Shown here: one piece after another, positions 1 to 64,000 of the stretch
Numbering within the stretch: the stretch's first letter is position 1
Layout of the letters: each line of letters opens with the position of its first letter
Source of the DNA: Patescibacteria group bacterium
Lineage (GTDB): Bacteria > Patescibacteriota > Minisyncoccia > 2-02-FULL-40-12 > GWA2-44-9
DNA length: 64,000 nucleotides
Reading direction: 5' to 3'
NCBI GenBank assembly: GCA_038064515.1
Contig: JBBTSY010000004.1
Coordinates: 32,585 to 96,584 of the forward strand
The notes under the pieces: model-generated
Seen by the model: the letters and a program-made list of their open reading frames with translations, nothing else
Databases searched by the model: none
Told to the model about the DNA's origin: nothing
Made by a program: the position numbers and the translations under genes

Positions 1-360
1 CATTGGGGTTCATGGCACTCCGGCCAGCCCGGTAAGCGGCGCCCCACGCCCAGAATTACTTCAGCGTCGCGCAAACGGGCCTGTTGCATTTGATAATCAA
101 GCGCGCCGAAATCGTACCGATCTTTGGTTGGTTCGATCATCGGCCAGTGCGCGGAAAAGCGAAAGCGACGCGCCTTCAAGTCATCCAACAATGCTAAGAG
201 GACCGATTTGTAATCAAGCTTCAGCTCATCCGCATGGAACTTACTGAATGACACTCCATAGATAAAATCCGATGGGACTGGCTGATCGGCGAGTAAAATA
301 CCAATGAACACAATAGCCGCGCCGCACACTACCGCAATATATAGAATCCGTTTTATCATA
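1..360 (-). CDS. N-terminal 120 aa of a TIM-barrel glycoside hydrolase-like protein (GH5/GH42-like). The gene continues beyond the window start.
   Basis: Reverse-strand translation from the ATG at 358-360 gives MIKRILYIAVVCGAAIVFIG... with the motifs SAHWPMIEP..RYDF..LD, typical of a GH TIM barrel. It overlaps the stop of the upstream transporter gene by 4 nt (ATGA). The ORF is open to the window edge. Confidence 0.45.
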
Positions 361-1237
361 TAAAAAGAATCAAGAACCCGGTAAGAATGAAAAACACCGC
401 CACGATCTTTACGGCGAATGCCTTCGTGCTCATTTCCTCGGGGAAATACTGCGGAAACCGCGCACTCGCAAACGCCGCGAACAACAATAAGAACATAAAC
501 TGCAAGCCTGCAAGCGCACTTACGAGCGACACATTGCCTAATTTGATCGCCAGGAGCGTGAGGAAGAAGGCCGTTCCCGCCAGTAACTTATTTGCAAGCA
601 ACACGAGTGGCAGATGCGACTTCGACTGGCGCACGTCAGCAAGAATGGACCGCCGGACTGATCCGGGAATGAGGAAAAGCAACGCCACGGTTACGTTCGC
701 CATGCGCGACCAAAAAAAGCCGTTTAGAAACGATGTTTCAAAAAAAATAGTTTTAAGGAGCACCGAAGAGAGCCCAAACGCGATGCCCGCCACCAGTGCG
801 TATGTCAGCGCCGCGCGCGACAGGCGAAAGTGCGACACCAGGAACGTACCGAGCACCAGCAACGCAAATCCAAAGACAAATCCATCGGGTAGTCGGTCGC
901 GAAGCACGAGCCAGCTGAATGCGAGCGTCGCAATCGCCGCGATGCCGCCCATCACCGGCGCAACATCGGAAGCATCAGCAATAGCCAGCGCCCGGTACAG
1001 CATGACGAGTGACAAAGTAAATGAAGTTGCCGCCCCAAGCGATATCACCAACACGATGAACGACGGGACACTTACCACGCCAAATGGCAGTAACACGATC
1101 ACCGCTCCGGATAAAACGCTGACAATAAACGCGTACACAGCCGGTTGCGAAACTTGCCGGATAAGATACTTGTCTAAAAGCACTACAACGGCGCTGATAA
1201 ACTGCGCAATGACAACTAAAAAAATCCAAGTCTGCAT
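356..1237 (-). CDS. DMT/EamA-family multi-pass membrane transporter
   Basis: 293 aa with about 10 predicted TM helices and the duplicated EamA-like architecture. It is tightly coupled between the GH1 gene and the downstream GH-like gene. Confidence 0.55.
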   Translation of the reverse strand: MQTWIFLVVIAQFISAVVVLLDKYLIRQVSQPAVYAFIVSVLSGAVIVLLPFGVVSVPSFIVLVISLGAATSFTLSLVMLYRALAIADASDVAPVMGGIAAIATLAFSWLVLRDRLPDGFVFGFALLVLGTFLVSHFRLSRAALTYALVAGIAFGLSSVLLKTIFFETSFLNGFFWSRMANVTVALLFLIPGSVRRSILADVRQSKSHLPLVLLANKLLAGTAFFLTLLAIKLGNVSLVSALAGLQFMFLLLFAAFASARFPQYFPEEMSTKAFAVKIVAVFFILTGFLILFI

Positions 1238-1238
1238 A

Positions 1239-2366
1239 CTATTTTAGTATACCACTACTTTGGATGAGCTTTTGGTATTCCAGCGCCGATGGGCGCACGG
1301 TGCGTTCGAGCGTAGCGTAGTTGATCGCTACCAACCCAAATCGAGGTTTAAATCCGTAGGCCCACTCGAAGTTATCAAGCAGTGACCAATAAAAGTAGCC
1401 CCTCACTTCCAGACCGTCGCGCTGGGCGCGGTCAACCTGTTTGATATGGTCAGTAATAAACTGTGCTCGTTGCGTATCGGCAGTATCAGCAATGCCGTTT
1501 TCTAAGATATAGACGGGCTTGCGGTACCGCTTTAGCTCCATGAGTACATAATACAGTCCTTCGGGGTAGATTTCCCAGCCCATGTCTGATTTGGGAAGTT
1601 GCTGACGAAAACAAAATTGGTGATGAAAGTAATAGTTCAACCCGATGAAATCTTGATACCTAGAAATGCTCCGAAGGAACCGGTGATTCCAAAACCAGCG
1701 CATAAACAATGCCAACGGATGCCAGCCTGGCGTAAAGTGAATGTTATTTTTAGCAATACCGATCTGCACTCTCGGAACGATTGTCTTCATCCGTTCATAC
1801 GCGAGTTTATGCGCTTGAACTAGAGCTTTTGTGACTCGCTCAAATTTCAACAGGTTTTTCTGAAATGGCGGCCATGAACCAACTCGATAGCCAATCGATG
1901 CGTAGACCATCGGTTCGTTGATCGTGATCCAGTAGGTGGCTTTATCGCCCAAGTGCTTTAGTACGTACTCACAATATCGGGCAAACTTCTCGGCCGCTTG
2001 GGGATGTTCAAACCCGCCTTGTTGAGAAAACCACAACGGCAGAGTGAAATGCCAGAGCGTTACGAATGGCTCTAGGCCGTGCGTGTGGAGCGAATCAAGA
2101 ACCGCCGCGTAGTGGCTGACGGCAGATTCATCGAATACTCCTTCTTCCGGCTCAATGCGCGACCACTCGATGGAAAAACGGTGCGCGTTATGTCCTAACT
2201 GCCGAGCAAGCGAAAAGTCTTCTTGAAAGCGATTGTAGTGGTCGGTGGCGCGGCCAGCCAATGGCACTTTCCCCTGCCGCGCGGCTTCAGCCCAGTCGTT
2301 ATTCTCGATACCGCCCTCAACCTGATACGACGCAGTTGCGGCCCCCCAATAGAATTGCGGATCCAT
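1239..2366 (-). CDS. Glycoside hydrolase family 1 beta-glucosidase
   Basis: N-terminal YWGAATASYQVEGG, the ITINEP acid/base motif and the ENG nucleophile motif. 375 aa. Confidence 0.85.
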   Translation of the reverse strand: MDPQFYWGAATASYQVEGGIENNDWAEAARQGKVPLAGRATDHYNRFQEDFSLARQLGHNAHRFSIEWSRIEPEEGVFDESAVSHYAAVLDSLHTHGLEPFVTLWHFTLPLWFSQQGGFEHPQAAEKFARYCEYVLKHLGDKATYWITINEPMVYASIGYRVGSWPPFQKNLLKFERVTKALVQAHKLAYERMKTIVPRVQIGIAKNNIHFTPGWHPLALFMRWFWNHRFLRSISRYQDFIGLNYYFHHQFCFRQQLPKSDMGWEIYPEGLYYVLMELKRYRKPVYILENGIADTADTQRAQFITDHIKQVDRAQRDGLEVRGYFYWSLLDNFEWAYGFKPRFGLVAINYATLERTVRPSALEYQKLIQSSGILK

Positions 2367-2384
2367 GTACCTAGTATATCAAAA

Positions 2385-2418
2385 AAAGAAAAAACGGCAT
2401 CAGCAATGCCGTTTTTTC
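2385..2418. terminator. Rho-independent terminator hairpin, bidirectional A-run/T-run, downstream of the DUF378 gene
   Basis: aaaaACGGCAT-cagca-ATGCCGTtttttt. Confidence 0.6.
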
Positions 2419-2431
2419 AGCAAAAAGCGAC

Positions 2432-2632
2432 CTACATCTGCGACTTTGCCTTACTGCCCGTGGCGAGCATGTAGACAGCGCTCAAACCTACTAAGATGTA
2501 GACCACTCGGGCAATGGTTGAGCCACTACCGAAAATCGAGTCCACAAGGTTGTAGTCGAAGAAGCCGATGAGGCCCCAATTCAAACCGCCGACCACAACG
2601 AGAATCCAGGCCAGTATGCCTAAATTTTTCAT
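2432..2632 (-). CDS. DUF378-family small membrane protein
   Basis: 66 aa with two TM helices and the GLNWGLIG signature typical of DUF378. Confidence 0.65.
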   Translation of the reverse strand: MKNLGILAWILVVVGGLNWGLIGFFDYNLVDSIFGSGSTIARVVYILVGLSAVYMLATGSKAKSQM

Positions 2633-2827
2633 AGAATATGGCGAGTACTTATTTTAGTACCATCGACCTTTCCTCCTAATTGTATAAAACCTACAAAAAC
2701 AGTGCAAGAGGAGCGAAGGCGACGAGGTACTGCGGCCACCAGGCCGAATGTGCAAACGAGAAATGCACAGGCTTGTCGGCCGGCCCGCTTCACCAGAGCT
2801 TCAGTAAGGCGAGTAGTCAGGTATGGC

Positions 2828-3334
2828 TTAGCGCACGAGCGGAACCCAGTTGCCGATTGCAACACCCATAGCGATGGCCATGCCGCCAATTATGAGCATC
2901 CGCATGCCGCGTGAGAACCAGTGAATCCCGAAATTTCTGGCGCTAAATGCTCCGAGAAGGAAAAGGCTTACCAGAGAAATTACTACTGAAATACCTAACG
3001 GATTTGAGAAAAAAACGTAAGGGGCCAACGGAATTAAACCGGCCAGAATATACGACGCGAACATAATAAACCCGCCAACAATGGCATAATGCAGTGGGAT
3101 TTTCGAATTTCCCGTATATTCCTCCACCGAACGCTCCGAAAGGAAACTTCCGGCCGCCATCGAGAAACCTTCTACGGTGAGCAATACAATGCCGGTAACG
3201 AGAATCGCCGAGCGTTCAACGCCGGAGATGGCGATTCCCGAAAGAAGGCCGACCGTAGAAACCAGGCTGTCTTCCACGCCGAAAATAAGACTGCGAAGAT
3301 ATACCGCGATGCGTTCTCGTGATTGTGCTGGCAT
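2828..3334 (-). CDS. VIT1/CCC1-family iron/manganese transporter
   Basis: 168 aa. The VIT-family pattern EDSLVSTVGLLSGIA plus about 5 TM helices. Confidence 0.65.
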   Translation of the reverse strand: MPAQSRERIAVYLRSLIFGVEDSLVSTVGLLSGIAISGVERSAILVTGIVLLTVEGFSMAAGSFLSERSVEEYTGNSKIPLHYAIVGGFIMFASYILAGLIPLAPYVFFSNPLGISVVISLVSLFLLGAFSARNFGIHWFSRGMRMLIIGGMAIAMGVAIGNWVPLVR

Positions 3335-3405
3335 GCAATAATTCTATCTTAATTCATTGAAAAAACAATGTTTTTATTGTAAACTAATTCAGTTTCGGAG
3401 ATTAT

Positions 3406-3479
3406 TGCGGGATCGTCTAATGGTAGGACATCGCCCTTTGAAGGCGAGTATCTTGGTCCGAATCCAAGTCCCGCAGCCA
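3406..3479 (+). tRNA. tRNA-Gln (anticodon UUG)
   Basis: Cloverleaf by hand. The acceptor stem TGCGGGA/TCCCGCA closes, followed by discriminator G and an encoded CCA. D-arm gtct/ggac. Anticodon stem tcgcc/ggcga with loop cTTTGaa. T-arm cttgg/ccaag with a tccgaat loop (C rather than U at position 55). Confidence 0.75.
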
Positions 3480-3551
3480 AGGTAGGAAGTATCGAGGTGA
3501 CCAAGGTGCCTCGGTTGGCTGCTACCCGCAGCTCTGCCGACAAATTATAAA

Positions 3552-4154
3552 ATGAGGTATCAATTTTTATCTGTAGATCTACAAAATGACTTTGCTTCTG
3601 AAGGTGGCAGTCATTATAAAATCCGACCTTCTATAAACTTCGATAAAGAAGTTCTGTTTCCGTTTCTAAAAGAAAAGGATATTAAAGTCAGCGAGATAAT
3701 TTCCGATTATCGACAACCAAGACCAGGAGATAGGGATGAGAGTTGTGTGCCTGGCACTTGGGGTTATGAATCCATCGTCCCAAAAGAGGTTGTAAAGTCT
3801 CAATGGGTAAAATGCATGAACTCACCGATTTGGACTAGAGACAATATAGGCGATCCAAACAAAATTGCTGGCTTGCCTTACCAAGATACAAAAGGATTTG
3901 GAGAATGGCTGGAAGAGAATATTGGTAAACCAGAAGAAGTAACACCTGTATTATTCGGTCTTACTATTGATTGTTGCGTACTAAGCACCCTTCAGGAGCT
4001 TAGCTGGCGGGGTTATTATCCCTTGGTCTTGAAAGAAGCCGTGGATCATTATCGAGGTACCGAAGAAGCCAAAGAAGCTGTCTTAAAAACACCTATCAAT
4101 AACTGGGCGGATGCAATCACTTGGGACGAACTGAAAGATAAATTGAATGGATAA
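3552..4154 (+). CDS. Isochorismatase-family cysteine hydrolase, paralog A
   Basis: FLSVDLQNDF N-terminal motif and the catalytic-Cys motif GLTIDCCVLST. 200 aa. About 85% aa identical to the ORF at 6623-7225. Confidence 0.75.
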   Translation: MRYQFLSVDLQNDFASEGGSHYKIRPSINFDKEVLFPFLKEKDIKVSEIISDYRQPRPGDRDESCVPGTWGYESIVPKEVVKSQWVKCMNSPIWTRDNIGDPNKIAGLPYQDTKGFGEWLEENIGKPEEVTPVLFGLTIDCCVLSTLQELSWRGYYPLVLKEAVDHYRGTEEAKEAVLKTPINNWADAITWDELKDKLNG

Positions 4155-4884
4155 ACTAAATACAAATAGAGAGGCATGGAATAAAGTAGCTGATCACTTC
4201 TTTTCCCACTCGGCCTTGCCTGTATGGGGGCCTTTTGGAATTGGCAAGAACCAAGATATTATCGGGGCAATTAAAGGTAAAACATTCTTAGAAGTCGGGT
4301 TTGGTAGTGGTCATTCAATTCAGTATTTAGTTAAAAATGGTGCGAAGAAAGTCTGGGGTATAGACATATCAAAAACACAGTTTAACTTTGCCACCAAGCT
4401 TAATAAGAAAGCCATAGAAAATGGAAAGGTTGAATTATTTGAAGTAAACATGGAGAAAAAGTTGAAGTTACCCTTAGTCGATACGGTGTTTTCTATTTAT
4501 GCTTTTGGGTGGACAGTTGATCCAAAGAAATCATTAGTAAACGTATATTCATATCTTAAACCTGGTGGCAAATTTATCTGGAGCTGGGACCATATCTTTT
4601 TTACTGATGTTGAGGATCAGAAAGATAAGTTAGTAGTTCGCTACTCATATCACGATGAACATGAAATTTTTTTGAAGAAGTGGAAAGGTGGAGTGCCAGT
4701 TTATCTAAGGTATCGAAAAACATCGACATGGTTTAAATTAATTAAAGACGCTGGTTTTAATATCGTCGGCTATTTAGAGCCTGCACCAATCATAAAAAAG
4801 GATTTAAGCAGGTCGTATTATACTATTCATAAGGCTAAGCGCGTGCCGTGTTCCATGATTTGGGTGTGCGAGAAACCAAGATAA
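4147..4884 (+). CDS. Class I SAM-dependent methyltransferase (small-molecule type)
   Basis: Motif I LEVGFGSGH and the post-I acidic loop GIDIS. It overlaps the upstream gene by 8 nt, suggesting translational coupling. Confidence 0.7.
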   Translation: MDKLNTNREAWNKVADHFFSHSALPVWGPFGIGKNQDIIGAIKGKTFLEVGFGSGHSIQYLVKNGAKKVWGIDISKTQFNFATKLNKKAIENGKVELFEVNMEKKLKLPLVDTVFSIYAFGWTVDPKKSLVNVYSYLKPGGKFIWSWDHIFFTDVEDQKDKLVVRYSYHDEHEIFLKKWKGGVPVYLRYRKTSTWFKLIKDAGFNIVGYLEPAPIIKKDLSRSYYTIHKAKRVPCSMIWVCEKPR

Positions 4885-5280
4885 AATAATGCCGGAAAAT
4901 TCAACGATAAGATTAAAAATAGTTGGTACCGGGACAAGACCAGGTAGGGGCAGTGCTTTCCCAATTGGGGGAAATCAAATTCTAACCTGTGCCACTTGGG
5001 AGAGTTGAACAATTATCTCATAACCTTCAGAGGAATTTTAAGTAAAACGTCGCAGTCACAAGCTATATGAGACGCTCGGCACCCTTTTTATACTGTTCCA
5101 TTTGTCTCGTTTACCCCGACCGAGGAGTGTCGTAGAATGGAGCCAGCGACCCTCCGAAAGTCCTTGTAACATTCACTCGGGTGGTCACTAGACCCCAGTG
5201 TTCAGCTAATTTGCTCGCCCGCCCTAGCTTTAGTGAAGGAGGGAGCATAGTTCAAGCGACCGAGGGGTATCCGCCCGAAC

Positions 5281-5880
5281 GTGGAAGAATTCATGGAAAC
5301 AACGCCTCAAATTATAGAGACCGCACGAGATCACCACATTCCTGGTATTGTTGCCATTGCGGAGAAGCTCAAAATGAACCCTCAGGAATCGGAGCCCGAG
5401 AAACTGAAGAAAGGGTTTTTGGTCTACACACTTGATGCACGCGGCTATTCGCGTCGATTGAACGAATTCTTTGTTGTTGAAACCAGTGGAGAGCGTGTGG
5501 GCGGTTTTCTCATGTGTTACGACCGCAACTTTATTCAGAGCCTTATTGAGGAAGGGCAAGAAGAGCACGAGCGAGGTATCCTCAACTTTATTCAGTCTGT
5601 AGAGCCCGTGGAAAACTTTGTGTATGGCGGAGAGATTGGTGTTGACCCCAAGGCCCGACAGCAAGGAATTGGCAGAAAAATGCTGGAACGAGTATTTGCC
5701 CTCATGCGCGACAAAGGCATTAGACGCATGTACGCGGCAATTCTGCATGGCCCTGTTCAAAATTTGACATCTATCGCATTCGCCACGGCGACTGGCGCAG
5801 AGAACATAGGCGAGGCGAGAAATGACGATGGATTGCTTTGGGGGCTATACAGATGGTCAGTATCAGAAGACGGGAAATAG
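5281..5880 (+). CDS. GNAT-family N-acetyltransferase
   Basis: Motif A QQGIGRKMLERVFALMRDKGIRRMY. The second ATG at 5293 has the better SD (GGAAG), so the true start may be 5293. Confidence 0.65.
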   Translation: MEEFMETTPQIIETARDHHIPGIVAIAEKLKMNPQESEPEKLKKGFLVYTLDARGYSRRLNEFFVVETSGERVGGFLMCYDRNFIQSLIEEGQEEHERGILNFIQSVEPVENFVYGGEIGVDPKARQQGIGRKMLERVFALMRDKGIRRMYAAILHGPVQNLTSIAFATATGAENIGEARNDDGLLWGLYRWSVSEDGK

Positions 5881-5917
5881 CCCCGACCGAGATATGTCGA
5901 TTTGATAGAATAAAAAT

Positions 5918-6595
5918 ATGAAAATAGTCGTTATAACCGGAGCTAGTCGGGGAATCGGATTGGCCACCGCCAAGAAGTTTTTAGCTGAAGAGTGGCGAGT
6001 TATCGGCACATATTGGCATACGCCAGTTTCACTCAATGCGCCGAATTTTGTTGCAGTGAAAATGAATCAGGGCAACTTCGAAAGCATTGCCCAGGCTGTG
6101 GATGCGATCAAAGCACACACGCAGAGCATTGATGTGTTAGTGAACAACGCAGGAATCAACCCCGATGGTCGTGATGAGGGAGTAAATTTGAAAAAAATCC
6201 GTGAGACATTTGATGTGAATCTTTTCGGCCTCATTGATATAACGGAGCGCCTTCTTCCGGCTATGACCGCAGGAAGTCACGTCGTGAACATTGATTCTAA
6301 CTACGGGGCGTTCTCTTTTCCTATTGATGACAATACCGCAGTGGGCTACCGTCTCTCTAAGACTGCCCTGAATATGTATACGCGAACGTTGGCATTTCGT
6401 CTCCAAGAGAAAGGCATCGTCGTATCCTCACTTGATCCCGGTTGGGTGAAGACGGATATGGGCATGAGTGTGTCTAGCACGACAGAACAACCCGACCGTG
6501 AGCCGGAACAGCCAGCCCAAGAAATTTATACTCTCGTAACAACCATCACCGAATCGGGATGCTTCTGGAAATTCGGTAAAAAACGCGAATGGTAA
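5918..6595 (+). CDS. Short-chain dehydrogenase/reductase (SDR)
   Basis: TGASRGIG cofactor motif, NNAG, and the catalytic YRLSK (YxxxK). Confidence 0.85.
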   Translation: MKIVVITGASRGIGLATAKKFLAEEWRVIGTYWHTPVSLNAPNFVAVKMNQGNFESIAQAVDAIKAHTQSIDVLVNNAGINPDGRDEGVNLKKIRETFDVNLFGLIDITERLLPAMTAGSHVVNIDSNYGAFSFPIDDNTAVGYRLSKTALNMYTRTLAFRLQEKGIVVSSLDPGWVKTDMGMSVSSTTEQPDREPEQPAQEIYTLVTTITESGCFWKFGKKREW

Positions 6596-6622
6596 TAGTG
6601 GGCAAGACGAAACAATAATTGT

Positions 6623-7225
6623 ATGAACTACCAATTTCTTTCAGTAGACCTACAAAATGATTTTGCTACTGAAGATGGTAAGCATTATAAAGTCCGACCC
6701 TCAATAAACTTTGATAAAGAAGTTCTTTTTCCGTTCCTCAAAGAAAAAAATATTAAGATTGGCGAGATAATTTCTGATTATCGCCAGCCTAGACCAGGAG
6801 ATAAAGATGAAAGTTGTGTCCCCGGAACATGGGGTTATGAATCAATCGTTCCGGAAGAGATTGTTAAATCTCAATGGATCAAATGCATGAATTCGCCGAT
6901 TTGGGTACGAGAAAATATCGGTGACCCAAATAAAACGGCAGGGTTGCCATATCAAGATACTAAAGCATTTGGGGAATGGCTGGATAAGAATTTAGGCAAA
7001 CCCGAAGAAATTACCCCAGTCCTTTTCGGCCTCACCATTGATTGCTGTGTGTTAAGCACACTCCAGGAGCTTAATTGGCGAGGATACTACCCGCTTGTAC
7101 TCAAAGAAGCAGTCGACCATTATCAGGGCACGGAAGAAGATAAGGAAGCAGTTTTGAAGACACCCGTTAATAATTGGGCGGAGGTAGTTGTTTGGGAAAA
7201 ATTGAAAAGTAAAATAAGGCAATAG
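6623..7225 (+). CDS. Isochorismatase-family cysteine hydrolase, paralog B
   Basis: Same motifs as paralog A. The DNA is about 80% identical with mostly synonymous differences, so both copies are intact and under selection. Confidence 0.75.
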   Translation: MNYQFLSVDLQNDFATEDGKHYKVRPSINFDKEVLFPFLKEKNIKIGEIISDYRQPRPGDKDESCVPGTWGYESIVPEEIVKSQWIKCMNSPIWVRENIGDPNKTAGLPYQDTKAFGEWLDKNLGKPEEITPVLFGLTIDCCVLSTLQELNWRGYYPLVLKEAVDHYQGTEEDKEAVLKTPVNNWAEVVVWEKLKSKIRQ

Positions 7226-7303
7226 TTGTGCTCTTACTCCGTCGTACTATAATAAGGGTAGTACGTTAACCCTGTTCCTATGATTATTGGAGGAATTCAA
7301 CTC

Positions 7304-8101
7304 ATGAAGGCGATTTTGATGTATTTGGTGCCGGTGAGCATCATTTTTGTTGCGCCGCCCGTGTCATCGCCTAGCGCGTCGCCAACACCGACAAGCATTG
7401 TGTCACCGATTGAAGATGTGCGCTTGGCATACGTTCAGCGCCAGCTGATCAACTCTGGTTTTGAGGAGGAAAAAGTAAATCAAATCCTCACTGATAGTCG
7501 TCGTGAAATCCTTCCGGAAAAGAGCGTCGCCTACCGCGCACCTAACTGGACGCTGATCAAGCGGAAGATCTACGCGCCTGGTTTCGTCCTGCGGGGGAAA
7601 GACTTCATCGCCGCCAATCCGGAAGCCTTCGACAACATGCGGGAGAGTGGCGTGCCCAAGGAGATCGTCGCGGGCATCATCGCCATCGAAACGGAATTCG
7701 GCAAGAACACCGGCAATACGCCCACGTTTAATGCCATCTACTCGCGCCTGAACCACAAGAAGAGCACTGAAAACTGGCGCTTGGAAGCTGAACGGCTGGC
7801 CGCGCTTTCGAAGTACTGCCTGCGATCCAATCTCGACTGCTACAACATCAAAGGTTCCTACGCTGGCGCGATGGGCATTGTGCAATTCATGCCCGACTCG
7901 CTCATGGATTACGGCGTCGACGGGAACGGCGATGCCTTCGTTGATCTTCAGAATCCCGAAGATGCGGTTCCGAGCGCGGCAAACTTCCTGATAGCCCACG
8001 GTTGGAAACAAGACCAGTACAAAGCGCTCACGCGCTACTACGGCAATCCCGTCGGGTATCCCGAGATTGTTCTCCACTACGCTACGCTCCTGGCAAGGTA
8101 G
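7304..8101 (+). CDS. Lytic murein transglycosylase (MltB/Slt-type), signal-anchored
   Basis: GAMGIVQFMP motif. N-terminal hydrophobic anchor plus a Pro/Ser-rich linker. A TATAAT box at about 7250 and a GGAGG SD precede the ATG at 7304. The gene is visibly more GC-rich than its neighbours. Confidence 0.7.
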   Translation: MKAILMYLVPVSIIFVAPPVSSPSASPTPTSIVSPIEDVRLAYVQRQLINSGFEEEKVNQILTDSRREILPEKSVAYRAPNWTLIKRKIYAPGFVLRGKDFIAANPEAFDNMRESGVPKEIVAGIIAIETEFGKNTGNTPTFNAIYSRLNHKKSTENWRLEAERLAALSKYCLRSNLDCYNIKGSYAGAMGIVQFMPDSLMDYGVDGNGDAFVDLQNPEDAVPSAANFLIAHGWKQDQYKALTRYYGNPVGYPEIVLHYATLLAR

Positions 8102-8102
8102 C

Positions 8103-8139
8103 AAGAGCATCGCCGTTCGCGATGCTCTTTCGTTTTTTT
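8103..8139. terminator. Bidirectional rho-independent terminator between the convergent mltB-like and DUF167 genes
   Basis: AAGAGCATCGC-cgttc-GCGATGCTCTT followed by tcgttttttt. Confidence 0.7.
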
Positions 8140-8144
8140 GATTT

Positions 8145-8354
8145 TTATTGCACTTCAACCACTTTGCGGCGAGAGGTAGTGCCGGAGATAATTCGTACGT
8201 GATCGTGGGGAACACCGAAGTATTCGGCAATCTTTTCAACTACTTCATCATTCGCCCGTCCCTGCTCCGGCGTCGAACGCACACCGACGGTAATTTTGTC
8301 GCCGTCGACGGTGATAAAATCCTGTTTTATTTTAACATGCACAAAATACCGCAT
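8145..8354 (-). CDS. DUF167 (YggU-like) small protein
   Basis: 69 aa, matching the UPF0235/DUF167 pattern. Confidence 0.55.
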   Translation of the reverse strand: MRYFVHVKIKQDFITVDGDKITVGVRSTPEQGRANDEVVEKIAEYFGVPHDHVRIISGTTSRRKVVEVQ

Positions 8355-8356
8355 AG

Positions 8357-8605
8357 GTGTATGATAGGAACGTAGAGGTTAATCTCAAAACTATGGATGA
8401 CAATCATCAATGTGAGTGTCGGAAGTATCGCCACCGTGGAGCGCAGGGTATGTCGTCGGGAGTGTACGGTTTGGCATTTATCGGTGCCGCAGTTTACTTT
8501 ATTCAGAACGCCGATTCACTCGGAAGCGGGATTATAGGCCTTCTAAAAGCGATTATTTGGCCAGCACTTGTCGTCTACAACCTGCTTGGTTTCCTCGGCC
8601 TGTAG
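8357..8605 (+). CDS. Small membrane protein with a Cys/His-rich N-terminus (hypothetical)
   Basis: CECRKYRHRG followed by two TM helices. The true start may be the internal Met at 8393. Confidence 0.35.
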   Translation: MYDRNVEVNLKTMDDNHQCECRKYRHRGAQGMSSGVYGLAFIGAAVYFIQNADSLGSGIIGLLKAIIWPALVVYNLLGFLGL

Positions 8606-8614
8606 AGCGTTTTA

Positions 8615-9199
8615 CTATTGCATGATTCTCTCGAGCTGTTCCAAAACAATCGGAAGTTCTTTAATGCCGTCGCCTCCGCCGAAGTGGCCTTTGCTGTGTT
8701 CAATTACTGTTTTTGCTTCAAGGCGTTCCTGAAAAAGCTTCTGATTTTCGATAGGAACGAACGGATCATCGTCTGAAAAAATAGCAAAAAATTCATCAGC
8801 GTGCGTGCGCACTTTTTCCCAATCAATGGGCGTTTCAACCCATGGTTTTGCAATTTCTACACTCTCCGGTCCTTCTTCGCGGATCGTCTCTTCATCCAAA
8901 GCTAACCACGGTGCTACGAATACGGCACCACCAACTTTCACTCCCGCAGATAAGGTCGCCAGATAGCGCAGTACCGCTTGGCTACCTACGCTATGCCCCA
9001 CAAAATAGGTATCCGCGTCCGGAGCACCGACTTGCTCGGCAAGAAAGGGAATCCAAATCTCAATCTTTGGGTTATCAGAATCCGGCATTGCAGGCACATG
9101 CACCTCAATCCCCTTTGCTTCCAGCTCTTTTTTAAGCCACGGAAACCAGCCTTCTTCAGGATACCCGCCCCAGCCGTGAATAATAAAAACACGTTTCAT
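8615..9199 (-). CDS. Alpha/beta hydrolase of the YdeN/RBBP9 serine-hydrolase family
   Basis: IIHGWGG, the GHSVG nucleophile elbow and a C-terminal His. 194 aa. Confidence 0.65.
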   Translation of the reverse strand: MKRVFIIHGWGGYPEEGWFPWLKKELEAKGIEVHVPAMPDSDNPKIEIWIPFLAEQVGAPDADTYFVGHSVGSQAVLRYLATLSAGVKVGGAVFVAPWLALDEETIREEGPESVEIAKPWVETPIDWEKVRTHADEFFAIFSDDDPFVPIENQKLFQERLEAKTVIEHSKGHFGGGDGIKELPIVLEQLERIMQ

Positions 9200-9213
9200 T
9201 CAGCTGAAGTAAA

Positions 9214-10293
9214 TCAACGATTCAGCCACGCAGAGTCGTACCATTGCTTAGCAATAGCTCCTAATGTTACGAGGAAAAATACGAAACCTACGATCCAGCC
9301 TGCAAATGGCACGAGATATACGACGAACAGCGCGATAGTGCCTAAGATTGCCGTTTTCCAATTAACCGGAGCCGGATCACGCTTCATACCAACCTTCGCC
9401 AGCCAACTGCCAAACAGAATACCGGAGCCGACAGCCGACAATATCATCCACGCAATATAGCCAAACAAGGCGAGTATCGCGATAGGAATGCCGACAGCGG
9501 TAAAACCCACTAGAATGATTGCGACCGGAACCGCGATCATAACGAGAAATCCACGCAAAAGGCTTGGCCAGAAGTTGTTGATCCCCTGATGGACGACACG
9601 CGGCGCTTTCGTTTTGAAGATGAGCACCAAAAGAATCGCGGTAACGATAGCTAACAACAGCTTCGCAAAGAATGAGAATACGATGAGTGGACCAAAGGAT
9701 TGTCGTCGATCAAATCGCTGGATCTGATTGAAGGTGGTCGTCCCCGTAATACGCGCCCCTGAAGCGATGGTGGCCTCTTTCTTTGATTTGTATGACAGGT
9801 TTCCGGCAACTACGGCAGTATCGCCAAGTGTAACTTGGCCAGAAGTGATATTTACGTTTCCATCCACGCGGCCATCAACAATGACTTGCCCGCCGGCCAC
9901 CACCAGGTCACCGCTCACTACAGAGCCGGATGTTAGATGGACCTGTCCGCCAGCGACAAATAGATCATCAGCGATGGTACCATCTATTGAAACATTACCG
10001 CCGGCAACACGAGCGTCATCGCCTACCGATCCACCAAGGTTGATCGTCCCGCCGGCGAGAATTGCATCCTCTGCAACATCACCAGTCACGGAGAGATTGC
10101 CTCCGACAGCTATCAGATCACCTGAAACCACACCGGAAACGGTAATCGTCCCCGACGCAACATACAAATCGTCTGCCATCGTTTGTCCTCTGGCTAACGA
10201 GTAACTGTCGCCCGCTTTAAACGTAGCCGCCGTCGCAACTACCGGCCACACCAACAACACTGAAACTAAAACCAAACTAATGAGTTTTTTCAT
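9214..10293 (-). CDS. Exported beta-helix (bactofilin/DUF4097-like repeat) domain fused to a C-terminal polytopic membrane domain
   Basis: Signal peptide, then about 150 aa of G-x-V-x-V-x-G-D pentapeptide-like repeats, then 5 TM helices. Confidence 0.45.
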   Translation of the reverse strand: MKKLISLVLVSVLLVWPVVATAATFKAGDSYSLARGQTMADDLYVASGTITVSGVVSGDLIAVGGNLSVTGDVAEDAILAGGTINLGGSVGDDARVAGGNVSIDGTIADDLFVAGGQVHLTSGSVVSGDLVVAGGQVIVDGRVDGNVNITSGQVTLGDTAVVAGNLSYKSKKEATIASGARITGTTTFNQIQRFDRRQSFGPLIVFSFFAKLLLAIVTAILLVLIFKTKAPRVVHQGINNFWPSLLRGFLVMIAVPVAIILVGFTAVGIPIAILALFGYIAWMILSAVGSGILFGSWLAKVGMKRDPAPVNWKTAILGTIALFVVYLVPFAGWIVGFVFFLVTLGAIAKQWYDSAWLNR

Positions 10294-10337
10294 ATATGCT
10301 AATAATATTATTTTTTAAAACTGCTTACAAGTCTGAC

Positions 10338-10362
10338 AAAAAACCGCCTCACGGCGGTTTTT
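10338..10362. terminator. Bidirectional terminator hairpin
   Basis: aaaaaACCGCC-tcac-GGCGGTtttt. Confidence 0.65.
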
Positions 10363-10368
10363 AGAGAA

Positions 10369-10722
10369 CTATTCGTAGCGCAGGGCACGGATCGGATCGA
10401 GGCGGCTGGCTTTGAGAGATGGGAGCGCGCCGGCAATAAGTGCCAACGCGATGCCACCAGCAAGGATGCCCAGGAACGGCAAGATAGGAAAGGCGAGCAG
10501 TTGAAAGCCGACGAAGTCTTTCAGGAAGGTGTTCGTGGCAACACGATTACCTATCAAGCCAATGATGATACTAGAACCAATGCCGAGAGCTGAACCCCAG
10601 AAGCCGATACTCGCCGCTTCCAGAGAAAAAATAGTAAAAATCGTGCGGCGGTTGGCGCCGAGCGCTTTCATGAGTCCGATCTCCGAAGTTCGTTCGTTAA
10701 CTGCGTTTCTACTCATTGTCAA
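10369..10722 (-). pseudogene. C-terminal remnant (TM3-TM4) of an FtsX/MacB-type ABC-transporter permease
   Basis: Carries RTSEIGLMKALGA and the C-terminal ASRLDPIRALRYE FtsX-domain motifs. Only 117 aa remain. There is no room upstream for TM1, the extracytoplasmic domain or TM2, because the M23 gene starts 39 nt away on the other strand. Confidence 0.6.
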
Positions 10723-10760
10723 TGCTGGAAAATATCCTCAACAACCCTTAGAATACCCTT

Positions 10761-11383
10761 GTGATGAAAAAGGCTTTCGTAGTAATCGTAATAGTTATTC
10801 TTACCGCGTTATTTTTCTGGTTTTTCGCCAAGAAGAGCGTAGCGCCAGAGCCACTAGAAACAGGCAAAAACTTTAGCCCGAGTCCGTCGGTAGGCGCGAT
10901 AACTAATGGTAATAAAGCTACCTGGGTTGCGCCCATTAGTAATGTCCGTGAGCGCATCACCAAAAAACCATTCGGTATTTTCGTGTCTCCTGCCGATTCA
11001 CCAGTCAGTCGGAAAAATTTACCGGTTATCATACCGGCGTTGATTTTGAAATATTTCCCGGTGAAGAAAATTCCTCTGTACCCGTGTATGCACTTTGTAG
11101 CGGCCCTTTACTTGAGAAAATTACGGCAAGCGGATATGGCGGCGTCGCTGTTCAAGAATACGAACTAAACAATCAACCGGTTACCGTAGTATACGGGCAC
11201 GTAAAACTTTCGAGCATTTCCATAAAATCCGGTCAGCAACTTAAAGCGGGCGACAAACTTGCCGTTTTGGGCGAGGGATTTAGCGCAGAAACCGGAGGAG
11301 AGCGAAAGCATTTACACATCGGCATACATAAAGGCGCTGGAAGGCGCTGGCGTGGATCTACGGGGATATGTGCAAAACCCTGA
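10761..11383 (+). pseudogene. Membrane-anchored M23 (LytM-type) peptidase, interrupted by a -1 frameshift in an A5 run at 11013-11017
   Basis: Frame 0 gives the TM anchor plus ...FGIFVSPADSPVSRK. The +2 frame continues ...FTGYHTGVDF...VVYGHV...GDKLAVLG...KHLHIGIHKG, a complete M23 core. Adding one A restores a single 207 aa ORF. Confidence 0.65.
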
Positions 11384-11429
11384 CACATTAACCGGCTGGA
11401 TAAACTTTGCCGACTATATACAATAGCGT

Positions 11430-11891
11430 ATGAAATGGAAGCATCCGCCAGTTATTAAAATTTACGAAGCTTTAGGCTCGGTTGCTGACGGCCGGGTAGA
11501 AGTTTCCGGCAATACCGCTAAAGTTTTTTCATCGAGCGGTAATAAATTCTACACTATTTCTTATGATCCGAAAAAACGAGCCATTATGGCCAATGATAAT
11601 GGCTCATATTGGAAGGGCTATCTCGGGTATCCATCTATTGCTTTTCTTCTTAAGATTGGCTTGCTTGAATTCCGTCCGGATTTAGCAAGTCTTCTGAAAG
11701 GAATCCGATGGAAAGACATAAATCAAAAATTTAAGAATGATTTTGGTAAGACGCTAGCATATATTGAGACATTTTTAGATACAGAATATAAGAAGAGTCT
11801 CGCGGATTATGTAAAAATTGTTGATAAGAAAATCAGCGCACTTAATCTTGGCCTACTTGGCACCAAAACTACTCCCCCAGGAGGTTACTAA
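11430..11891 (+). CDS. Hypothetical protein, 153 aa
   Basis: ORF with no motifs I recognise. Its stop overlaps the SD of murB. Confidence 0.4.
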   Translation: MKWKHPPVIKIYEALGSVADGRVEVSGNTAKVFSSSGNKFYTISYDPKKRAIMANDNGSYWKGYLGYPSIAFLLKIGLLEFRPDLASLLKGIRWKDINQKFKNDFGKTLAYIETFLDTEYKKSLADYVKIVDKKISALNLGLLGTKTTPPGGY

Positions 11892-11892
11892 T

Positions 11893-12924
11893 ATGAAAAT
11901 CGGGGAAAATATATTTTTAGCCCCCTACACCACGTTTAAGATTGGCGGAAAGGCTAAATTTTTTATCGAAGCAAAGCACATAGACGACGTAAAGGATGGA
12001 ATTAAATTCGCGGAACAAAAAGGCCTGCCCTTTTTTATTTTAGGTGGCGGAAGTAATATTTTAATCTCCGACAAAGGTTTTTGCGGTCTTGTCATTCGGG
12101 TCAGTATCCGGGGAATTCAACGTGACAAAAATATTCTTCAGATTGGCGCCGGCCACAACTGGGATAATGTTGTCGCATATGCTGTCCGCGAGAATCTCTC
12201 GGGCATTGAGAACCTCTCACTTATTCCTGGGACTATAGGAGGAGCTGTGTTCCAGAATATCGGAGCATACGGCGCCGAACTGTCGGATGTTATCACGTCC
12301 GTTGTTGCGTTAAATACGACAACTGGAAAAATAGAGAAGCTTTCACATAAAGAGTGCCGTTTCGGATATCGCAAGAGTATTTTCCAGGAGCATTCCGGCG
12401 AGCTGGTCATTCTAAAGGCGATAATAAGACTGTCTCCAAAATTTAAACCCAATCTTTCATATCATGATATTAAAGAATATTTCCACAATCGGGCCGTTAC
12501 TCTTAGCACGATAAGGAAAGCTGTCATCAGTATTCGTCGAGCGAAATTGCCGTATCCCGACACAATAGCCAATGCGGGATCATTTTTTAAAAATCCGATT
12601 ATTTCCAATGCCCGAGGCATAACGCTGATAAAAAAGCATCCTGAATTGAAACAAAAGAAGGCGAAAGGCGGCATCAAACTTTCCGCCGGGCAACTCATCG
12701 AACTTACAAAATGGAAGGGCCGGCGTATAGACAATGTCGGGGTATCCGATAAACACTCACTGGTATTGGTAAATTATAATAATGGTACGGCTGAAGAAAT
12801 TGTAAACCTTGCCCGCAAGATTCAGAATAGCGTACTTAGGCGATTTAGTGTTCGCCTCGAACCGGAAGTCGTAATCCTAAATTACAAACCTAGCCGGATA
12901 GCCACTGGAACTGTTATTTTTTAG
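11893..12924 (+). CDS. murB: UDP-N-acetylenolpyruvoylglucosamine reductase
   Basis: FAD-binding N-terminal domain (FKIGGKAKFF, ILGGGSNIL). AGGAGG SD 8 nt upstream of the ATG at 11893. Confidence 0.85.
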   Translation: MKIGENIFLAPYTTFKIGGKAKFFIEAKHIDDVKDGIKFAEQKGLPFFILGGGSNILISDKGFCGLVIRVSIRGIQRDKNILQIGAGHNWDNVVAYAVRENLSGIENLSLIPGTIGGAVFQNIGAYGAELSDVITSVVALNTTTGKIEKLSHKECRFGYRKSIFQEHSGELVILKAIIRLSPKFKPNLSYHDIKEYFHNRAVTLSTIRKAVISIRRAKLPYPDTIANAGSFFKNPIISNARGITLIKKHPELKQKKAKGGIKLSAGQLIELTKWKGRRIDNVGVSDKHSLVLVNYNNGTAEEIVNLARKIQNSVLRRFSVRLEPEVVILNYKPSRIATGTVIF

Positions 12925-12963
12925 TATATTAGTATACAATGAGTTCGAGTATCAATTAAAACT

Positions 12964-13410
12964 ATGTTCATGGATAAATTCATTGAGCAGTTGGATCTGT
13001 ATTTTGGTAAGAAGGCGCCTCAATTACCAAGGGGCATTAAGGAGTTCCTCGTCAAAATCGCACCATACTTAGCAATAATTAGTGTCGCTCTCTTTGCTAT
13101 TAGTATCTTTCCCCTTCTCACTGCCGGTTTCGGCTCTCTAGGCGCGGTTGGATATTACGGCGCTGGATTCTCGAGAACAGGCTTATTTGTCCACTTGATA
13201 GTGTCGGTTATTGTTTCGGTAATCTACCTTATGGCCATTCCGGGGCTCTTCAAAAGATCAATTCGCTCCTGGAACCTCATCTTCTATGCAACACTTATTA
13301 CCGCCATTGGTAGTTTACTTACTTTCAGTATTGCCAGTCTTATCCTCGGTCTACTCATCGGATTCTATGTGTTGTTTCAGGTTCGAACATACTATACGGG
13401 ACAACACTAA
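12964..13410 (+). CDS. Hypothetical 4-TM membrane protein
   Basis: Hydrophobicity pattern only. Confidence 0.4.
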   Translation: MFMDKFIEQLDLYFGKKAPQLPRGIKEFLVKIAPYLAIISVALFAISIFPLLTAGFGSLGAVGYYGAGFSRTGLFVHLIVSVIVSVIYLMAIPGLFKRSIRSWNLIFYATLITAIGSLLTFSIASLILGLLIGFYVLFQVRTYYTGQH

Positions 13411-14336
13411 AGTCCCCAGACTAAAACATGCGTGAGGTCTAGCAGATTAAAATATTTTTGATAAGCTGTGAACAGTTTATCATCCTTTTCCCCAAGAGTA
13501 TGGCCTTTAGCTCTCGAATAGATATCTAAAAAATTAGTCTCTTTAAGAGAAGAGCAAAGCCTTGCCACATCCCAAAGGTAGTTTCTAAACCCGACACTTC
13601 CAAAGTCAAGAAATGCAATTCTCTTGTCCGCCGTAAGGATAAAATTTGACGGGTTAAAATCACCGTGACTAAGAACTTTGCTAAGGCCGATTTCTGGTTC
13701 CGCAATTTGATCTAATTCTTTACATACTTCTATAAATTGACTGTGTATAAATTGAGAGCGAGGGTGCTGCTGTTTTTCTAAAATACTAATATTCTTATTC
13801 AAATCCGCAAAATTAGCCCTCGCTTCATATTCAAAACTGGGCAGGATTTTAATTTTTTGAAACTCAATCAGGCTAAGCGCCAAAGGTTCGGCAATGTTAT
13901 CAGGCAGTCCATTCTCCTGCTTAATAATTTGTCCCAACGTTTCACCTTCAACATATTCTCGAAGATATAAGCCGTGCGATTGAATAAATACATATGATTT
14001 CGGTATTTTTAAAAACCGGGCTGGATTTTTTGAAAGTTCGGTCGTAATAGATTTTCCAATTTCGTAATCTCTCTTCTTTTTAAGCGTAGGGTGAGCTGAA
14101 GCAAAAATCTTTTTGACAGTGATATCGCCATCAAAAGTCTTGATCTTTAGTTTATAAACGGCGACAAGACTAAAACTTTCAGAATCAAGATAAGTCTTTA
14201 TTGGCTTTATTCTCACTTCTAAAATCTCACCGAGATCTCCGATAGTTTTGATGTAGCCCTGCAGTATTTTTCTTACTTTAGTGCCATTAAGGAGCCCATT
14301 GAGCTTATCTTCATTAATATTCATTAAAAAAGTCAA
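13407..14336 (-). CDS. Phosphotransferase-family kinase (APH/choline-kinase fold)
   Basis: HGDFNPSNFIL catalytic loop and the DFG motif. It is adjacent to the alpha-glucan genes. Confidence 0.6.
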   Translation of the reverse strand: MTFLMNINEDKLNGLLNGTKVRKILQGYIKTIGDLGEILEVRIKPIKTYLDSESFSLVAVYKLKIKTFDGDITVKKIFASAHPTLKKKRDYEIGKSITTELSKNPARFLKIPKSYVFIQSHGLYLREYVEGETLGQIIKQENGLPDNIAEPLALSLIEFQKIKILPSFEYEARANFADLNKNISILEKQQHPRSQFIHSQFIEVCKELDQIAEPEIGLSKVLSHGDFNPSNFILTADKRIAFLDFGSVGFRNYLWDVARLCSSLKETNFLDIYSRAKGHTLGEKDDKLFTAYQKYFNLLDLTHVLVWGL

Positions 14337-15827
14337 TTATCCTCTTTGTTCAGGCTGGCCGCCGCGAATTTCCCGATACTTTTGTTTATATTTTCCAATT
14401 ATTTCCTCGACTTCATAGTTCGGAATCTCTAGGCGTAAAAGGTCAATTGCATGCAAAGTGTCATAAATATCGGATTTATTCTCTATTTTCCAGACCGCAT
14501 CCCGCCATAAAATAGCTTTTTCATATTCACTCCTGTTTGCTGCTTCTTTTTCCAAACGTTTAAGCATATCGATAAAAGCATGATATTTTATTGCTTCTTC
14601 TCCCCCCTGCTCGAGGGTTCTTTCTTTAAAAGGTATGCGGTTTATGTTTTCTCTGGCATGAAGTATGTTGTAGATTTTCCCGCTCTCCTTCCATTGGAAA
14701 GCAGTAGAAATAATCTTTTCATACAAAAACGACGCTTTTTCCGTTGTATCATGGCTGATTCCGGGAATATTTTTTATAACCGAATGACACAATACGGCTC
14801 CGCGCACAATCTCCTCTAGGCTCCACCATGGTTTTCCCGATGCCCACCAAAACTGGTCGCTTGATAGAGCTTTGTCCAATGTCTTGCGTATTTCTTGATA
14901 ACCGGGATGCTCCTTGTCCATGGCATACACGCTACTTACGGCAAGGTCGACAAGATCCCGCTGCCAATGATGAATCTCGTTTTCGGGATCGTCCCAAGAT
15001 AAAAATTGAATACCTTTTTTAATATCTTCTTCGCTTGATGCCCAAGTTGATTTTACGGGCCTAACTTCCTGCGTATCAGGATACAAATCAAGCAAATCTG
15101 AAACTTTGACTAAATCAAGTTCCGGTGTTTGAAAAAACTCAAACAACATCTTATCAAGTCCAGGTCGATGATGACCGAAGGTTTCACCATCCATGCCGGT
15201 AAGCAAGTAGTGATTTTTTTTCAAATCGTCCCTAAAAACTTCTTTGAAAGACTCAAAGGATCGTACCGCTGCGCTCATAATTAAGTTACTTGGGCCTCTT
15301 TCCCTAAAGAATACCGAGAGATCGGTTCCTTTAATTTTATATGTCTTATTATAATCAACCTGACCAGTTTTACCGTTGTAAGCGATTTCATCTATAATAA
15401 TCCACTTGTAGCCAAACTGCTGAACTATGGGAACTATTTTTTCATCATAGGCCATTTCTGGAGGGAAAAATCCCTCCGGCCGATAGTGGTTATCTATATA
15501 AAATTTAAGGGTGGATTCATTTTCTTCAATCTGCCTTATTATTTCTTGCTCGGATAGAAATGGAAGGAGAGCGTGGTATTTAGCCGAACCGGTGAGTTCA
15601 AGTCGGCCTCCTTTTACAAGATCACGTATTATCTCAATTAAATCCCAGTATCCATGAGCATCAAACATTTCCAAAAGCACACCACTTATATTCATTGTTA
15701 GTCTGGTCCTTTGATTTTTTTTGACACCTTCTAAAATAGGACGATAACTCTGGACTACTACAGCCTCAAGAATATCCGGCTGTTGTCCAGCCGGCTGGTA
15801 TATATGTAGAAAATTAGCCCACTTCAT
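14337..15827 (-). CDS. Glycoside hydrolase family 57 (alpha-glucan-active)
   Basis: NFLHIYQP (HQP-type) N-terminus and GRLELTGSAKYHALLPFL. Confidence 0.7.
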   Translation of the reverse strand: MKWANFLHIYQPAGQQPDILEAVVVQSYRPILEGVKKNQRTRLTMNISGVLLEMFDAHGYWDLIEIIRDLVKGGRLELTGSAKYHALLPFLSEQEIIRQIEENESTLKFYIDNHYRPEGFFPPEMAYDEKIVPIVQQFGYKWIIIDEIAYNGKTGQVDYNKTYKIKGTDLSVFFRERGPSNLIMSAAVRSFESFKEVFRDDLKKNHYLLTGMDGETFGHHRPGLDKMLFEFFQTPELDLVKVSDLLDLYPDTQEVRPVKSTWASSEEDIKKGIQFLSWDDPENEIHHWQRDLVDLAVSSVYAMDKEHPGYQEIRKTLDKALSSDQFWWASGKPWWSLEEIVRGAVLCHSVIKNIPGISHDTTEKASFLYEKIISTAFQWKESGKIYNILHARENINRIPFKERTLEQGGEEAIKYHAFIDMLKRLEKEAANRSEYEKAILWRDAVWKIENKSDIYDTLHAIDLLRLEIPNYEVEEIIGKYKQKYREIRGGQPEQRG

Positions 15828-17319
15828 CTATTTTTTCTTTATGGAATCTCAGCGCCATTTCAAAAAGTTTCATATATTCGGCAGCGGATTTCTTCCAAGA
15901 AAAATCTTGAGTCATAGCGCTTTTAATAATCTTGGACCAGAAATTCTTTTGGCGATAAATTTGATATGCCCTGACCATGGCAATGGTAAGAGAAAACGGA
16001 TCGAATTTTTCAAACACAAAACCAGTTCCTTTGCCTGTTTCAGGATTAAAATCCTCAACTGAATCAGCAAGACCGCCCACCTTACGGACTATGGGTATGG
16101 CCCCGTAGCGCATCGCCTCCATCTGAACCAAACCGCAAGGTTCAGATTTGGAAGGCAACAGAACCACATCAGCACCACCAAGAACAAGCCTGGTCAAACG
16201 GGAATCAAATGCAAAATGTACGCCCACCCTATCCGGGTATTTTTTCTTTAAATCTTCAAAGAATAAACGATATTGAGGGTTACCTTCGCCAGTCACGATA
16301 AGTTGCAAATCTAAATTTTGCATAAATTGATCCAGCATTTGGATTAAGATATCGAAACCTTTTTGTTCGTCCATGCGAGAGACAATACCGGCAACAAATC
16401 TGTTTTCATTAACTTCAATCCCAAACTGTTTTTGAAGAACTATCTTATTTTCCTTCTTTTTCTCAATAGTCTTGGAGTTGTAATTAACATCCAAGTCTGG
16501 ATCTGTTTCTGGATTAAGGGAATCTACATCGATACCGTTTAAAATTCCAAATAAGCGGCTTTTTCTTTCATTCAGAAGTTTATCTAAATGGTTACCAAAT
16601 TCTTCAGAAAGAATTTCTTTTGAATACGTGGGCGATACTGTATTAATCACATCCGCATAAAATATGCCCCTCTTCATCCCATTTAGTTTTATTATTCTCT
16701 CATGAGGGATGGACGGTATAGGTTGCTGACCATCATCATAGTCCATTTCGCTGACAAACTGGGGATCAAACATTCCTTGATATCTAAGATTATGAATTGA
16801 AAATACTGTTGTTATGTCCTTTAAAACTGGGTCGTTTTTGTATTCAGTATGCAGATAATTTGGAATAAAACCGGCCTGCCAGTCGCAAGCCACAATTATG
16901 TCAGGTTTCCACTCTGAATGCTTTAAAAATTCAAGAACTCCTTTGGACAAAAGAACCCATCGGATAGTATCGTCTCCATAACCGTAAACATTGGCTCTTT
17001 TTTCGTAGTACTCCATATTTTCAAGGAAATAGGTAACGCCTCCGTTCTCTTCACTTTTTAGAACATTTGAAGTTAAAATACCATGTGGATCGGTTTCGGG
17101 AGTGCCTAAATTAAGACCCTTCAACTCTAAGGTCATATTATACTTTTCTGCATCAATGCTTGCATACTTAGGGACCATTACTCTTGCATCACACCCCAGA
17201 TCCCTAAGAGCTTTGGGCAAAGAATACATAATCTCGCCTAACCCGCCAACTTTCACGAACGGGGCTGCTTCAGATGCAACAAACAGAATTTTATATCCGG
17301 TAGTTTTAGGAAGATTCAT
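15814..17319 (-). CDS. glgA: Glycogen/starch synthase (GT5)
   Basis: KVGGLGEIM motif. 501 aa. Confidence 0.85.
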   Translation of the reverse strand: MNLPKTTGYKILFVASEAAPFVKVGGLGEIMYSLPKALRDLGCDARVMVPKYASIDAEKYNMTLELKGLNLGTPETDPHGILTSNVLKSEENGGVTYFLENMEYYEKRANVYGYGDDTIRWVLLSKGVLEFLKHSEWKPDIIVACDWQAGFIPNYLHTEYKNDPVLKDITTVFSIHNLRYQGMFDPQFVSEMDYDDGQQPIPSIPHERIIKLNGMKRGIFYADVINTVSPTYSKEILSEEFGNHLDKLLNERKSRLFGILNGIDVDSLNPETDPDLDVNYNSKTIEKKKENKIVLQKQFGIEVNENRFVAGIVSRMDEQKGFDILIQMLDQFMQNLDLQLIVTGEGNPQYRLFFEDLKKKYPDRVGVHFAFDSRLTRLVLGGADVVLLPSKSEPCGLVQMEAMRYGAIPIVRKVGGLADSVEDFNPETGKGTGFVFEKFDPFSLTIAMVRAYQIYRQKNFWSKIIKSAMTQDFSWKKSAAEYMKLFEMALRFHKEKIDEVG

Positions 17320-17430
17320 GTTAATTATATTAGCACCATTTAGTCTTTTAGTACATTGATTTATCCCTCTATCTTTAAAAATAAATCTAAAAGTGATATG
17401 ATAAGAACACTAACTAATTAACTTATAATT

Positions 17431-17922
17431 ATGGAACAAAACATGCCAGAAGAACGTATGGGAATTTCGAAAGTAGTCATCTTTATTGTCATTCTCCTTA
17501 TTGCGGGAATAGTATATTGGGTAGTTAATTCCAGGGAGTCCTCTTCTCCGACGCTAGGTATAAGTCCGACAACGACTCCTACCGTTACGCCGACCGTATC
17601 ACCTACCAAAAGCGGCACACCGACAATAACTCCTACAAATTAAAGCGCCATAAAGACGTTTACCGTGACTGCGAGCAATTTTACTTTTTCACTTAAGGAA
17701 ATTAAAGTAAAGAAGGGCGACAAGGTGAAGATCATCCTCCAGAATACCGGAGGCACGCATGACTGGGTAATCGATGAATTCAATGCCCGCACAGCCCGGA
17801 TTGGAAACGGCCAGACCGCCACGGCAGAATTCACCGCCGATAAGACCGGCCGGTTCGAATACTATTGTTCTGTCGATACTCATCGCGCTATGGGCATGAA
17901 GGGAACGCTCATCGTTGAATAG
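17431..17922 (+). pseudogene. Membrane-anchored type-1 copper (cupredoxin) protein split by an in-frame TAA at 17641-17643
   Basis: The ORFs 17431-17643 (TM anchor plus PT-rich linker) and 17665-17922 (cupredoxin: HDW...YYCSVDTHRAMGM, His/Cys/His/Met ligands) are in the same frame. The first beta-strand KTFTVTASNFTF spans the gap, so a GTG restart would truncate the fold. Confidence 0.55.
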
Positions 17923-18004
17923 GACGTAACGCTCAAAAGACTTTTGCGGCTAGATTCTCAAAGAGGTTTCTTTTTATGTACTACGACTTGGGTGAGTGTG
18001 AGGG

Positions 18005-18033
18005 TTGACAATTTAATATTTCTGATATATAAT
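18005..18033 (+). promoter_or_regulatory. Sigma-70-type promoter: TTGACA, 17 nt spacer, TATAAT
   Basis: TTGACA at 18005-18010 and TATAAT at 18028-18033, about 60 nt upstream of the DEAD-box helicase gene. Confidence 0.55.
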
Positions 18034-18093
18034 TAACTTCCTCAATAGATTCTCTGGTAGCCAGTAGCGCATCCGGCGTCTCTTATAGGAATC

Positions 18094-19290
18094 ATGGCAA
18101 CAAGAAATTTTAGCCGACCATCTTTCGGTCGCCGACCGAACTTCAGACGAGCTCGCCCTTCGTTTTCCCGAGGCGGTTTTAAGGGTCAAGGAATCGACAC
18201 ATCTCGCTTCGTTAATAAAGCAGTGATTACTGAACAGGTCGAGCATTTCGTGCCCGAGCACGCTTTTACTGATTTTGCCATTAACGAACGGCTCAAAGCG
18301 AACATTCTGATTAAAGGATATGGCACGCCCACGCCAATCCAGGATAAAACAATTCCCCACATCCTCCGCGGATCAGATATCGTAGGCATTGCTAATACCG
18401 GCACCGGCAAAACGGCCGCTTTCCTTATCCCCTTGCTTCATAAGGTTCTTCTGAATCCGATGGCTAATATCCTTATCGTTGTCCCCACGCGTGAGCTCGC
18501 TATCCAGATCGACAAAGAACTCCAAGACTTCGCAAAAAACTTGCGGATTTTTTCCGTCTGCTGTGTCGGAGGAGCAAGTATCGGCCGCCAGATTTCGGAG
18601 TTGCGCCGCGGAGGCAATTTCATTATTGGCACGCCTGGACGATTAAAAGACCTCATCGAGCGCCGTCACATCAATCTCTCTAAATTTAAAACAATCGTGC
18701 TGGATGAAGCTGACCGCATGCTTGATATGGGCTTTATCGCCGATATGCGCTTCCTTATGGCCGGCATGCCATCGCCTCGCCACACGCTTTTCTTCTCCGC
18801 CACCATCTCTCATGAAATTGAAGGCTTGATCCGAGAATTTCTTCGCGATCCGGTTCGTATTTCAGTAAAAACACATGATACTCCAACGAACGTAGACCAG
18901 GACGTCGTAAAAATCAGCAAAGGAGACACTAAGCTCAATGTGCTGTTCAATCTCTTATCGCAGTCGGAATTCAGCAAAGTGCTTATCTTTGGCAGAACTA
19001 AACATGGCGTTGACAAGCTCTCTCACGTCCTTGTGCAAAAAGGCTTTAAGGCAGAATGTATCCACGGCGATAAAAACCAATCTCGACGCCAGAAGGCTCT
19101 TGATCTGTTTAAGCGCGATCACGTTCAGATCTTAGTTGCCACCGATGTCGCCGCTCGCGGCCTCGATATCGCCGGCGTCAGCCACGTCATTAACTATGAC
19201 CTCCCGGCAACCTATGATGATTATGTACACCGCATCGGACGAACCGGGCGTGCAGGACAAAAGGGGAAGGCAATTACATTTATCGAGTAA
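18094..19290 (+). CDS. DEAD-box ATP-dependent RNA helicase with an RG-rich N-terminus
   Basis: Q-motif, GTGKTAAF, DEAD (VLDEADRM), SAT and HRIGRTGR. Confidence 0.9.
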   Translation: MATRNFSRPSFGRRPNFRRARPSFSRGGFKGQGIDTSRFVNKAVITEQVEHFVPEHAFTDFAINERLKANILIKGYGTPTPIQDKTIPHILRGSDIVGIANTGTGKTAAFLIPLLHKVLLNPMANILIVVPTRELAIQIDKELQDFAKNLRIFSVCCVGGASIGRQISELRRGGNFIIGTPGRLKDLIERRHINLSKFKTIVLDEADRMLDMGFIADMRFLMAGMPSPRHTLFFSATISHEIEGLIREFLRDPVRISVKTHDTPTNVDQDVVKISKGDTKLNVLFNLLSQSEFSKVLIFGRTKHGVDKLSHVLVQKGFKAECIHGDKNQSRRQKALDLFKRDHVQILVATDVAARGLDIAGVSHVINYDLPATYDDYVHRIGRTGRAGQKGKAITFIE

Positions 19291-19310
19291 GGTATACTCT
19301 ATCTATATCT

Positions 19311-19886
19311 ATGAACATTAAGGCGGCTGTTTTTGTTAAGGGCATCAATGGCACGGATCCGATTCTCGATGACGGGCGACCTCAAGTCGCCTTTATTGGG
19401 CGTTCAAACGTCGGCAAATCCAGCGTTATTAATTCCCTGACTGGCAAAAATGATCTAGTTCGCTCGAGCCCCCGCCCTGGGAAGACTCGCGAAATAAATT
19501 TCTTTCTCGTAAACAATAAAACCTATTTCGTAGATCTTCCCGGTTATGGCTATGCGCGCATGTCTCCCAAAGAAAAAGAGCACCTCCAACGATTAATCCT
19601 TTGGTATCTCGTCGATGAAAAAATCGCCAATCGAACAGTCGTACTTATCATTGATGGTAATGTTGGCCCTACGGGCATGGATTTAGAAATGCTCCTCCTG
19701 CTTCAAGAACATAATCTTGAAATCATTGTTATTGCAAACAAAATGGATAAACTCAAGAAGGACCAGCAGGCCAAGCGCCTCGCAGAACTCCAAGACCAAC
19801 TTGGCATTGAGCCGATCCTTCCCTACTCCGCTGAAACTCATAACGGCCGTGAAGCACTGCTAAGGATATTACTTGAAACAAACTGA
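19311..19886 (+). CDS. engB: Ribosome-biogenesis GTPase YihA/YsxC
   Basis: GRSNVGKSS (G1), DLPGYG (G3) and NKMD (G4). Confidence 0.85.
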   Translation: MNIKAAVFVKGINGTDPILDDGRPQVAFIGRSNVGKSSVINSLTGKNDLVRSSPRPGKTREINFFLVNNKTYFVDLPGYGYARMSPKEKEHLQRLILWYLVDEKIANRTVVLIIDGNVGPTGMDLEMLLLLQEHNLEIIVIANKMDKLKKDQQAKRLAELQDQLGIEPILPYSAETHNGREALLRILLETN

Positions 19887-19889
19887 TTA

Positions 19890-20129
19890 ATGTACTACCT
19901 GTATCTTCTTCAATGCAGTGACGGCAGTATCTACACCGGTATCACAACTGATATAAAACGAAGATTTACTGAACATAAAACCGGCGAAGGCGGCCGGTTC
20001 ACTCGATCTCGTAAAGTGACGAAAATTTTATATACTGAACGATTCGACAATCGTAGCCAGGCGCTCAAGCGCGAAGCGGAAGTTAAAAGCTGGCATCGAA
20101 CGAAGAAACTTAAATTGATTAATGCGTGA
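19890..20129 (+). CDS. GIY-YIG domain protein (UPF0213-type mini-nuclease)
   Basis: YYLYLLQCSDGSIYTGIT...RRFTEH. 79 aa. Confidence 0.7.
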   Translation: MYYLYLLQCSDGSIYTGITTDIKRRFTEHKTGEGGRFTRSRKVTKILYTERFDNRSQALKREAEVKSWHRTKKLKLINA

Positions 20130-21204
20130 GCTCCATAATCGCGAGCTCCAACGGCAGTTGAGGAATAGGAGAAATCTTCATGTCGTTGCGGACATTCGTG
20201 AATGCCGCCAGCATTTTTAAAAGATGCTGACTGTCAATTTCGCTCGCCAGATCAGCAAGCCTTTTTCCCGAATCACCGCTTGGTTCTTCGCCCATCGAAA
20301 CAAGTACCGCAGGACTTATTTTTTTTATCATTACTTTGCGGAGATATTCAAGGAATCCTTTCGTGAAATGCTCGAGATTATGCCCAGAATGATATATCTG
20401 TTGAACAAATCCAAGGGCCAGCGAGCGCTCGTTATGAATAAGATAGCCAAGGAAATCAGGATTCATATGCTCTGGAATCAAACCGAGTACCAGTGTCGCC
20501 TTAGCAATAGTAATTTGCTCTTTATCGCCAAACGAGGAGAGTAACTTTGATAGCGCCACTTCCGCGTCACGAAGCGCGCCATCCGACGAAGATGCGATAG
20601 AAGCAATGACAGTATCGTCCACGAATGCCTTCTCGGCTTTTACGATCATAGTGAGCTTCTCGGCAATTTCTTTGCTGGTGAGCTTTTTGAAATCAAACCG
20701 CTGTACGCGCGAAAGGACGGTAGGAAGAATTTTTTGAGGATCAGTAGTGGCTAATACCAGGACAACATGCGCTGGCGGCTCTTCCAGGATCTTCAGGAGC
20801 GCGTTGAATGCCTCTTTGGTGACCATGTGCGCCTCGTCAATGATGAAAACCTTATAACCGCCGCTAGCCGCCGCCACAGCGGCTGAATCTTTCAAATTGC
20901 GAATCTCGTCAATGCGGCCATTGGATGCGCCATCAATTTCAATAAGATCTAAAGAACGCCCTTCACTGATTGCAAGGCAACTCTCACATGTATTGTCCGG
21001 TTCGCCGGATTTTGCGCGATGCTTGCAATTAAGGGCTTTCGCCAGGATGCGCGCCAATGTTGTTTTTCCCGTCCCCCGCGGTCCGGAAAATAGATACGCA
21101 TGGCTTAAGCGCCCGCTCGAGAGAGCGCCCTTGAGTGTTTGAACAACGTGTTGCTGTCCAACTACTTCGTTAAATAATTGAGGTCGATACTTTCGATATA
21201 GCAT
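20119..21204 (-). CDS. dnaX: DNA polymerase III gamma/tau subunit, short form
   Basis: GPRGTGKTT Walker A, a Zn-Cys cluster, DEAH and the SRVQRFDF sensor. Confidence 0.85.
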   Translation of the reverse strand: MLYRKYRPQLFNEVVGQQHVVQTLKGALSSGRLSHAYLFSGPRGTGKTTLARILAKALNCKHRAKSGEPDNTCESCLAISEGRSLDLIEIDGASNGRIDEIRNLKDSAAVAAASGGYKVFIIDEAHMVTKEAFNALLKILEEPPAHVVLVLATTDPQKILPTVLSRVQRFDFKKLTSKEIAEKLTMIVKAEKAFVDDTVIASIASSSDGALRDAEVALSKLLSSFGDKEQITIAKATLVLGLIPEHMNPDFLGYLIHNERSLALGFVQQIYHSGHNLEHFTKGFLEYLRKVMIKKISPAVLVSMGEEPSGDSGKRLADLASEIDSQHLLKMLAAFTNVRNDMKISPIPQLPLELAIMELTH

Positions 21205-21314
21205 AGTTTCTAGTAACTAGCTTCATGCTCTTTTGCCAAACTACAAGACCACGATGGAATCTCACCATGTCCGTACCTTAATCTAAAAACTAGAAACTAT
21301 CAACTAGAAACTAT
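21203..21314. repeat. Array of the quasi-palindromic 12-mer ATAGTTTCTAGT: one copy at 21203-21214 and two reverse-complement copies at 21289-21300 and 21303-21314
   Basis: Exact 12/12 matches. One copy overlaps the dnaX start codon and another contains the gtrA-like stop codon. The same 12-mer occurs at 31086-31097, and a near-copy at 37724-37735. Confidence 0.6.
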
Positions 21315-21916
21315 CTCCTGAATACAAGCAACCTAAAACCTACAAAGTTGAAGATGAGGGCCACGGCGGAACCGGCGATGGCGGAAATGTTCGCCCATCG
21401 AACTGCTGAAAGCCCGAAATTATCCGTGCCCAATCTAAGAACAGCGGTAAATACGATTGTATTAATTACAAGACTCAACAGGTTTATGGTAAAGAACTTT
21501 CCAATCTCGGATGCCCCGGTCCTACCATTAGTTTGAAAAACCCATGTCTTATTCCAGAAGTAGCTATGCGTTGACGCCACTAAAAATGCCGCCGCCTTAA
21601 AGAACGATAATGTTGTGCCTCCGGTAATGCTGGAAATGGAGATGAGCAGATTCAAGGTACCAAAGTCGACAACGGCATTTGTAAAACCGATAGTTGCGAA
21701 TTTACCAAATTGATTAAAGAATGCCAGCCAGCGGCCCAGAAAATATCCGAACTGGACTCCAATCATCCATAAAACGGGAATAAATACCACAAGGCTTACC
21801 CAGGGAATACCGAACAGCGGCTCAATCTTTAAAAATAGCAAGATTTGCCACGCGATAAAACCGGCTGTTAATCCGGTAATAAGCGCGGAGATAATATCTT
21901 TACGTGTTATGGTCAT
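21311..21916 (-). CDS. GtrA-family membrane protein (polyprenyl-phosphate-sugar translocation family)
   Basis: 4 TM helices, KF..VG.N..D core and the FNFVGFRLLVFRR C-terminus. Confidence 0.65.
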   Translation of the reverse strand: MTITRKDIISALITGLTAGFIAWQILLFLKIEPLFGIPWVSLVVFIPVLWMIGVQFGYFLGRWLAFFNQFGKFATIGFTNAVVDFGTLNLLISISSITGGTTLSFFKAAAFLVASTHSYFWNKTWVFQTNGRTGASEIGKFFTINLLSLVINTIVFTAVLRLGTDNFGLSAVRWANISAIAGSAVALIFNFVGFRLLVFRR

Positions 21917-24375
21917 GAAATTACAGAAACCGCAGGCTGCTGATAGCTCGATCGGATCGCATTCTCGACATCGGCTCTCGGTTGGCCGTACTTTCTTTCG
22001 GAAAGCATTTTAAGAGCCCTCGCAATCGCAGGATGCGGCGGCTTTTCTTGAATCGTTTTAATGTTGAATGGCTGGCTTGTTTGGTTCTGTATCAACAGTT
22101 TAACATGAGCTTGAAAATTATCTATGTTGAGAAGATCCTGAACGCTGAATACGGGCTCAAACTGATTTTTCAAAAACTCCGCGTCATCGGCTCCCACTCT
22201 GAATGCCACCATGGAACCGACATTTCCAAACACCGCATTCTTGATTTCATCGCGCAACTGCTTGATGTACTGATGCGCGATCACGAGATTAAGGCGATAC
22301 TTGCGGGCTTCTGAAAGAATCGTGGCGATACTTTCCGTCGTAACGGTTTGAAACTCATCAATATATAAGTAAAAATCCTTGCGCAAGTTTTCTTCCACAT
22401 CTACGCGTGATAATGCCGCCATGAGTAACTTACCCACAACCACCATTCCCAACAGGTACGCGTTAATTTCGCCGATCTGACCTTTGGAAAGGTTTACGAT
22501 AAGAATCTTTTGTTCATCAATGAGATCTCGGAAATTGAACGCGCTACGAGGCTGGGCGATGATCGGCCGCAAGTAATCATTCGCCAAAAACGGATTAAGT
22601 TTTGAAGTGACATACGGAGCCATATTGGCCAGTGCCGCGTCGCCCCCGGCCTTTTCCGCTTCCTGCTCCCAAAAATTCTTTACGAGCGGATTTGTTTCTT
22701 GCGCTAAAAGTGCTTTGCGGTATCCGGCATCAGTCAGCACGCGCGGTATTGCGGCGAGCGTCGGCATAAAGTGAGCAATACCAGTATGAACGGACCCATT
22801 CTCTTCGAACTTCCGCTGATAAATATCCAAAAGAAGCAAAATGCTATTTTTGAAATACTGTTCGAACATCGGTCCGAAAGCTTCCGGAACGCCTTCATAG
22901 AGCGATTTCACGATCGCGAGAACCTCATTGGCAACAAATGTTTTTTGTTCGGGTTTCGTCGGGTCGAACTCCAGCATGTTCAAGCCGAGCGGGAATTCAG
23001 TGCTTCCGGGATTAAAATACACGATGTCATCGGCACGTTCTTTGGGTACCATCGAAAGGACATATTCGGCAAGTTCGCCATGCGGATCGATGATACAGAC
23101 ACCTTTGCCGTTATTAATATCCTGGACGATCATGTTTTTTATCAGCGAAGATTTACCGGTGCCCGTCTGTCCCACAACATACATATGCCGGCGGCGGTCA
23201 TCATCGCCTACACGGACCATTTTTTCATCACCGCGAAAATTACTCGTACCAATCACCACGCCGGAGTCAGGCAGGTTCAACGGCGGCTCTGCGACTTTTG
23301 CCTTGAGCATTTTGATCTTGGGCGCTTGCGTGGTCGGCAGAGGGAAATGATAGATACTCGTCAACTCTTCACTCGAAAGAAATATCGTCTGCTCATTATC
23401 AAATATGCGGAAAGAGAAATTAAGGACTAAGTCTTCGAGGGCTTTCTTCCGAAGCTTCACAAGCTCCAAGCTATTGCGCTCGGGAGCTCCGAATTGCACG
23501 AATGCTCCGCCGGCATCATTGAGAATCTGCTCGGCACGAGGCTGATTATCGGCGGAGGCCAGAATGCGGATATTAACATCGTAAAGCGACCGCGAGGCCT
23601 TACTCTGAAGCGCCTCAACTATCTTGGCCTCAAATGGCGTCATGGTCTTCTGGGTTTCAACGTTCACATCGGATTTTTTCTTCTTTCCCTGCTTTGCTAG
23701 TATAAGCGCTTTATTAAAATCGTTCCCGGCTTGCATTTCATGAGCGACTTTTTGGGAAAGCGCGCGGATATTTTCCCGATGCGATGGCCGGATAAGAATT
23801 TGGATAGCCGCCCCCTCGCCTTCACGCTGTAATTTAGAAAGGGTGTTTATGACACCGCCCAACGGATCAGATTCGAGATCGTTGTACGTACGCAACGACA
23901 GAATGGGGCTAGCTTTCTGTTTAAGATATGTTCCCGCCACAACGCCTTGAGGATTAAAGATATTGTAGTCCTTCACGCGCAACACTTCGGCTACAGGATA
24001 TAGGCCGTGAACTTGCTGTTGAAAAGTCTGCTCATAACTCCGGGGAACGGCAATATAAAAGTGGATTTCCTCACCGATATGATGCACCGCCATCTCAAGG
24101 GCGAGGTACGGCTCACCGTAGGCAAATTTATTCCAACCGGTGGCGTGGATGCCGGTAAAGGAAGCGTACAGCTGTTCCATTACCGCGATTAGCTCCTTTT
24201 CAGGCTTTGGATTCGACTCGGAATCCTGGCCGCGAGGCAATGTAATCAGAAAGAGCGACATATTGAGCGCGCGGGCTACGGCCCCTTTGGAACGCACCGC
24301 TCCCAGAATAATAAGAACTGCCGAGCTCAAGATCAGCAGAACAAGCGCATAGGTTATAAGAAGAATGGGAGACAC
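21913..24375 (-). CDS. VirD4/TraG/TraD-type coupling-protein-like P-loop ATPase (FtsK/HerA superfamily) with an N-terminal TM helix and a roughly 400 aa uncharacterised domain
   Basis: MYVVGQTGTGKSS Walker A, IIDPHGE, LYIDEFQ Walker B and RKYRLNLVIAHQYIKQL (the R..G..l..Q...QL pattern of type IV coupling proteins). 820 aa. Confidence 0.55.
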   Translation of the reverse strand: MSPILLITYALVLLILSSAVLIILGAVRSKGAVARALNMSLFLITLPRGQDSESNPKPEKELIAVMEQLYASFTGIHATGWNKFAYGEPYLALEMAVHHIGEEIHFYIAVPRSYEQTFQQQVHGLYPVAEVLRVKDYNIFNPQGVVAGTYLKQKASPILSLRTYNDLESDPLGGVINTLSKLQREGEGAAIQILIRPSHRENIRALSQKVAHEMQAGNDFNKALILAKQGKKKKSDVNVETQKTMTPFEAKIVEALQSKASRSLYDVNIRILASADNQPRAEQILNDAGGAFVQFGAPERNSLELVKLRKKALEDLVLNFSFRIFDNEQTIFLSSEELTSIYHFPLPTTQAPKIKMLKAKVAEPPLNLPDSGVVIGTSNFRGDEKMVRVGDDDRRRHMYVVGQTGTGKSSLIKNMIVQDINNGKGVCIIDPHGELAEYVLSMVPKERADDIVYFNPGSTEFPLGLNMLEFDPTKPEQKTFVANEVLAIVKSLYEGVPEAFGPMFEQYFKNSILLLLDIYQRKFEENGSVHTGIAHFMPTLAAIPRVLTDAGYRKALLAQETNPLVKNFWEQEAEKAGGDAALANMAPYVTSKLNPFLANDYLRPIIAQPRSAFNFRDLIDEQKILIVNLSKGQIGEINAYLLGMVVVGKLLMAALSRVDVEENLRKDFYLYIDEFQTVTTESIATILSEARKYRLNLVIAHQYIKQLRDEIKNAVFGNVGSMVAFRVGADDAEFLKNQFEPVFSVQDLLNIDNFQAHVKLLIQNQTSQPFNIKTIQEKPPHPAIARALKMLSERKYGQPRADVENAIRSSYQQPAVSVIS

Positions 24376-24378
24376 GTA

Positions 24379-24783
24379 TTATTTCGGTTGCTCGACTTTC
24401 TTGCGGGCAACCAGCTCATCATAGAGATCATCAACCAGGGCATCATGAAACGCATCAATTAATGCGGCATTATTTGTCTTTACGGCTTGGGTAATGGCAT
24501 GCTTGAGGCTTTGATTGAAGGCAATCGCCACCAATGATTGGACGTGGTCGTCCATTCCCGAAGAATTATCTAAAGGAAGTTCTGGTACAACTGTTTGGTC
24601 ATCCGATTGTGCTTGGGATTGCTGTTGGATTTGACCACCAACAACATCGTGCAAAATCTCCTTTTCTTGAGTCTCTTTGATTGGTTCAGATTGCTCTTGC
24701 TCAAGCATCGTTTTCTTTTCCTGGAGCTCGTTTTCAAGACTTGCGATCTCTTGTTCTAGCGTTTCATTCATCCTTACACTCAC
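24379..24783 (-). CDS. Coiled-coil protein (hypothetical). It overlaps the ATPase gene by 4 nt.
   Basis: The N-terminal heptad-rich ETLEQEIASLENELQEKKTMLEQEQ suggests a coiled coil. The start is either the GTG at 24781-24783 or the ATG at 24769-24771. Confidence 0.4.
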   Translation of the reverse strand: MSVRMNETLEQEIASLENELQEKKTMLEQEQSEPIKETQEKEILHDVVGGQIQQQSQAQSDDQTVVPELPLDNSSGMDDHVQSLVAIAFNQSLKHAITQAVKTNNAALIDAFHDALVDDLYDELVARKKVEQPK

Positions 24784-24918
24784 TGACGAGTAATGGCTCG
24801 CGTTCCGCTAAGCGAAGTGCTTACAGCGCAGCAAACTATTACACGACATATTATGCTATTATCCATGACCATCCTCGCCACCAGGAACAGCTCGTCAGGT
24901 GAGTGTGAGGATTCATGG
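24763..24918 (-). promoter_or_regulatory. Long-range imperfect inverted repeat (about 26 bp arms with an about 100 nt spacer) that encloses the translation start of the coiled-coil/ATPase operon
   Basis: In mRNA sense the 5' arm is CCAUGAAUCCUCACACUCACCUGACGAG and the 3' arm is CUCGUCAGUGAGUGUAAGGAUGAAUGAA. The 3' arm contains the SD and AUG. Confidence 0.4.
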
Positions 24919-24990
24919 CTCCAGTATACCATAAAAATACGGGGTGTGGATAATAAAATGCCCATAAAATGGTATAGTTGAATAGATTTA

Positions 24991-26541
24991 ATGAAACATC
25001 TTCGAGAATTTACCATCGTCATTCTCATTATCCTGGTTGCTACTATTTTTCGGTTATATAAGCTTGACACATTCCCCCCGGGCTTATATCCCGATGAAGC
25101 AATGAACGGTAACAACGCCATCCAAGCCTACGAGACGGGTGAATATAAAATTTTCTATCCGGAAAATAACGGACGAGAAGGACTATTTATCGCGATTCAA
25201 TCGCTTTCTATCCGAGCATTCGGTAATACCGCTTATGCTCTACGGTTTGTATCCGCAATCACCGGCATACTTACCGTCTTGGGCCTCTATTTCCTCGCTA
25301 AAAAACTGTTTAACTGGCAGATCGGCGCAATCGCCAGTTTTTTAATGGCCATATCTTTTTGGCATGTTACGTTTTCACGTATCGGCTTTCGCGCTATTAT
25401 GGCTCCGCTTCTGGTCGTCTGGGGAGCTTATTTTTTCTGGAAAGGATTAAGTACTACCCGCTGGCAACATTTTGCAATCAGCGCCATATTCTGGGGCTTG
25501 GGTTTTTATACCTATATTTCTTTCCGCGTCATGCCTGGGGCGATCATTGCCGCTCTTCTGGCATATTGGTACGCTATTAAAAAAGATTTCAGCCACGATC
25601 GTTATATCCACGCGAGAAATCGCATCACCCAAGGATTGGCAGTCTTCATGCTGGTGGGCGGTATTGTGATTTTCCCTTTGGCATATCACTTTTACCTCCA
25701 GCCGGAAGATTTTCTCGGCCGCATAACTCAAGTTTCCATATTCTCGCAAGATAGTCCTTTAAAAATATTAGCCACGAATTTCGGCAAAACGCTGGGGATG
25801 TTTAATTTCGTCGGCGACCATAACTGGCGGCACAACTTCGCCGGGCGGCCCATCCTTTTCTTGCCCGTCGGCATTTTCTTCATTCTTGGATTTTTCAAAA
25901 GCATCCTCCGATTGGAACGGGGCCGGAAAACGCGCGGCCGTTTTTCGCCGCCGCATATTTTCTTATTTTCCTGGTTTTTTTTGGGACTGCTCCCCGTCGT
26001 TCTCTCGGCAGAAGGCATTCCTCACTCCCTCCGCGCCATTGTGGTCGTGCCGGTGATTTATATCTTCACCGCCGAGGGATTATGGTGGATTTTTGAGTGG
26101 TCACGCGACCATTATCGGGTGCGTAGCCGCCAGCAGAGCTATCTTCCCCTTGCGCATCATCATATCGCCCAAAGCACCCTTGCTATTTCCCTCGCCCTCG
26201 GCGCTTTTCTCTTGGCCGACGCGATTTACGAATTCAAGACTTACTTCTATGACTGGGGGCCAAACGAAACCGTGCGTGCTAATTTCAATCAAAATTACGT
26301 CGATATAGCTGACAGGCTCAACGCCCTGCCTCGTATAAAGGTAAAATATGTCTTAGTTAATGCCGGCGGCACACTGGTAAATGGCATCCCTATGCCGGCT
26401 CAAACTGTCATGTACCTCACTGATACCTGGACGTCGGAAAAGCAACAGGCAAAAAATATCTTTTATTTAAACATGGAGCAGTACGCCCAGCGCCGATACC
26501 TTCCCAACGCGATTATCATCCCGCTTGAGGAGAAAAAATAG
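24991..26541 (+). CDS. GT-C fold glycosyltransferase, family 39/83 (ArnT/PMT-like)
   Basis: N-terminal TM1 then the YPDEAMNGNNA loop-1 acidic motif. About 11 TM helices. 516 aa. Confidence 0.7.
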   Translation: MKHLREFTIVILIILVATIFRLYKLDTFPPGLYPDEAMNGNNAIQAYETGEYKIFYPENNGREGLFIAIQSLSIRAFGNTAYALRFVSAITGILTVLGLYFLAKKLFNWQIGAIASFLMAISFWHVTFSRIGFRAIMAPLLVVWGAYFFWKGLSTTRWQHFAISAIFWGLGFYTYISFRVMPGAIIAALLAYWYAIKKDFSHDRYIHARNRITQGLAVFMLVGGIVIFPLAYHFYLQPEDFLGRITQVSIFSQDSPLKILATNFGKTLGMFNFVGDHNWRHNFAGRPILFLPVGIFFILGFFKSILRLERGRKTRGRFSPPHIFLFSWFFLGLLPVVLSAEGIPHSLRAIVVVPVIYIFTAEGLWWIFEWSRDHYRVRSRQQSYLPLAHHHIAQSTLAISLALGAFLLADAIYEFKTYFYDWGPNETVRANFNQNYVDIADRLNALPRIKVKYVLVNAGGTLVNGIPMPAQTVMYLTDTWTSEKQQAKNIFYLNMEQYAQRRYLPNAIIIPLEEKK

Positions 26542-26565
26542 TTCGACCAGCTTACCATAAATAAT

Positions 26566-28356
26566 ATGCATAAATTACAAAAATTCTTTCCCGTCATCTT
26601 GATCGTGTTCGCAGTTTTTTTTGCGGTGATGAGTATGGTGAATGATTCGCAGATCGTCGATGAGATCCCTCATGTCGGCGCCGGCTACTCCTACCTCGTA
26701 AAGCGGGACATGCGGTTTAACCCCGAACATCCGCCGCTGGCCAAAGATCTCGCCGCATTGCCGCTCTTATTCATGAATCTGAAAGACACAGTGTTTTCTA
26801 CCGCGCATTGGGAACAGGGCCTTAATGATCAGTGGGAGTTCGGCCGTAAGCTGATCTACAACTCGGGCAATGACGGGGATGCGATCAAATTCTTCTCTCG
26901 CTTGCCGATGCTATTGTTCTATATTCTCGCCGCCATTATTATTTTTAAATGGGGCACCGAGCTCTACGGAGACACTGGGGGCATGCTCGCGCTGATCATC
27001 TTTCTTTTCTCTCCGACCGTCATGGCGCATAGCCGTTTCGTGACTACCGATATTCCCGCACTCTTCGGGACGTTGGCAAGCATCTATACGTTCCTGCATT
27101 ATCTCCAGAAGCCAACACGCAAGGGCATGATTATTGCTGGAGCGGTGTTCGGACTGGCGCTCCTCATGAAATTCTCCACGTTCCTTTTGATTCCCTTTTT
27201 GGCAGTTGTCGCTTTGGCTTATGGACTTTTTTATAATCACCACAAACATGGGCGCTATAAAAACAGCCTTAAAACCCTTGGCAATGCATTTATCATCTTT
27301 GTTATCGGCTTTCTAGGCGTCGTCTGGCCAGTTTACGGCTTTCATATCTGGCACTACCCGGTAGAGCGTCAGCTGGCCGACACTACGGCCCTCATGAGTT
27401 CTCAAGGCAATCGGCTCCTGGCAGATGTGGTGGTGTGGATGGCCGATAAGCCATTTATTCGAGCGCTGGGACAGTACTTTCTGGGCTTCTTGATGGTTCT
27501 ACAGCGATCAGCCGGCGGCAATACGATCTACTTCCTCGGCGAAGTAAAAAACTCTGGCGGACCATTATACTTTCCATTAGTTTATTTCATTAAAGAGCCT
27601 TTAGCCTGGTGGGGATTGGTATTTGTCGCTCTTTCCGGCGCCGCCTATCGCATTAGCAGGGTCAAGCAGTCCGTTAAAAAAATTGCAGTTTTGATTCACG
27701 ATCATTTCCCCGAAAGCGTTATGATAGCGTGGATAGCTTTCTATTGGTTCATCAGCATCCGCAGTACGCTCAATATCGGCGTCCGCCACCTTCTTCCCAC
27801 TTATCCATTTGTCATCCTGTTGGTTGCCGGCCAGATCGCCCTCATCGCCGACTGGTTGCGCAAGCATGAAAAAGGATTTATTAAAGCGTTCTCTCTGATA
27901 ATCGCCGCGCTTCTGGGTTGGTATGCGTATGAAAATATCCGAGTCTTCCCCTATTACCTAACTTATTTCAATCAAACGGTTGGCGGACCATCCGGCGGTC
28001 ATGAGTATGTTGCTGATTCAAATCTCGACTGGGGACAGGACCTTAAGCGGCTAAGCCAGTTTGTTGAGCGAAAAGGTATTCCTAAAATTGAATTGGATTA
28101 CTTCGGCTGGGCTGATCCGCGCTTCTATCTAGGCGATAGGTATATCTGGGTTACTGCCACAAGCTACAGCAATTCTCATGACTTCCTTAAGCGCAACCGG
28201 ACCGACGGCTGGATCGCCGTCTCGGCAACCTTTTTCCAGCAAGCAACCAGCTCTAACGTAGACCATCCGGGACCACTGCAGTATCTCTGGCTTAAAGGCT
28301 ACAAGCCAGAGGCGGTAATCGGCAACTCCATATTTGTGTGGCATATTACGAGATAG
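26566..28356 (+). CDS. GT-C fold glycosyltransferase, family 39 (PMT_2-like), second tandem copy
   Basis: DEIPHVGAGYSYL...NPEHPPLAK, a multi-TM N-terminal half and a soluble C-terminal domain. 596 aa. Confidence 0.7.
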   Translation: MHKLQKFFPVILIVFAVFFAVMSMVNDSQIVDEIPHVGAGYSYLVKRDMRFNPEHPPLAKDLAALPLLFMNLKDTVFSTAHWEQGLNDQWEFGRKLIYNSGNDGDAIKFFSRLPMLLFYILAAIIIFKWGTELYGDTGGMLALIIFLFSPTVMAHSRFVTTDIPALFGTLASIYTFLHYLQKPTRKGMIIAGAVFGLALLMKFSTFLLIPFLAVVALAYGLFYNHHKHGRYKNSLKTLGNAFIIFVIGFLGVVWPVYGFHIWHYPVERQLADTTALMSSQGNRLLADVVVWMADKPFIRALGQYFLGFLMVLQRSAGGNTIYFLGEVKNSGGPLYFPLVYFIKEPLAWWGLVFVALSGAAYRISRVKQSVKKIAVLIHDHFPESVMIAWIAFYWFISIRSTLNIGVRHLLPTYPFVILLVAGQIALIADWLRKHEKGFIKAFSLIIAALLGWYAYENIRVFPYYLTYFNQTVGGPSGGHEYVADSNLDWGQDLKRLSQFVERKGIPKIELDYFGWADPRFYLGDRYIWVTATSYSNSHDFLKRNRTDGWIAVSATFFQQATSSNVDHPGPLQYLWLKGYKPEAVIGNSIFVWHITR

Positions 28357-28775
28357 TGATCTGGCTCGCCGAGGCAGTACACACCAGAGAGAGTACGACA
28401 TCGCCGCCTACTGGCGGTGTGTCTCGTTCTCGCGCCAGTTGCACTGCGAAAGCCTCTCCTAGGGGTATACTGTTTCGGTTCACTTTTAGATAAATTAGCA
28501 AAAAAAAGGCCTGCGAGACAACACACGCAGACCAAGGACGGGCGACAGGACGGTATGAATTGGAGAAAAAACGAGCCACCACACGTCGCACCAGGTGGCC
28601 CAGCGATGGTTATTAAGGAGGCAGGGACCTCCCTAACTCCTCGGATGCCGCTCCAAGGATAGAGCAGATTAGCCGGTTCCCCCTGCCCGACTTGAGGGCT
28701 CTCTTGTATCCCTCGAGAGACTGCGGGTGCTTACGCAGTCCAGGCCTCCGTACCGCCCGTCAAACAGCGGCCGAT

Positions 28776-28907
28776 GAGGCCCGAAAAAAGCCAACAACTA
28801 CTTCAACTTCAGCTATCACTAGGAGAAATCTTGCTATATTCTTAACAGTCTATGAGTTCTTACTTGAATACTGGAAATAGCGTATTTACTGGCTTTTTTC
28901 GGGCCTC
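28776..28907. repeat. Perfect 17 bp inverted repeat (GAGGCCCGAAAAAAGCC / GGCTTTTTTCGGGCCTC) enclosing a 98 nt AT-rich loop
   Basis: Arms at 28776-28792 and 28891-28907. It lies in a 600 nt GC-rich non-coding region downstream of the ftsQ-like gene. Confidence 0.6.
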
Positions 28908-28973
28908 TTGCGAAGCCCAATATGAAAGGAACTACCAACCAGTACAGTATAGCATACCCAGCTATAATGTCAA

Positions 28974-29834
28974 CTACCTAGGCTGGGTTAATGATGGAGT
29001 TTGTTCCAGTGTCGGCTCGGGTGACAACGTCGGTTGTTCTCCTTTATCAAAATATACCCGCCCATCAATGCGAAGATCAATGTATTTTTTGGGATGAAAA
29101 GAGGGATCTTTACTTTTTTCTTCAAGAAATATCTTAAGGACCTCGAGTTGCTTATCTACGTTTGAATCGAGAGCAAAGACAAGATAATAACCCGCGCCGG
29201 TGTGAACTCGAAATTCATTGATCAGGTCGCCTGGAATCTCAATGTTCTTCAGAGCAATACCAAGCTCTGGCAAACGCTTCGTAACGATCTGAATCGATTT
29301 GAAAAAATCCTGATCAAGTTTAAAGCTGGTATCTCGATAGTCATTCACTGCGGTGAGCAGCGCACCCGACGAAGGAATGGCTTTCCCCCACGTTACACCC
29401 TTATCATCAAAATAAGCGCATTCGTTCTGCCGACACCAAATACCAATGGGCACACGCTCCACCCCGCTGATTTCCAGCGTATGAAAGTAATTTTTCGCAA
29501 CACGAACCTTTTCGAGAGAAGGAAATTTTTGAGCAAGGTCCTGCTCCGCGTACACCGCATTGAACAGCAGGATATCACGATATGGTCGGAAGTTCCACTG
29601 TTCGGTATTGATCATTGATTGAACATGCGCGAGCACGTCGCTTTGCTTGATTCGCTGGAAATCTTGGACATAAATGTCTCGAATCATAAATACCGAAGAA
29701 AATAGAAATAGGTATATCGCACCGCTGAAGGCAAAAAGACCGAGCGCGGTGCCGGCAACATATTTCAGAGATACGGGACGCTTCTTATTAAAGCTCCCTT
29801 GGAAACGAACATTGGTAATTGGGCCCGGTCTCAT
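28974..29834 (-). CDS. Cell-division protein FtsQ/DivIB-like (POTRA domain)
   Basis: Single N-terminal TM helix and a POTRA-like region. It overlaps serS by 4 nt, and sits in a division/cell-wall gene context. Confidence 0.55.
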   Translation of the reverse strand: MRPGPITNVRFQGSFNKKRPVSLKYVAGTALGLFAFSGAIYLFLFSSVFMIRDIYVQDFQRIKQSDVLAHVQSMINTEQWNFRPYRDILLFNAVYAEQDLAQKFPSLEKVRVAKNYFHTLEISGVERVPIGIWCRQNECAYFDDKGVTWGKAIPSSGALLTAVNDYRDTSFKLDQDFFKSIQIVTKRLPELGIALKNIEIPGDLINEFRVHTGAGYYLVFALDSNVDKQLEVLKIFLEEKSKDPSFHPKKYIDLRIDGRVYFDKGEQPTLSPEPTLEQTPSLTQPR

Positions 29835-31081
29835 TTAATTTCCTTCAAGCCACCCATATAGGACTGGAGTACTTTAGGAATTTTGATTGTTCCTTCCTTC
29901 GTTTGATAGTTCTCGAGAATTGCAATAGGAAAACGGCTTGAGACAATAGCAGTGCCATTGAGCGTGTGAGCGAAGTTATTTACTCCTTCTTCCGTTTTAT
30001 ATCTTATATTCAACCGACGAGCCTGATAATCGGTGCAGTTGCTGGTGCTGGTAATTTCACCATAGCCGCCCTGATCGCTCTTCATAGTCATCCAGGCTTC
30101 AATATCAAACTTTCGGTATGCTGGGCCACCCAAGTCGCCACTGGCAACATCGATGACGCGATACGGAATATCCAAACCGTTAACAATTTCTTTTTCAATA
30201 TTTAAAAGTTCGTCATGCATTTTTTCGCTATCCTCTGGCTTACAAAACACAAACATTTCAAGCTTCGTAAACTGATGCACGCGGTAGAGACCCTTACTGG
30301 TTCGGCCCGCGGCGCCGACTTCAGTGCGAAAGCAATGCGACAGCGCAACGTACTTCTTGGGTCCTGCTGAAAAGTCGAGAATCTCATTTGCGTGATACCC
30401 ACCTACGGTAATTTCGGCAGTTCCGATGAGGCTTAGGTCGGAATTCTCGATAGAGTATACCTGCGATTCCGGGCCACGTGGATTAAATCCGATGCCAGAA
30501 AGAATCTCATTGCGTGCCATGTCGGGAGTTTCCAGTAAGGTAAAGCCGTGTTTGGTAACTATGTCGATGCCATACTGTATTAGTGCCCGACTCAAACGCA
30601 CCAAATTATTTTTTGCAAAATAGAACTTTGCGGCGGCGACCTTTGTACCCCGTTTAAAATCAATGAGATCCAGTTCTAATAAGAGCTGTTCGTGGTCTTT
30701 CGGTGCAAAATCAAACTTTGTTTCTTTGCCTTCTATAGCCAATACCTTGTAGTCATCTTCGCTACCGATCGGAACATCGGGATGAGTGAGGTTCGGAATC
30801 TTCAAAAGCAGTTCTTTAGTTTGTGCCTCTGTAGCTCCTAAATCATGTTCGAGTTCGATAATATGTTCGCCGACTTCCCGCATCCGCACAATATCCTCGT
30901 CCGACGGCTTTCCTTTTGATGTTTTATTGCGCAGTGCCCGCATCTCATCGAGCTTGGCGATATGGGAGCGACGCTTCTCGTCTAAATCAATAAGCTGATC
31001 GACATCAACATCCACGCCGCGGTTGCGGTTGTTCTTCTTTACTGTATCTGTATTCTCTCGAATAAATTTAATATCAAGCAT
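29831..31081 (-). CDS. serS: Seryl-tRNA synthetase
   Basis: N-terminal coiled coil and class II motifs (FRTEVG..., GTAIVSSR). Confidence 0.9.
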   Translation of the reverse strand: MLDIKFIRENTDTVKKNNRNRGVDVDVDQLIDLDEKRRSHIAKLDEMRALRNKTSKGKPSDEDIVRMREVGEHIIELEHDLGATEAQTKELLLKIPNLTHPDVPIGSEDDYKVLAIEGKETKFDFAPKDHEQLLLELDLIDFKRGTKVAAAKFYFAKNNLVRLSRALIQYGIDIVTKHGFTLLETPDMARNEILSGIGFNPRGPESQVYSIENSDLSLIGTAEITVGGYHANEILDFSAGPKKYVALSHCFRTEVGAAGRTSKGLYRVHQFTKLEMFVFCKPEDSEKMHDELLNIEKEIVNGLDIPYRVIDVASGDLGGPAYRKFDIEAWMTMKSDQGGYGEITSTSNCTDYQARRLNIRYKTEEGVNNFAHTLNGTAIVSSRFPIAILENYQTKEGTIKIPKVLQSYMGGLKEIK

Positions 31082-31106
31082 AAAAATAGTTTCTAGTTTT
31101 TAGTGG

Positions 31107-32570
31107 TTATCCCCGGGGCTTCATTGTCGGGAATAATAAGATTTCTCGCAATGAACGCGAATCGGTCAGAAGCGCGACAAGGCGATCGATGCCGATGCCG
31201 ATGCCTGCCGCCGGCGGCATACCGTGTTCCAGCGCTTCGATAAACTCTTCATCCAGCCGTTGGGCTTCTTCATTCCCTTTCTCGTGCATTTTTTCCTGAT
31301 TTTCGAATCGCTCCAATTGATCGATTGGATCATTAAGCTCGGAAAACGCATTGGCCATTTCCGTGCCGCCAACCAGTAATTGGAAGCGTGCCACGTTTTC
31401 TGATTCGGACGACAGCTTCTTTGATAGCGGCGAGAGATCGATGGGATGGTTGATAACGAATACCGGATCAATCATTTCATGACGCGCCAGTTTTTTGAAA
31501 ATTTCATCAGCGATGTTGCCTTTTGTCATCGCTTTATCAATCTGCATGCCGAGCTCTTGGGCTTTGCCGCGGAATGCCTCTTCGTCCGCATGTTCGTAAT
31601 CAAGACCGGAATACTTCTTCACGACATCGTTGAATTCCATCCGCGCAAACGGCTTTCGAAAATTGATTGTGTTGCCGTCATACTTGATTGAAGTTTGGCC
31701 ATACAGCTCCATAGTCAAAAATTCAAAAAGATTCTCGGTGAGCTTCATGAGCCATTCGTAATCCTGATATGCCGCATAAGCTTCAAGCATCGTGAATTCC
31801 GGATTGTGTTCCTTGTCCATGCCTTCATTTCGAAAGTTTTTGCCAATTTCGAATATTCGCTCAAGGCCGCCCACTAGCAGGCGTTTCAAATACAGCTCCG
31901 GCGCAACACGAAGGTAGAGATCAATATCCAGATCATTCATATGCGTTTTAAACGGGCGCGCAGTTGCGCCACCCGGCAGTGGTTGGAGTATCGGAGTTTC
32001 AACTTCGAGATAATTGTTCTCTTTGAAAAACTGGCGGACCAAATCGATAATTTTGAAGCGAAGAAGAAATTTCTCTTTTACTTCCGGATTAAAGATCAGG
32101 TCCAAGTAGCGCTTGCGGAAACGATCCTCCACATCCTGAAGGCCATGCCATTTCTCCGGCAATGGCAATAGAGCTTTCGTCAAGAGGCGATATTTTTCCA
32201 CCTGAAGCGTACGTTCAGATTTCTTGGTAAGAAAGAGGGAACCGGACACTTCAAGAAAGTCCCCGATATCAATCGTCTCAATAAAAAAATTATATTCGCG
32301 ATCACCGACGAGGTCTTTCTTAAAATATACTTGAACGGATCCGCTACCGTCATCAATATTAAGGAAAGTAGAACCGCCATGCCCGCGTACCGCCAATACG
32401 CGTCCCGCCAAGACAAGAAACTTCTTATCTGCCATGAGGCCTTCAAAATCCTCAAGAACATCACCAATAGTGTGAGTACGCCATGATTTTGCCGGATAAG
32501 GATCGATGCCGGCTTTCTTTAATTTTTCGAGCTTCTCAAGTCGGGCGACTAAGATTTCATCTAGTGGCAT
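31107..32570 (-). CDS. lysS: Lysyl-tRNA synthetase, class II
   Basis: OB-fold N-terminus and class II motifs. I place the start at MPLDEILVARLEK (32570), so that the greA terminator lies upstream rather than inside the gene. Confidence 0.85.
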   Translation of the reverse strand: MPLDEILVARLEKLEKLKKAGIDPYPAKSWRTHTIGDVLEDFEGLMADKKFLVLAGRVLAVRGHGGSTFLNIDDGSGSVQVYFKKDLVGDREYNFFIETIDIGDFLEVSGSLFLTKKSERTLQVEKYRLLTKALLPLPEKWHGLQDVEDRFRKRYLDLIFNPEVKEKFLLRFKIIDLVRQFFKENNYLEVETPILQPLPGGATARPFKTHMNDLDIDLYLRVAPELYLKRLLVGGLERIFEIGKNFRNEGMDKEHNPEFTMLEAYAAYQDYEWLMKLTENLFEFLTMELYGQTSIKYDGNTINFRKPFARMEFNDVVKKYSGLDYEHADEEAFRGKAQELGMQIDKAMTKGNIADEIFKKLARHEMIDPVFVINHPIDLSPLSKKLSSESENVARFQLLVGGTEMANAFSELNDPIDQLERFENQEKMHEKGNEEAQRLDEEFIEALEHGMPPAAGIGIGIDRLVALLTDSRSLREILLFPTMKPRG

Positions 32571-32611
32571 AATTACTACAGTATAGCGGTTAAAATATAA
32601 ATTACAACATG

Positions 32612-32640
32612 AAAAATGCCCCTTTCGAGGCACTTTTCTT
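32612..32640 (-). terminator. Terminator hairpin downstream of greA
   Basis: Minus-sense GUGCC-ucgaaagg-GGCAU followed by UUUUUC. Confidence 0.45.
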
Positions 32641-32683
32641 CTTTACCTCTTCGTATCCGCGATCGGGATTTCATTCGTTATAC

Positions 32684-33142
32684 TTATTTTACCTCGACGA
32701 GTTTATATTCAGTCGTCCCTTTCGGAGTTTTCACTTGAATTAGATCGCCTTTCTTATGGCCCAGGAAGGCGCTCCCTAAAGGAGATTCATTTGAAATATA
32801 GCCTTCCTGGGGATTCGATTCGGCAACTCCAACAATAACAAACCGCTTTATGCCGGCTTTAGATTCTACCTTGACGCTCGAACCGACGTTTACCGTGGTG
32901 CCGCCGCGGCCGTCGCCAATCAGGATCGCTTTCTCAAGAATCGATTTAATTTCTTCGATACGGCCTTCGTTGAGCGACTGGGCTTCTTTCGCCTCCGCAT
33001 ACTCGGCATTCTCGGAAAGATCACCAAGCTCCTTTGCTTCCCGTATGCGCGTAGCAATTTCGGGACGCAATACATTAGTCCGTTTTTCAAGTTCTTGCCC
33101 AAGTTTTTCGAGGCCCTCTTGGCTAAAATACTGGTTATTCAT
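32684..33142 (-). CDS. greA: Transcription elongation factor GreA
   Basis: Coiled-coil N-terminus and an FKBP-like C-terminus. The start is MNNQYF at 33140-33142. Confidence 0.85.
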   Translation of the reverse strand: MNNQYFSQEGLEKLGQELEKRTNVLRPEIATRIREAKELGDLSENAEYAEAKEAQSLNEGRIEEIKSILEKAILIGDGRGGTTVNVGSSVKVESKAGIKRFVIVGVAESNPQEGYISNESPLGSAFLGHKKGDLIQVKTPKGTTEYKLVEVK

Positions 33143-33263
33143 CCCGTATGAAGCAGTACAGACCAAAGCGGATCACCGCTTCAGCGTATACTGCGTAAGT
33201 TATGCAACATATCAAAACTACATTTACGAACCCGCTAGGGCTGCTTCTAACGGGATTCATGAT
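33139..33263 (-). promoter_or_regulatory. Conserved 5'-leader RNA element, copy A: a 14 bp long-range helix whose 3' strand abuts the greA AUG
   Basis: In mRNA sense: AUGAAUCCCGUUAGAAGCAGCCCUAGCGGGUUC ...73 nt... CUGUACUGCUUCAUACGGGAUGAAU. A homologous element with compensatory changes is at 47684-47803. Confidence 0.5.
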
Positions 33264-33317
33264 ATGGTAATGGTCTACTCTAGCTGGTTTCCTTAAAAAT
33301 GTAAACCCCCCAGCTAT

Positions 33318-35222
33318 TTATTGTGTTTTTCTATTTGGATCAAAGTACCATTTAAGAAAATCGTAGGCCGTTCGGGTAGCATGCCCTTCATTTGAAGCCG
33401 CACCTTCGATGAGAATTGTAATTGCCACTTCCGGGTTCTCGAACGGTGCAAAGGCGGTAAAAAGCGAGTTAATGCTTGTGTTTTTTACTACTTCGGCAGT
33501 ACCGGTTTTGGCCCCTGCTGTGACTGGCAAGCCGGAAAGAAGTTTTGCCGTTCCCGACAAGACTGTCTCTTGCATATCTCGTTTCACCTCGCGGATAACC
33601 TCGTCTTTGAAAGGCAATCGGCCCAGGGCGTCAGGCTGAAATACTCGGATAGGATTCTTACTGTTATCGACAATGCGGTTTACCACGGAGGGCTTATACA
33701 TCGTCCCGCCATTGGCAATGGCCGATATATAACTATTAATCCATAGAGGCGATACGACAAGATCTCCCTGGCCGATGGAAATATTGTATGTGTCGCCAAG
33801 GTACCAGTTCTCATTCGTATTTTTTCTTTTCCACTCCGGAGTAGGCACGAAGCCTTTTTCTTCTCCCGGCAGATCAATGCCCAGGATCGCATCAGCCCAC
33901 GCACCTTTTAAATACTTAGCGATCCTACTGATGCCAAGCCCCGGAATGTCGTTATGGCCACCGCCAAGAGTGTAGAAGAATACATTACACGAGTCAGCAA
34001 TAGCGCGTCGCAGGTTAAACGGCCCCAAATCTACCCGCCAGTTTTTATAAATTGTTGGTTCGTTGGGCTTGAGCGGATTCGGGATTGTGATATTCACACA
34101 ATCCTGAATGGTAGTATTTCGAGTAATCACTCCTTCTTCAAGGCCTGCCATACCTATGAACGGCTTAATCACTGAACCGGGATTATACAATCCGCTTACG
34201 GCCCGGTTGAACAGCGGCTTACTGGGGCTAAGGAATAGCTTCTCAAATTCTTCTTGAGAAACTGCAGAGTTAAAAATATTATTATCGTATCCTGGAAAAC
34301 TCACCATGCCGAGCACGGCGCCACTCCGCGGATCCTGAACAATTGCCGCCGCACGACCCAGATTTGCAGTGCGCAAGGTGTTAAACAGCGTATTATAAAG
34401 CGTTTCCTGAATATCATGGTTGAGATTCAGGACTACATCATCGCCGGGAGCGGGTTCCTGTTGGGTACTACTGCCTTCTTGCTGGGTGAAAAAAATCCGG
34501 CCGTGCGTCCCTCGAAGCGCTTCTTCATAGGCGGCTTCGATGCCGGCGCGACCGATTGAGTCAGATACTAGATAGTACGAATCCTTTTCCAGGTTATCTC
34601 TGCTCACCTTTCCGATATAACCGACAACCGTAGAAAATTGATGTCCATCGATATATGAACGCTTTGTCGTAGCGACCACATAAAAACCTTTAAGATTTAA
34701 CTGACTGAACGCAAGCACGATTTCTTTGGGAATGTCGGAAGCGACAATAAAAAGAGAGTTATTTTTGGCTCCATCAGTGATGAGGGCATTCGTCTCTTCC
34801 GGGTTTTTGCTTAAAATTTTTGCAAGAACGTCAACATTTTCTTTCAGCTGGGCGGCGTCCCGCGGAAGATCACGAGAAATCGCCACGAGATCAAAGCTAG
34901 GCACATTTTTGACCAATGCCTGGCCTTCATTATCAAAAATTAATCCCCGCGGCGGCGAAATCGTAAAATTTACCGTTTTATTCTGCGTCGCAAGATCAGC
35001 GTAGAATGCATTGCCTAAGATACTTATCTTGAAAGTCCCAAATGAGATCACGGCAAAGAGTACGACGATGATGCCGGTGGTGATCCGAAAAACATTCATT
35101 GAAATCGGTTGTTCAATATTTGAATAATCGCTACTTGAATCCATCAGGGTTTCTTCCGGGGTTACCCAGTCGTCATGGCTAACGCTAATGCGATATTCCT
35201 TTTTTTTGTAAAATGAAATCAT
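33318..35222 (-). CDS. mrdA: Penicillin-binding protein 2 (class B transpeptidase)
   Basis: N-terminal TM helix, dimerisation domain, SVIKP (SxxK) and KTGTA. Confidence 0.85.
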   Translation of the reverse strand: MISFYKKKEYRISVSHDDWVTPEETLMDSSSDYSNIEQPISMNVFRITTGIIVVLFAVISFGTFKISILGNAFYADLATQNKTVNFTISPPRGLIFDNEGQALVKNVPSFDLVAISRDLPRDAAQLKENVDVLAKILSKNPEETNALITDGAKNNSLFIVASDIPKEIVLAFSQLNLKGFYVVATTKRSYIDGHQFSTVVGYIGKVSRDNLEKDSYYLVSDSIGRAGIEAAYEEALRGTHGRIFFTQQEGSSTQQEPAPGDDVVLNLNHDIQETLYNTLFNTLRTANLGRAAAIVQDPRSGAVLGMVSFPGYDNNIFNSAVSQEEFEKLFLSPSKPLFNRAVSGLYNPGSVIKPFIGMAGLEEGVITRNTTIQDCVNITIPNPLKPNEPTIYKNWRVDLGPFNLRRAIADSCNVFFYTLGGGHNDIPGLGISRIAKYLKGAWADAILGIDLPGEEKGFVPTPEWKRKNTNENWYLGDTYNISIGQGDLVVSPLWINSYISAIANGGTMYKPSVVNRIVDNSKNPIRVFQPDALGRLPFKDEVIREVKRDMQETVLSGTAKLLSGLPVTAGAKTGTAEVVKNTSINSLFTAFAPFENPEVAITILIEGAASNEGHATRTAYDFLKWYFDPNRKTQ

Positions 35223-35734
35223 TGTTTTAATCGTTTATAGAGACACAAACGAATGAGGCTTACCATAACTACCAATGCGATAAGATGGTAGATCAAAATC
35301 TGGGAATTCCGGAGCATTGCCATTATATCAAAAGATTGCGAAAAGAATACTCGATTTATTCCCGCAACAGATCCTAAAAATACCAGGACCAGAATGCTCC
35401 CGAGAACAAGCGCAGTAACATTATTCATCAGCCCTCCTTCAATTGATATTAGTGGCTGTATATTGATCAATCGCAAAAACGCTCCATATACCAGAAACGC
35501 TATAAGAAATGGGGCCGTAAGCATGCCAAATGGCAGACCGGAGAACACTTCACCCGTAAACGCAAATGCAAGGCCTGCAATAATGGAGAACTGGCCAGCT
35601 CCGAAACACAGCGGAATCGCCAGAAGAAAAGCAGGAATTGCCGCATGCGCATAGATGCCGAGAAACGAAGGAATAATGGCATTCCCAATCAGCGCTACAA
35701 TGAAAACGATAAAAAGTGCGACGACTGCGCGCAT
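35219..35734 (-). CDS. mreD: Rod-shape protein MreD-like
   Basis: 5 TM helices, 171 aa. Assigned by its position after mreC and before the PBP2 gene. Confidence 0.5.
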   Translation of the reverse strand: MRAVVALFIVFIVALIGNAIIPSFLGIYAHAAIPAFLLAIPLCFGAGQFSIIAGLAFAFTGEVFSGLPFGMLTAPFLIAFLVYGAFLRLINIQPLISIEGGLMNNVTALVLGSILVLVFLGSVAGINRVFFSQSFDIMAMLRNSQILIYHLIALVVMVSLIRLCLYKRLKQ

Positions 35735-35736
35735 GG

Positions 35737-36528
35737 CTATGGCTTTAAAAGTAATACGGGACCAAGAGGAATCTTTCGCATCGCTGGATCTATTTTTACT
35801 TTTTTAAAAACTGCTGAATCGTTGGCCTCAATATAGCTTACTCGGCCGATTGTGAGTCCTGCCGGGAAACCGTCATTGCCATTTGAGATAATCGTATCTC
35901 CTTCAGCAATTTGATCTTCTTGAACTACGAGATTTAATATTATACCGTTCTCCAGATTTCCTTTGGTAATTCCCATAGTCGGTTTACCGAGAACTTGAGC
36001 GCTAATTTCTAACGCCGGATCGTTGATGAGCTGGACTCGGGATGTTGTCGGCAATATTTCCTTGATACGTCCGACCAATACTCCTTCTTCAGTAATGACA
36101 ACCTGACCCGCCGTCACGCCATGATTACTACCGCGATTGATGAGCGCATTATATCCGGGAGGGTCAAAATCGATCATGAACATTCCAGCGGCCAATGCCG
36201 GCTGAATATTTTTTATCGTGATCTTCAATGACTTGCGAAGAAAATCATTCTCGTTTTCCAGCGCTTCTCTATCCCCAATCCGAGCCACTAACGCTATATT
36301 CTCCTGACGGAGGCGTGCATTCTCTTTCGTGAGATCTTTGATATGCCCGAATTCTCCCGCCATAGTCCGCGCGATACTGGATCGCTCAAAGATATATGCC
36401 ATCGGCGATCCGATCAAACCGAGAGCTCGAGAAGTGAGAGCATTATTAAAGACATGCGCGTTTACGAGTCCCACGCCGGCAATCACGATAAGAAAAATAA
36501 ATATCAATCGATATGATAGGCGTGCCAT
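35737..36528 (-). CDS. mreC: Rod-shape protein MreC
   Basis: N-terminal TM helix, coiled coil and beta-rich domains. Confidence 0.75.
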   Translation of the reverse strand: MARLSYRLIFIFLIVIAGVGLVNAHVFNNALTSRALGLIGSPMAYIFERSSIARTMAGEFGHIKDLTKENARLRQENIALVARIGDREALENENDFLRKSLKITIKNIQPALAAGMFMIDFDPPGYNALINRGSNHGVTAGQVVITEEGVLVGRIKEILPTTSRVQLINDPALEISAQVLGKPTMGITKGNLENGIILNLVVQEDQIAEGDTIISNGNDGFPAGLTIGRVSYIEANDSAVFKKVKIDPAMRKIPLGPVLLLKP

Positions 36529-36547
36529 GGTGAATTCTGCTGTTATC

Positions 36548-37597
36548 TTAAATATATCCTTCTTGCTGTGTCGAGAGAAGTATCGGTTTTAGTTCTTCTA
36601 AATGTTCCAAGATATATCCGCATCCGCGGGCAACAGCAGTAAGCGGATCGTCAACAATTTTAACACCCAGTTTTGTTTCATGGGCGATAAGCCGGTCAAG
36701 ACCTTTTAAAAGTGCTCCGCCGCCGGCTAGATAAATTTGGCGGTTAATGAGGTCTGCGGTTAGTTCAGGAGGTGTTTCTTCGATGGTATTCTTAACTGCC
36801 ATTACGATACTCTTGACAGAGCGTTGCATCGCATCGCGAATCTCTTCTGAAGTCACTGAAATTTGTTTGGGCAAACCAGAAACAAGATCTCGGCCCCGCA
36901 CTGTCCCTTCCAATTCTTCTTCCAGGGGATATGCGGAACCAAGCAGGATTTTTAGATTCTCCGCCGTCGCCTCGCCAATTAATAGATTACGCTCTTCCCG
37001 CAAATAGCGGAGAATATCTTCATTTAATTTGTCACCGGCAATGCGAAGTGAACGAGCAGCGATCGTGCCATTCATGGAGATAAGAGCAACTTCAGTGGTG
37101 CCGCCGCCTACTGCGACAATGACATTAGGCACGGCATCTTGAATCGGTAAGCGCGTACCGATAGCTGCCGCCATCGGCTCTTCAACAAGGTACACCTCTC
37201 GAGCGCCGGCATTGTACGTCGCATCTTCGACGGCTCTTTTTTCCACTTCTGTTACGCCCGATGGCACGCTGATTACTACGCGAGGCCGCGGTAAAATCGT
37301 AAATCCCCCCTTATGGACTTTATCTACGAAATATTTCAACATTTGTTCGGTCACCTCAAAGTCAGAAACAACGCCGGAGACTAAGGGTCGCGTTACAGTA
37401 ATATATCCCGGCGTCCTGCCAACCATGCGCCGGGCACCAGAACCAATATCAAGAATTTTGCCGGTTTTCTGGTTTATTGCAACGATGGAAGGTTCATTGA
37501 TGACGATACCTTTTCCGCGCACATAGACGAGAGTGTTGGCAGTCCCGAGATCAATTCCAATATCTTTTGACCAAATTCCGAAGAATCTATTGAGCAT
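36548..37597 (-). CDS. mreB: Actin-like rod-shape protein MreB
   Basis: DLGTANTLVYV phosphate-1 motif and VVAVGGGTTEVA. Confidence 0.9.
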   Translation of the reverse strand: MLNRFFGIWSKDIGIDLGTANTLVYVRGKGIVINEPSIVAINQKTGKILDIGSGARRMVGRTPGYITVTRPLVSGVVSDFEVTEQMLKYFVDKVHKGGFTILPRPRVVISVPSGVTEVEKRAVEDATYNAGAREVYLVEEPMAAAIGTRLPIQDAVPNVIVAVGGGTTEVALISMNGTIAARSLRIAGDKLNEDILRYLREERNLLIGEATAENLKILLGSAYPLEEELEGTVRGRDLVSGLPKQISVTSEEIRDAMQRSVKSIVMAVKNTIEETPPELTADLINRQIYLAGGGALLKGLDRLIAHETKLGVKIVDDPLTAVARGCGYILEHLEELKPILLSTQQEGYI

Positions 37598-37675
37598 AGT
37601 GGTAATATTTCTAGCACATACCTGCCTGCCGGTAGGCCGGTGGCTTCCCTACCTTAGCAGAATTAGTATCAACAA

Positions 37676-37705
37676 GCAAAAAAGCCCTTAATTGGGACTT
37701 TTTTG
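37676..37705 (-). terminator. Terminator hairpin downstream of proS
   Basis: Minus-sense AAAAAAGUCCC-aauua-AGGGCUUUUUUG. Confidence 0.55.
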
Positions 37706-37730
37706 GATAAAATTAGAATAGATATAGGTT

Positions 37731-39173
37731 CTAGTAGCCTTGAGCAAACAACCAGCGGCGTTTTGCCGGACCGCCACAACCCACACAGGCGCCATCAATA
37801 GCCTCTTCCGTTCTTTCAAGCTCGAGCACCCGCGTACTGACTTTTGTCTCTTCCTTGATCTTGGCCTCACATTCAGCATCTTCACACCAAGGAGCACGAA
37901 TAAAGTAACGCTGTTTTTCCAAAGATTCTTTAAATAAATCGAGGCTGTCAACATTAATAGTTAGATTGTCGCGATTTTTTTTTGATTTCTCGAAGAGTTC
38001 ATTTTGGATAGCCTCAAGAAGCTCTGGAATTTTTGCTTCAAGCTCATCTAGAGGAATAAAGCCTTTTTCAAACGTATCTCGGCGGACAAATTTTACGGTA
38101 CCCTGTTCGATTTCTTTAGCGCCAACCTCCAATCGAACCGGCACACCCTTAAGCTCCCAGTTATTAATACGAAATCCGAGCGAATGTTCAGAATCGATAT
38201 CAACGGCTATTCGAACACCACGCTGTCTCAATTGATGAGATATCTTCATCGCATGATCTTTAACAGTCGCGTCGCCACCGACTATGAGAATAACAACCTG
38301 ATGCGGAGCTACGCGGGGCGGTACGATCAATCCAGAATCATCACCGTGACTAAGGATAAGACCTCCTATTGAGCGCGTAGACAAACCCCATGAGGTTTGA
38401 AAAGGATGCTCTTTTTTCCCTTCCTCATTCAAGAATTCGATATCAAAAACTTTTGCAAAATTATCACTGAGGTTATGGGATGTCGCGGCTTGAAGTGCTT
38501 TACCGTCAGGGATAACCATCTCAATTGAATAGGTTGTCTTTGCCCCGGCAAATTTTTCAGATTCGCTCTTAATACCTGCATAGACTGAAATCGCGAACTG
38601 CTCTTCATAAAATTTCTTATACCATTTAAGCGCCTTAAGCGTCATCTCAATAGCTTCTGCTTCCGTCTGGTGGACGGTATGACCTTCCTGCCATAAAAAT
38701 TCTGAAGTGCGCAAAAATGGATAGGTGCGCTTTTCCCAGCGCACAACATTCGCCCATTGATTGATCTTCAATGGCAAATCGCGATAGCTTTGAATCCAAT
38801 CGGAAAATGTTTTGTACATGATAGTCTCCGAGGTGGGACGAATCGCATACGGCTCGGCGAGTTCTTCGCCGCCAGCGTGCGTTACTATTGCAAGTTCAGG
38901 AGAAAATCCTTTGAGATGATCTTTCTCCTTTTGGAGATACGACATCGGGATTAGCAATGGGAAATAGGCGTTCTGCACGCCATCTTCCTTAAACCATTCA
39001 TCGAGAGTCTTTTGAACATGTTCCCAAATGGCATATCCATAAGGCCTAATGATCATCGATCCCTTTACCTCCGAATAGTTGGCTAATTCAGCCCGCAACA
39101 CTACATCGTGGTACCATTCCGAGATATTCTCTGATTTTTTAGTGAGTCCTTTTTTCTCGAATACCTGTGTCAT
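37731..39173 (-). CDS. proS: Prolyl-tRNA synthetase, archaeal/eukaryote-like type
   Basis: Class II catalytic core, an anticodon-binding domain and a C-terminal Zn-binding domain. 480 aa. Confidence 0.9.
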   Translation of the reverse strand: MTQVFEKKGLTKKSENISEWYHDVVLRAELANYSEVKGSMIIRPYGYAIWEHVQKTLDEWFKEDGVQNAYFPLLIPMSYLQKEKDHLKGFSPELAIVTHAGGEELAEPYAIRPTSETIMYKTFSDWIQSYRDLPLKINQWANVVRWEKRTYPFLRTSEFLWQEGHTVHQTEAEAIEMTLKALKWYKKFYEEQFAISVYAGIKSESEKFAGAKTTYSIEMVIPDGKALQAATSHNLSDNFAKVFDIEFLNEEGKKEHPFQTSWGLSTRSIGGLILSHGDDSGLIVPPRVAPHQVVILIVGGDATVKDHAMKISHQLRQRGVRIAVDIDSEHSLGFRINNWELKGVPVRLEVGAKEIEQGTVKFVRRDTFEKGFIPLDELEAKIPELLEAIQNELFEKSKKNRDNLTINVDSLDLFKESLEKQRYFIRAPWCEDAECEAKIKEETKVSTRVLELERTEEAIDGACVGCGGPAKRRWLFAQGY

Positions 39174-39174
39174 G

Positions 39175-40257
39175 TTAGAAGAATTTACCGATATCTTTTA
39201 TGGTAATAAACGCCATTAGTGCGAGAAGCAGGATAAAGCCTGAAGCATTAATGACGCCCTCCACCTTTTTATTAAGAGTGACACCGCGAATTTTTTCAAC
39301 AATGAGAAGGAAGGCGCGACCGCCATCAAGCGCCGGAAATGGGATGATATTAAGCACCGCCAAGTTTACCGAGATCATTGCCATAAACTGTAATAGGAAA
39401 TTAAAGCCCACTCGCGCCGCTTGGCCGGTAAGATTTGCAATTCCTATCGGCCCGGAAACGTCGGCTAAAAGCTTACCATGGAAGAGAAGAGTTTTGAAGA
39501 GTAGTCCGTATCCGTACACCGTATTAATGACGAGGCCTACGCTGTCATACACGCCCCGCCAAACGGATTCATACCATGGGTAAGAATAGATGCCGGTTAA
39601 AATTGGGGCGATACCGAGCGGTCCCTGTCCAGCCGGAGGATTGGCACGCAACCCGACCTCTTTCTGCAATTCTTCGCCGCCTCGCTGTAAAATTATTGTA
39701 ACTTTTTCCCCTTTATGCTGATTTACAAAATTGGAGACATCTTTTGAGTCGGTGATTGCAACTGTGCCGCCATTCGATAAACGAAACGCCTTGATCTCAT
39801 CAAGAATGCGCAAATCAGCCGCCTGGGCCGGACTATCCGGGGAAATCTGATAAATTTGCACTTGCAGATCGCTCGCGAGAGAGAGGGCGCTATTTTCTAC
39901 CACCTTCCGAAGACCGATAAAATTACCGATCATGAGGAGCAGGATGGCAAAGAGAAAGTTCATCGTTACGCCGGCAATAACAACTTTCATGCGCGGCCAG
40001 AATGGTTTCGATCCAAAGCTTCGAGGATTATCGCGTTCCTCGCCATCTTCTCCCAGAATTTTTACAAAACCGCCGAATGGTATCCAATTAATGGAATAAA
40101 TCGTTTCCCCGCGCTTAAAGCCCCAAAGTCGCGGAGGAAATCCAAATCCAAATTCTTCTACCTTCATGCCGGCGCGCTTGGCAAATACAAAATGACCAAA
40201 TTCGTGAACAAACACAAGCACACTGATAACTGCAATAAAAATTATGGTAGTGAACAT
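39175..40257 (-). CDS. rseP: Site-2 protease, M50 family (RseP-like)
   Basis: HEFGHF HExxH motif, a PDZ region and the LDGG motif. Confidence 0.8.
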   Translation of the reverse strand: MFTTIIFIAVISVLVFVHEFGHFVFAKRAGMKVEEFGFGFPPRLWGFKRGETIYSINWIPFGGFVKILGEDGEERDNPRSFGSKPFWPRMKVVIAGVTMNFLFAILLLMIGNFIGLRKVVENSALSLASDLQVQIYQISPDSPAQAADLRILDEIKAFRLSNGGTVAITDSKDVSNFVNQHKGEKVTIILQRGGEELQKEVGLRANPPAGQGPLGIAPILTGIYSYPWYESVWRGVYDSVGLVINTVYGYGLLFKTLLFHGKLLADVSGPIGIANLTGQAARVGFNFLLQFMAMISVNLAVLNIIPFPALDGGRAFLLIVEKIRGVTLNKKVEGVINASGFILLLALMAFITIKDIGKFF

Positions 40258-40263
40258 CAGTGG

Positions 40264-40824
40264 TTAGGAATTCATCAACTCATTCTCTTTTCTTTTTACT
40301 AACTCGTCGAATTTTTTATTGAGATCGTCGATGATTTTCTGGAGTTCTTCCTTTGCTTTGCGATCATCGTCGTCCCGAGCTTTTTTCTCCTTAATTTCCG
40401 CCGTAACTTTTTTGAGGATATCTTCTCGGATCTGGCGAACGCGAATTTTTACTTCTTCAATTCTTTGATGAAGAATTTTAATAAATTCTTTGCGCCGCTC
40501 TTCGGTAAGCGGTGGAATGTTTAGACGAACAGCAGTACTGTCGACAACCGGATTAAGCCCAAGGCTAGTCGTATCCTTAATCGCTTTTTCAATAGCGGGC
40601 AATGCTCCCTTGTCCCAGGGCTGAATGACGAGCGTACGAGGTTCGGGAGTATTAATTGTGGCAATTTCCTTAATTCGCAGTTTGCTTCCGAGATATTCAA
40701 CATAGATATCTTCAACGAGAGAAGGACTGGCGCGACCCGTGCGAATCCCGCCGGCCTCACTCTTGGCAAAATCAAGTGCGGCATCAAAATCTTTCCGGCG
40801 CCGCAGGATTAAGTCTTTATACAT
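40264..40824 (-). CDS. frr: Ribosome recycling factor
   Basis: Full-length RRF pattern. 186 aa. Confidence 0.9.
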   Translation of the reverse strand: MYKDLILRRRKDFDAALDFAKSEAGGIRTGRASPSLVEDIYVEYLGSKLRIKEIATINTPEPRTLVIQPWDKGALPAIEKAIKDTTSLGLNPVVDSTAVRLNIPPLTEERRKEFIKILHQRIEEVKIRVRQIREDILKKVTAEIKEKKARDDDDRKAKEELQKIIDDLNKKFDELVKRKENELMNS

Positions 40825-40863
40825 GCGCCAAGCCTATCATTAAAAAGTATTGATTTCAATCAG

Positions 40864-41742
40864 TTATTGATTAAGGAGAAAGGTCTCCAAAGCGAGACGA
40901 TGATTGTATTGCGGTTGAGAAATAATATGTTTAAGTCTCAAAAGTCCCTTGATGGCACGATGCGCTTTTTCGTCATCGCGCAGATGCGCATGAGCCCATC
41001 GTAACCAGTAGTCTACGGCGTGAGCATATTCCTCTTTCTCGTAGAGTTTCTTGGCATATTGAAGCCGCTCCGCCACACCCTGGCTTGATACTTTTCGAAA
41101 ATCACGAATTGCCGTTCGAACATCATCAATTGATCCCGATTCGATCGTACGGATAGCCCAACCCAGCCTTCCATTTGCAATTTCAGTAACCAGCGCGCTC
41201 GTTTCATTATCTGCTTTCTTTGAGGCGAGCATTTTTTTAATAACCTCATCAGTATGCGGTAAAAATGGAACTTCCTGACATCGAGAAGTAATCGTAGGAA
41301 GCAGCTGTTTGGGCTGTGAGCTAATTAGAAGTAACGTGGAATAAGGCGGGGGTTCCTCTAAAACTTTCAACAGCGCATTAGATGCTTCAATCGTCAGGCG
41401 ATCGGCATCGTCAATAATCACGAACTTATAGGGGCCCGCCAGCGGTTTTCGAGATATAAAAAGATTCACTTCTCGAATATCGTCGATGTAAATTTTCGAC
41501 TCACCCTCATTCACTCGCGGCCCGATTACCAGCCGGTCTGCATCAAGTACCGATGCGGAATCAGGATTGGCTAAACGACAGAGTTCTTGGGCGAATTTTC
41601 TCTTGCCGATCATTTCCGGACCGGAGAAAAGATATGCGTGGAGAAACCGATCTTTTTTAAGAAGATTTTCGAAGTAGCTCTTTTGAAATTCGAATCCGAT
41701 CGTGTGCCAATCCATAGAACCCATCTCAATAATACTTTTCAT
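40864..41742 (-). CDS. holB: DNA polymerase III delta-prime subunit
   Basis: HAYLFSGPEMIGK and the SRCQ sensor. The first 9 codons (MKSIIEMGS) lie inside the MITE-like element. An alternative start is MDWH at 41713-41715. Confidence 0.7.
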   Translation of the reverse strand: MKSIIEMGSMDWHTIGFEFQKSYFENLLKKDRFLHAYLFSGPEMIGKRKFAQELCRLANPDSASVLDADRLVIGPRVNEGESKIYIDDIREVNLFISRKPLAGPYKFVIIDDADRLTIEASNALLKVLEEPPPYSTLLLISSQPKQLLPTITSRCQEVPFLPHTDEVIKKMLASKKADNETSALVTEIANGRLGWAIRTIESGSIDDVRTAIRDFRKVSSQGVAERLQYAKKLYEKEEYAHAVDYWLRWAHAHLRDDEKAHRAIKGLLRLKHIISQPQYNHRLALETFLLNQ

Positions 41743-41922
41743 GCCGAAATTTCAGGATTATGAGCGAAAAGAGTGAAGAGTGAGGAAGCAGAGTGGTACT
41801 CTGCTGACGAGATCTGATCTCTTTGCAGCCAGAATCCTGAAATACATTCAAGCTACTACCTGCAGTATTTCGTCGCCTTCGCTCCTCAATTGCAGGCGAA
41901 AGGGTGTTATTGAGATGGGTTC
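41716..41922. mobile_element. MITE-like palindromic element, copy 1 (207 bp), with 16 bp perfect TIRs AGAACCCATCTCAATAA / TTATTGAGATGGGTTC
   Basis: Near-identical to 60015-60174 except for a 47 bp internal insertion. It also carries nested internal inverted repeats (tttcaggatt/aatcctgaaa). Confidence 0.75.
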
Positions 41923-41928
41923 CACATA

Positions 41929-43062
41929 TTAATAAATACCAGAAAGCACGCGAGAAGCAATAGCATCAGCGGCACCTGGGGTAGCGAAGGTTTTAACTTT
42001 CTGACTTACATCGAGATACCGGGCTGGTTCAAGCAATGATTGGATTTGATTGATGAGAATGTGTGTCGTAATATTAGCTCCTTCCAAAATTGCCAAGCCT
42101 GCTTTGGCGAATTCGATGGCATTGGTTATTTGTTCACCGCGACTGGCTTGCTGTAGCGGAATAATAATGGCAGGCTTCCCTACTTGAGCAATTTCGAAAA
42201 GCGACGCCGCGCCAGACCGAGAAATTATAATATCGCAGGCGGCATAGGCCATTGCCATTTCTTTCACGTTCAAAAACGGATACAATCGATACCGCGATTC
42301 AATAAGGGAACCGTAACTCTCTTTCCCCTCCTTGATAAACGTATCAACAATTGCCCGAACACTCTCATATTGAGAATCGCCGCATTGATGGATAATCTGA
42401 TAATCTTTTACGAGCTCAACAAGTGAGTTTGCGATAATATCATTGATTACTTTTGCCCCTTGGCTGCCGCCGAGAATCAAAAGTGTTTTCGTATTCCCGG
42501 AAAAATTAAATGATTCGAGCGCGGCGCTGCGATCAGCGCCGAATAGATCCATTCGCACCGGATTCCCCACCAGCATCGCTTTCCCCGGAAAATATTTCTC
42601 GGCGGATTTAAAACTTATAAAAACAATGTTTACAAAGCGGGTGACGATCCGGTTTGCCAAGCCAGGGATGGAATCAGACTCATGCAGATATACGGGAATA
42701 AAAAATAATTTTGCGACTAATACGAGAGCTACTGAATCATAACCGCCTTTTGAGAAAACCACATCTGGCATAAACCAAAATAGATACCAAAGTGCCTGAA
42801 TAAAACCAATAGGTATTTTAATCAAATCTAGAAATAGCAATGGACTGGCATATCGTCGGAGTCCGCCAGCTATAATATGCTTAAATGCGAATCCGCCTTC
42901 TTGAGCTGCACGCTCAAGAAAACCGCGATTCGCACCAATAAGGAGTAGACGTACGTTAATATTTTTTTGTTGAGCGTGAGCTTGAAGAGATTTTGCCACA
43001 GCCAAGAGCGGGTAAACATGTCCTCCGCTAGCGCCACCAATAAGAAGTATTCGCTTTTCCAT
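41929..43062 (-). CDS. murG: UDP-GlcNAc:lipid I GlcNAc transferase
   Basis: GGTGGH N-terminal motif and the GT28 C-terminal domain. Confidence 0.85.
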   Translation of the reverse strand: MEKRILLIGGASGGHVYPLLAVAKSLQAHAQQKNINVRLLLIGANRGFLERAAQEGGFAFKHIIAGGLRRYASPLLFLDLIKIPIGFIQALWYLFWFMPDVVFSKGGYDSVALVLVAKLFFIPVYLHESDSIPGLANRIVTRFVNIVFISFKSAEKYFPGKAMLVGNPVRMDLFGADRSAALESFNFSGNTKTLLILGGSQGAKVINDIIANSLVELVKDYQIIHQCGDSQYESVRAIVDTFIKEGKESYGSLIESRYRLYPFLNVKEMAMAYAACDIIISRSGAASLFEIAQVGKPAIIIPLQQASRGEQITNAIEFAKAGLAILEGANITTHILINQIQSLLEPARYLDVSQKVKTFATPGAADAIASRVLSGIY

Positions 43063-43118
43063 ATGATATTAGTGTATCATCCCTGAAATCTTCTACTATA
43101 CCCTATCTCGATAACATT

Positions 43119-43745
43119 TTATGCCGACGTAGTTCGATCCGGCAACGGCTTCACTTGACCGCGAGCAACCCTCATCTTCAGATCATGGAAGATTTTCCAT
43201 TGAAATACTGCCCCGAGCATGGCTAAACATCCGCCCAGCAGAAACAAATTTTCAAAACCATATCGTTGCGCTAAAAATCCCCCCAATGAGGCGGCAACTG
43301 CCGCAGAAACACCGATCGCCACCGACTCAAACGACCATTCAATATTTTCCTGCATTTTATCGATATGCCGAGTAAAAATAGCAAACCAAGGTGGCACCGC
43401 GAGCGCTAAACTAATGCCGTAAATCGCCTGGATAATATAGATATGATTCGCGGTACGGGCGAAGAAATAGAGAAATGGTACCATGGCGGCCAGCGTGCTA
43501 CCGGCAACAAGCGAGTAAAAATCATCGTACTCACCATGGTTTTTATCGAGATAGTGCGCTACAGGAATTTGAAACACCACTTTGAAAATTTGCGCGATTG
43601 CTGTAGCAAAGCCAACAACTTCTAAAGATCCATTATTGATTTGCTGAGTAATGAAAACGGCGAACACCGGGGCAAAGACAGAAAAACCGGAATTAATGAG
43701 AAAGTCGGAAGTAATGAGAACCCTCACCGTGTGGCTGATTTTCAT
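43119..43745 (-). CDS. Half-size MFS-like transporter (6 TM). It may be a truncated MFS gene.
   Basis: 208 aa with 6 TM helices resembling one MFS repeat. Confidence 0.4.
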   Translation of the reverse strand: MKISHTVRVLITSDFLINSGFSVFAPVFAVFITQQINNGSLEVVGFATAIAQIFKVVFQIPVAHYLDKNHGEYDDFYSLVAGSTLAAMVPFLYFFARTANHIYIIQAIYGISLALAVPPWFAIFTRHIDKMQENIEWSFESVAIGVSAAVAASLGGFLAQRYGFENLFLLGGCLAMLGAVFQWKIFHDLKMRVARGQVKPLPDRTTSA

Positions 43746-43765
43746 AACCTTATTGTATCATAAAA

Positions 43766-43864
43766 GCCCCGCCCTCTGGGCACACGAATCAACATTTAGC
43801 CTAAGCAACCGGTGTATCAAGTAAGCTATAGACAATTATTGTTCATGAGCTTAGAGGGCGGGGC
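43766..43864. repeat. 12 bp GC-rich inverted repeat (GCCCCGCCCTCT / AGAGGGCGGGGC) around a 75 nt AT-rich loop
   Basis: It lies between the subtilase stop and the MFS-like start. The 3' arm in minus sense is followed by UUUUAUG. Confidence 0.55.
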
Positions 43865-43878
43865 CATATTGTTGAAAA

Positions 43879-45048
43879 TTACCGGCCGAGAATCGGCATT
43901 CCGAAGCCGGAATCATTATCTTCTCCTTCCGGGCCGACATCTTGAGTTAATTCTTTAAGTTTTTTGAAAACAGCTTGAGCTGGATACTCTTCATCAACAT
44001 TCCAGATAAGCGCGGCAAGCCCAGAGATATGAGGAGCAGCCATGGACGTGCCCGATAAATTCGCATAACCTTCTTTCCACGTAGATTCGATATTTACGCC
44101 GGGCGCGACAAACTGGAGATCCTTTTCGTTCGCGTCATTATTCTGGGTCGTTTTATTGCTTCCGCGCGAGCTCCAATCGGGAATTTCATTTTGATCATCA
44201 AGTGCGCCTACGCTAACCACACGAACATTTGCCGCGGGGAAATCGATACTACCTTCATAATCGCCATCGTTACCGGCGGCGGCCACTACCAGTACATCGT
44301 GATCACCGGCATAGTCGATTGCTTGATGAATGAGTGGGCTTTCGATATCTGCGCCTAGACTTAGATTGATAATTTGCGCGCCTTCATCGACGGCAGTTCT
44401 TATTGCAACGGCAATATCGTCAGCCCAGCAAGAACCGTTAGCGTCGCAGACGCGATAAACTAAAAGCTTTGCTTCGGGAGCAACACCGTAAATTCCCTTG
44501 CCTTCTTTACCGCCATCCGCGGCGATAATGCCGGCGACATGCGTGCCATGACCATTTTTATCTTCACATTTACCGCTCACTACCGATTGTTTGAGATTGC
44601 TAAAATCCTTACAGTCTTTAAGTCGTTCCGCAAGATCGGGATGATTTTTTGAAATGCCGGTATCAAGCACTGCGATTGCGATACCTTCGCCGCCTAAAGT
44701 TTCAAAGAGTTTGGCATCACCTCGGATAGATGCCACACCCCATGGAATTTGCGCATCAGGAACGCTGTGGCCGACTTGAGCATCAATGGAAGAAGAAACA
44801 TAGAGCCGCTGTACATGCTCTATCTCTACGCCAAAAATTTTTGTAAGACGCAACTGCCAATCGGTAAGATCGGTGGTAAATCCATTATCAAAATTATTGC
44901 GTACATTGAAGCTATTCTTCCAGAGTCCCGCTTTCGATTTGATAAAGTAGCGGTTGTCGTCGGTGTCATTCTTAGCGGCTCGGACTGGGATTGTAGTAGC
45001 GAAAATAAAGGAAAAAACTAATAAACACGCGGTTATTGTTGTTTTCAT
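43879..45048 (-). CDS. Secreted subtilisin-like serine protease (S8)
   Basis: Signal peptide, the Asp site (VLDTGI), the His site HGTHVAG and the Ser site GTSMAAPH. Confidence 0.85.
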   Translation of the reverse strand: MKTTITACLLVFSFIFATTIPVRAAKNDTDDNRYFIKSKAGLWKNSFNVRNNFDNGFTTDLTDWQLRLTKIFGVEIEHVQRLYVSSSIDAQVGHSVPDAQIPWGVASIRGDAKLFETLGGEGIAIAVLDTGISKNHPDLAERLKDCKDFSNLKQSVVSGKCEDKNGHGTHVAGIIAADGGKEGKGIYGVAPEAKLLVYRVCDANGSCWADDIAVAIRTAVDEGAQIINLSLGADIESPLIHQAIDYAGDHDVLVVAAAGNDGDYEGSIDFPAANVRVVSVGALDDQNEIPDWSSRGSNKTTQNNDANEKDLQFVAPGVNIESTWKEGYANLSGTSMAAPHISGLAALIWNVDEEYPAQAVFKKLKELTQDVGPEGEDNDSGFGMPILGR

Positions 45049-45104
45049 ATTTGCAGGTCTATTTTAGCATATTCCAAACCTCCCGTACAGGAATTAATCC
45101 ACAC

Positions 45105-45791
45105 CTATATCCTGTCGTCAGGCCCCCCCATAAAGCGTTTTGCTATCCCCCGAACCCGCTCATTGAAGTGGTGCAGATGATCTTCAAAATCAAACGCTCG
45201 ACTAATCATCGAGCCTGATTTTTTCTCGATCCAAACGATAAGCGCAATCGCGAGAACGACAAAGATGATAAGAAATCCAATCTCCTTCAAGTAGTGGGCG
45301 TAGATTTTATATCCTTCGCCGAAGAATGTGCCAAGCCCAAAGGTGATCACGACCCAGCCAAACGATCCGATAATATTATAGAGTGCAAATTTTTTGATGT
45401 TATACTTGATAGAGCCCGTCATGATGAGCGTAGCAATCGTTAATGAAAGCGTGAATTTCGCAAATAAGATAAGTTTTCCGGTATGCTGATCGAGATAATG
45501 CCGGGCTCGTTCGATAAACCGCCTCCGCTTAGGATTGCGCTGGACAAACCATTCAACTGACTTTGAGCCGCCAAAATATCCAATTGTATACCAAATGAAG
45601 CCGCTCACGACCTCGCCCGCAAAACTCGCCAAAGCGGCGGGAATTAATGAGAGGCCGCCAACAGAAACGAGGAAGCCGGCGATAACGAGCGTGTTAAACC
45701 CTTCCAAAATTGACGCAATAAACAGGAACAGATATTTATGTTCCAGGATGATGGGCGCATGCGTTTGAAGGAAGATAAGAATGGAATCCAT
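45105..45791 (-). CDS. DedA/TVP38-family membrane protein
   Basis: DedA signature region. Confidence 0.7.
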   Translation of the reverse strand: MDSILIFLQTHAPIILEHKYLFLFIASILEGFNTLVIAGFLVSVGGLSLIPAALASFAGEVVSGFIWYTIGYFGGSKSVEWFVQRNPKRRRFIERARHYLDQHTGKLILFAKFTLSLTIATLIMTGSIKYNIKKFALYNIIGSFGWVVITFGLGTFFGEGYKIYAHYLKEIGFLIIFVVLAIALIVWIEKKSGSMISRAFDFEDHLHHFNERVRGIAKRFMGGPDDRI

Positions 45792-46393
45792 TAGATATAG
45801 TGCTTAAGCGCTTCAAAATCTTTTTTCAGGGTATCTTTAGTTGTATTGTTGTAGATTGCCACAGCTGGATGATAGAGCGGTATGATTGTGACTTCTCCAT
45901 ACGTTGTCGTTGCGGCAAATGTTTTCCCATGCATTTGACTGATCGGTCGCAGGACGTTCTGTAAATTAAATTTTTCCATCACATACACCATGGAAAATCT
46001 CCCCAAAGTCGCAATTACTTTCGGCTGAATGATAGTAATCTGCCGATCCAGAAAAGGACCGTATGCTTCAATCTCTTCGGGCACTGGGTCTCGATTGAAC
46101 GGCGGACGATCTTTCACGATATTCGTGATATAGACATCTTTGCGATCAATGCCAACACCCTCCAAGAGCTGATCAAGGATCTTTCCAGCGGCACCCACGA
46201 AGGGCCGACCAGTCTTTGCTTCGTTGCGCCCCGGCGCCTCACCCACAAACATAATAGTAGCATGATGATTACCTTCGCCTATAACCGGATACACGCCACC
46301 CTTTACGCGGTCCGCGTAAAGGGGCGACCCAGTTAAGTTCACCACTTCATCCCGAATATGCCGTAAAAGCTCCGTTTTTTCATCAGTACTCAT
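45791..46393 (-). CDS. Uracil-DNA glycosylase, family 4
   Basis: GEGNHHATIMFVGEAPG hallmark and a 4Fe-4S Cys pattern. Confidence 0.85.
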   Translation of the reverse strand: MSTDEKTELLRHIRDEVVNLTGSPLYADRVKGGVYPVIGEGNHHATIMFVGEAPGRNEAKTGRPFVGAAGKILDQLLEGVGIDRKDVYITNIVKDRPPFNRDPVPEEIEAYGPFLDRQITIIQPKVIATLGRFSMVYVMEKFNLQNVLRPISQMHGKTFAATTTYGEVTIIPLYHPAVAIYNNTTKDTLKKDFEALKHYI

Positions 46394-46402
46394 AGATATA
46401 GC

Positions 46403-47686
46403 TTAGCGAGATTTGCCATAATGAGCAACCAATCCGGCTATTCCCCACCACATGAGTATCCCTTGCTGAAGCGTCCAAAAGAAATGATCAAAGACACCAA
46501 TAAAGATCAGGGAAACGAACATGCCTGCTATGAAGAGCCGCTCGAGATCAAACTTCGCCGCCCGAAAAAAACTGATAATTATCAATGCCAGCCAACTGAT
46601 AAACGCGGCAATACCTAAAATACCCAGCTCCGCATAGATGAGCAGATAAATATTATGAGCCGGCTGGTACAGTTCGCGAGGCAATCCTGGCCGGTACTTC
46701 ATAAGCCAGGGAACAAAATTTCCGATACCCAGGCCCAAACTGATTTTCTGATGGCTATGGAGCGCCTGCGAATTATAATATTGTCGCAGAACGATCGTTT
46801 CATCAGTCGGAGCTATAGTTAAGCGTCCTACAATATCTCCCCAAAATAAAACCGCGAATAACCCGCCTACCGCAACCGTTGTCAGTGCCATGCGCCATAA
46901 CTTTTCAAGATCACCGCGATAGCGCCCAAGCCAAAAAATAATTCCCGCGCTGACAAGTAATACCCAAGCGAAAATAATCGTTCGTGAGAATGTGGCGAAA
47001 AATCCAAAAAGAATAATTGCGTATGTTACATGCCATATCCGATCATTCACCCGTTTTTTGTAGCGGACATAAAGAATATACAAGCTCCCCAAGCCGAGAA
47101 AAAGATACGTCGCCAAAATATTCGGATGCGGCGTTGTGCCATAGGCACGCATTATTTTTTCTCCGGCTTCATTGTAGAAAACCGCCACCCCCCTCATGTC
47201 GGGACGCAACACGCTTTCACCCAAATATTGAAGATTGATATCGGCTTGGCGAATAAATTGCACTATTCCCAATCCGGCCTGAAATACGCCGCCTAACCCA
47301 ACCGCCATCAACATTGCCGCCGGTGATGCGACTTCGAAAGATCTATGTCGCATGTAGAAATACAGGAGGACGCCTTCGGTAAGTTTCCCAAACCGATACC
47401 AACCAATCTCCGGCTTAAGTAATCCTATCAACGATAAGCCCGCTACCAAAACGAACAGCGTGAGCGCCACAGAACTCCACGTGGGCCAGGCAAATGACCC
47501 CCTTTTTTGCCACAGCCAAAGGATCAGGATTACCGCTAAAAGGAGGTCGGTCCCATAGAGCGCAAAAGAAACATACTCATTGAAATACCAGGATGACGAG
47601 TAGAGGATAATGCGGGCTTGAAACGGAATGGCGGCAAGAAAAAAAAGGAGAAAAAACCGCTCAATTTTTTGAAACCACTGTTTCAT
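46403..47686 (-). CDS. O-antigen ligase (Wzy_C/WaaL)-like polytopic membrane protein
   Basis: PAHNIYLLIYAELGILG motif and about 10 TM helices. I place the start at MKQWF (47684-47686); the ORF track extends to 47695. Confidence 0.65.
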   Translation of the reverse strand: MKQWFQKIERFFLLFFLAAIPFQARIILYSSSWYFNEYVSFALYGTDLLLAVILILWLWQKRGSFAWPTWSSVALTLFVLVAGLSLIGLLKPEIGWYRFGKLTEGVLLYFYMRHRSFEVASPAAMLMAVGLGGVFQAGLGIVQFIRQADINLQYLGESVLRPDMRGVAVFYNEAGEKIMRAYGTTPHPNILATYLFLGLGSLYILYVRYKKRVNDRIWHVTYAIILFGFFATFSRTIIFAWVLLVSAGIIFWLGRYRGDLEKLWRMALTTVAVGGLFAVLFWGDIVGRLTIAPTDETIVLRQYYNSQALHSHQKISLGLGIGNFVPWLMKYRPGLPRELYQPAHNIYLLIYAELGILGIAAFISWLALIIISFFRAAKFDLERLFIAGMFVSLIFIGVFDHFFWTLQQGILMWWGIAGLVAHYGKSR

Positions 47687-47803
47687 CCCGTACAAAGCAG
47701 TACAGAATCGGATATAGCTCCGTACCGGCGATTATAAAATTTACTTGGCATAGCGCAGTTTTGATTAATGAACCCGCTAAGGCTACTTTGTATGGGATTC
47801 ATT
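47684..47803 (-). promoter_or_regulatory. Conserved 5'-leader RNA element, copy B (homolog of 33139-33263)
   Basis: In mRNA sense: UAAUGAAUCCCAUACAAAGUAGCCUUAGCGGGUUC ...63 nt... CUGUACUGCUUUGUACGGGAUGAAA. The 5' end overlaps the permease stop codon and the 3' end is the ligase start. Confidence 0.5.
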
Positions 47804-48950
47804 ATTCTCGAATAAAAAGGATGAATACGATGCCGACAAGAAACATCAGCCCCAGAACATACGTCACCCACGAAGAAATGGTAAAGCTAAATTCGGGATC
47901 ACGATCGCCTTCTTGTTTGGCTTTTCTGAACATGAAGAGCAAAATGACCGCTTCAAGGCCGATGGCAACCGCGCCCACAAGACTGATAATATCAACGGCA
48001 CTTCGCAAGCCACCGACATAGAGGACAAACGGTGGCAGAACTACGAGCGCCCATGCAGTATTCCGCTTAAGACGATAGTCAAGAACAAAGATATCTCTTA
48101 GAGCCGTACCCAGCATGAGGAAAGAGGTGGCAATGGCGCAAACTCCAAAAAATGACCCCAGCAAAACAATCTTGGACCCCAAGGTCTCCATCAATCCTCG
48201 AAGCGCATCATCCGAAGTTGAAAATCCGGAAACGCCTACCACGGTGAATGTAAAAAGCAAATAGAGAAGGCCGGTAAAAATAACGGCAAATATAATGGCC
48301 GGTTTCAGTAGATACTCCTGGCCCTTAAGCATCTGGCGCTGTAACGGAATTGATGTTAGTCCCGCGAAAGCGAAAAGTAAAACGCCGTAGGGCAAGTACC
48401 AGTATGATGGTACTACTGAAAGAAAATTATTCACATCAATGTAGGGCATTCCTACGGCAAACACCGACAAAATTACCGTAACGAATAATCCGGTCAGAAA
48501 AAACTCGATAGCGGCCACGGTTTTAAATCTAAAAGGCAGGATCGAGGCAACGACAAAGAAGAAAGCGATGCTATAAAAATCGCTTCGAAAATAAAAAAAC
48601 TCCGAGAAAAGGTTATTCAAAAATCCGCCCGCATAGTGGATATACACGAGAAGCGCGCCATAGATACCGAGAGCATTGGCAAAAAAGATCAGACGCTTTG
48701 CCCACTTTCCCAGGTATTTATTAGCGTACCCTACGAGCTGATGACGGCGCGTCGTACGCAAAATAATTTCTGCGTAGATAAGGTTGAAAAGAATCGTAAC
48801 CGCTCCGATTAAAAACGCAAGGAGAACGCCGATGAGAAATCCTGACTTCGTAAATGCCAACGGAATACTGAATATGCCGACACCCACCATTGTGCCGATC
48901 AGTATCGCCGTAGCATGGAGAAATGCCTTATTCTTCAAAAGCTCCCACAT
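47802..48950 (-). CDS. Amino-acid permease, 11 TM (aromatic amino-acid/APC-like)
   Basis: 382 aa polytopic protein with a Trp/Tyr-permease-like N-terminal pattern. Confidence 0.5.
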   Translation of the reverse strand: MWELLKNKAFLHATAILIGTMVGVGIFSIPLAFTKSGFLIGVLLAFLIGAVTILFNLIYAEIILRTTRRHQLVGYANKYLGKWAKRLIFFANALGIYGALLVYIHYAGGFLNNLFSEFFYFRSDFYSIAFFFVVASILPFRFKTVAAIEFFLTGLFVTVILSVFAVGMPYIDVNNFLSVVPSYWYLPYGVLLFAFAGLTSIPLQRQMLKGQEYLLKPAIIFAVIFTGLLYLLFTFTVVGVSGFSTSDDALRGLMETLGSKIVLLGSFFGVCAIATSFLMLGTALRDIFVLDYRLKRNTAWALVVLPPFVLYVGGLRSAVDIISLVGAVAIGLEAVILLFMFRKAKQEGDRDPEFSFTISSWVTYVLGLMFLVGIVFILFIRE

Positions 48951-49337
48951 AGGATGATTCTACCACGAAAACCTTCGCTCGCTACCATCTTTTTCATCAC
49001 AACTGCCTCGGTATTTGGAAAGGTTCGCTCGTCTCATCTACACCTCCGTTCCACCTAGTAAAGAAGCTTCCATAAGGAAGCTTCTTTACGTCGAAGCACC
49101 ACTTCGGCTATTCGACTTCGCTTATTTCATCAAATACCTCGCGAAGTGATTCAGAAGACGGGAGCTCGCTTATTTAGTTAGCGGAAAATCAGGCAAATGT
49201 TCTAGACGCATTTAAGAGGTCGAAAGTTCGTTCTGCAACCAGAGTAAATAGAGCGAGGCTGTGCTGTGAGAAAGCATTTCGCAGTCCGAACGGGCATGGT
49301 GTCCCGCTATGGCGGGACGAGTGAGGACGAGAATAGG
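48951..49337 (-). other. About 390 nt structured non-coding leader between lon and the permease gene
   Basis: No credible ORF. Perfect 14 bp palindrome GTAAAGAAGCTTCC-ATAA-GGAAGCTTCTTTAC at 49055-49086, plus several 6-7 bp hairpins. Confidence 0.4.
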
Positions 49338-49361
49338 ACAAATCCCCCGCTGGGGGGATTT
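49338..49361 (-). terminator. lon terminator hairpin
   Basis: AAATCCCCC-gctg-GGGGGATTT followed by a U-rich tail in minus sense. Confidence 0.7.
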
Positions 49362-49393
49362 GATCCGTGGTTTCGAATGGCATAGCCGAGCGG

Positions 49394-51727
49394 CTATTTC
49401 AGCGCGACTTTCAATACGTCGTCCATTGTCTTAGCAAACATGAACTTGATATCTTTTTTCACTTCTTTAGGAATCTCGTCGAGGTCTTTTTTGTTTTCGA
49501 ATGGCAAAATGATTGTCTTGATGCCAGCGCGATGAGCGGCGAGCACTTTTTCATTAATGCCGCCAATTTCCATAACTTTGCCGCGCAGGGTGATTTCTCC
49601 GGTCATAGCCACTTCTTTCTTGACCGGCATATCTAGAAAAAGAGAAACGAGTGAAGTAGTAATAGCAGTGCCGGCGGAAGGCCCGTCTTTCTTTACGGCA
49701 CCCATCGGCACATGAATATGAATATCGTGCTTGGCAAACTCTTCTTCAACGCCTTTTTTCGCTACCCAGGCGCGAGCAAAACTCAATGCCGCCTGCGCAG
49801 ATTCCTTCATCACCAAACCAAGCTGACCCGTAAGGATAAGGTGGCCCTTTCCGGGCATTCTGGAAGTTTCAATCGTGAGCACTTCGCCGCCGACGGGAGT
49901 CCAAGCAAGGCCCATCACAACGCCGATCTCATCTTTCGTGTGCGCAACCTGGTGCGTAATTTTGGCCGGGCCGAGATATTTATGAATGGCTTCTTTAATG
50001 ACTATAATCGTTTTAATTGAAGGTGATTCCACGAGCTTTCTTGTCACTTTTCGAATGATGGTTCCAAGCTGGCGTTCAAGGTCCCGAACACCCGCTTCCC
50101 GCGTATGATGCCGCACAACGTCCATTACGGCCGAATTTTTAATCGTCAAGGATTTCTTCGCCAAGCCATGCTCTCGCAAGAGTTTTGGGATAATAAAATC
50201 TTCGGCAATTTTTACTTTCTCTTGTTCGGCATAGCCAGGAAATTCAATGATTTCCAAACGATCGCGCAACGCGGGAGGAATCGTTTCCAAAGTATTGGCC
50301 GTCGTAACAAACATCACATCCGATAGATCGAATGGAACTTCAAGGTAGTGATCTGAAAATGCTTGGTTTTGGGCGGGATCGAGCGCTTCTAAGAGAGCGG
50401 CAGATGGATCGCCTCGAAAATCCATACCAATCTTATCAATTTCATCGAGCATAAAGACTGGATTTTTCACTTTCGAAGTATGGATGCCTTGGATAATACG
50501 TCCTGGCAAAGCGCCAACATAAGTTCGGCGATGGCCGCGGATTTCAGCTTCATCCCGCAAGCCACCGAGGGACATTCGAACAAACTTGCGGCCTAATGCC
50601 CTGGCGATGGATTGTCCGATGGAAGTCTTGCCGACTCCCGGAGGCCCCACAAAACACAAAATAGGACCGCGCAACTTGTTCATCTGCTTTTTCACGGCTA
50701 GATATTCAATGATGCGTTCCTTAACTTTTTTCAAACCATGGTGATCCTGGTCAAGCACTTTCTGCGCTTCTTTTAAATCAATGCGCTCTTTAGTCTTATC
50801 GCTCCACGGTAATTCAACAAGCCAGTCAAGGTAGCTTCGAAGGTAGGAAACTTCAGGGCTGAAATTGGGCATTTTACTCAAGCGGTTAAGCTCCTTTATT
50901 GCTTTTTCTTCGGTCTCTTTGGGCATGCCTGCGGTTGTGATTTTTTTTCTTAAAACATCGTATTCCGCCTGCTCATCTTCTACGCCAAGCTCTTTCTCGA
51001 TGCTTTTAAGCTGTTCGCGAAGGAATAACTCCTTTTGCATCTTACCAATCTTTTTCTTTGTTTCCTTCATTAAGTCCTTTTCAGCTTCGACGATATCGAG
51101 TTCGCGAGTCAGGGTAATATTAAGCTGTTCTAAAACCTGCTTCACATTGATGGTTTCCAAAATATGCTGTTGATCCTGAACTTCCAGATTTAAATTAGCG
51201 GCAATTAAGCTGATAATCTGTTCGGGATCCTTTAGTTGTGACATCATATAGATCACTTCTGGTAGAATTGCCGGGAATGAGCGGATCTCGGAAATCTTTC
51301 GGAATTGATCAATGACGCGGCGCATTAGAACTTTTTCCTCTATATCATCTTCATGGGCATGAAGTGTTACCGGGCTTGCCTTCACGTTGAAAAACTGGCC
51401 GTGATCATCAAGCTTAACAATGTCCGCACGAACGATGCCTTCGACGTCGATCTTTGAAGATCCGTCGGGCAATTTAAAAACGGAGATGACACGGCCAATA
51501 GTGCCAATGCGAAATAGATCCTGCTCATTGACTTCGTCTTCGATATTTTTTTGCGTAGCAAAAAATATGAGGTTGTTGCGAAGCATGGCCGCATCAAGAG
51601 CATTTATGGATTTAGGCCGCTGGACGATAAGCGGCATGACAATTTTCGGGAATAAAACCGTATTCTTTAAGGCAATAAGTGGCAGGTCCTCGGGAATGGT
51701 TAAATTGTTGACTTTGTAACTTGACAT
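49394..51727 (-). CDS. lon: ATP-dependent protease Lon
   Basis: LON N-domain, GPPGVGKTS and the catalytic PKDGPSAG. Confidence 0.95.
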   Translation of the reverse strand: MSSYKVNNLTIPEDLPLIALKNTVLFPKIVMPLIVQRPKSINALDAAMLRNNLIFFATQKNIEDEVNEQDLFRIGTIGRVISVFKLPDGSSKIDVEGIVRADIVKLDDHGQFFNVKASPVTLHAHEDDIEEKVLMRRVIDQFRKISEIRSFPAILPEVIYMMSQLKDPEQIISLIAANLNLEVQDQQHILETINVKQVLEQLNITLTRELDIVEAEKDLMKETKKKIGKMQKELFLREQLKSIEKELGVEDEQAEYDVLRKKITTAGMPKETEEKAIKELNRLSKMPNFSPEVSYLRSYLDWLVELPWSDKTKERIDLKEAQKVLDQDHHGLKKVKERIIEYLAVKKQMNKLRGPILCFVGPPGVGKTSIGQSIARALGRKFVRMSLGGLRDEAEIRGHRRTYVGALPGRIIQGIHTSKVKNPVFMLDEIDKIGMDFRGDPSAALLEALDPAQNQAFSDHYLEVPFDLSDVMFVTTANTLETIPPALRDRLEIIEFPGYAEQEKVKIAEDFIIPKLLREHGLAKKSLTIKNSAVMDVVRHHTREAGVRDLERQLGTIIRKVTRKLVESPSIKTIIVIKEAIHKYLGPAKITHQVAHTKDEIGVVMGLAWTPVGGEVLTIETSRMPGKGHLILTGQLGLVMKESAQAALSFARAWVAKKGVEEEFAKHDIHIHVPMGAVKKDGPSAGTAITTSLVSLFLDMPVKKEVAMTGEITLRGKVMEIGGINEKVLAAHRAGIKTIILPFENKKDLDEIPKEVKKDIKFMFAKTMDDVLKVALK

Positions 51728-51775
51728 CGGTGTTAGGATTATATCTTAAATTCAAAAAAAATCAATCCATACCTT

Positions 51776-53143
51776 TTATAGCTCGGCAATAAAGCCGGGA
51801 GAAGGTACGCTAGCTTTGACGCTTACGTCGGTCGTTATTTTTCGGGCTAAAGATTCCGCGACCTCCGCTTCTCCCTGAACCACGAAAACCTGCTTAATCC
51901 CCCTTCCTTCATTGCTCTTGGTAATGAATTTTATTAATCCATCTTGGTCCGCATGAGCAGAATATCCTCCGATAGCTTTTACTTGGCAATGAACAGGAAC
52001 TTTTTGGCCCAAAACTGTTACTTCCGGTTCTCCGTCAAGGATTCTTCTCCCCAGACTTCCTTCTACCTGATACCCTATGAATAAAATGGTGTTATCGCGG
52101 CCGCTTAGATATCTGGATTCGTGATGAATAATCCTGCCTCCTTGAGACATTCCTGATCCCGCAACGATGATTTTGGGCGCCTCAACATCATTGATACGTT
52201 TAGAATCATTGACCGTAGGAGTGAATGTCAGCCATGGAAATTGAAATAATCCGCCATGCTCTTTCAAAATACTTAATGCCACGGCATTAAAATAATGCGA
52301 AAAGCGGCCGTAGGCTTGAGTCATTTTAATAGCAAGCGGACTGTCTAAATACACGGGTACTGGCGGGATGCGCTTTTGTTCTATGAGAATATCAATTTCG
52401 AGGAGCAGTTCCTGTATTCTTTCAACAGCAAACGCGGGAACCATTAAGACGCCGCGGCGGTGTATCGTATCTGTGATAACCCCTTGAAGGATATCACGGC
52501 GGATAGCGCGATCTTCATGAATGCGGTTGCCATACGCCGATTCGATAATGGCATAATCGGCATCTTTTACATAATCGATCGGATTCAGGAGTGGTGCCGG
52601 CGGATTTCCTAAATCTCCCGAAAACACGATTCGTTTTGACGCGACGCCTTCTTGGACTACGATTTCCACGATAGCCGAGCCGAGGATATGGCTTCCTTCG
52701 TGAAATGTGAGCATAACTCGATCATTCAGGCGGATTGGTCTGGCATACGGCATGCCCCGCACCAGGGTCATTGATTCATCCAAATCGTTCTGCCTATACA
52801 AGGGCGGATGGCCCATGCCTTTAGCTTCTTCTTCAATCCGTTCCAGAGTATCTTCAAGCGCAATCGGCATCAATGCCTGCGTAGGTTCAGTCGTGATAAT
52901 CTGTCCCCTGAATCCGTCGCGATAGAGCTTCGGAACACGGCCAATGTGGTCGGCGTGTGTGTGAGTGATGAGAAGATAATCAATGTCGGCCGGATCATAG
53001 GCAAAGGGATGATAATTGAGCTCTTCACTGAATCGGCTTCCCTGAAACAAGCCGCAATCAACAAGAATCTTTAAATCATCTGCCTCCAGCAAATAATTAG
53101 CTCCGGTGACGGATTTTGCTCCACCATAAAAATGTAGGCGCAT
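51776..53143 (-). CDS. MBL-fold beta-CASP ribonuclease (RNase J/CPSF-like)
   Basis: HTHADH motif and a beta-CASP region. I place the start at MRLHFYGG to avoid a 46 nt overlap. Confidence 0.75.
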   Translation of the reverse strand: MRLHFYGGAKSVTGANYLLEADDLKILVDCGLFQGSRFSEELNYHPFAYDPADIDYLLITHTHADHIGRVPKLYRDGFRGQIITTEPTQALMPIALEDTLERIEEEAKGMGHPPLYRQNDLDESMTLVRGMPYARPIRLNDRVMLTFHEGSHILGSAIVEIVVQEGVASKRIVFSGDLGNPPAPLLNPIDYVKDADYAIIESAYGNRIHEDRAIRRDILQGVITDTIHRRGVLMVPAFAVERIQELLLEIDILIEQKRIPPVPVYLDSPLAIKMTQAYGRFSHYFNAVALSILKEHGGLFQFPWLTFTPTVNDSKRINDVEAPKIIVAGSGMSQGGRIIHHESRYLSGRDNTILFIGYQVEGSLGRRILDGEPEVTVLGQKVPVHCQVKAIGGYSAHADQDGLIKFITKSNEGRGIKQVFVVQGEAEVAESLARKITTDVSVKASVPSPGFIAEL

Positions 53144-53144
53144 T

Positions 53145-53972
53145 TTAGAGAAAGATGGATATAAAATATCCGAGGATGCTTGCCGTGGCAATCGGCGGCA
53201 AGGCGGCCATCGCCTGGCGCTGGCCTTGATTAACGAAAAGGAGGTGCGTCACAAAAAGTCCCGCTGCGGAGAAACCGGCCACGATGAACGCGCTTGTCAA
53301 TGATGTCGTCACGAGCGATGCCGCAAACATGATTGGCAGACCGATATCGCCCGAGCCAAGAATCATACATCGGTCACGAAAATTATTATTACCGATCCGC
53401 ATTAAAAAATCGCGATACTGAATAGGAATCAAAAAGCCGAAGATCGCGCCGCTCTGAACCATATTCTCTGCTAAACGCACCATATGTTTAGTCTTATATA
53501 CGGAAATAATATCGTAAATGGAAAGCGCTGAAATAATTAAAAGCGCGGCAATGGGAGTCACGCTTAATCCTAATAGGGCCGCAATGCCCGCGATACCCAG
53601 GATGATGCCGATATTGTGCGTAAGAATTGTTTTAATCAACATCATCATTGCCGCCAAAGAAAGCGCGGCAAGAATATCCCATGGGGATGTTAAAAAGGAA
53701 GCAAAAAAGAGCTGTGAGCCGGAAACCGTGATTAAGATCAGAAAAATTTTAAAGGAAACGGCGGCAACGCGCTTAAACTTGGAAAGAATAAACGAGAACA
53801 AAAGAAACGAAATGATAATGAGGAAGAGATTCGGCCAAGAAAACTGCAACGGTTCCACGATAATCGTATCGGGAGCATAAGAGCCATAATGATAGGCCAC
53901 AAAGAGCCCCACACTCATCGCCGCCGCGAAAAGTAGAAGTTCTTTTAAAAAAAGAGAGAGTTTATAATTCAA
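53145..53972 (-). CDS. Presenilin/signal-peptide-peptidase-like intramembrane aspartyl protease (A22)
   Basis: SIYDIISV (YD), ILGSGDIGLP (GxGD) and a LPPIATA PAL-like motif. About 8 TM helices. Confidence 0.6.
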   Translation of the reverse strand: MNYKLSLFLKELLLFAAAMSVGLFVAYHYGSYAPDTIIVEPLQFSWPNLFLIIISFLLFSFILSKFKRVAAVSFKIFLILITVSGSQLFFASFLTSPWDILAALSLAAMMMLIKTILTHNIGIILGIAGIAALLGLSVTPIAALLIISALSIYDIISVYKTKHMVRLAENMVQSGAIFGFLIPIQYRDFLMRIGNNNFRDRCMILGSGDIGLPIMFAASLVTTSLTSAFIVAGFSAAGLFVTHLLFVNQGQRQAMAALPPIATASILGYFISIFL

Positions 53973-53975
53973 TAT

Positions 53976-54254
53976 TTATTGATTCCACGGATGAGAGGGA
54001 TAATTACTTAAAAGCCATCCGTACCCCTCCCCTTTAGGAATTCTTACGCTGTTCAAACGCATCCAAGTATCCATGGCCAATCGCTGAGTCGGCGTAATTC
54101 TTTGTACCTGTGTATCTTGCGCAGTCTGAACTATGAGCTCTGAATCAAAGTTCTTCAATGAGATAAAAATCAATGAAACACAGAAACCAGTAAATAGAAA
54201 TATGAAGGCTCCTCCTATGTACGACTCGACTTGAAATGTCAGTGGATTTCTCAT
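53976..54254 (-). CDS. Hypothetical small membrane protein
   Basis: ORF only. Confidence 0.3.
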   Translation of the reverse strand: MRNPLTFQVESYIGGAFIFLFTGFCVSLIFISLKNFDSELIVQTAQDTQVQRITPTQRLAMDTWMRLNSVRIPKGEGYGWLLSNYPSHPWNQ

Positions 54255-54261
54255 GCGGTAA

Positions 54262-54741
54262 CTATCGAACCATTATCGTTCCCGTCTCGTTAATGTTTCT
54301 CTCATTATGATATCCGAAAATACCCTTCGTAGCAAAAGTGAAACCAAAAGTACTGCCCGGCTGGACGTCGCCAATGCTATCAAATCCTGCGACATTATTG
54401 TGCTCGGGATGAGGATCCGAAACTACATATATCGAAAAGAGGCCATCGTTGCGGAAACGAACCGTATCTCCCGCATGAATGCGAAGATTAGTCGGGCTAA
54501 ACACTCCTACCCGATATGATACGGTATACATGCGAGGCTGGCGGGATTCAGTCGGTGTAGGCGATTGCGAACTATCAGTCACGGCTTCGCCCGAACTGTT
54601 TTTTGAACCGAAAATGCTTACGGCAAAAGCCATCAAAATAAGAACAAGGATGATAAGAATCCAAAACGTACCGGTATCACTTAGAGTGTTTAATCGTTCT
54701 TCTTCCTTTCGAGCAAGTTGAGGAATATAATCCGGGTCCAT
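54262..54741 (-). CDS. Hypothetical membrane-anchored protein, possibly with a cupredoxin-like beta-sandwich
   Basis: TM anchor, an ST-rich linker and IHAGDTVRFRNDG...GYHNE. Confidence 0.3.
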   Translation of the reverse strand: MDPDYIPQLARKEEERLNTLSDTGTFWILIILVLILMAFAVSIFGSKNSSGEAVTDSSQSPTPTESRQPRMYTVSYRVGVFSPTNLRIHAGDTVRFRNDGLFSIYVVSDPHPEHNNVAGFDSIGDVQPGSTFGFTFATKGIFGYHNERNINETGTIMVR

Positions 54742-54790
54742 TTATACGCATCTTAGTATAATAAAAAAGAGACTGCAACGAGCCGAGCGG

Positions 54791-56071
54791 TTATTTCTTG
54801 AGAGCGTCGAGAACTACTCTTCGATCGGACCAAGGAATCTTTTTTCCGCCGGCAACAGCAAGCGTTGTCTCCGAGCCCTTCCCGGTGATGACGACGATAT
54901 CGCCGTCTTGAGCGCGACGAATCGCGGCGCCGATGGCCTGTTCGCGATCCATAATATACCGTATCTTCGATAGATTTTTTATGCCTTTTGCTACTTCGTT
55001 GAGAATCTTCTCCGGATCTTCTTCGTAAGGATCTTCATTTGTTAAAATAATTTCCCGGCAATACTGATCGGCAATGCGTCCAAACTCCGGCCGCTTCCAG
55101 GTATCGCGGCCGCCACCGGCGGCGCCCAAGACGCAAATCAGCTTTTTCTCCCCGGGAAGCTCGCGCGAAAGCGCGCCGTACGCCGCCTCTAAGGAATCGG
55201 GCGTATGGGCATAATCAACCACAACGCTGAATGGTTTTTTCTGTACAAATTCCATGCGACCGGGAATATTATTAATGGATTCCAGAGCCGGTTGGGCGGT
55301 AGGCAGGTCGACGCCATACATCGCTCCCACGGAAAGAGCCGCTAATGCGTTATAAATATTAAATTTTCCCCCAAAATGTAGTGTGAATGACGTAGAGTAT
55401 AGATCAAAGAATGATACATCTAAGCTCAACTTTATATTGATCGCCCGCATCTCGCCGCGTTCTAAACCGTAGAATATCTTCTTGTGCGCCAAAAAATTCC
55501 CGAAAGATTCCGCGTGGGGATCATCGACATTAATAACATGAATGTTGCTCGTCCGCTTAAAGAGCTCCTGCTTCGCTTTTAAATAATTCTCGAATGAGCC
55601 ATGTGCTTCAATGTGCTCTTTGTGGAGATTGGTAAAAACCGCGCAGTCGAAATCAATACCGAGGTGGCGTTTTTGCCTGATGCCCTCGGACGTAACTTCC
55701 AACACTACGTGCGTGCATCCGGCTTTTTTTGCTTTGGACAAAAATTTCTGCAATCGGAACCGACCAGGCATTGTCATCTTCAGCGTGTTGGGCCATTCCT
55801 TATCTTTGATCTTATAGCCCAACGATCCGATAGCCGCCACCTGGTGGCCTCCTGCTTCAAGAACTTTGGAAATTAGGTAGACAGTCGTAGATTTACCCTT
55901 TGTTCCCGTCACACCGATCACTTTCATCGATTTCGAAGGAAAGCCGTATATAATGGCTCCGGTATGGGAAAGAAGGGTGTGGTAGTGTGGCTGAAAAAAA
56001 GCAAAAACAGACTTCGGAATGAGCTTTCGGATGTAATACAGAATTTTATCGAAGATAGTTTCTTGAAGCAT
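54791..56071 (-). CDS. Mur ligase family (MurE/MurF-type)
   Basis: GVTGTKGKSTT P-loop and a Mur ligase middle/C-terminal domain pattern. Confidence 0.7.
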   Translation of the reverse strand: MLQETIFDKILYYIRKLIPKSVFAFFQPHYHTLLSHTGAIIYGFPSKSMKVIGVTGTKGKSTTVYLISKVLEAGGHQVAAIGSLGYKIKDKEWPNTLKMTMPGRFRLQKFLSKAKKAGCTHVVLEVTSEGIRQKRHLGIDFDCAVFTNLHKEHIEAHGSFENYLKAKQELFKRTSNIHVINVDDPHAESFGNFLAHKKIFYGLERGEMRAINIKLSLDVSFFDLYSTSFTLHFGGKFNIYNALAALSVGAMYGVDLPTAQPALESINNIPGRMEFVQKKPFSVVVDYAHTPDSLEAAYGALSRELPGEKKLICVLGAAGGGRDTWKRPEFGRIADQYCREIILTNEDPYEEDPEKILNEVAKGIKNLSKIRYIMDREQAIGAAIRRAQDGDIVVITGKGSETTLAVAGGKKIPWSDRRVVLDALKK

Positions 56072-56979
56072 CAGCGGATTTTTCTTGCCAGATTGTAGAT
56101 GAAATACCAGAATTTTGAAATAGGCAGGTCAAATGAGCCGGGATATTCAATTGTTTGTCCTCCAAAACCGAGCTTAAAGCGAGTTACGCCCGGCCAGCGT
56201 TGAGCATCAATGCCCCAAAAGTCATAGAAAAGAAAGCCAAGAGCTTTCAAGTGCTTGATGATATCCCAATGAAGGGCGTACGGCGCCATTAAGTTTCGAA
56301 AATCGTGATCTGAAGCCCCGTGCAGATAATAACTAGTATCATCGCACATAAGTATTATCGCTCCCGCGACCGGAGTTTTTCCATGGTAAGCAATTAGGAG
56401 ATTGGTTTTAAGCCGGCCGTCTAGTGTCAGCAACTTTTGATAGTATTTCTTTTCGTGAGCATAGAACTTATCGTGAGTCGTCGTTTTCTTGAGTAAATTC
56501 CAAAATATTTCTATGTCATCGCTTAATTGCACCCTGATGTCATGATTCTGGGCAAGCTTAATATTGTAGCGTGTCTTGTGATGCATTTGAGATAATAGGA
56601 CATCCTCTTGCAACGCAAGATTAAGCGCCACTGTCTTGTGCGGTTGGATATGCTTCTTGGACTTTCGCAAGCCGAAGTCAAAGATGAGTTCGGTTATCGT
56701 ATCGGAAAGCGGTTCTATTTTCACAAAAATAGATTTCTGTTCCCGAGCAAGCTCCCGAAGATATTTGAAAAAGAATCCGATCTCATGCTTGAGGCCGCCT
56801 TCAATTCCATCAAATTGAATCGTTGGGCCATGCGGAATGTACAAATAATTTTTACCGAACGGCAGATCATGCCGGATGATATTGGCGCCGATCTTTCCGT
56901 TGTCGAATCTAAACGTCTTTCTGCCTACGGCAGTTTGGAACTCCAGCCATTCATCGGTTTGTAAAAATGATTTACGCAT
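56071..56979 (-). CDS. FemAB-family peptidoglycan interpeptide-bridge aminoacyltransferase
   Basis: FemAB pattern (tandem GNAT-like fold, YYLHGAS). Confidence 0.7.
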   Translation of the reverse strand: MRKSFLQTDEWLEFQTAVGRKTFRFDNGKIGANIIRHDLPFGKNYLYIPHGPTIQFDGIEGGLKHEIGFFFKYLRELAREQKSIFVKIEPLSDTITELIFDFGLRKSKKHIQPHKTVALNLALQEDVLLSQMHHKTRYNIKLAQNHDIRVQLSDDIEIFWNLLKKTTTHDKFYAHEKKYYQKLLTLDGRLKTNLLIAYHGKTPVAGAIILMCDDTSYYLHGASDHDFRNLMAPYALHWDIIKHLKALGFLFYDFWGIDAQRWPGVTRFKLGFGGQTIEYPGSFDLPISKFWYFIYNLARKIR

Positions 56980-56980
56980 A

Positions 56981-57565
56981 CTATTTCTTATTAAGAATCT
57001 GCAACGCTTCTTTCACGCGATCATGGAGGTTGTTGGTTTTCTTTACTTCCTTGAGTGCATCATGCGCTTGAGTCTGACTGTATCCCAGCGCCAGAAGAGC
57101 TTCGAGCGCTTGCGATTCCTGGCCCAGATCTATACCAGCCATGTCACCCATATCCAGATGGTCTACCTTGTTTTTCAGTTCCAAAATGAGGCGCTGGGCG
57201 GTTTTGGGGCCCAGGCCAGAAATCTTTTTGAGATAGGAGGCGTCATCATTCATTACGGCTGCTTTTAGGTGCCTCGCTTCGATTGAGGCAAGAATATTCA
57301 TGGCATTTTTTGAGCCGATTCCCTGTACCGAAGTAAGGAGATTGAACAGGTCAAGACCTTCCTTGGTGTCAAAGCCATACATATCAAAAGTACCTTCGCG
57401 AAGGTTCATTTGGGAGTGTAAAAATAGCTTGACTTTGCCCTCAGATTTTGCTAAACTATCTAGCGTTTTGGGAACAATATGGACCTTATATCCAACGCCA
57501 CCCGCATTCACGATTACAAATCGATCTCCGCGATATTCAATAGTACCTTCCACGAAGCTAATCAT
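56981..57565 (-). CDS. ruvA: Holliday-junction branch-migration protein RuvA
   Basis: OB domain, two HhH motifs and a C-terminal domain III. Confidence 0.85.
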   Translation of the reverse strand: MISFVEGTIEYRGDRFVIVNAGGVGYKVHIVPKTLDSLAKSEGKVKLFLHSQMNLREGTFDMYGFDTKEGLDLFNLLTSVQGIGSKNAMNILASIEARHLKAAVMNDDASYLKKISGLGPKTAQRLILELKNKVDHLDMGDMAGIDLGQESQALEALLALGYSQTQAHDALKEVKKTNNLHDRVKEALQILNKK

Positions 57566-57613
57566 GCCCCTACGATAGCATAAAGGGGCTAAAAACGTAA
57601 ACTTTTACCCTAA

Positions 57614-59611
57614 ATGTTCAAACTAGTTTCTCGCTATAAACCGGCCGGCGATCAGCCTGAAGCCATCGAAAAGCTCACGCAAGGGCTCAAGAAGGGCAAA
57701 AAGCATCAGGTGCTTTTGGGCGTCACCGGATCGGGAAAAACATTCACGATGGCTCACGTCATCGCTAACTATGAAAAACCGACACTCATCATCTCGCATA
57801 ATAAAACACTTGCCGCCCAGCTCTATCGCGAATTCAAAGAATTTTTCCCGCACAATGCCGTCCATTATTTTGTAAGCTACTATGATTACTACCAGCCGGA
57901 AGCATATATTCCCCACTCGCATACATATATCGAAAAAGATTCCAAAATCAACGAAGAGATTGATCGGCTTCGACACGCGGCGACGCAGGCATTGATGGCC
58001 CGTGACGATGTAATCATCGTCGCTTCAGTTTCCTGTATCTACAATCTCGGCTCTCCCGAAGATTATCGCGCCATGGGTTTGGAAATATTCGAAAAAAAGA
58101 AGATTACTTCTTCAGAACTGATCCGCAACCTTATCCGCCTGCAATATGCTCATGATATTGAATTGAAACGCGGAACATTCCGCAAAACCCGTGATGAACT
58201 GGAGATCGTAAATCCGAGCGGTGAAGAAATCATAAAAATCCGGTTCAAAAATGATGTTATCTACGGTATCAGCCGCGCAATCATCAAGAACGCAGAAGAG
58301 CTGGAGACGAGTATTCCCGCCTTCGAAAAAATTGTTGAAACCACTATCTTTCCGGCGAAATATTGGATAACTACCGATAATAAGATCGGCCTGGCCGTGG
58401 AAAATATCAAGAGCGAACTCCAGAAACGAGTTCAACAGCTTAAGAAACTCGGCAAGAGCGAAGAAGCCGCGCGTCTCCAGGAAAAAACACTCAACGACAT
58501 TCAGATGATGCGCCAAACCGGATACTGTCATGGAATTGAGAATTACTCGATGCACTTGGATTTCAGAAAACCAGGTGCGCCGCCGTTCAGCTTGCTCGAC
58601 TTCTTTAAAAGCAAGGGAGATTTTTTGACGATCGTCGACGAATCGCATATTTCAATTCCCCAGCTTCGCAGTATGCATAGTGGCGATTACTCGCGTAAAA
58701 AGACGCTCGTGGACTACGGATTTCGTTTGCCTTCCGCGATTGATAATCGCCCTTTAAAGTTTCCGGAATTCCAACAACGCGTCCGGAAAACCGTCTATGT
58801 TTCCGCCACTCCCGGAAAATATGAACTGGAGAAAGCGGGCAAGAATAATATTGCCGAGCAAGTCGTTCGTCCAACCGGGCTTCTTGATCCTACAATTGAA
58901 ATCTGTCCCACAAAAGATCAAATCCCTCATCTCATCGAAAATATCAAAAAACGAACATCAAAAGGAGATCGGGTTATTGTCACTACGCTTACGAAACGCA
59001 TGGCGGAAGATTTATGCGAGCACTTAGGCGATAAGGGTATCAAAGTAAACTACTTGCACTCGGAAATTAAAACTCTCGACCGATTGAAAATTCTCAAAGA
59101 CTTCCGCTTGGGCATTTACGACGTTATTGTGGGCGTGAATCTTTTAAGAGAGGGACTGGATCTGCCCGAGGTGTCGCTCATCGCCATTCTTGATGCCGAT
59201 AAAGAAGGGTTCCTTCGCAATACAACGACGCTCATTCAAACCATGGGCCGAGCGGCTCGCAATATTAATGGCCACGTGATTATGTACGCGAATAAGCTCA
59301 CAAAATCCATCGCTTCTGCCATCAGTGAGACTACGCGCCGCCGCAAAAAGCAGAATGCTCATAATAAAAAACATGAGATTGAGCCAACTTCAATCAAGCG
59401 TCATATTTCAAGCGTGGAAATATCAAATCCCAAAGTACTGAACGATAATCGGACTGGCGACAATAGTTCTAATATCACCTTCTCAAGCCCCCGCAAACAG
59501 GCCCAAATCACTCAACTTACTAAACTGATGGAAAAAGCGGCTTACAAACTTGATTATGAACAAGCGCTCATGATCCGCGAGCAGATCCAAAAGCTTAAGC
59601 ACAAAGAATAG
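57614..59611 (+). CDS. uvrB: Excinuclease ABC subunit B
   Basis: GVTGSGKTF, the beta-hairpin YYDYYQPEAY, helicase motifs and a UVR C-terminus. Confidence 0.95.
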   Translation: MFKLVSRYKPAGDQPEAIEKLTQGLKKGKKHQVLLGVTGSGKTFTMAHVIANYEKPTLIISHNKTLAAQLYREFKEFFPHNAVHYFVSYYDYYQPEAYIPHSHTYIEKDSKINEEIDRLRHAATQALMARDDVIIVASVSCIYNLGSPEDYRAMGLEIFEKKKITSSELIRNLIRLQYAHDIELKRGTFRKTRDELEIVNPSGEEIIKIRFKNDVIYGISRAIIKNAEELETSIPAFEKIVETTIFPAKYWITTDNKIGLAVENIKSELQKRVQQLKKLGKSEEAARLQEKTLNDIQMMRQTGYCHGIENYSMHLDFRKPGAPPFSLLDFFKSKGDFLTIVDESHISIPQLRSMHSGDYSRKKTLVDYGFRLPSAIDNRPLKFPEFQQRVRKTVYVSATPGKYELEKAGKNNIAEQVVRPTGLLDPTIEICPTKDQIPHLIENIKKRTSKGDRVIVTTLTKRMAEDLCEHLGDKGIKVNYLHSEIKTLDRLKILKDFRLGIYDVIVGVNLLREGLDLPEVSLIAILDADKEGFLRNTTTLIQTMGRAARNINGHVIMYANKLTKSIASAISETTRRRKKQNAHNKKHEIEPTSIKRHISSVEISNPKVLNDNRTGDNSSNITFSSPRKQAQITQLTKLMEKAAYKLDYEQALMIREQIQKLKHKE

Positions 59612-59698
59612 TTTCGAGGGCGTGTCTTGTGGTTTTTTAGAAATCATGATATGCTTTTCGAACTAAAAACTAATCATTATAAACTAGTAACTATCCAT

Positions 59699-59962
59699 AT
59701 GCCGAATACAAAATCAGCCATTAAGGCACTGCGACAATCAAGAAAACGACGAGTCAAAAATCTCGGCAAAAAAGACGCTTATAAGTCGGCCGTAAAGGAG
59801 TTTAAGAAATTACTTATTGCCGGCAAATTTGATGAAGCGAAACAGCTCTTGCCAAAGGTCTATCAAAAACTCGACAAAGCAACTAAGGCTAATGTTATCA
59901 AAAAGAACAAGGCCAGCCGCTTGAAATCAAAAGCCTCTAAAATGCTTGCCCGTCCAAAATAA
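59699..59962 (+). CDS. rpsT: 30S ribosomal protein S20
   Basis: MPNTKSAIKALRQS... The ORF track starts earlier, at 59627, but the S20 N-terminus begins at 59699. Confidence 0.85.
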   Translation: MPNTKSAIKALRQSRKRRVKNLGKKDAYKSAVKEFKKLLIAGKFDEAKQLLPKVYQKLDKATKANVIKKNKASRLKSKASKMLARPK

Positions 59963-59988
59963 ATGATATAGCTAGCAGTGAAATACAT

Positions 59989-60013
59989 AAAACCCCGCAA
60001 TCGGCGGGGTTTT
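59989..60013 (+). terminator. rpsT terminator
   Basis: aaaaCCCCGC-aatcg-GCGGGGtttt. Confidence 0.75.
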
Positions 60014-60014
60014 A

Positions 60015-60174
60015 AGAACCCATCTCAATAATGCTTTTCATGCCGAAATTTCAGGATTATGAGCGAAAAGAGTGAAGAGTGAGGAAGCAGAGTGGTACTC
60101 TGCTGACGAGATCTGATCTCTTTGCAGCCAGAATCCTGAAATTGCAGGCGAAAGGGTGTTATTGAGATGGGTTC
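60015..60174. mobile_element. MITE-like palindromic element, copy 2 (160 bp), with 17 bp TIRs
   Basis: About 99% identical to copy 1 apart from the 47 bp indel. Its right TIR overlaps the ftsW stop codon. Confidence 0.75.
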
Positions 60175-61250
60175 TAAGTATGCTTGGATATGTTCAATAT
60201 AATACCGATACCGCTCAAGAGCGCGAGCGTTGCGGTACCGCCATAGCTCACAAAAGGAAGCGGTAGACCGGTAAGAGGCCCCAGGCCGGTTACTGCGGCA
60301 ATATTAATAAACACTTGCACCACGATCCAAGTAGCGATTCCCATCACATAAAGCTTAGCGAATTTATCAGGCGCTTTTTTCGCAATCTGCGCCATGAAGA
60401 AAGCAAGTAATAAAAATAGGGATATAAGGACACCTGCCCCGATTAATCCTAATTCCTCCACAATTACGGCGAATATCGAATCTCCCACTGCTTCAGGCAG
60501 AAAACCGAACTTTTGAGTGCTCTTCCCGAAGCCGACGCCAAAAACTCCACCAGAACCGATCGCAATTAGGGACTGATTGAGTTGGTAAGAAATGCCTCGC
60601 GGGTCAAAAGAAGGATTCAAAAAAGTCTTCACGCGATTCAGTCGATAGGGCGCTAAGAAAATCAGTCCCCCACCGATGAGCAAACCGATAAGGATCATGA
60701 TAGCAAAGTCTTTCCAGCGCACTCCAGCCACCAGGTAAACTCCCAGCGCTATCGCGACAACAATAATAAGCGTTCCCAAATCCGGCTGGAGCATCAGTAA
60801 TAAGCCAATAAATCCAACTACCAGAAAGAATGGAATGATTCCATATGTCCAATTTTTTATCCTATCATTGCGCCCCCCAAACCAGGCGGCAAAATAAATG
60901 ACAAGGGCCAGTTTAATAAATTCCGCGGGCTGAAACGTTTGTCCGAAAACTTTGATCCAGCTCTGCGCATTATTGATTTTCAATCCCACTCCCGGAACAA
61001 ACACAAGAATCATGAAAGCCAAGGCTCCAAAGAGAATTGGCAAAGAAAATTTACGCCAATATTTATAGTCAATTTTTGACAAAATTACCATCACGAGGAG
61101 ACCGGGCACTACCGCAAATAAGAACTGGTGTTTTACGAAAAAATATGCGGAACCGAATTGCTTTCCCCCCTCGATAATCCCCGCTGAAGATAGCGCGACG
61201 AGCCCAAACGCTATCAGTGTAATGGTCGTCCAGAGTAGCTTCTTATCCAT
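60174..61250 (-). CDS. ftsW: SEDS-family peptidoglycan glycosyltransferase FtsW/RodA
   Basis: 10 TM SEDS pattern. It sits adjacent to mraY. Confidence 0.85.
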   Translation of the reverse strand: MDKKLLWTTITLIAFGLVALSSAGIIEGGKQFGSAYFFVKHQFLFAVVPGLLVMVILSKIDYKYWRKFSLPILFGALAFMILVFVPGVGLKINNAQSWIKVFGQTFQPAEFIKLALVIYFAAWFGGRNDRIKNWTYGIIPFFLVVGFIGLLLMLQPDLGTLIIVVAIALGVYLVAGVRWKDFAIMILIGLLIGGGLIFLAPYRLNRVKTFLNPSFDPRGISYQLNQSLIAIGSGGVFGVGFGKSTQKFGFLPEAVGDSIFAVIVEELGLIGAGVLISLFLLLAFFMAQIAKKAPDKFAKLYVMGIATWIVVQVFINIAAVTGLGPLTGLPLPFVSYGGTATLALLSGIGIILNISKHT

Positions 61251-62327
61251 TTAGAAGATATTTTTTATCTTCGAATCGACAAGGAAAATAATCAGACCTA
61301 CGACAGCGCCTAGAGCACTAATCATCCAGAATCGCATCGTCACTTGTGTTTCAGGCCACCCGAGAGCTTCAAAATGATGATGAATCGGCGTGGAAAAGAA
61401 AATTTTCTTGTTGCGGATTTTCTTTGAAATCATCTGAATGATTACGGACAGTGATTCGGCAAAAAAGATGACGGCAATAATCGGAAGCAAAAACGGAGTA
61501 TCCGTCAGCATAGCCACGGCACCGACAGTAAAGCCCAATGCCATAACGCCCGTATCACCCATGAAGAACTTTGCAGGATAAATATTGTACCAGAGAAAAC
61601 CCACTAACGCTCCCATGATGGCCGCCATGAACGTCGTCATATCCATCATGGTTTGGTCAAAAGTAATAGCCGCCAAAGCGCCAAAAATCGTCATGAACAC
61701 CCCTCCCGACAAACCGTCTAAACCATCGGTCTCATTGGCAGAGAATGCGGTCGCCACGATCACCAGAATGAAAAAAGGAATATACCACCAGCCCAGAAAT
61801 ACCGTACCGAGAAATGGCACAGCTACGCTAACATGGCCAAGCTTATAGTAGAACCACCAAGCACCAAGCAACGCAACGATTGTATAAAACAATAAGCGGC
61901 GACGCATCGAGAATCCACCACGTTTCATAACACCTAGGATATCATCAACCAAACCGACGAGACCGGCAAATATCAAGAATCCGAGCGGCAACAGCGTCTC
62001 CTTTCGAGAAAGAAAATTAAACTGATCCCAAATACCGTTAAAGAATCGAGACATCAGCCAGGATACTCCGGTAATAACGGTAACGGTAATCCAGATTGGT
62101 AGCCCGCCCATGGTCGGAGTTCCTTCTTTCTTTTTATGGAAAGACATGAAGACCGGCGCGTTGGTTCTTTCAATTTCCTTGCCAGGTTTAAAACGCTTCT
62201 GCAGAACTTTAAGCCAGAAATGGGTAATAACGATATTGAGAGCAAATGCTATTACACCAACGCCGAAAATCCGAACGACGTTGAAGATATTAAATTGATC
62301 AAGACTTATAACAACATCCATCCTCAC
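61251..62327 (-). CDS. mraY: Phospho-N-acetylmuramoyl-pentapeptide transferase
   Basis: MraY motifs (DDxxG, NETDGLDGL). The probable ATG start is at 62319-62321; the ORF track begins at the GTG at 62327. Confidence 0.9.
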   Translation of the reverse strand: MRMDVVISLDQFNIFNVVRIFGVGVIAFALNIVITHFWLKVLQKRFKPGKEIERTNAPVFMSFHKKKEGTPTMGGLPIWITVTVITGVSWLMSRFFNGIWDQFNFLSRKETLLPLGFLIFAGLVGLVDDILGVMKRGGFSMRRRLLFYTIVALLGAWWFYYKLGHVSVAVPFLGTVFLGWWYIPFFILVIVATAFSANETDGLDGLSGGVFMTIFGALAAITFDQTMMDMTTFMAAIMGALVGFLWYNIYPAKFFMGDTGVMALGFTVGAVAMLTDTPFLLPIIAVIFFAESLSVIIQMISKKIRNKKIFFSTPIHHHFEALGWPETQVTMRFWMISALGAVVGLIIFLVDSKIKNIF

Positions 62328-62330
62328 AAC

Positions 62331-62594
62331 TCACCGAGCCTCTGCAAGGCTGTCTTTCAGCCTACGCTTGAGCCCGGATAAGGCATTAGTACGTAATTTC
62401 AAGTTATGTTCTCGTGCCAAAGCATCAGCCTTGCTTTTGTATGCTTCAAAATACACTAGTTCATACGGCCCTCGATTTTTAGTAGCAGTACTCATGTTGG
62501 CGTTGTGTTCTATGATTCTTTTGGCTACATTTTGTGTGTAGCCAATATAGATTACTTTATTTCGTTTACTTTCAAGGATATAGACATAGAACAT
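62331..62594 (-). CDS. GIY-YIG domain protein (second stand-alone copy)
   Basis: MFYVYILESKRNKVIYIGYT...RIIEHN...ELVYFEAY. The ORF-track upstream extension overlaps the dacA-like gene and is unlikely to be coding. Confidence 0.65.
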   Translation of the reverse strand: MFYVYILESKRNKVIYIGYTQNVAKRIIEHNANMSTATKNRGPYELVYFEAYKSKADALAREHNLKLRTNALSGLKRRLKDSLAEAR

Positions 62595-62625
62595 AAGGCT
62601 CGGTGAGTGTAAGGATCCATAATAA

Positions 62626-63585
62626 TTATTCCCAGCGATAGGCATCAGTGATCCAGTCGACAAGCTTGCGCGTATCGCCAAAACGATCCTTTGACCCCAG
62701 GATGATACTGACAATCTTATCACGATAACCGGGAATATCGACAATCAAGATCATGGATCCCAGCGCCGCATCGGTGTAGCCGGTCTTCCCGCCGGAGATA
62801 TTGGGAATTGTGCCCAACAGCTCGTTGGTATTTTCGATAGAATGCACGATAGCTCCGTCTTCGGAAGTGAGAACAATTTCCTTCACCTGCAATAACGTCC
62901 AAATTTCATTGTACCGGAGAGCGTAAACCACCAGCCTTACAAGATCTTGCGTGGTAGAGTAACCATTGTCATTTAATCCAGCCGGATCAAGAAATAGGGA
63001 CTCGCCCATGGCGATTTGTTCGGCTTTTTTGTTCATTTCGGCAAGAAAATCGATGCCTAGAGTCTTTGCATGCGCCGCGATAGCGTACGCCGCATCATTT
63101 GATGATTCGATGAGCATCATCTTCATAAGGTTCTTGATGCGCATTTGTTCGCCTGCTTCCAAACTCCTGCGCAATCCGTCGACTCGCACCGAATCTTTTC
63201 CAACAGTTGCGATATCCTCCGGGTTAAGTTTTTCAATAGTCACAATAGCACTCAAAATTTTTGTTAAAGAAGCAATCGGAAGGCGCTTTTTCGTATCTTG
63301 CGCAAAAAGAAATCGTGAGGATTGAGTATCATAGACAATGGCCGATCGTGCCGTCAATTCCGGACGTTTCCGGCTCGAATCCAGAAAAGGAATATAAGAA
63401 GTTTCGGAAGCGGGAAATACATAGGCAAAAGCCTCATTGGAGATGGCTTTTTGGTCTTGCTTTAGAACGGTTGGCTCGTCCTGGGGCTGTTCGGCATTAA
63501 TAACCCGAAACAAGTTAATTCCCGCGATAGCGAGAACAAGAACTGCCACTACCGAAACCGTAGATTGTACTGAAAGCCGTTTCAT
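62626..63585 (-). CDS. D-alanyl-D-alanine carboxypeptidase (S11, DacA-like)
   Basis: SLTK (SxxK), SSN and KTG motifs. N-terminal anchor. Confidence 0.8.
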   Translation of the reverse strand: MKRLSVQSTVSVVAVLVLAIAGINLFRVINAEQPQDEPTVLKQDQKAISNEAFAYVFPASETSYIPFLDSSRKRPELTARSAIVYDTQSSRFLFAQDTKKRLPIASLTKILSAIVTIEKLNPEDIATVGKDSVRVDGLRRSLEAGEQMRIKNLMKMMLIESSNDAAYAIAAHAKTLGIDFLAEMNKKAEQIAMGESLFLDPAGLNDNGYSTTQDLVRLVVYALRYNEIWTLLQVKEIVLTSEDGAIVHSIENTNELLGTIPNISGGKTGYTDAALGSMILIVDIPGYRDKIVSIILGSKDRFGDTRKLVDWITDAYRWE

Positions 63586-64000
63586 TTTTTGATATCCAAA
63601 TTCAGCTCTTTAAGCTGTTTCGGTGAAATTACGGAAGGACTTTCCATCATAAGATCGCGGGCGTCACCAGTTTTGGGAAACGCAATTACTTCGCGGATAT
63701 TGGGCTCATTGTGAAGGAGAGATACAAGACGATCAAAGCCCCAGGCAATTCCACCATGCGGCGGAGTTCCATGCCGAAATGCCGTAAGCATGTGGCCAAA
63801 ATTTGATTCAATTTTTTCATTTTCAAGGCCCATGATTTCAAAAACCTTTTTTAATGCTTCGGCGCGATGATTGCGAATACTGCCGCCGCCGATCTCTAGG
63901 CCGTTGAGTACGACATCGTATTGCGAGGTAAGAATGTCGCCGATATTATTTTTACCCATCAAATCCGACATATATTCAGGCTTAGGCGCGGAAAACGGAT
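63582..64000 (-). CDS. aspS: Aspartyl/asparaginyl-tRNA synthetase, C-terminal part (the gene runs off the window end)
   Basis: Class II motif 3 region: GLEIGGGSIR...PPHGGIAWGFDRLV...IREVIAFPK. Confidence 0.75.
   Translation of the reverse strand, partial: PFSAPKPEYMSDLMGKNNIGDILTSQYDVVLNGLEIGGGSIRNHRAEALKKVFEIMGLENEKIESNFGHMLTAFRHGTPPHGGIAWGFDRLVSLLHNEPNIREVIAFPKTGDARDLMMESPSVISPKQLKELNLDIKK

Follow-up and report, generated by a model that had tools for sequence, protein, structure and literature searches.

A probable MITE-like palindromic element with a covarying hairpin interior, inserted beside holB and ftsW in a groundwater Patescibacteria genome

The segment that adjoins the 5' end of holB is probably one copy of a non-autonomous, MITE-like mobile palindromic repeat carried by a Patescibacteria bacterium from groundwater (Yanofskybacteria/Paceibacterota-like). 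Its family of miniature mobile elements has not been described before, and within it the hairpin shape is conserved as well as the ends. We studied it in a 64,000-nucleotide stretch of DNA (the window; Table 1). The original prediction of two near-identical copies proved real: copy 1 and copy 2 are 99% identical in 128 nt and 93% in the final 42 nt (~99% apart from the 47-nt insert), the differences being a single internal SNP, the terminal base and the 47-nt indel. The terminal inverted repeat (TIR) GAACCCATCTCAATAA is perfect over 16 bp in copy 1, as had been claimed together with the element's length, and over 17 bp in copy 2. A 23-nt end pattern matched the window exactly four times, always at an element end, compared with 0.00 matches expected from 100 shuffles.

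Table 1. Positions in the window of the element copies, their parts and the neighbouring features.
Feature	Position	Strand	Remarks
Second copy of the 44-nt unit	2708..2751	-	75% identical, 18-nt perfect block
holB (DNA polymerase III delta') from the conserved start MDWH	40864..41715	-	Pfam PF13177 and homologue alignment
Element copy 1	41716..41922 (207 bp)	+	+ denotes the better-folding ('fwd') strand
Left TIR, copy 1	41716..41732	+	AGAACCCATCTCAATAA
Nine element-encoded in-frame codons, MKSIIEMGS	41716..41742	-	added to holB by gene callers
47-nt insertion specific to copy 1	41844..41890	+	44-nt unit ACATTC...GCTCCTC plus duplicated AAT
Right TIR, copy 1	41907..41922	-	16 bp perfect; 17th base C instead of T
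murG	41929..43062	-	stop codon 6 nt from the right end of copy 1
rpsT (ribosomal protein S20)	59702..59962	+	upstream neighbour of copy 2
Native bidirectional terminator hairpin, rpsT/ftsW gap	59988..60014	.	also at the relative's empty site
Element copy 2	60015..60175 (161 bp)	+	17-bp TIRs; same orientation as copy 1
Lower conserved asymmetric internal loop, 5' side GA	60045..60046	+	partner GCA 60144-60146
Upper conserved asymmetric internal loop, 5' side GA	60065..60066	+	partner GCA 60124-60126
ftsW	60174..61250	-	stop codon TAG at 60174-60176

Both sites were empty in the closest relative (93% nucleotide identity), where 5 nt separate murG from holB and 52 nt separate ftsW from rpsT. BLAST blocks against this relative broke at 41716 and 41924, around copy 1. 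The two sites were also empty in a more distant relative (~70% identity). Two insertions into very short spacers, murG/holB and ftsW/rpsT, have thus taken place after the split from the closest sampled relative. Restriction to these two copies genome-wide, combined with the same sequence in the orthologous spacers of relatives, had been named beforehand as what would speak against mobility; both spacers lack the element, and related copies are found in other places. The ~99% identity of the window copies, set against a genome identity of 93% to the relative, supports a recent date for the insertions. Two copies are visible in 74 kb of the source genome and none in ~42 kb of the closest relative. 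Searches with nhmmer and the covariance model R1 over ~200 kb gave none beyond those reported here.

The insertions lie at T/A-rich sites that overlap a start or a stop codon, and both codons were regenerated. The conserved ATG of holB (41713-41715) directly adjoins copy 1. The stop codon of ftsW, TAA in the closest relative, is now a TAG made of one flanking base and the last two bases of the element. Copy 1 is flanked by TG/TA and copy 2 by a perfect 3-bp TTA/TTA (also given as TAA/TAA), which fits 3 bp over 2 bp. Among the five other copies with the same TIRs, TA/TA was found in L002 and L005, and TA on one side only in L003, L004 and L006; altogether, TA is present on 8 of the 14 element flanks. 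The check for target-site duplications proposed with the original prediction therefore remained ambiguous, giving TA or TTA and no clean duplication. Models with a fixed 2-bp TA, a fixed 3-bp TNA or no duplication with 17-bp ends each failed for some copies. The flanking direct repeats of MITEs are said to fade with age (PMC10969869).

Diverged copies (76-82% identical) were found in unrelated contexts on five other metagenome contigs (L002-L006), where the element alone is common with the window and the flanks differ. A sixth outside copy, L023, lies in a more distant relative at a third locus, which is empty in the window and in L012. The other copies are 69-275 bp long. Perfect TIRs of 16-17 bp are invariant across seven copies on at least five contigs, and the interiors diverge by ~20% or are replaced outright, as in L002, where the same termini enclose an unrelated interior. 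Conversely, L023 carries a homologous interior on entirely different termini (GAGGTTARTGTATAYC). An extended palindrome at L023 (AGTTAT/ATAACT outer pairing) was set aside, since a resident TATACT -10 box and chance pairing account for it more readily. A match in an Olavius symbiont from the genome collection (L001, the same sequence as L007) was unpaired and was discarded as a chance hit. The viral collection gave no match to the end pattern or to the interior pattern, and BLAST gave none against plasmid and phage collections.

The empty sites and the copies in unrelated contexts define a dispersed, insertion-polymorphic, non-coding and TIR-bounded repeat that is MITE-like, in support of the original reading. 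Prokaryotic MITEs are characterized by a length below 500 bp, TIRs of ~4-30 bp, a lack of transposase coding capacity, dispersal with presence/absence differences between related genomes, a transcript that forms a stable stem-loop, and a cognate autonomous insertion sequence whose ends match and which can act in trans (PMC10969869, section 2.1). The window copies have 161 and 207 bp with perfect TIRs of 16-17 bp, are too short for a transposase, and are predicted to fold into a stable stem-loop; besides these two, six further loci are occupied, with presence/absence polymorphism relative to the relatives. The window had been described as free of transposases, and none was detected with Pfam and NCBIfam among the ORFs tested, which comprised most of those in the window. 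Transposase families were likewise absent among the genes called in the syntenic loci of the relatives and among the L006 neighbours. Exact scans with the 23-nt end pattern for an autonomous partner, covering genome, metagenome and viral collections outside the source genome, yielded short elements only. The element would be moved in trans by a transposase recognising the conserved termini.

Each window copy is predicted to fold into one long hairpin (-85.2 kcal/mol, z = -7.35 for copy 1; -83.4 kcal/mol, z = -11.35 for copy 2), and not one shuffle folded as well. The nested internal inverted repeats noted originally reappeared as helices of this hairpin. Double compensatory changes were found at 18 of 65 pairs, as compared with 8.2±1.9 in shuffles (none of 500 reached this count) and with 0-2 pairs when partners were shifted; the set comprises six sequences from ~4-5 lineages, and arm-to-arm conversion in palindromes could mimic covariation. 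Adding L023 raised the count to 35 of 59 pairs in an alignment fitted to the model. All six copies share the unpaired GA/GCA loops and the GA dinucleotides of the purine-rich apical loops without change. In all seven full-length copies, the same strand folded better, by 5-20 kcal/mol. Eight base-pair positions have G-T/G-U on this strand, and A-C pairs do not occur inside the helix. A neutral MITE interior would not be expected to show strong covariation, to conserve G-U pairs or to keep its asymmetric loops. The interior is not neutral filler, as indicated by the covariation and the strand asymmetry, neither of which had been anticipated in the original prediction. The covarying pairs suggest selection on a folded single strand, and the element possibly contains a selected RNA or single-stranded DNA module. 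At the gathering threshold, tRNA-Gln alone was reached by an Rfam scan of the whole window. A permissive Rfam scan of the element gave sR2 as the best hit, at 18.2 bits versus a threshold of 42, which is noise.

The fold invites two other accounts of the element. REPINs form hairpins, are non-autonomous, have co-evolving arms and leave no clear target duplication, and strand-specific folding is plausible for them; the element is similar. It might thus move as a single-stranded DNA hairpin, mobilised by a Y1/HUH transposase (RAYT or IS200/IS605-like) without a true target duplication. The uniform strand bias, the G-T/G-U positions without A-C counterparts, the hairpin preserved by compensatory changes, the inconsistent orientation relative to neighbouring genes and the absent or ambiguous duplication (0-1 nt if the 17-bp ends are counted in the element) agree with this account. 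Since the orientation varies in this way, a cis-RNA role has no obvious tie to it. Nevertheless, we consider it unlikely. REPINs consist of two short REP palindromes, lack long invariant TIRs and require a RAYT gene. The termini of the element are not palindromic REP units; both hold an invariant, non-palindromic stretch of 16-17 bp in inverted orientation, which is a DDE-type layout, whereas REP units or IS200/IS605 ends would be expected as small subterminal hairpins without TIRs. The insertion points have no conserved tetranucleotide beside them, and HUH genes were not seen among those called in the window and in the compared loci. Alternatively, the interior hairpin itself could be the functional unit, a strand-specific structured RNA that acts in cis or in trans, e.g., as a protein-binding or processing module, and is carried as cargo with the termini as its vehicle. 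The covariation above both controls and its increase with L023, the invariant loops, the strand asymmetry and the homologous L023 interior on unrelated termini argue for this. We find it distinctly improbable, given the lack of an Rfam match and of a conserved promoter or terminator of the element's own, the unrelated interior on the same termini in L002, and the small number of lineages, with arm conversion as another source of covariation. Moreover, relative to flanking transcription, copies are found in either orientation. With the odds against it, a combined picture is conceivable: the interior would be a selected module, an irregular hairpin of ~40 bp that has GA/GCA internal loops at two places and apical loops rich in purines, folding well on one strand (RNA or single-stranded DNA) and spreading in streamlined CPR genomes on at least two sets of termini (GAACCCATCTCAATAA in the main family, GAGGTTARTGTATAYC in L023), while the termini would serve as portable -10 box/start-codon cassettes for leaderless genes.

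Two further accounts dispense with mobility or place the function in a protein. An RNA resident at murG-holB and rpsT/ftsW, inherited vertically and acting as a cis-regulator or terminator, which was duplicated once and is immobile, would agree with a stable hairpin seen at two places in the window. It is hardly credible in view of both orthologous sites being empty in two relatives and of homologous copies at unrelated loci; a terminator role was rejected, as the hairpin is not followed by a U-tract, and copy 2 still has the native terminator beside it. A functional N-terminal extension of HolB, or a small protein encoded by the element, is very improbable as well. The holB ORF (40864-41742) does begin with MKSIIEMGS-MDWH, confirming that the left TIR contributes nine in-frame codons as predicted, and the extension was called as part of holB in six contigs. 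The same arm is in frame with a downstream OmdA-family ORF in L003, and one frame is open across copy 2. However, in L002 the arm and the neighbouring gene are in different frames, and the extension is in frame because the ATG-GGT-TCT of the element abuts the start codon, a geometry that is automatic in this position. In the comparison of HolB orthologs suggested originally, MKSIIEMGS was not conserved: the 11 closest homologues aligned start at the MDWH position or within two residues of it, and neither the 93% relative nor the other close homologues in the alignment have the extension. One of the 11 (P0008) has an unrelated N-terminal extension of its own. Most of the 120 HolB homologues listed are 278-284 aa long. 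The open read-through frame gave only two weak matches (E ~1e-5) against 1.84 billion protein representatives, and a 752-aa composite of six-frame peptides from three copies gave none at E ≤ 10; protein homologues were established for neither. MKSIIEMGS on HolB is most probably a by-product of the insertion, and no conserved part of the protein.

Several known repeat families resemble the element. Correia elements of Neisseria (CREE/NEMIS) are also 100-200 bp long, have long TIRs, insert at TA and are intergenic next to genes; their ends can create outward promoters, and the hairpin transcript can be cut by RNase III at the TIRs (PMC2649163, PMC10969869). Correia elements are recognised by their Neisseria consensus, a 26-bp TIR and an IHF site. 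The present element belongs to another phylum and is a functional analogue only. It is apparently low in copy number, unlike Correia elements with more than 100 per genome; its promoter and RNase III roles are only inferred, and its interior shows covariation and strand asymmetry. Hairpin-preserving compensatory substitutions have reportedly been described for the enterobacterial ERIC elements by Wilson and Sharp in 2006. We know of no demonstration of recent mobility for ERIC, while the two insertions described here postdate a genome divergence of 7%. ERIC and YPAL, which are unrelated in sequence, resemble our element as imperfect palindromes 127-170 bp in length that occupy transcribed intergenic regions; their variants differ by internal insertions, and their RNA hairpins affect mRNA stability (PMC10969869). 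The Rickettsia palindromic elements (RPE) are palindromic repeats of ~150 bp that end in frame with host ORFs (PMC10969869). In contrast to the present intergenic element with its non-conserved N-terminal extension, RPE lie inside genes and are translated as internal peptides. Effects known for MITEs include promoters at the ends, RNase III cleavage at the TIRs and in-frame fusions (PMC10969869; PMC2649163).

The source genome has almost no Shine-Dalgarno (SD) motifs. A TATAAT match of at least 5/6 lies in the 30 nt before the ATG in 21 of 44 genes (~5 expected), and the distances from this box to the ATG peak at 6 nt and at 8-13 nt. Read outward on the minus strand, the left TIR presents TATTAT-TGAG-ATGGGTTCT beside the holB ATG, with TATTAT 13 nt before it. 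Insertion beside essential genes might be tolerated in several ways. The element would rebuild the adjacent ATG or stop codon; it would offer an outward -10-like TATTAT at each end, at the 4-13 nt spacing used by this SD-less, short-leader genome; and its own ATG (ATG GGT TCT) would automatically be in frame when abutting a start codon. Co-transcription would give an RNA hairpin of ~60 bp, and RNase III could plausibly cut its 24-bp terminal helix, as with Correia elements. The effects on promoter activity, RNase III processing and translation are predictions from sequence. A conserved internal sigma-70-type promoter was rejected, as L003-L005 do not preserve the CATAAT box seen in the window copies. 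All that a promoter scan of the element returned was a match across the junction, no more frequent than by chance.

The tiny genomes of CPR/Patescibacteria are densely packed. Active mobile DNA in such a minimal genome is indicated by the recent transposition into spacers of 5 nt and 52 nt, which separate essential genes of the cell wall and of replication. Text searches of the literature found no description of MITEs in CPR/Patescibacteria. The outward -10-like boxes, together with an ATG in frame, offer a possible explanation of how a leaderless or short-leader genome tolerates insertions, and the covariation-supported hairpin with its conserved loops is a candidate new structured RNA or DNA motif. 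The element also affects public data. As a repeat would, it breaks contigs in independent assemblies (L008, L009, L011 and L014 end inside it) and makes a chimeric contig across itself (L010), and gene callers owe to it the nine spurious HolB codons in public assemblies.

Neither copy 2 nor any other family member has the 47-nt insertion. The original prediction had it forming a hairpin of its own; the insert was confirmed, but self-pairing is weak (-1.8 kcal/mol for the 44-nt core), and most of its pairing in the fold is with the host arm. The second copy of its 44-nt unit, far from the element, has TTGC on either side.

The element was found at two places in the window. Copy 1 separates the 3′ end of murG from the 5′ end of holB, two minus-strand genes, and copy 2 is flanked by the rpsT terminator on one side and the ftsW 3′ end on the other. 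All four gene identities were supported by Pfam. The source names of homologues placed the organism in the Patescibacteria, near Ca. Yanofskybacteria/Paceibacterota, and Hainich groundwater assemblies contain the same sequence. Over 128 nt the copies were 99% identical, and across the final 42 nt the figure was 93%; they differed in a single internal SNP, in the terminal base and through a 47-nt indel (41844-41890). The end sequence GAACCCATCTCAATAA formed an inverted repeat, perfect over 16 bp in copy 1 and over 17 bp in copy 2. Matches to a 23-nt end pattern in the window were exactly the four element ends (0.00 expected from shuffles). Each copy folded into a single long hairpin, with energies of -85.2 kcal/mol in copy 1 and -83.4 kcal/mol in copy 2 (z = -7.35 and -11.35, respectively). 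These results bore out the original prediction of two near-identical palindromic copies with perfect terminal inverted repeats, copy 1 being enlarged by a 47-bp insertion.

Coordinates of the element copies, the internal loops of copy 2 and the 44-nt units in the window
Feature	Position	Strand	Remarks
Element copy 1	41716-41922		207 bp
Element copy 2	60015-60175		161 bp
Lower-numbered GA/GCA internal loop, copy 2	60045-46 with 60144-46
Second GA/GCA internal loop, copy 2	60065-66 with 60124-26
44-nt unit within copy 1	41844-41887		flanks AAT/AAT
Second 44-nt unit	2708-2751	-	75% identical, 18-nt perfect block, TTGC on both sides

The closest relative found (HolB 93% identical; nucleotides 93% identical over ~28 kb) lacked the element at both orthologous sites. 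Its site 1 read murG-TAG TATGT ATG-holB, with a 5-nt spacer (contig L012), and its site 2 read ftsW ...ACA TAA AACCCCGCC(terminator)... rpsT, with a 52-nt spacer (contig L020). BLAST blocks between the window and this relative broke exactly at 41716/41924 and 60014/60169. The same two sites were likewise empty in a distant relative (~70% nucleotide identity). The element's presence in the orthologous intergenic regions of relatives had been named as part of what would speak against mobility; two relatives were empty at both. Because the window copies are ~99% alike and the genomes 93%, both insertions are best read, on sequence comparison, as recent gains.

Searching public metagenome contigs with the end pattern yielded copies in flanks unrelated to the window, which together with the empty sites supports the MITE-like, mobile reading. 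The copies on L003, L004 and L005 were 76-82% identical to the window copies, L002 carried a 275-bp copy combining family ends with an unrelated GC-rich interior, and L006 held an internally deleted 69-bp remnant. A further member lay in the distant relative (L023, 18915-19070), between greA and an aminoacyl-tRNA synthetase gene; this locus carries no element in the window or in L012, where it is short. Independent assemblies handle the element as a repeat, and four of their contigs (L008, L009, L011, L014) terminate within it. On a Hainich H51 contig (L010, 2127 bp, 2.3x coverage), the 3′ end of ftsW was joined to holB through a single 161-bp element, with the right flank taken from copy 2 and the left flank and SNP from copy 1; a chimera induced by the repeat during assembly is the most likely explanation. 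In a relative with an 87% identical FtsW (L013, 11080-12152), ftsW and rpsT were separated by two additional genes (FolB and a 209-aa ORF), which marks this junction as a recurrent rearrangement site.

Comparison of empty and filled sites on the minus strand gave TATG-TA-TGG and TATG-TG-[GAACCC...GGGTTC]-TA-TGG for site 1, where the A of the holB ATG lies within the TA target and the start codon was rebuilt. Site 2 changed from CATAC(A)TAAAACCCC to CATAC-TTA-[GAACCC...GGGTTC]-TTA-AAACCCC. Here the ftsW stop turned from TAA into TAG, made partly of element bases, and the protein end was unaltered. TA was found on 8 of the 14 flanks of seven copies. A perfect duplication occurred in three of the seven (copy 2, TAA/TAA; L002 and L005, TA/TA), and no single duplication length accounted for all. 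Thus, the check for target-site duplications returned a clear TA or T/A-rich preference, as judged from the flanks, but not a clear duplication. On L004 (1813-2226, minus strand), a 137-aa ORF reads into the element and takes its last codons and stop (…QNPSQ*) from the terminal repeat; the insertion probably replaced the original 3′ end of its gene.

By the MITE criteria of PMC10969869, the element has the size, terminal inverted repeats, lack of coding capacity, dispersal, presence/absence polymorphism and stable predicted stem-loop of a MITE. Among 1.84 billion representative proteins, the frame open through copy 2 had no genuine homologue, and a protein search with a composite of six-frame peptides found nothing. 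As predicted, no transposase family matched among the window ORFs tested. Rfam gave no family match for the element, and plasmid, phage and viral collections held nothing similar. Correia and ERIC-type palindromic repeats were closest in mode of action, with no sequence kinship to any family that could be tested; as to mechanism, the chief rival is REPIN-like and HUH-driven. Our text searches of the literature found no report of MITEs in CPR/Patescibacteria. The initial MITE-like interpretation is supported.

The interior is constrained to an unusual degree and is worth following up. Five copies were aligned with MAFFT, blind to structure; 18 of the 65 predicted pairs showed compensatory double changes, as against 8.2±1.9 in column shuffles (0/500 as high) and 0-2 with shifted pairing partners, and 94.5% of cells were paired overall. 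Adding L023 gave 35 of 59 pairs, in a model-fitted alignment that leans towards structure. One-sided changes produced G-U on the '+' strand (the better-folding one) of the window at eight positions, and A-C at the terminal flank pair only. Its advantage in folding over the complement held for each of the seven full-length copies (by 5.4, 17.2, 18.1, 10.2, 12.9, 20.2 and 6.7 kcal/mol). Two asymmetric internal loops carry GA on the 5′ side and GCA on the 3′ side. Both loops, and the GA dinucleotides in the purine-rich apical loops, were invariant in all six copies with the common interior. L023 shares this interior, and its ~18 nt at each end are wholly different yet mutually complementary; L002 is the converse, its own interior also being highly structured. 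A neutral MITE interior would not behave in this way. Either selection acts on a folded single strand (RNA, or DNA during transposition), or the two arms homogenise each other while keeping fixed asymmetries. The orientation relative to neighbouring genes was mixed, and a simple cis-mRNA role therefore fails to account for the strand preference.

The 47-nt insert was missing from copy 2 and all other family members, which makes it a derived feature of copy 1. Its components are a 44-nt unit (ACATTC...TCGTCGCCTTCGCTCCTC, ending GCTCCTC) and a duplicated AAT. The unit alone was barely structured (-1.8 kcal/mol), which hardly fits the hairpin once proposed for the insertion. A template-switch patch or another repeat of very small size may account for the unit. 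The second unit in the window sits upstream of a DUF378 gene, and Logan contig L016 starts within it.

The ORF starting at 41742 places nine element-encoded codons (MKSIIEMGS) ahead of MDWH, a start chosen by gene callers in six assemblies. The predicted in-frame extension is present, but the 93% relative and the other closest aligned HolB homologues start at MDWH or at most two residues off. An unrelated extension is peculiar to one aligned homologue (P0008). Of the 120 homologues listed, most are 278-284 aa long. Because the element end reads ATG-GGT-TCT, an abutting start codon is always in frame with the element ATG; judged from the reading frame, the MKSIIEMGS-holB arrangement is geometric. 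The equivalent arm is in frame with a downstream OmdA-family ORF in L003 and out of frame with the neighbouring gene in L002.

Shine-Dalgarno motifs were near-absent from the upstream regions of 44-52 window genes. A TATAAT-like hexamer (at least 5/6) lay within 30 nt upstream of the ATG in 21 of 44 genes (~5 expected), often with an upstream TG. Since the hexamer-ATG distances peak at 6 nt and 8-13 nt, leaderless or short-leader mRNAs would seem to be the norm in this genome. The outward-reading element end, ...AAAAGTATTATTGAGATGGGTTCT, brings TATTAT to 13 nt ahead of the holB ATG and 4 nt ahead of the element's own ATG. A start codon lies 0-6 nt from the element in four of eight copies (holB, the L002 gene, the L003 ORF and the L023 synthetase gene). 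Insertions may be tolerated through this outward box, at a spacing suited to leaderless or short-leader genes. RNase III processing of hairpins is documented for Correia elements (PMC2649163; PMC10969869); for the palindromic element we infer a parallel role, in which a murG-holB co-transcript would offer RNase III a suitable substrate in the terminal 24-bp helix.

Elsewhere in the window, an 81% identical direct repeat (3543-3842 and 6614-6913) corresponded to a pair of paralogous genes of 200 aa each (3552-4154 and 6623-7225), whose Isochorismatase-domain matches were sub-threshold in both cases (~25-27 bits, cut-off 27). They bracket methyltransferase, GNAT and short-chain dehydrogenase genes directly downstream of tRNA-Gln (3406-3479). 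The closest relative carries a D-Ala-D-Ala ligase gene and a ~3-kb diversity-generating-retroelement-like cassette with an RVT_1 reverse transcriptase and bAvd (L020, 15041-16125 and 17345-20340; L021, 12294-13666), both missing from the syntenic position in the window (~54.7-56.1 kb). An 820-aa TraG/VirD4/TrwB-like coupling-protein homologue (21913-24375) lies among housekeeping genes, and a 117-aa ORF (10369-10722), possibly a truncated gene, matches FtsX solely over the C-terminal part of that protein.

Follow-up and report, generated by a model that had tools for sequence, protein, structure and literature searches.

Two inverted-repeat elements in the window

In the stretch of 64,000 nucleotides from a Patescibacteria group bacterium near Yanofskybacteria that was analysed here (the window), a short sequence bounded by inverted repeats (copy 2) is located between rpsT on the plus strand and ftsW on the minus strand, and a longer sequence of the same kind (copy 1) is found between murG and a holB-like gene, both on the minus strand. 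The two sites contain the following features:

41715 to 41713, minus strand: native start ATG of the holB-like gene (MDWHT...), with in-frame ATGs at 41724 and 41742 inside the left repeat of copy 1
41717 to 41922: copy 1, 206 nt, between the murG stop (41929-41931, minus strand) and the start of the holB-like gene
41841 to 41887: segment of 47 nt present only in copy 1, with an AAT direct repeat on either side and a 44-nt core that contains the arm-B-type motif TCGTCGCCTTCGCTCCTC
59988 to 60014: pre-existing bidirectional terminator hairpin of rpsT (plus strand) and ftsW (minus strand), which the element now parts from ftsW
60013 to 60015: left flank TAA of copy 2, which together with the TAA at 60175-60177 forms a 3-nt direct repeat
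60016 to 60174: copy 2, 159 nt from repeat to repeat, a member of the one-arm class (nhmmer short-class profile, E = 6e-49)
60016 to 60034, plus strand: left terminal inverted repeat of copy 2, GAACCCATCTCAATAATGC, matching the terminus pattern of the family (GAACCCATCTCAATAAYRC) exactly
60156 to 60174, minus strand: right terminal inverted repeat of copy 2 (reverse complement GAACCCATCTCAATAACAC), whose final base is the G of the ftsW TAG stop
60174 to 61250, minus strand: ftsW open reading frame, with its TAG stop at 60174-60176
60175 to 60177: right flank TAA of copy 2, whose TA (60175-60176) provides positions 1 and 2 of the ftsW stop codon on the minus strand

An earlier note had assigned copy 2 to positions 60015-60174 (160 bp). 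A 16-mer scan and an alignment confirm its presence at this location together with the claimed repeats, although latter delimit an element of 159 nt extending from 60016 to 60174, with position 60015 being a flanking A. Exactly four matches to the 16-mer GAACCCATCTCAATAA are present in the window (at 41717 and 60016 on the plus and at 41922 and 60174 on the minus strand), thereby defining two inward-facing pairs, and if up to three mismatches are allowed, six matches are obtained compared to 0.63 expected from shuffled sequences. Profile HMMs of the whole element and of its arms did not detect further diverged copies in the window. In a full-length alignment, the two copies are 99% identical and, as the earlier note had described, are separated by a single substitution (A/G at 41734/60033) and the 47-nt indel, while their flanks are unrelated.

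Assemblers can create or collapse repeats, and in one pair of metagenomic loci (L044 and L075) only one flank of a common element is shared, which possibly reflects a chimeric join. Still, the view of the element as an artefact of assembly or duplication, a concern that the earlier note itself had raised, or as an integron attC-like site, is scarcely credible. The two copies differ in their flanks and lengths and are thus separate, and the element was recovered independently in another run and in many other assemblies. Further support is provided by an independent Logan contig (L001, run ERR3858120), which encodes an identical FtsW followed by the first 29 nt of the element, at which point the contig ends, its break inside the element being a consequence of assemblers stopping at repeats. 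Although attC sites are also imperfect palindromes found after stop codons, the neighbours of the described elements are core genes (rpsT, ftsW, murG, holB, mnmA and tRNAs) instead of cassettes, no integrase gene was found and no RYYYAAC/GTTRRRY core sites were seen in the element sequences.

Copy 2 is, as previously described, wedged between the rpsT terminator (59988-60014) and the ftsW stop codon. The right repeat had been assumed to give the last base before this stop, which requires correction since the C at 60174 is the third base of the stop itself: the TAG codon combines the flanking TA with the terminal G of the repeat. In an orthologous locus (L080), ftsW has its stop at the equivalent codon, with 88 nt separating this stop from the terminator. 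The closest relative (L079, FtsW 87% identical) instead carries a 209-aa open reading frame and folB between ftsW and rpsT (11080-12019), and the presence of extra genes where the window has the element characterizes the ftsW-rpsT junction as a hotspot of change in the lineage.

Copy 1 is found 6 nt past the murG stop and directly abuts the start of the holB-like gene, with the minus strand reading GGGTTC immediately followed by TATGGATTGG. In this case, the TA consists of the T preceding the native ATG and of its A, and the gene retains its own start. The two in-frame ATGs of the repeat result in a spurious N-terminal extension of the holB-like reading frame with the sequence MKSIIEMGS (window ORF region 41713-41742). 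Both this frame and the 9-aa mini-ORF on the reverse strand that the earlier note had pointed out, and which is present (ATGAAAAGCATTATTGAGATGGGTTCTTAA), are by-products of the repeat sequence. No open reading frame is conserved across the alignment of the elements, whose length of 46-291 nt is below the MITE limit of about 600 bp.

The predicted folding energy of copy 2 is -84.4 kcal/mol on the plus strand, compared to -40.8 ± 3.8 kcal/mol for shuffled sequences (z = -11.5), and -66.7 kcal/mol on the minus strand, whereas the value for copy 1 is -86 kcal/mol. Read-through transcription of the minus strand would include copy 1 in its intercistronic position between murG and holB and copy 2 in the 3' UTR of ftsW ahead of the terminator, and the perfect outer stem of 19-28 bp might in such transcripts act as RNase III-type substrate or as stability element. 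With the holB start codon being placed at the foot of the outer stem of copy 1, its translation would need processing or unwinding of the hairpin. A search for sigma-70-like sites within the element did not reveal a promoter beyond chance.

Further repeats are found elsewhere in the window. A stretch of 44 nt (2708-2751) shares 77% identity, including an exact core of 18 nt, with the reverse complement of the core of the extra segment in copy 1. It is flanked by a GTGCAA direct repeat (2702-2707 and 2750-2755), as compared to AAT in case of the copy 1 indel. Its motif GCAAGAGGAGCGAAGGCGACGAGG is similar to that found in arm A of the two-arm elements and in the Burkholderia family described below. 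The stretch is located in the leader of a small membrane-protein reading frame (about 2428-2633, minus strand), which by eye is DUF378-like. This stretch could represent the remnant of a further family member or a very small mobile unit. Finally, a direct repeat of 300 nt with 81% identity (3543-3842 and 6614-6913) corresponds to two paralogous reading frames of 200 aa (3552-4154 and 6623-7225), with three other genes in between.

Relatives, dispersal and insertion sites

An exact scan with the 19-nt terminus GAACCCATCTCAATAAYRC identified 13 loci in species-representative genomes (one per species) and 35 in metagenomes. The extraction of complete elements, for which a degenerate second end was allowed, resulted in 23 entries, 22 of them distinct (with L054 and L061 being the same locus). 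These complete relatives, at least 22 in number, were contributed by metagenomes of groundwater and sediment and by MAGs with the labels Burkholderiales and Desulfobacterales, and can be grouped into three size classes:

Minimal class, 46-50 nt: two repeats and a loop (L070, L074)
One-arm class, 120-170 nt (206 nt in copy 1): both window copies; L065, L066, L068; L032, L051, L062, L073
Two-arm class, 266-291 nt: L034, L044, L045, L047, L049, L054 (= L061), L058, L063, L067, L075, L076

The closest homologues of copy 2 in other metagenomes (L065, L066 and L068) share 75-82% of its sequence, and the interiors of two-arm members are between 66 and 88% identical to each other. The other end, which played no part in finding the elements, shows no mismatch in 16 positions in 13 elements and 1-4 mismatches in the others, equivalent to a conservation of about 94%, and the termini are thus far more conserved than the interior. 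By label, complete copies are found in two MAGs, one from Betaproteobacteria (Burkholderiales-type) and one from Desulfobacterales, and single ends in MAGs assigned to Nitrospira, Saccharibacteria, Bacteroidota and others, with the GC content of the host DNA ranging from 40 to 58%. In the databases searched, the family is rare and low-copy, unlike the bursts of classic MITEs.

Lone termini preceded by TA that lack a partner end were observed in MAGs labelled as Bacteroidota, Olavius symbiont, Nitrospira and Saccharibacteria (L043 ~3100-3190, L053 ~1-110, L042 7285-7303, L077 8565-8583, L036, L037 and L041), with a terminator-like hairpin immediately after the end in L043 and L053. Such lone ends may represent relics of half-elements. 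A viral origin was considered in view of 29 single 16-mer matches in IMG/VR and rejected, since one of the 29 is preceded by TA and none carries the YRC suffix, as found for chance matches.

The earlier proposal of a small, non-coding mobile insertion bounded by inverted repeats is borne out by 99% identical copies at unrelated sites, by absence in relatives and by a duplication of TA. In relatives whose FtsW is 87% and 76% identical, syntenic DNA of about 20 kb lacks the element. Among the metagenomic copies, L066 and L068 share 95.6% of their sequence and reside at different loci, L049 shares 94-96% identity with the element common to L044 and L075 and occupies another locus, and L062 contains two copies on a single contig of 3.9 kb. 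Multiple copies are found in the 64-kb window (two), on L062 (two) and as near-identical elements at separate loci within single samples. In case of L044 (1393-2898) and L075 (1-1506), the sequences share 99% identity along one flank, beginning at the outer edge of the element, and have nothing in common on the opposite side. This reflects either a recombination event involving dispersed copies or a chimeric join made at the repeat during assembly.

The target preference is manifested in the flanks. TA constitutes the two bases outside of the repeat at 29 of 46 family ends (63%) and is found at both ends of six of the 22 elements, and position -3 is a pyrimidine at 38 of the 46 ends, thus defining a YTAR target context with the flank consensus YTA/G, the slash marking the start of the repeat. 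At the remaining 37% of ends TA is not found; copy 1 contains it on one side only and an extra T is present in copy 2, L067 and L075. The TAA...TAA flanks of copy 2 may be read as a duplicated TA with one extra T, and its GGGTTC-T-TA arrangement also occurs in L067 and L075. A comparison of a filled with an empty site is provided by L034, from a Burkholderiales-type MAG, where the sequence ...CCTGATGCT TA is followed by the 266-bp element (GAACCC...GGGTTC) and by TA CAAAGCGCG..., and by L099, which encodes an MnmA of 91% identity and reads ...CCCAATGCC TA AAAAGCATG... without interruption. Both loci are collinear without gap if one TA is counted, which implies that exactly one TA was present before insertion and that 2 bp (TA) were duplicated at a CTAA site, with this duplication being defined by one filled/empty pair of orthologues of just 91% identity.

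The insertion of the element flush at gene termini without their disruption, which the earlier note had proposed for copy 2, is upheld and strengthened by the family, where 15 of 44 ends of complete elements are fused to the boundary of a reading frame. About nine of these 44 ends either complete a stop codon with bases of the repeat (TA/G or T/GA) or directly abut one, as in copy 2, and six place an ATG of the repeat in frame with a reading frame of at least 80 codons, as in copy 1. The outward-facing end of the repeat reads ...GAGATGGGTTC followed by TA, so that a copy entering a stop codon at its TA restores a TAG (TA + G). A copy that lands on a start codon or immediately within it could similarly bring an in-frame ATG. 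Both features are found in L034, where the element has inserted into the 8-nt overlap of an upstream reading frame and mnmA: the upstream frame ends at the orthologous residue, with TA + G forming TAG, and MnmA, as judged from the sequence, starts at the ATG of the repeat and reads MGSTKRVIVGMSGGVDS instead of MPKKHVIVGMSGGVDS in its relative L099. By regenerating a TAG or supplying an ATG, copies survive flush against genes in compact genomes. Conversely, the suggested targeting of terminators is not supported, as just copy 2 and L066 adjoin a terminator among the family copies checked. The common feature is instead a TA in YTAR context, which stop codons and gene junctions offer and where insertions are tolerated.

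The duplication of TA at a YTAR target is a signature of IS630/Tc1-mariner elements, which makes this class the best guess for the mobilizing enzyme. A DDE transposase of the IS630/Tc1-mariner kind would act in trans by binding the 19-nt ends and moving the element, and the identity of these ends in hosts of 40-58% GC, ranging from Patescibacteria to Burkholderiales-type MAGs, points to a transposase that is either broadly shared or moves horizontally. No transposase was found next to any terminus and no pair of termini was separated by more than 300 bp in the 48 loci, in an exact-match scan that differing ends would escape. Across 35 family loci, there was no recurrent protein family, no RAYT gene and no recurrent gene for a HUH, IS110-type or other recombinase, and neither collection scan revealed an autonomous IS with the same ends. 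An ISAzo13 transposase (confirmed by Pfam) that is located 200 nt from a terminus match in L046 was rejected as partner, because its IS ends about 45 nt past the stop codon (...ACACAGCTCC, as in L083) and the match resides inside a DUF6387 reading frame; this terminus match is a chance match in coding sequence. The same contig (L046, 1-2046) shows the ISAzo13-family IS, with its right end ...GTTATTTTTACACAGCTCC, inserted into the DUF6387 gene and next to a reading frame of 400 aa that by eye is P4-type integrase-like.

We consider it probable that copies 1 and 2 belong to a non-autonomous, MITE-type DNA transposon family that inserts at and duplicates TA.

Folded interior and a sister family in Burkholderia

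A consensus fold of ten elements obtained with RNAalifold shows the organization of the two-arm class, which consists of an outer stem of 28 bp, containing the repeats and their extension, of arm A, a CC(C)NNNN(G)GG mini-hairpin and arm B, which join without unpaired linker in a four-way junction. In this class, 92.7% of cells are paired compared to 78.9 ± 0.8% in shuffles and about 40% in slid controls, and 43 of 91 pairs change on both sides, compared to 26 ± 3 in shuffles. The middle of arm A contains the conserved purine motifs CAAGGAGCGACGACGAAG and CGAGGAGGAGCGACGC, whose complements are found in arm B. For the one-arm class, 17 of 63 predicted pairs are compensatory in a set of only four sequences. 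The interior evolves fast, yet it keeps a hairpin in the one-arm and a four-way junction in the two-arm class by compensatory substitutions.

In all five one-arm copies, the strand homologous to the plus strand of the window folds more stably, with a gain of 11-18 kcal/mol in four copies and of 6 kcal/mol in copy 1, whereas the two-arm class shows little bias. This gain stems from conserved G-U pairs beside the repeats (18 G-U compared to 0 A-C), a count that leans to G-U as the structure was predicted on that strand.

A very stable fold with covariation support and the location of copies in transcribed positions between or after genes would also be expected for a non-mobile structured RNA gene or a cis-regulatory RNA (such as an RNase III site, a stabiliser or an attenuator), in which the inverted ends serve as closing stem. 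We regard this interpretation as very improbable. It is largely refuted by the comparison of the filled with the empty site and its TA duplication, and near-identical copies are found at different sites of one genome while being absent from orthologous sites in relatives. Moreover, neighbouring genes are unrelated between loci, there is no Rfam match of weight and the closing stem is invariant and the interior variable, which is opposite to most RNA genes. The orientation relative to host transcription is not fixed, with four of five copies pointing one way, which is not decisive. On inspection, we have also rejected a hammerhead or other ribozyme, where CUGANGA- and GAAA-like motifs are present but their order and stems do not fit.

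A BLAST search of plasmid and chromid records with the L034 element identified unannotated multi-copy sequences in Burkholderia, Caballeronia and Paraburkholderia. These palindromic sister elements encompass 282-287 bp and are present in 1-10 copies per replicon (as in L088 421-707, L089 421-707, L095 451-735 and L096 451-732). They contain the same order of parts, with an outer stem, an arm with the purine motif, a CCC(C)...GGG(G) mini-hairpin and an arm with the pyrimidine motif, and their motifs can be aligned, most closely with L034 and L067. Conversely, their termini read AGGGTCTGTT.../...AACAGACCCT, as opposed to GAACCCATCTC... in the window family. The presence of the sister elements is polymorphic between species. 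In one comparison, a filled site in B. stagnalis matches empty sites in B. cenocepacia, B. arboris and B. multivorans, and in another a filled site in B. cenocepacia matches empty sites in B. arboris and B. stagnalis (GTC^GAT to GTC[AGGG...CCCT]GAA), in both cases with precise insertion and no target duplication. A search of annotated plasmids with the sister-family terminus for an IS partner has returned only the elements themselves, and the sister family showed no match in Rfam and no literature match by sequence.

The shared interior of a family that inserts without duplication argues against the described MITE model, as this would be odd if one enzyme class moves both. As an alternative, the element might depend on structure, with the junction interior, as single-stranded DNA or RNA, acting as substrate of a HUH/Y1 transposase, an IS110-type or another recombinase and the termini being exchangeable. 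Such a mechanism would be consistent with the interior and purine motifs (CAAGGAGCGACGA..., GAGGAGGAGCGACGC) that are common to the Burkholderia, Caballeronia and Paraburkholderia family despite its unrelated termini AGGGTCTGTT..., with the precise insertions of 282-287 bp without target duplication in both Burkholderia comparisons, and with a covariation that reflects selection on the fold beyond the terminal repeats. The strand bias in five of five one-arm copies, with its 18 G-U and no A-C pairs, points in the same direction, although the bias is small in the two-arm class and the asymmetry is confined to a stretch that is invariant among short-class copies and may be merely inherited. We nevertheless find a structure-dependent mechanism unlikely, since the window family duplicates TA and shows strong TA/YTAR flanks, as is characteristic for cut-and-paste transposition by DDE enzymes (IS630/Tc1), since no recurrent HUH, IS110-type or other recombinase gene is located near the copies, and since the terminal 19-mer, in contrast to the ends of REP or IS200/IS605 elements, does not form a hairpin of its own. 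Equally doubtful is a wider proposal where the junction interior would be the core of an unrecognised superfamily of selfish elements extending from Patescibacteria to Burkholderia, which was captured repeatedly by mobilisation systems or is recognised in its folded form. The observation behind both proposals, that one interior module is found with different ends and insertion signatures in the two families, is not fully accounted for by any explanation offered here.

Relation to known elements and significance

We have compared the MITE-type family, which remains our preferred interpretation, to known systems. In Rfam, neither the window nor 10 loci contained a match that reaches gathering score. 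The long-class and Burkholderia elements had no match with E ≤ 1, and the two window copies gave, at E ≤ 10, only weak matches far below the gathering scores of the respective families. Literature searches by terminus and motif strings and by topic did not reveal a description of the element or of a MITE in Patescibacteria. The family is thus apparently undescribed. Apart from the lack of a known partner, it largely agrees with how a MITE is operationally defined.

Its closest resemblance is to IS630-type MITEs and Correia elements. MITEs of the IS630/Tc1-mariner group include RUP of Streptococcus pneumoniae and Nezha of cyanobacteria. Like these, the described elements are small, non-coding and intergenic, with perfect terminal inverted repeats, a TA duplication at a YTAR-like target and a propensity to form hairpins, and they would be mobilised in trans. 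They differ in that no IS630-family partner with these ends is contained in the loci fetched, that their ends are identical across hosts labelled as different phyla, that some copies carry an extra T beside the TA and that the interior is not a decayed transposon but a covariation-supported hairpin or four-way junction with purine motifs. With the Correia elements of Neisseria (CREE/nemis), the family shares a size of about 100-160 bp, long and short variants with an internal indel (about 50 bp) between them, flanking TA, the adjacency to genes and, as predicted from its position, hairpins that would be co-transcribed. Correia ends begin with TATAGTGGATTAA... and are unrelated to the termini described here, and the window family, in which no sigma-70-like promoter was detected, also differs by its low copy number and its distribution beyond one genus. 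In mRNA, Correia hairpins are cut by RNase III at the terminal repeats, and processing of MITE hairpins by RNase III and RNase E has been described for Correia and ERIC, with ERIC hairpins altering mRNA decay (PMC10969869).

The ERIC/IRU elements of enterobacteria (about 127 bp) are similar as imperfect palindromes with longer forms generated by internal insertions, in which structure outweighs the sequence of the interior, and as repeats transcribed with neighbouring genes, which would apply to the window copies. They contain neither a defined TA duplication nor invariant 19-nt ends and are distinct in sequence and host range. Resemblance to REP/REPIN sequences (RAYT/HUH) concerns extragenic hairpins, often just past stop codons, with conserved ends and compensatory evolution of stems. 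REPINs may also insert without target duplication, as does the Burkholderia sister family. Unlike in REP/REPIN, the 19-mer is not palindromic, its head is YTAG and not GTAG, no RAYT gene is found and TA is duplicated. Compared to IS630-type MITEs and Correia elements, the family is distinguished by its invariant ends across phyla, its junction interior, the termini that complete stops or provide starts and the sister family with swapped ends.

By leaving both genes intact at a stop codon or at an overlap of stop and start, the repeat provides a concrete route for the persistence of selfish DNA in gene-dense genomes. Its sequence also poses hazards, for annotation due to false N-terminal extensions such as the MKSIIEMGS preceding the holB-like gene, and for assembly due to broken or chimeric contigs (as in L001 and in L044 compared to L075). 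The interior in common with a family of cultivable Burkholderia offers a tractable system to ask whether the hairpins serve RNA processing and stability or mobility.
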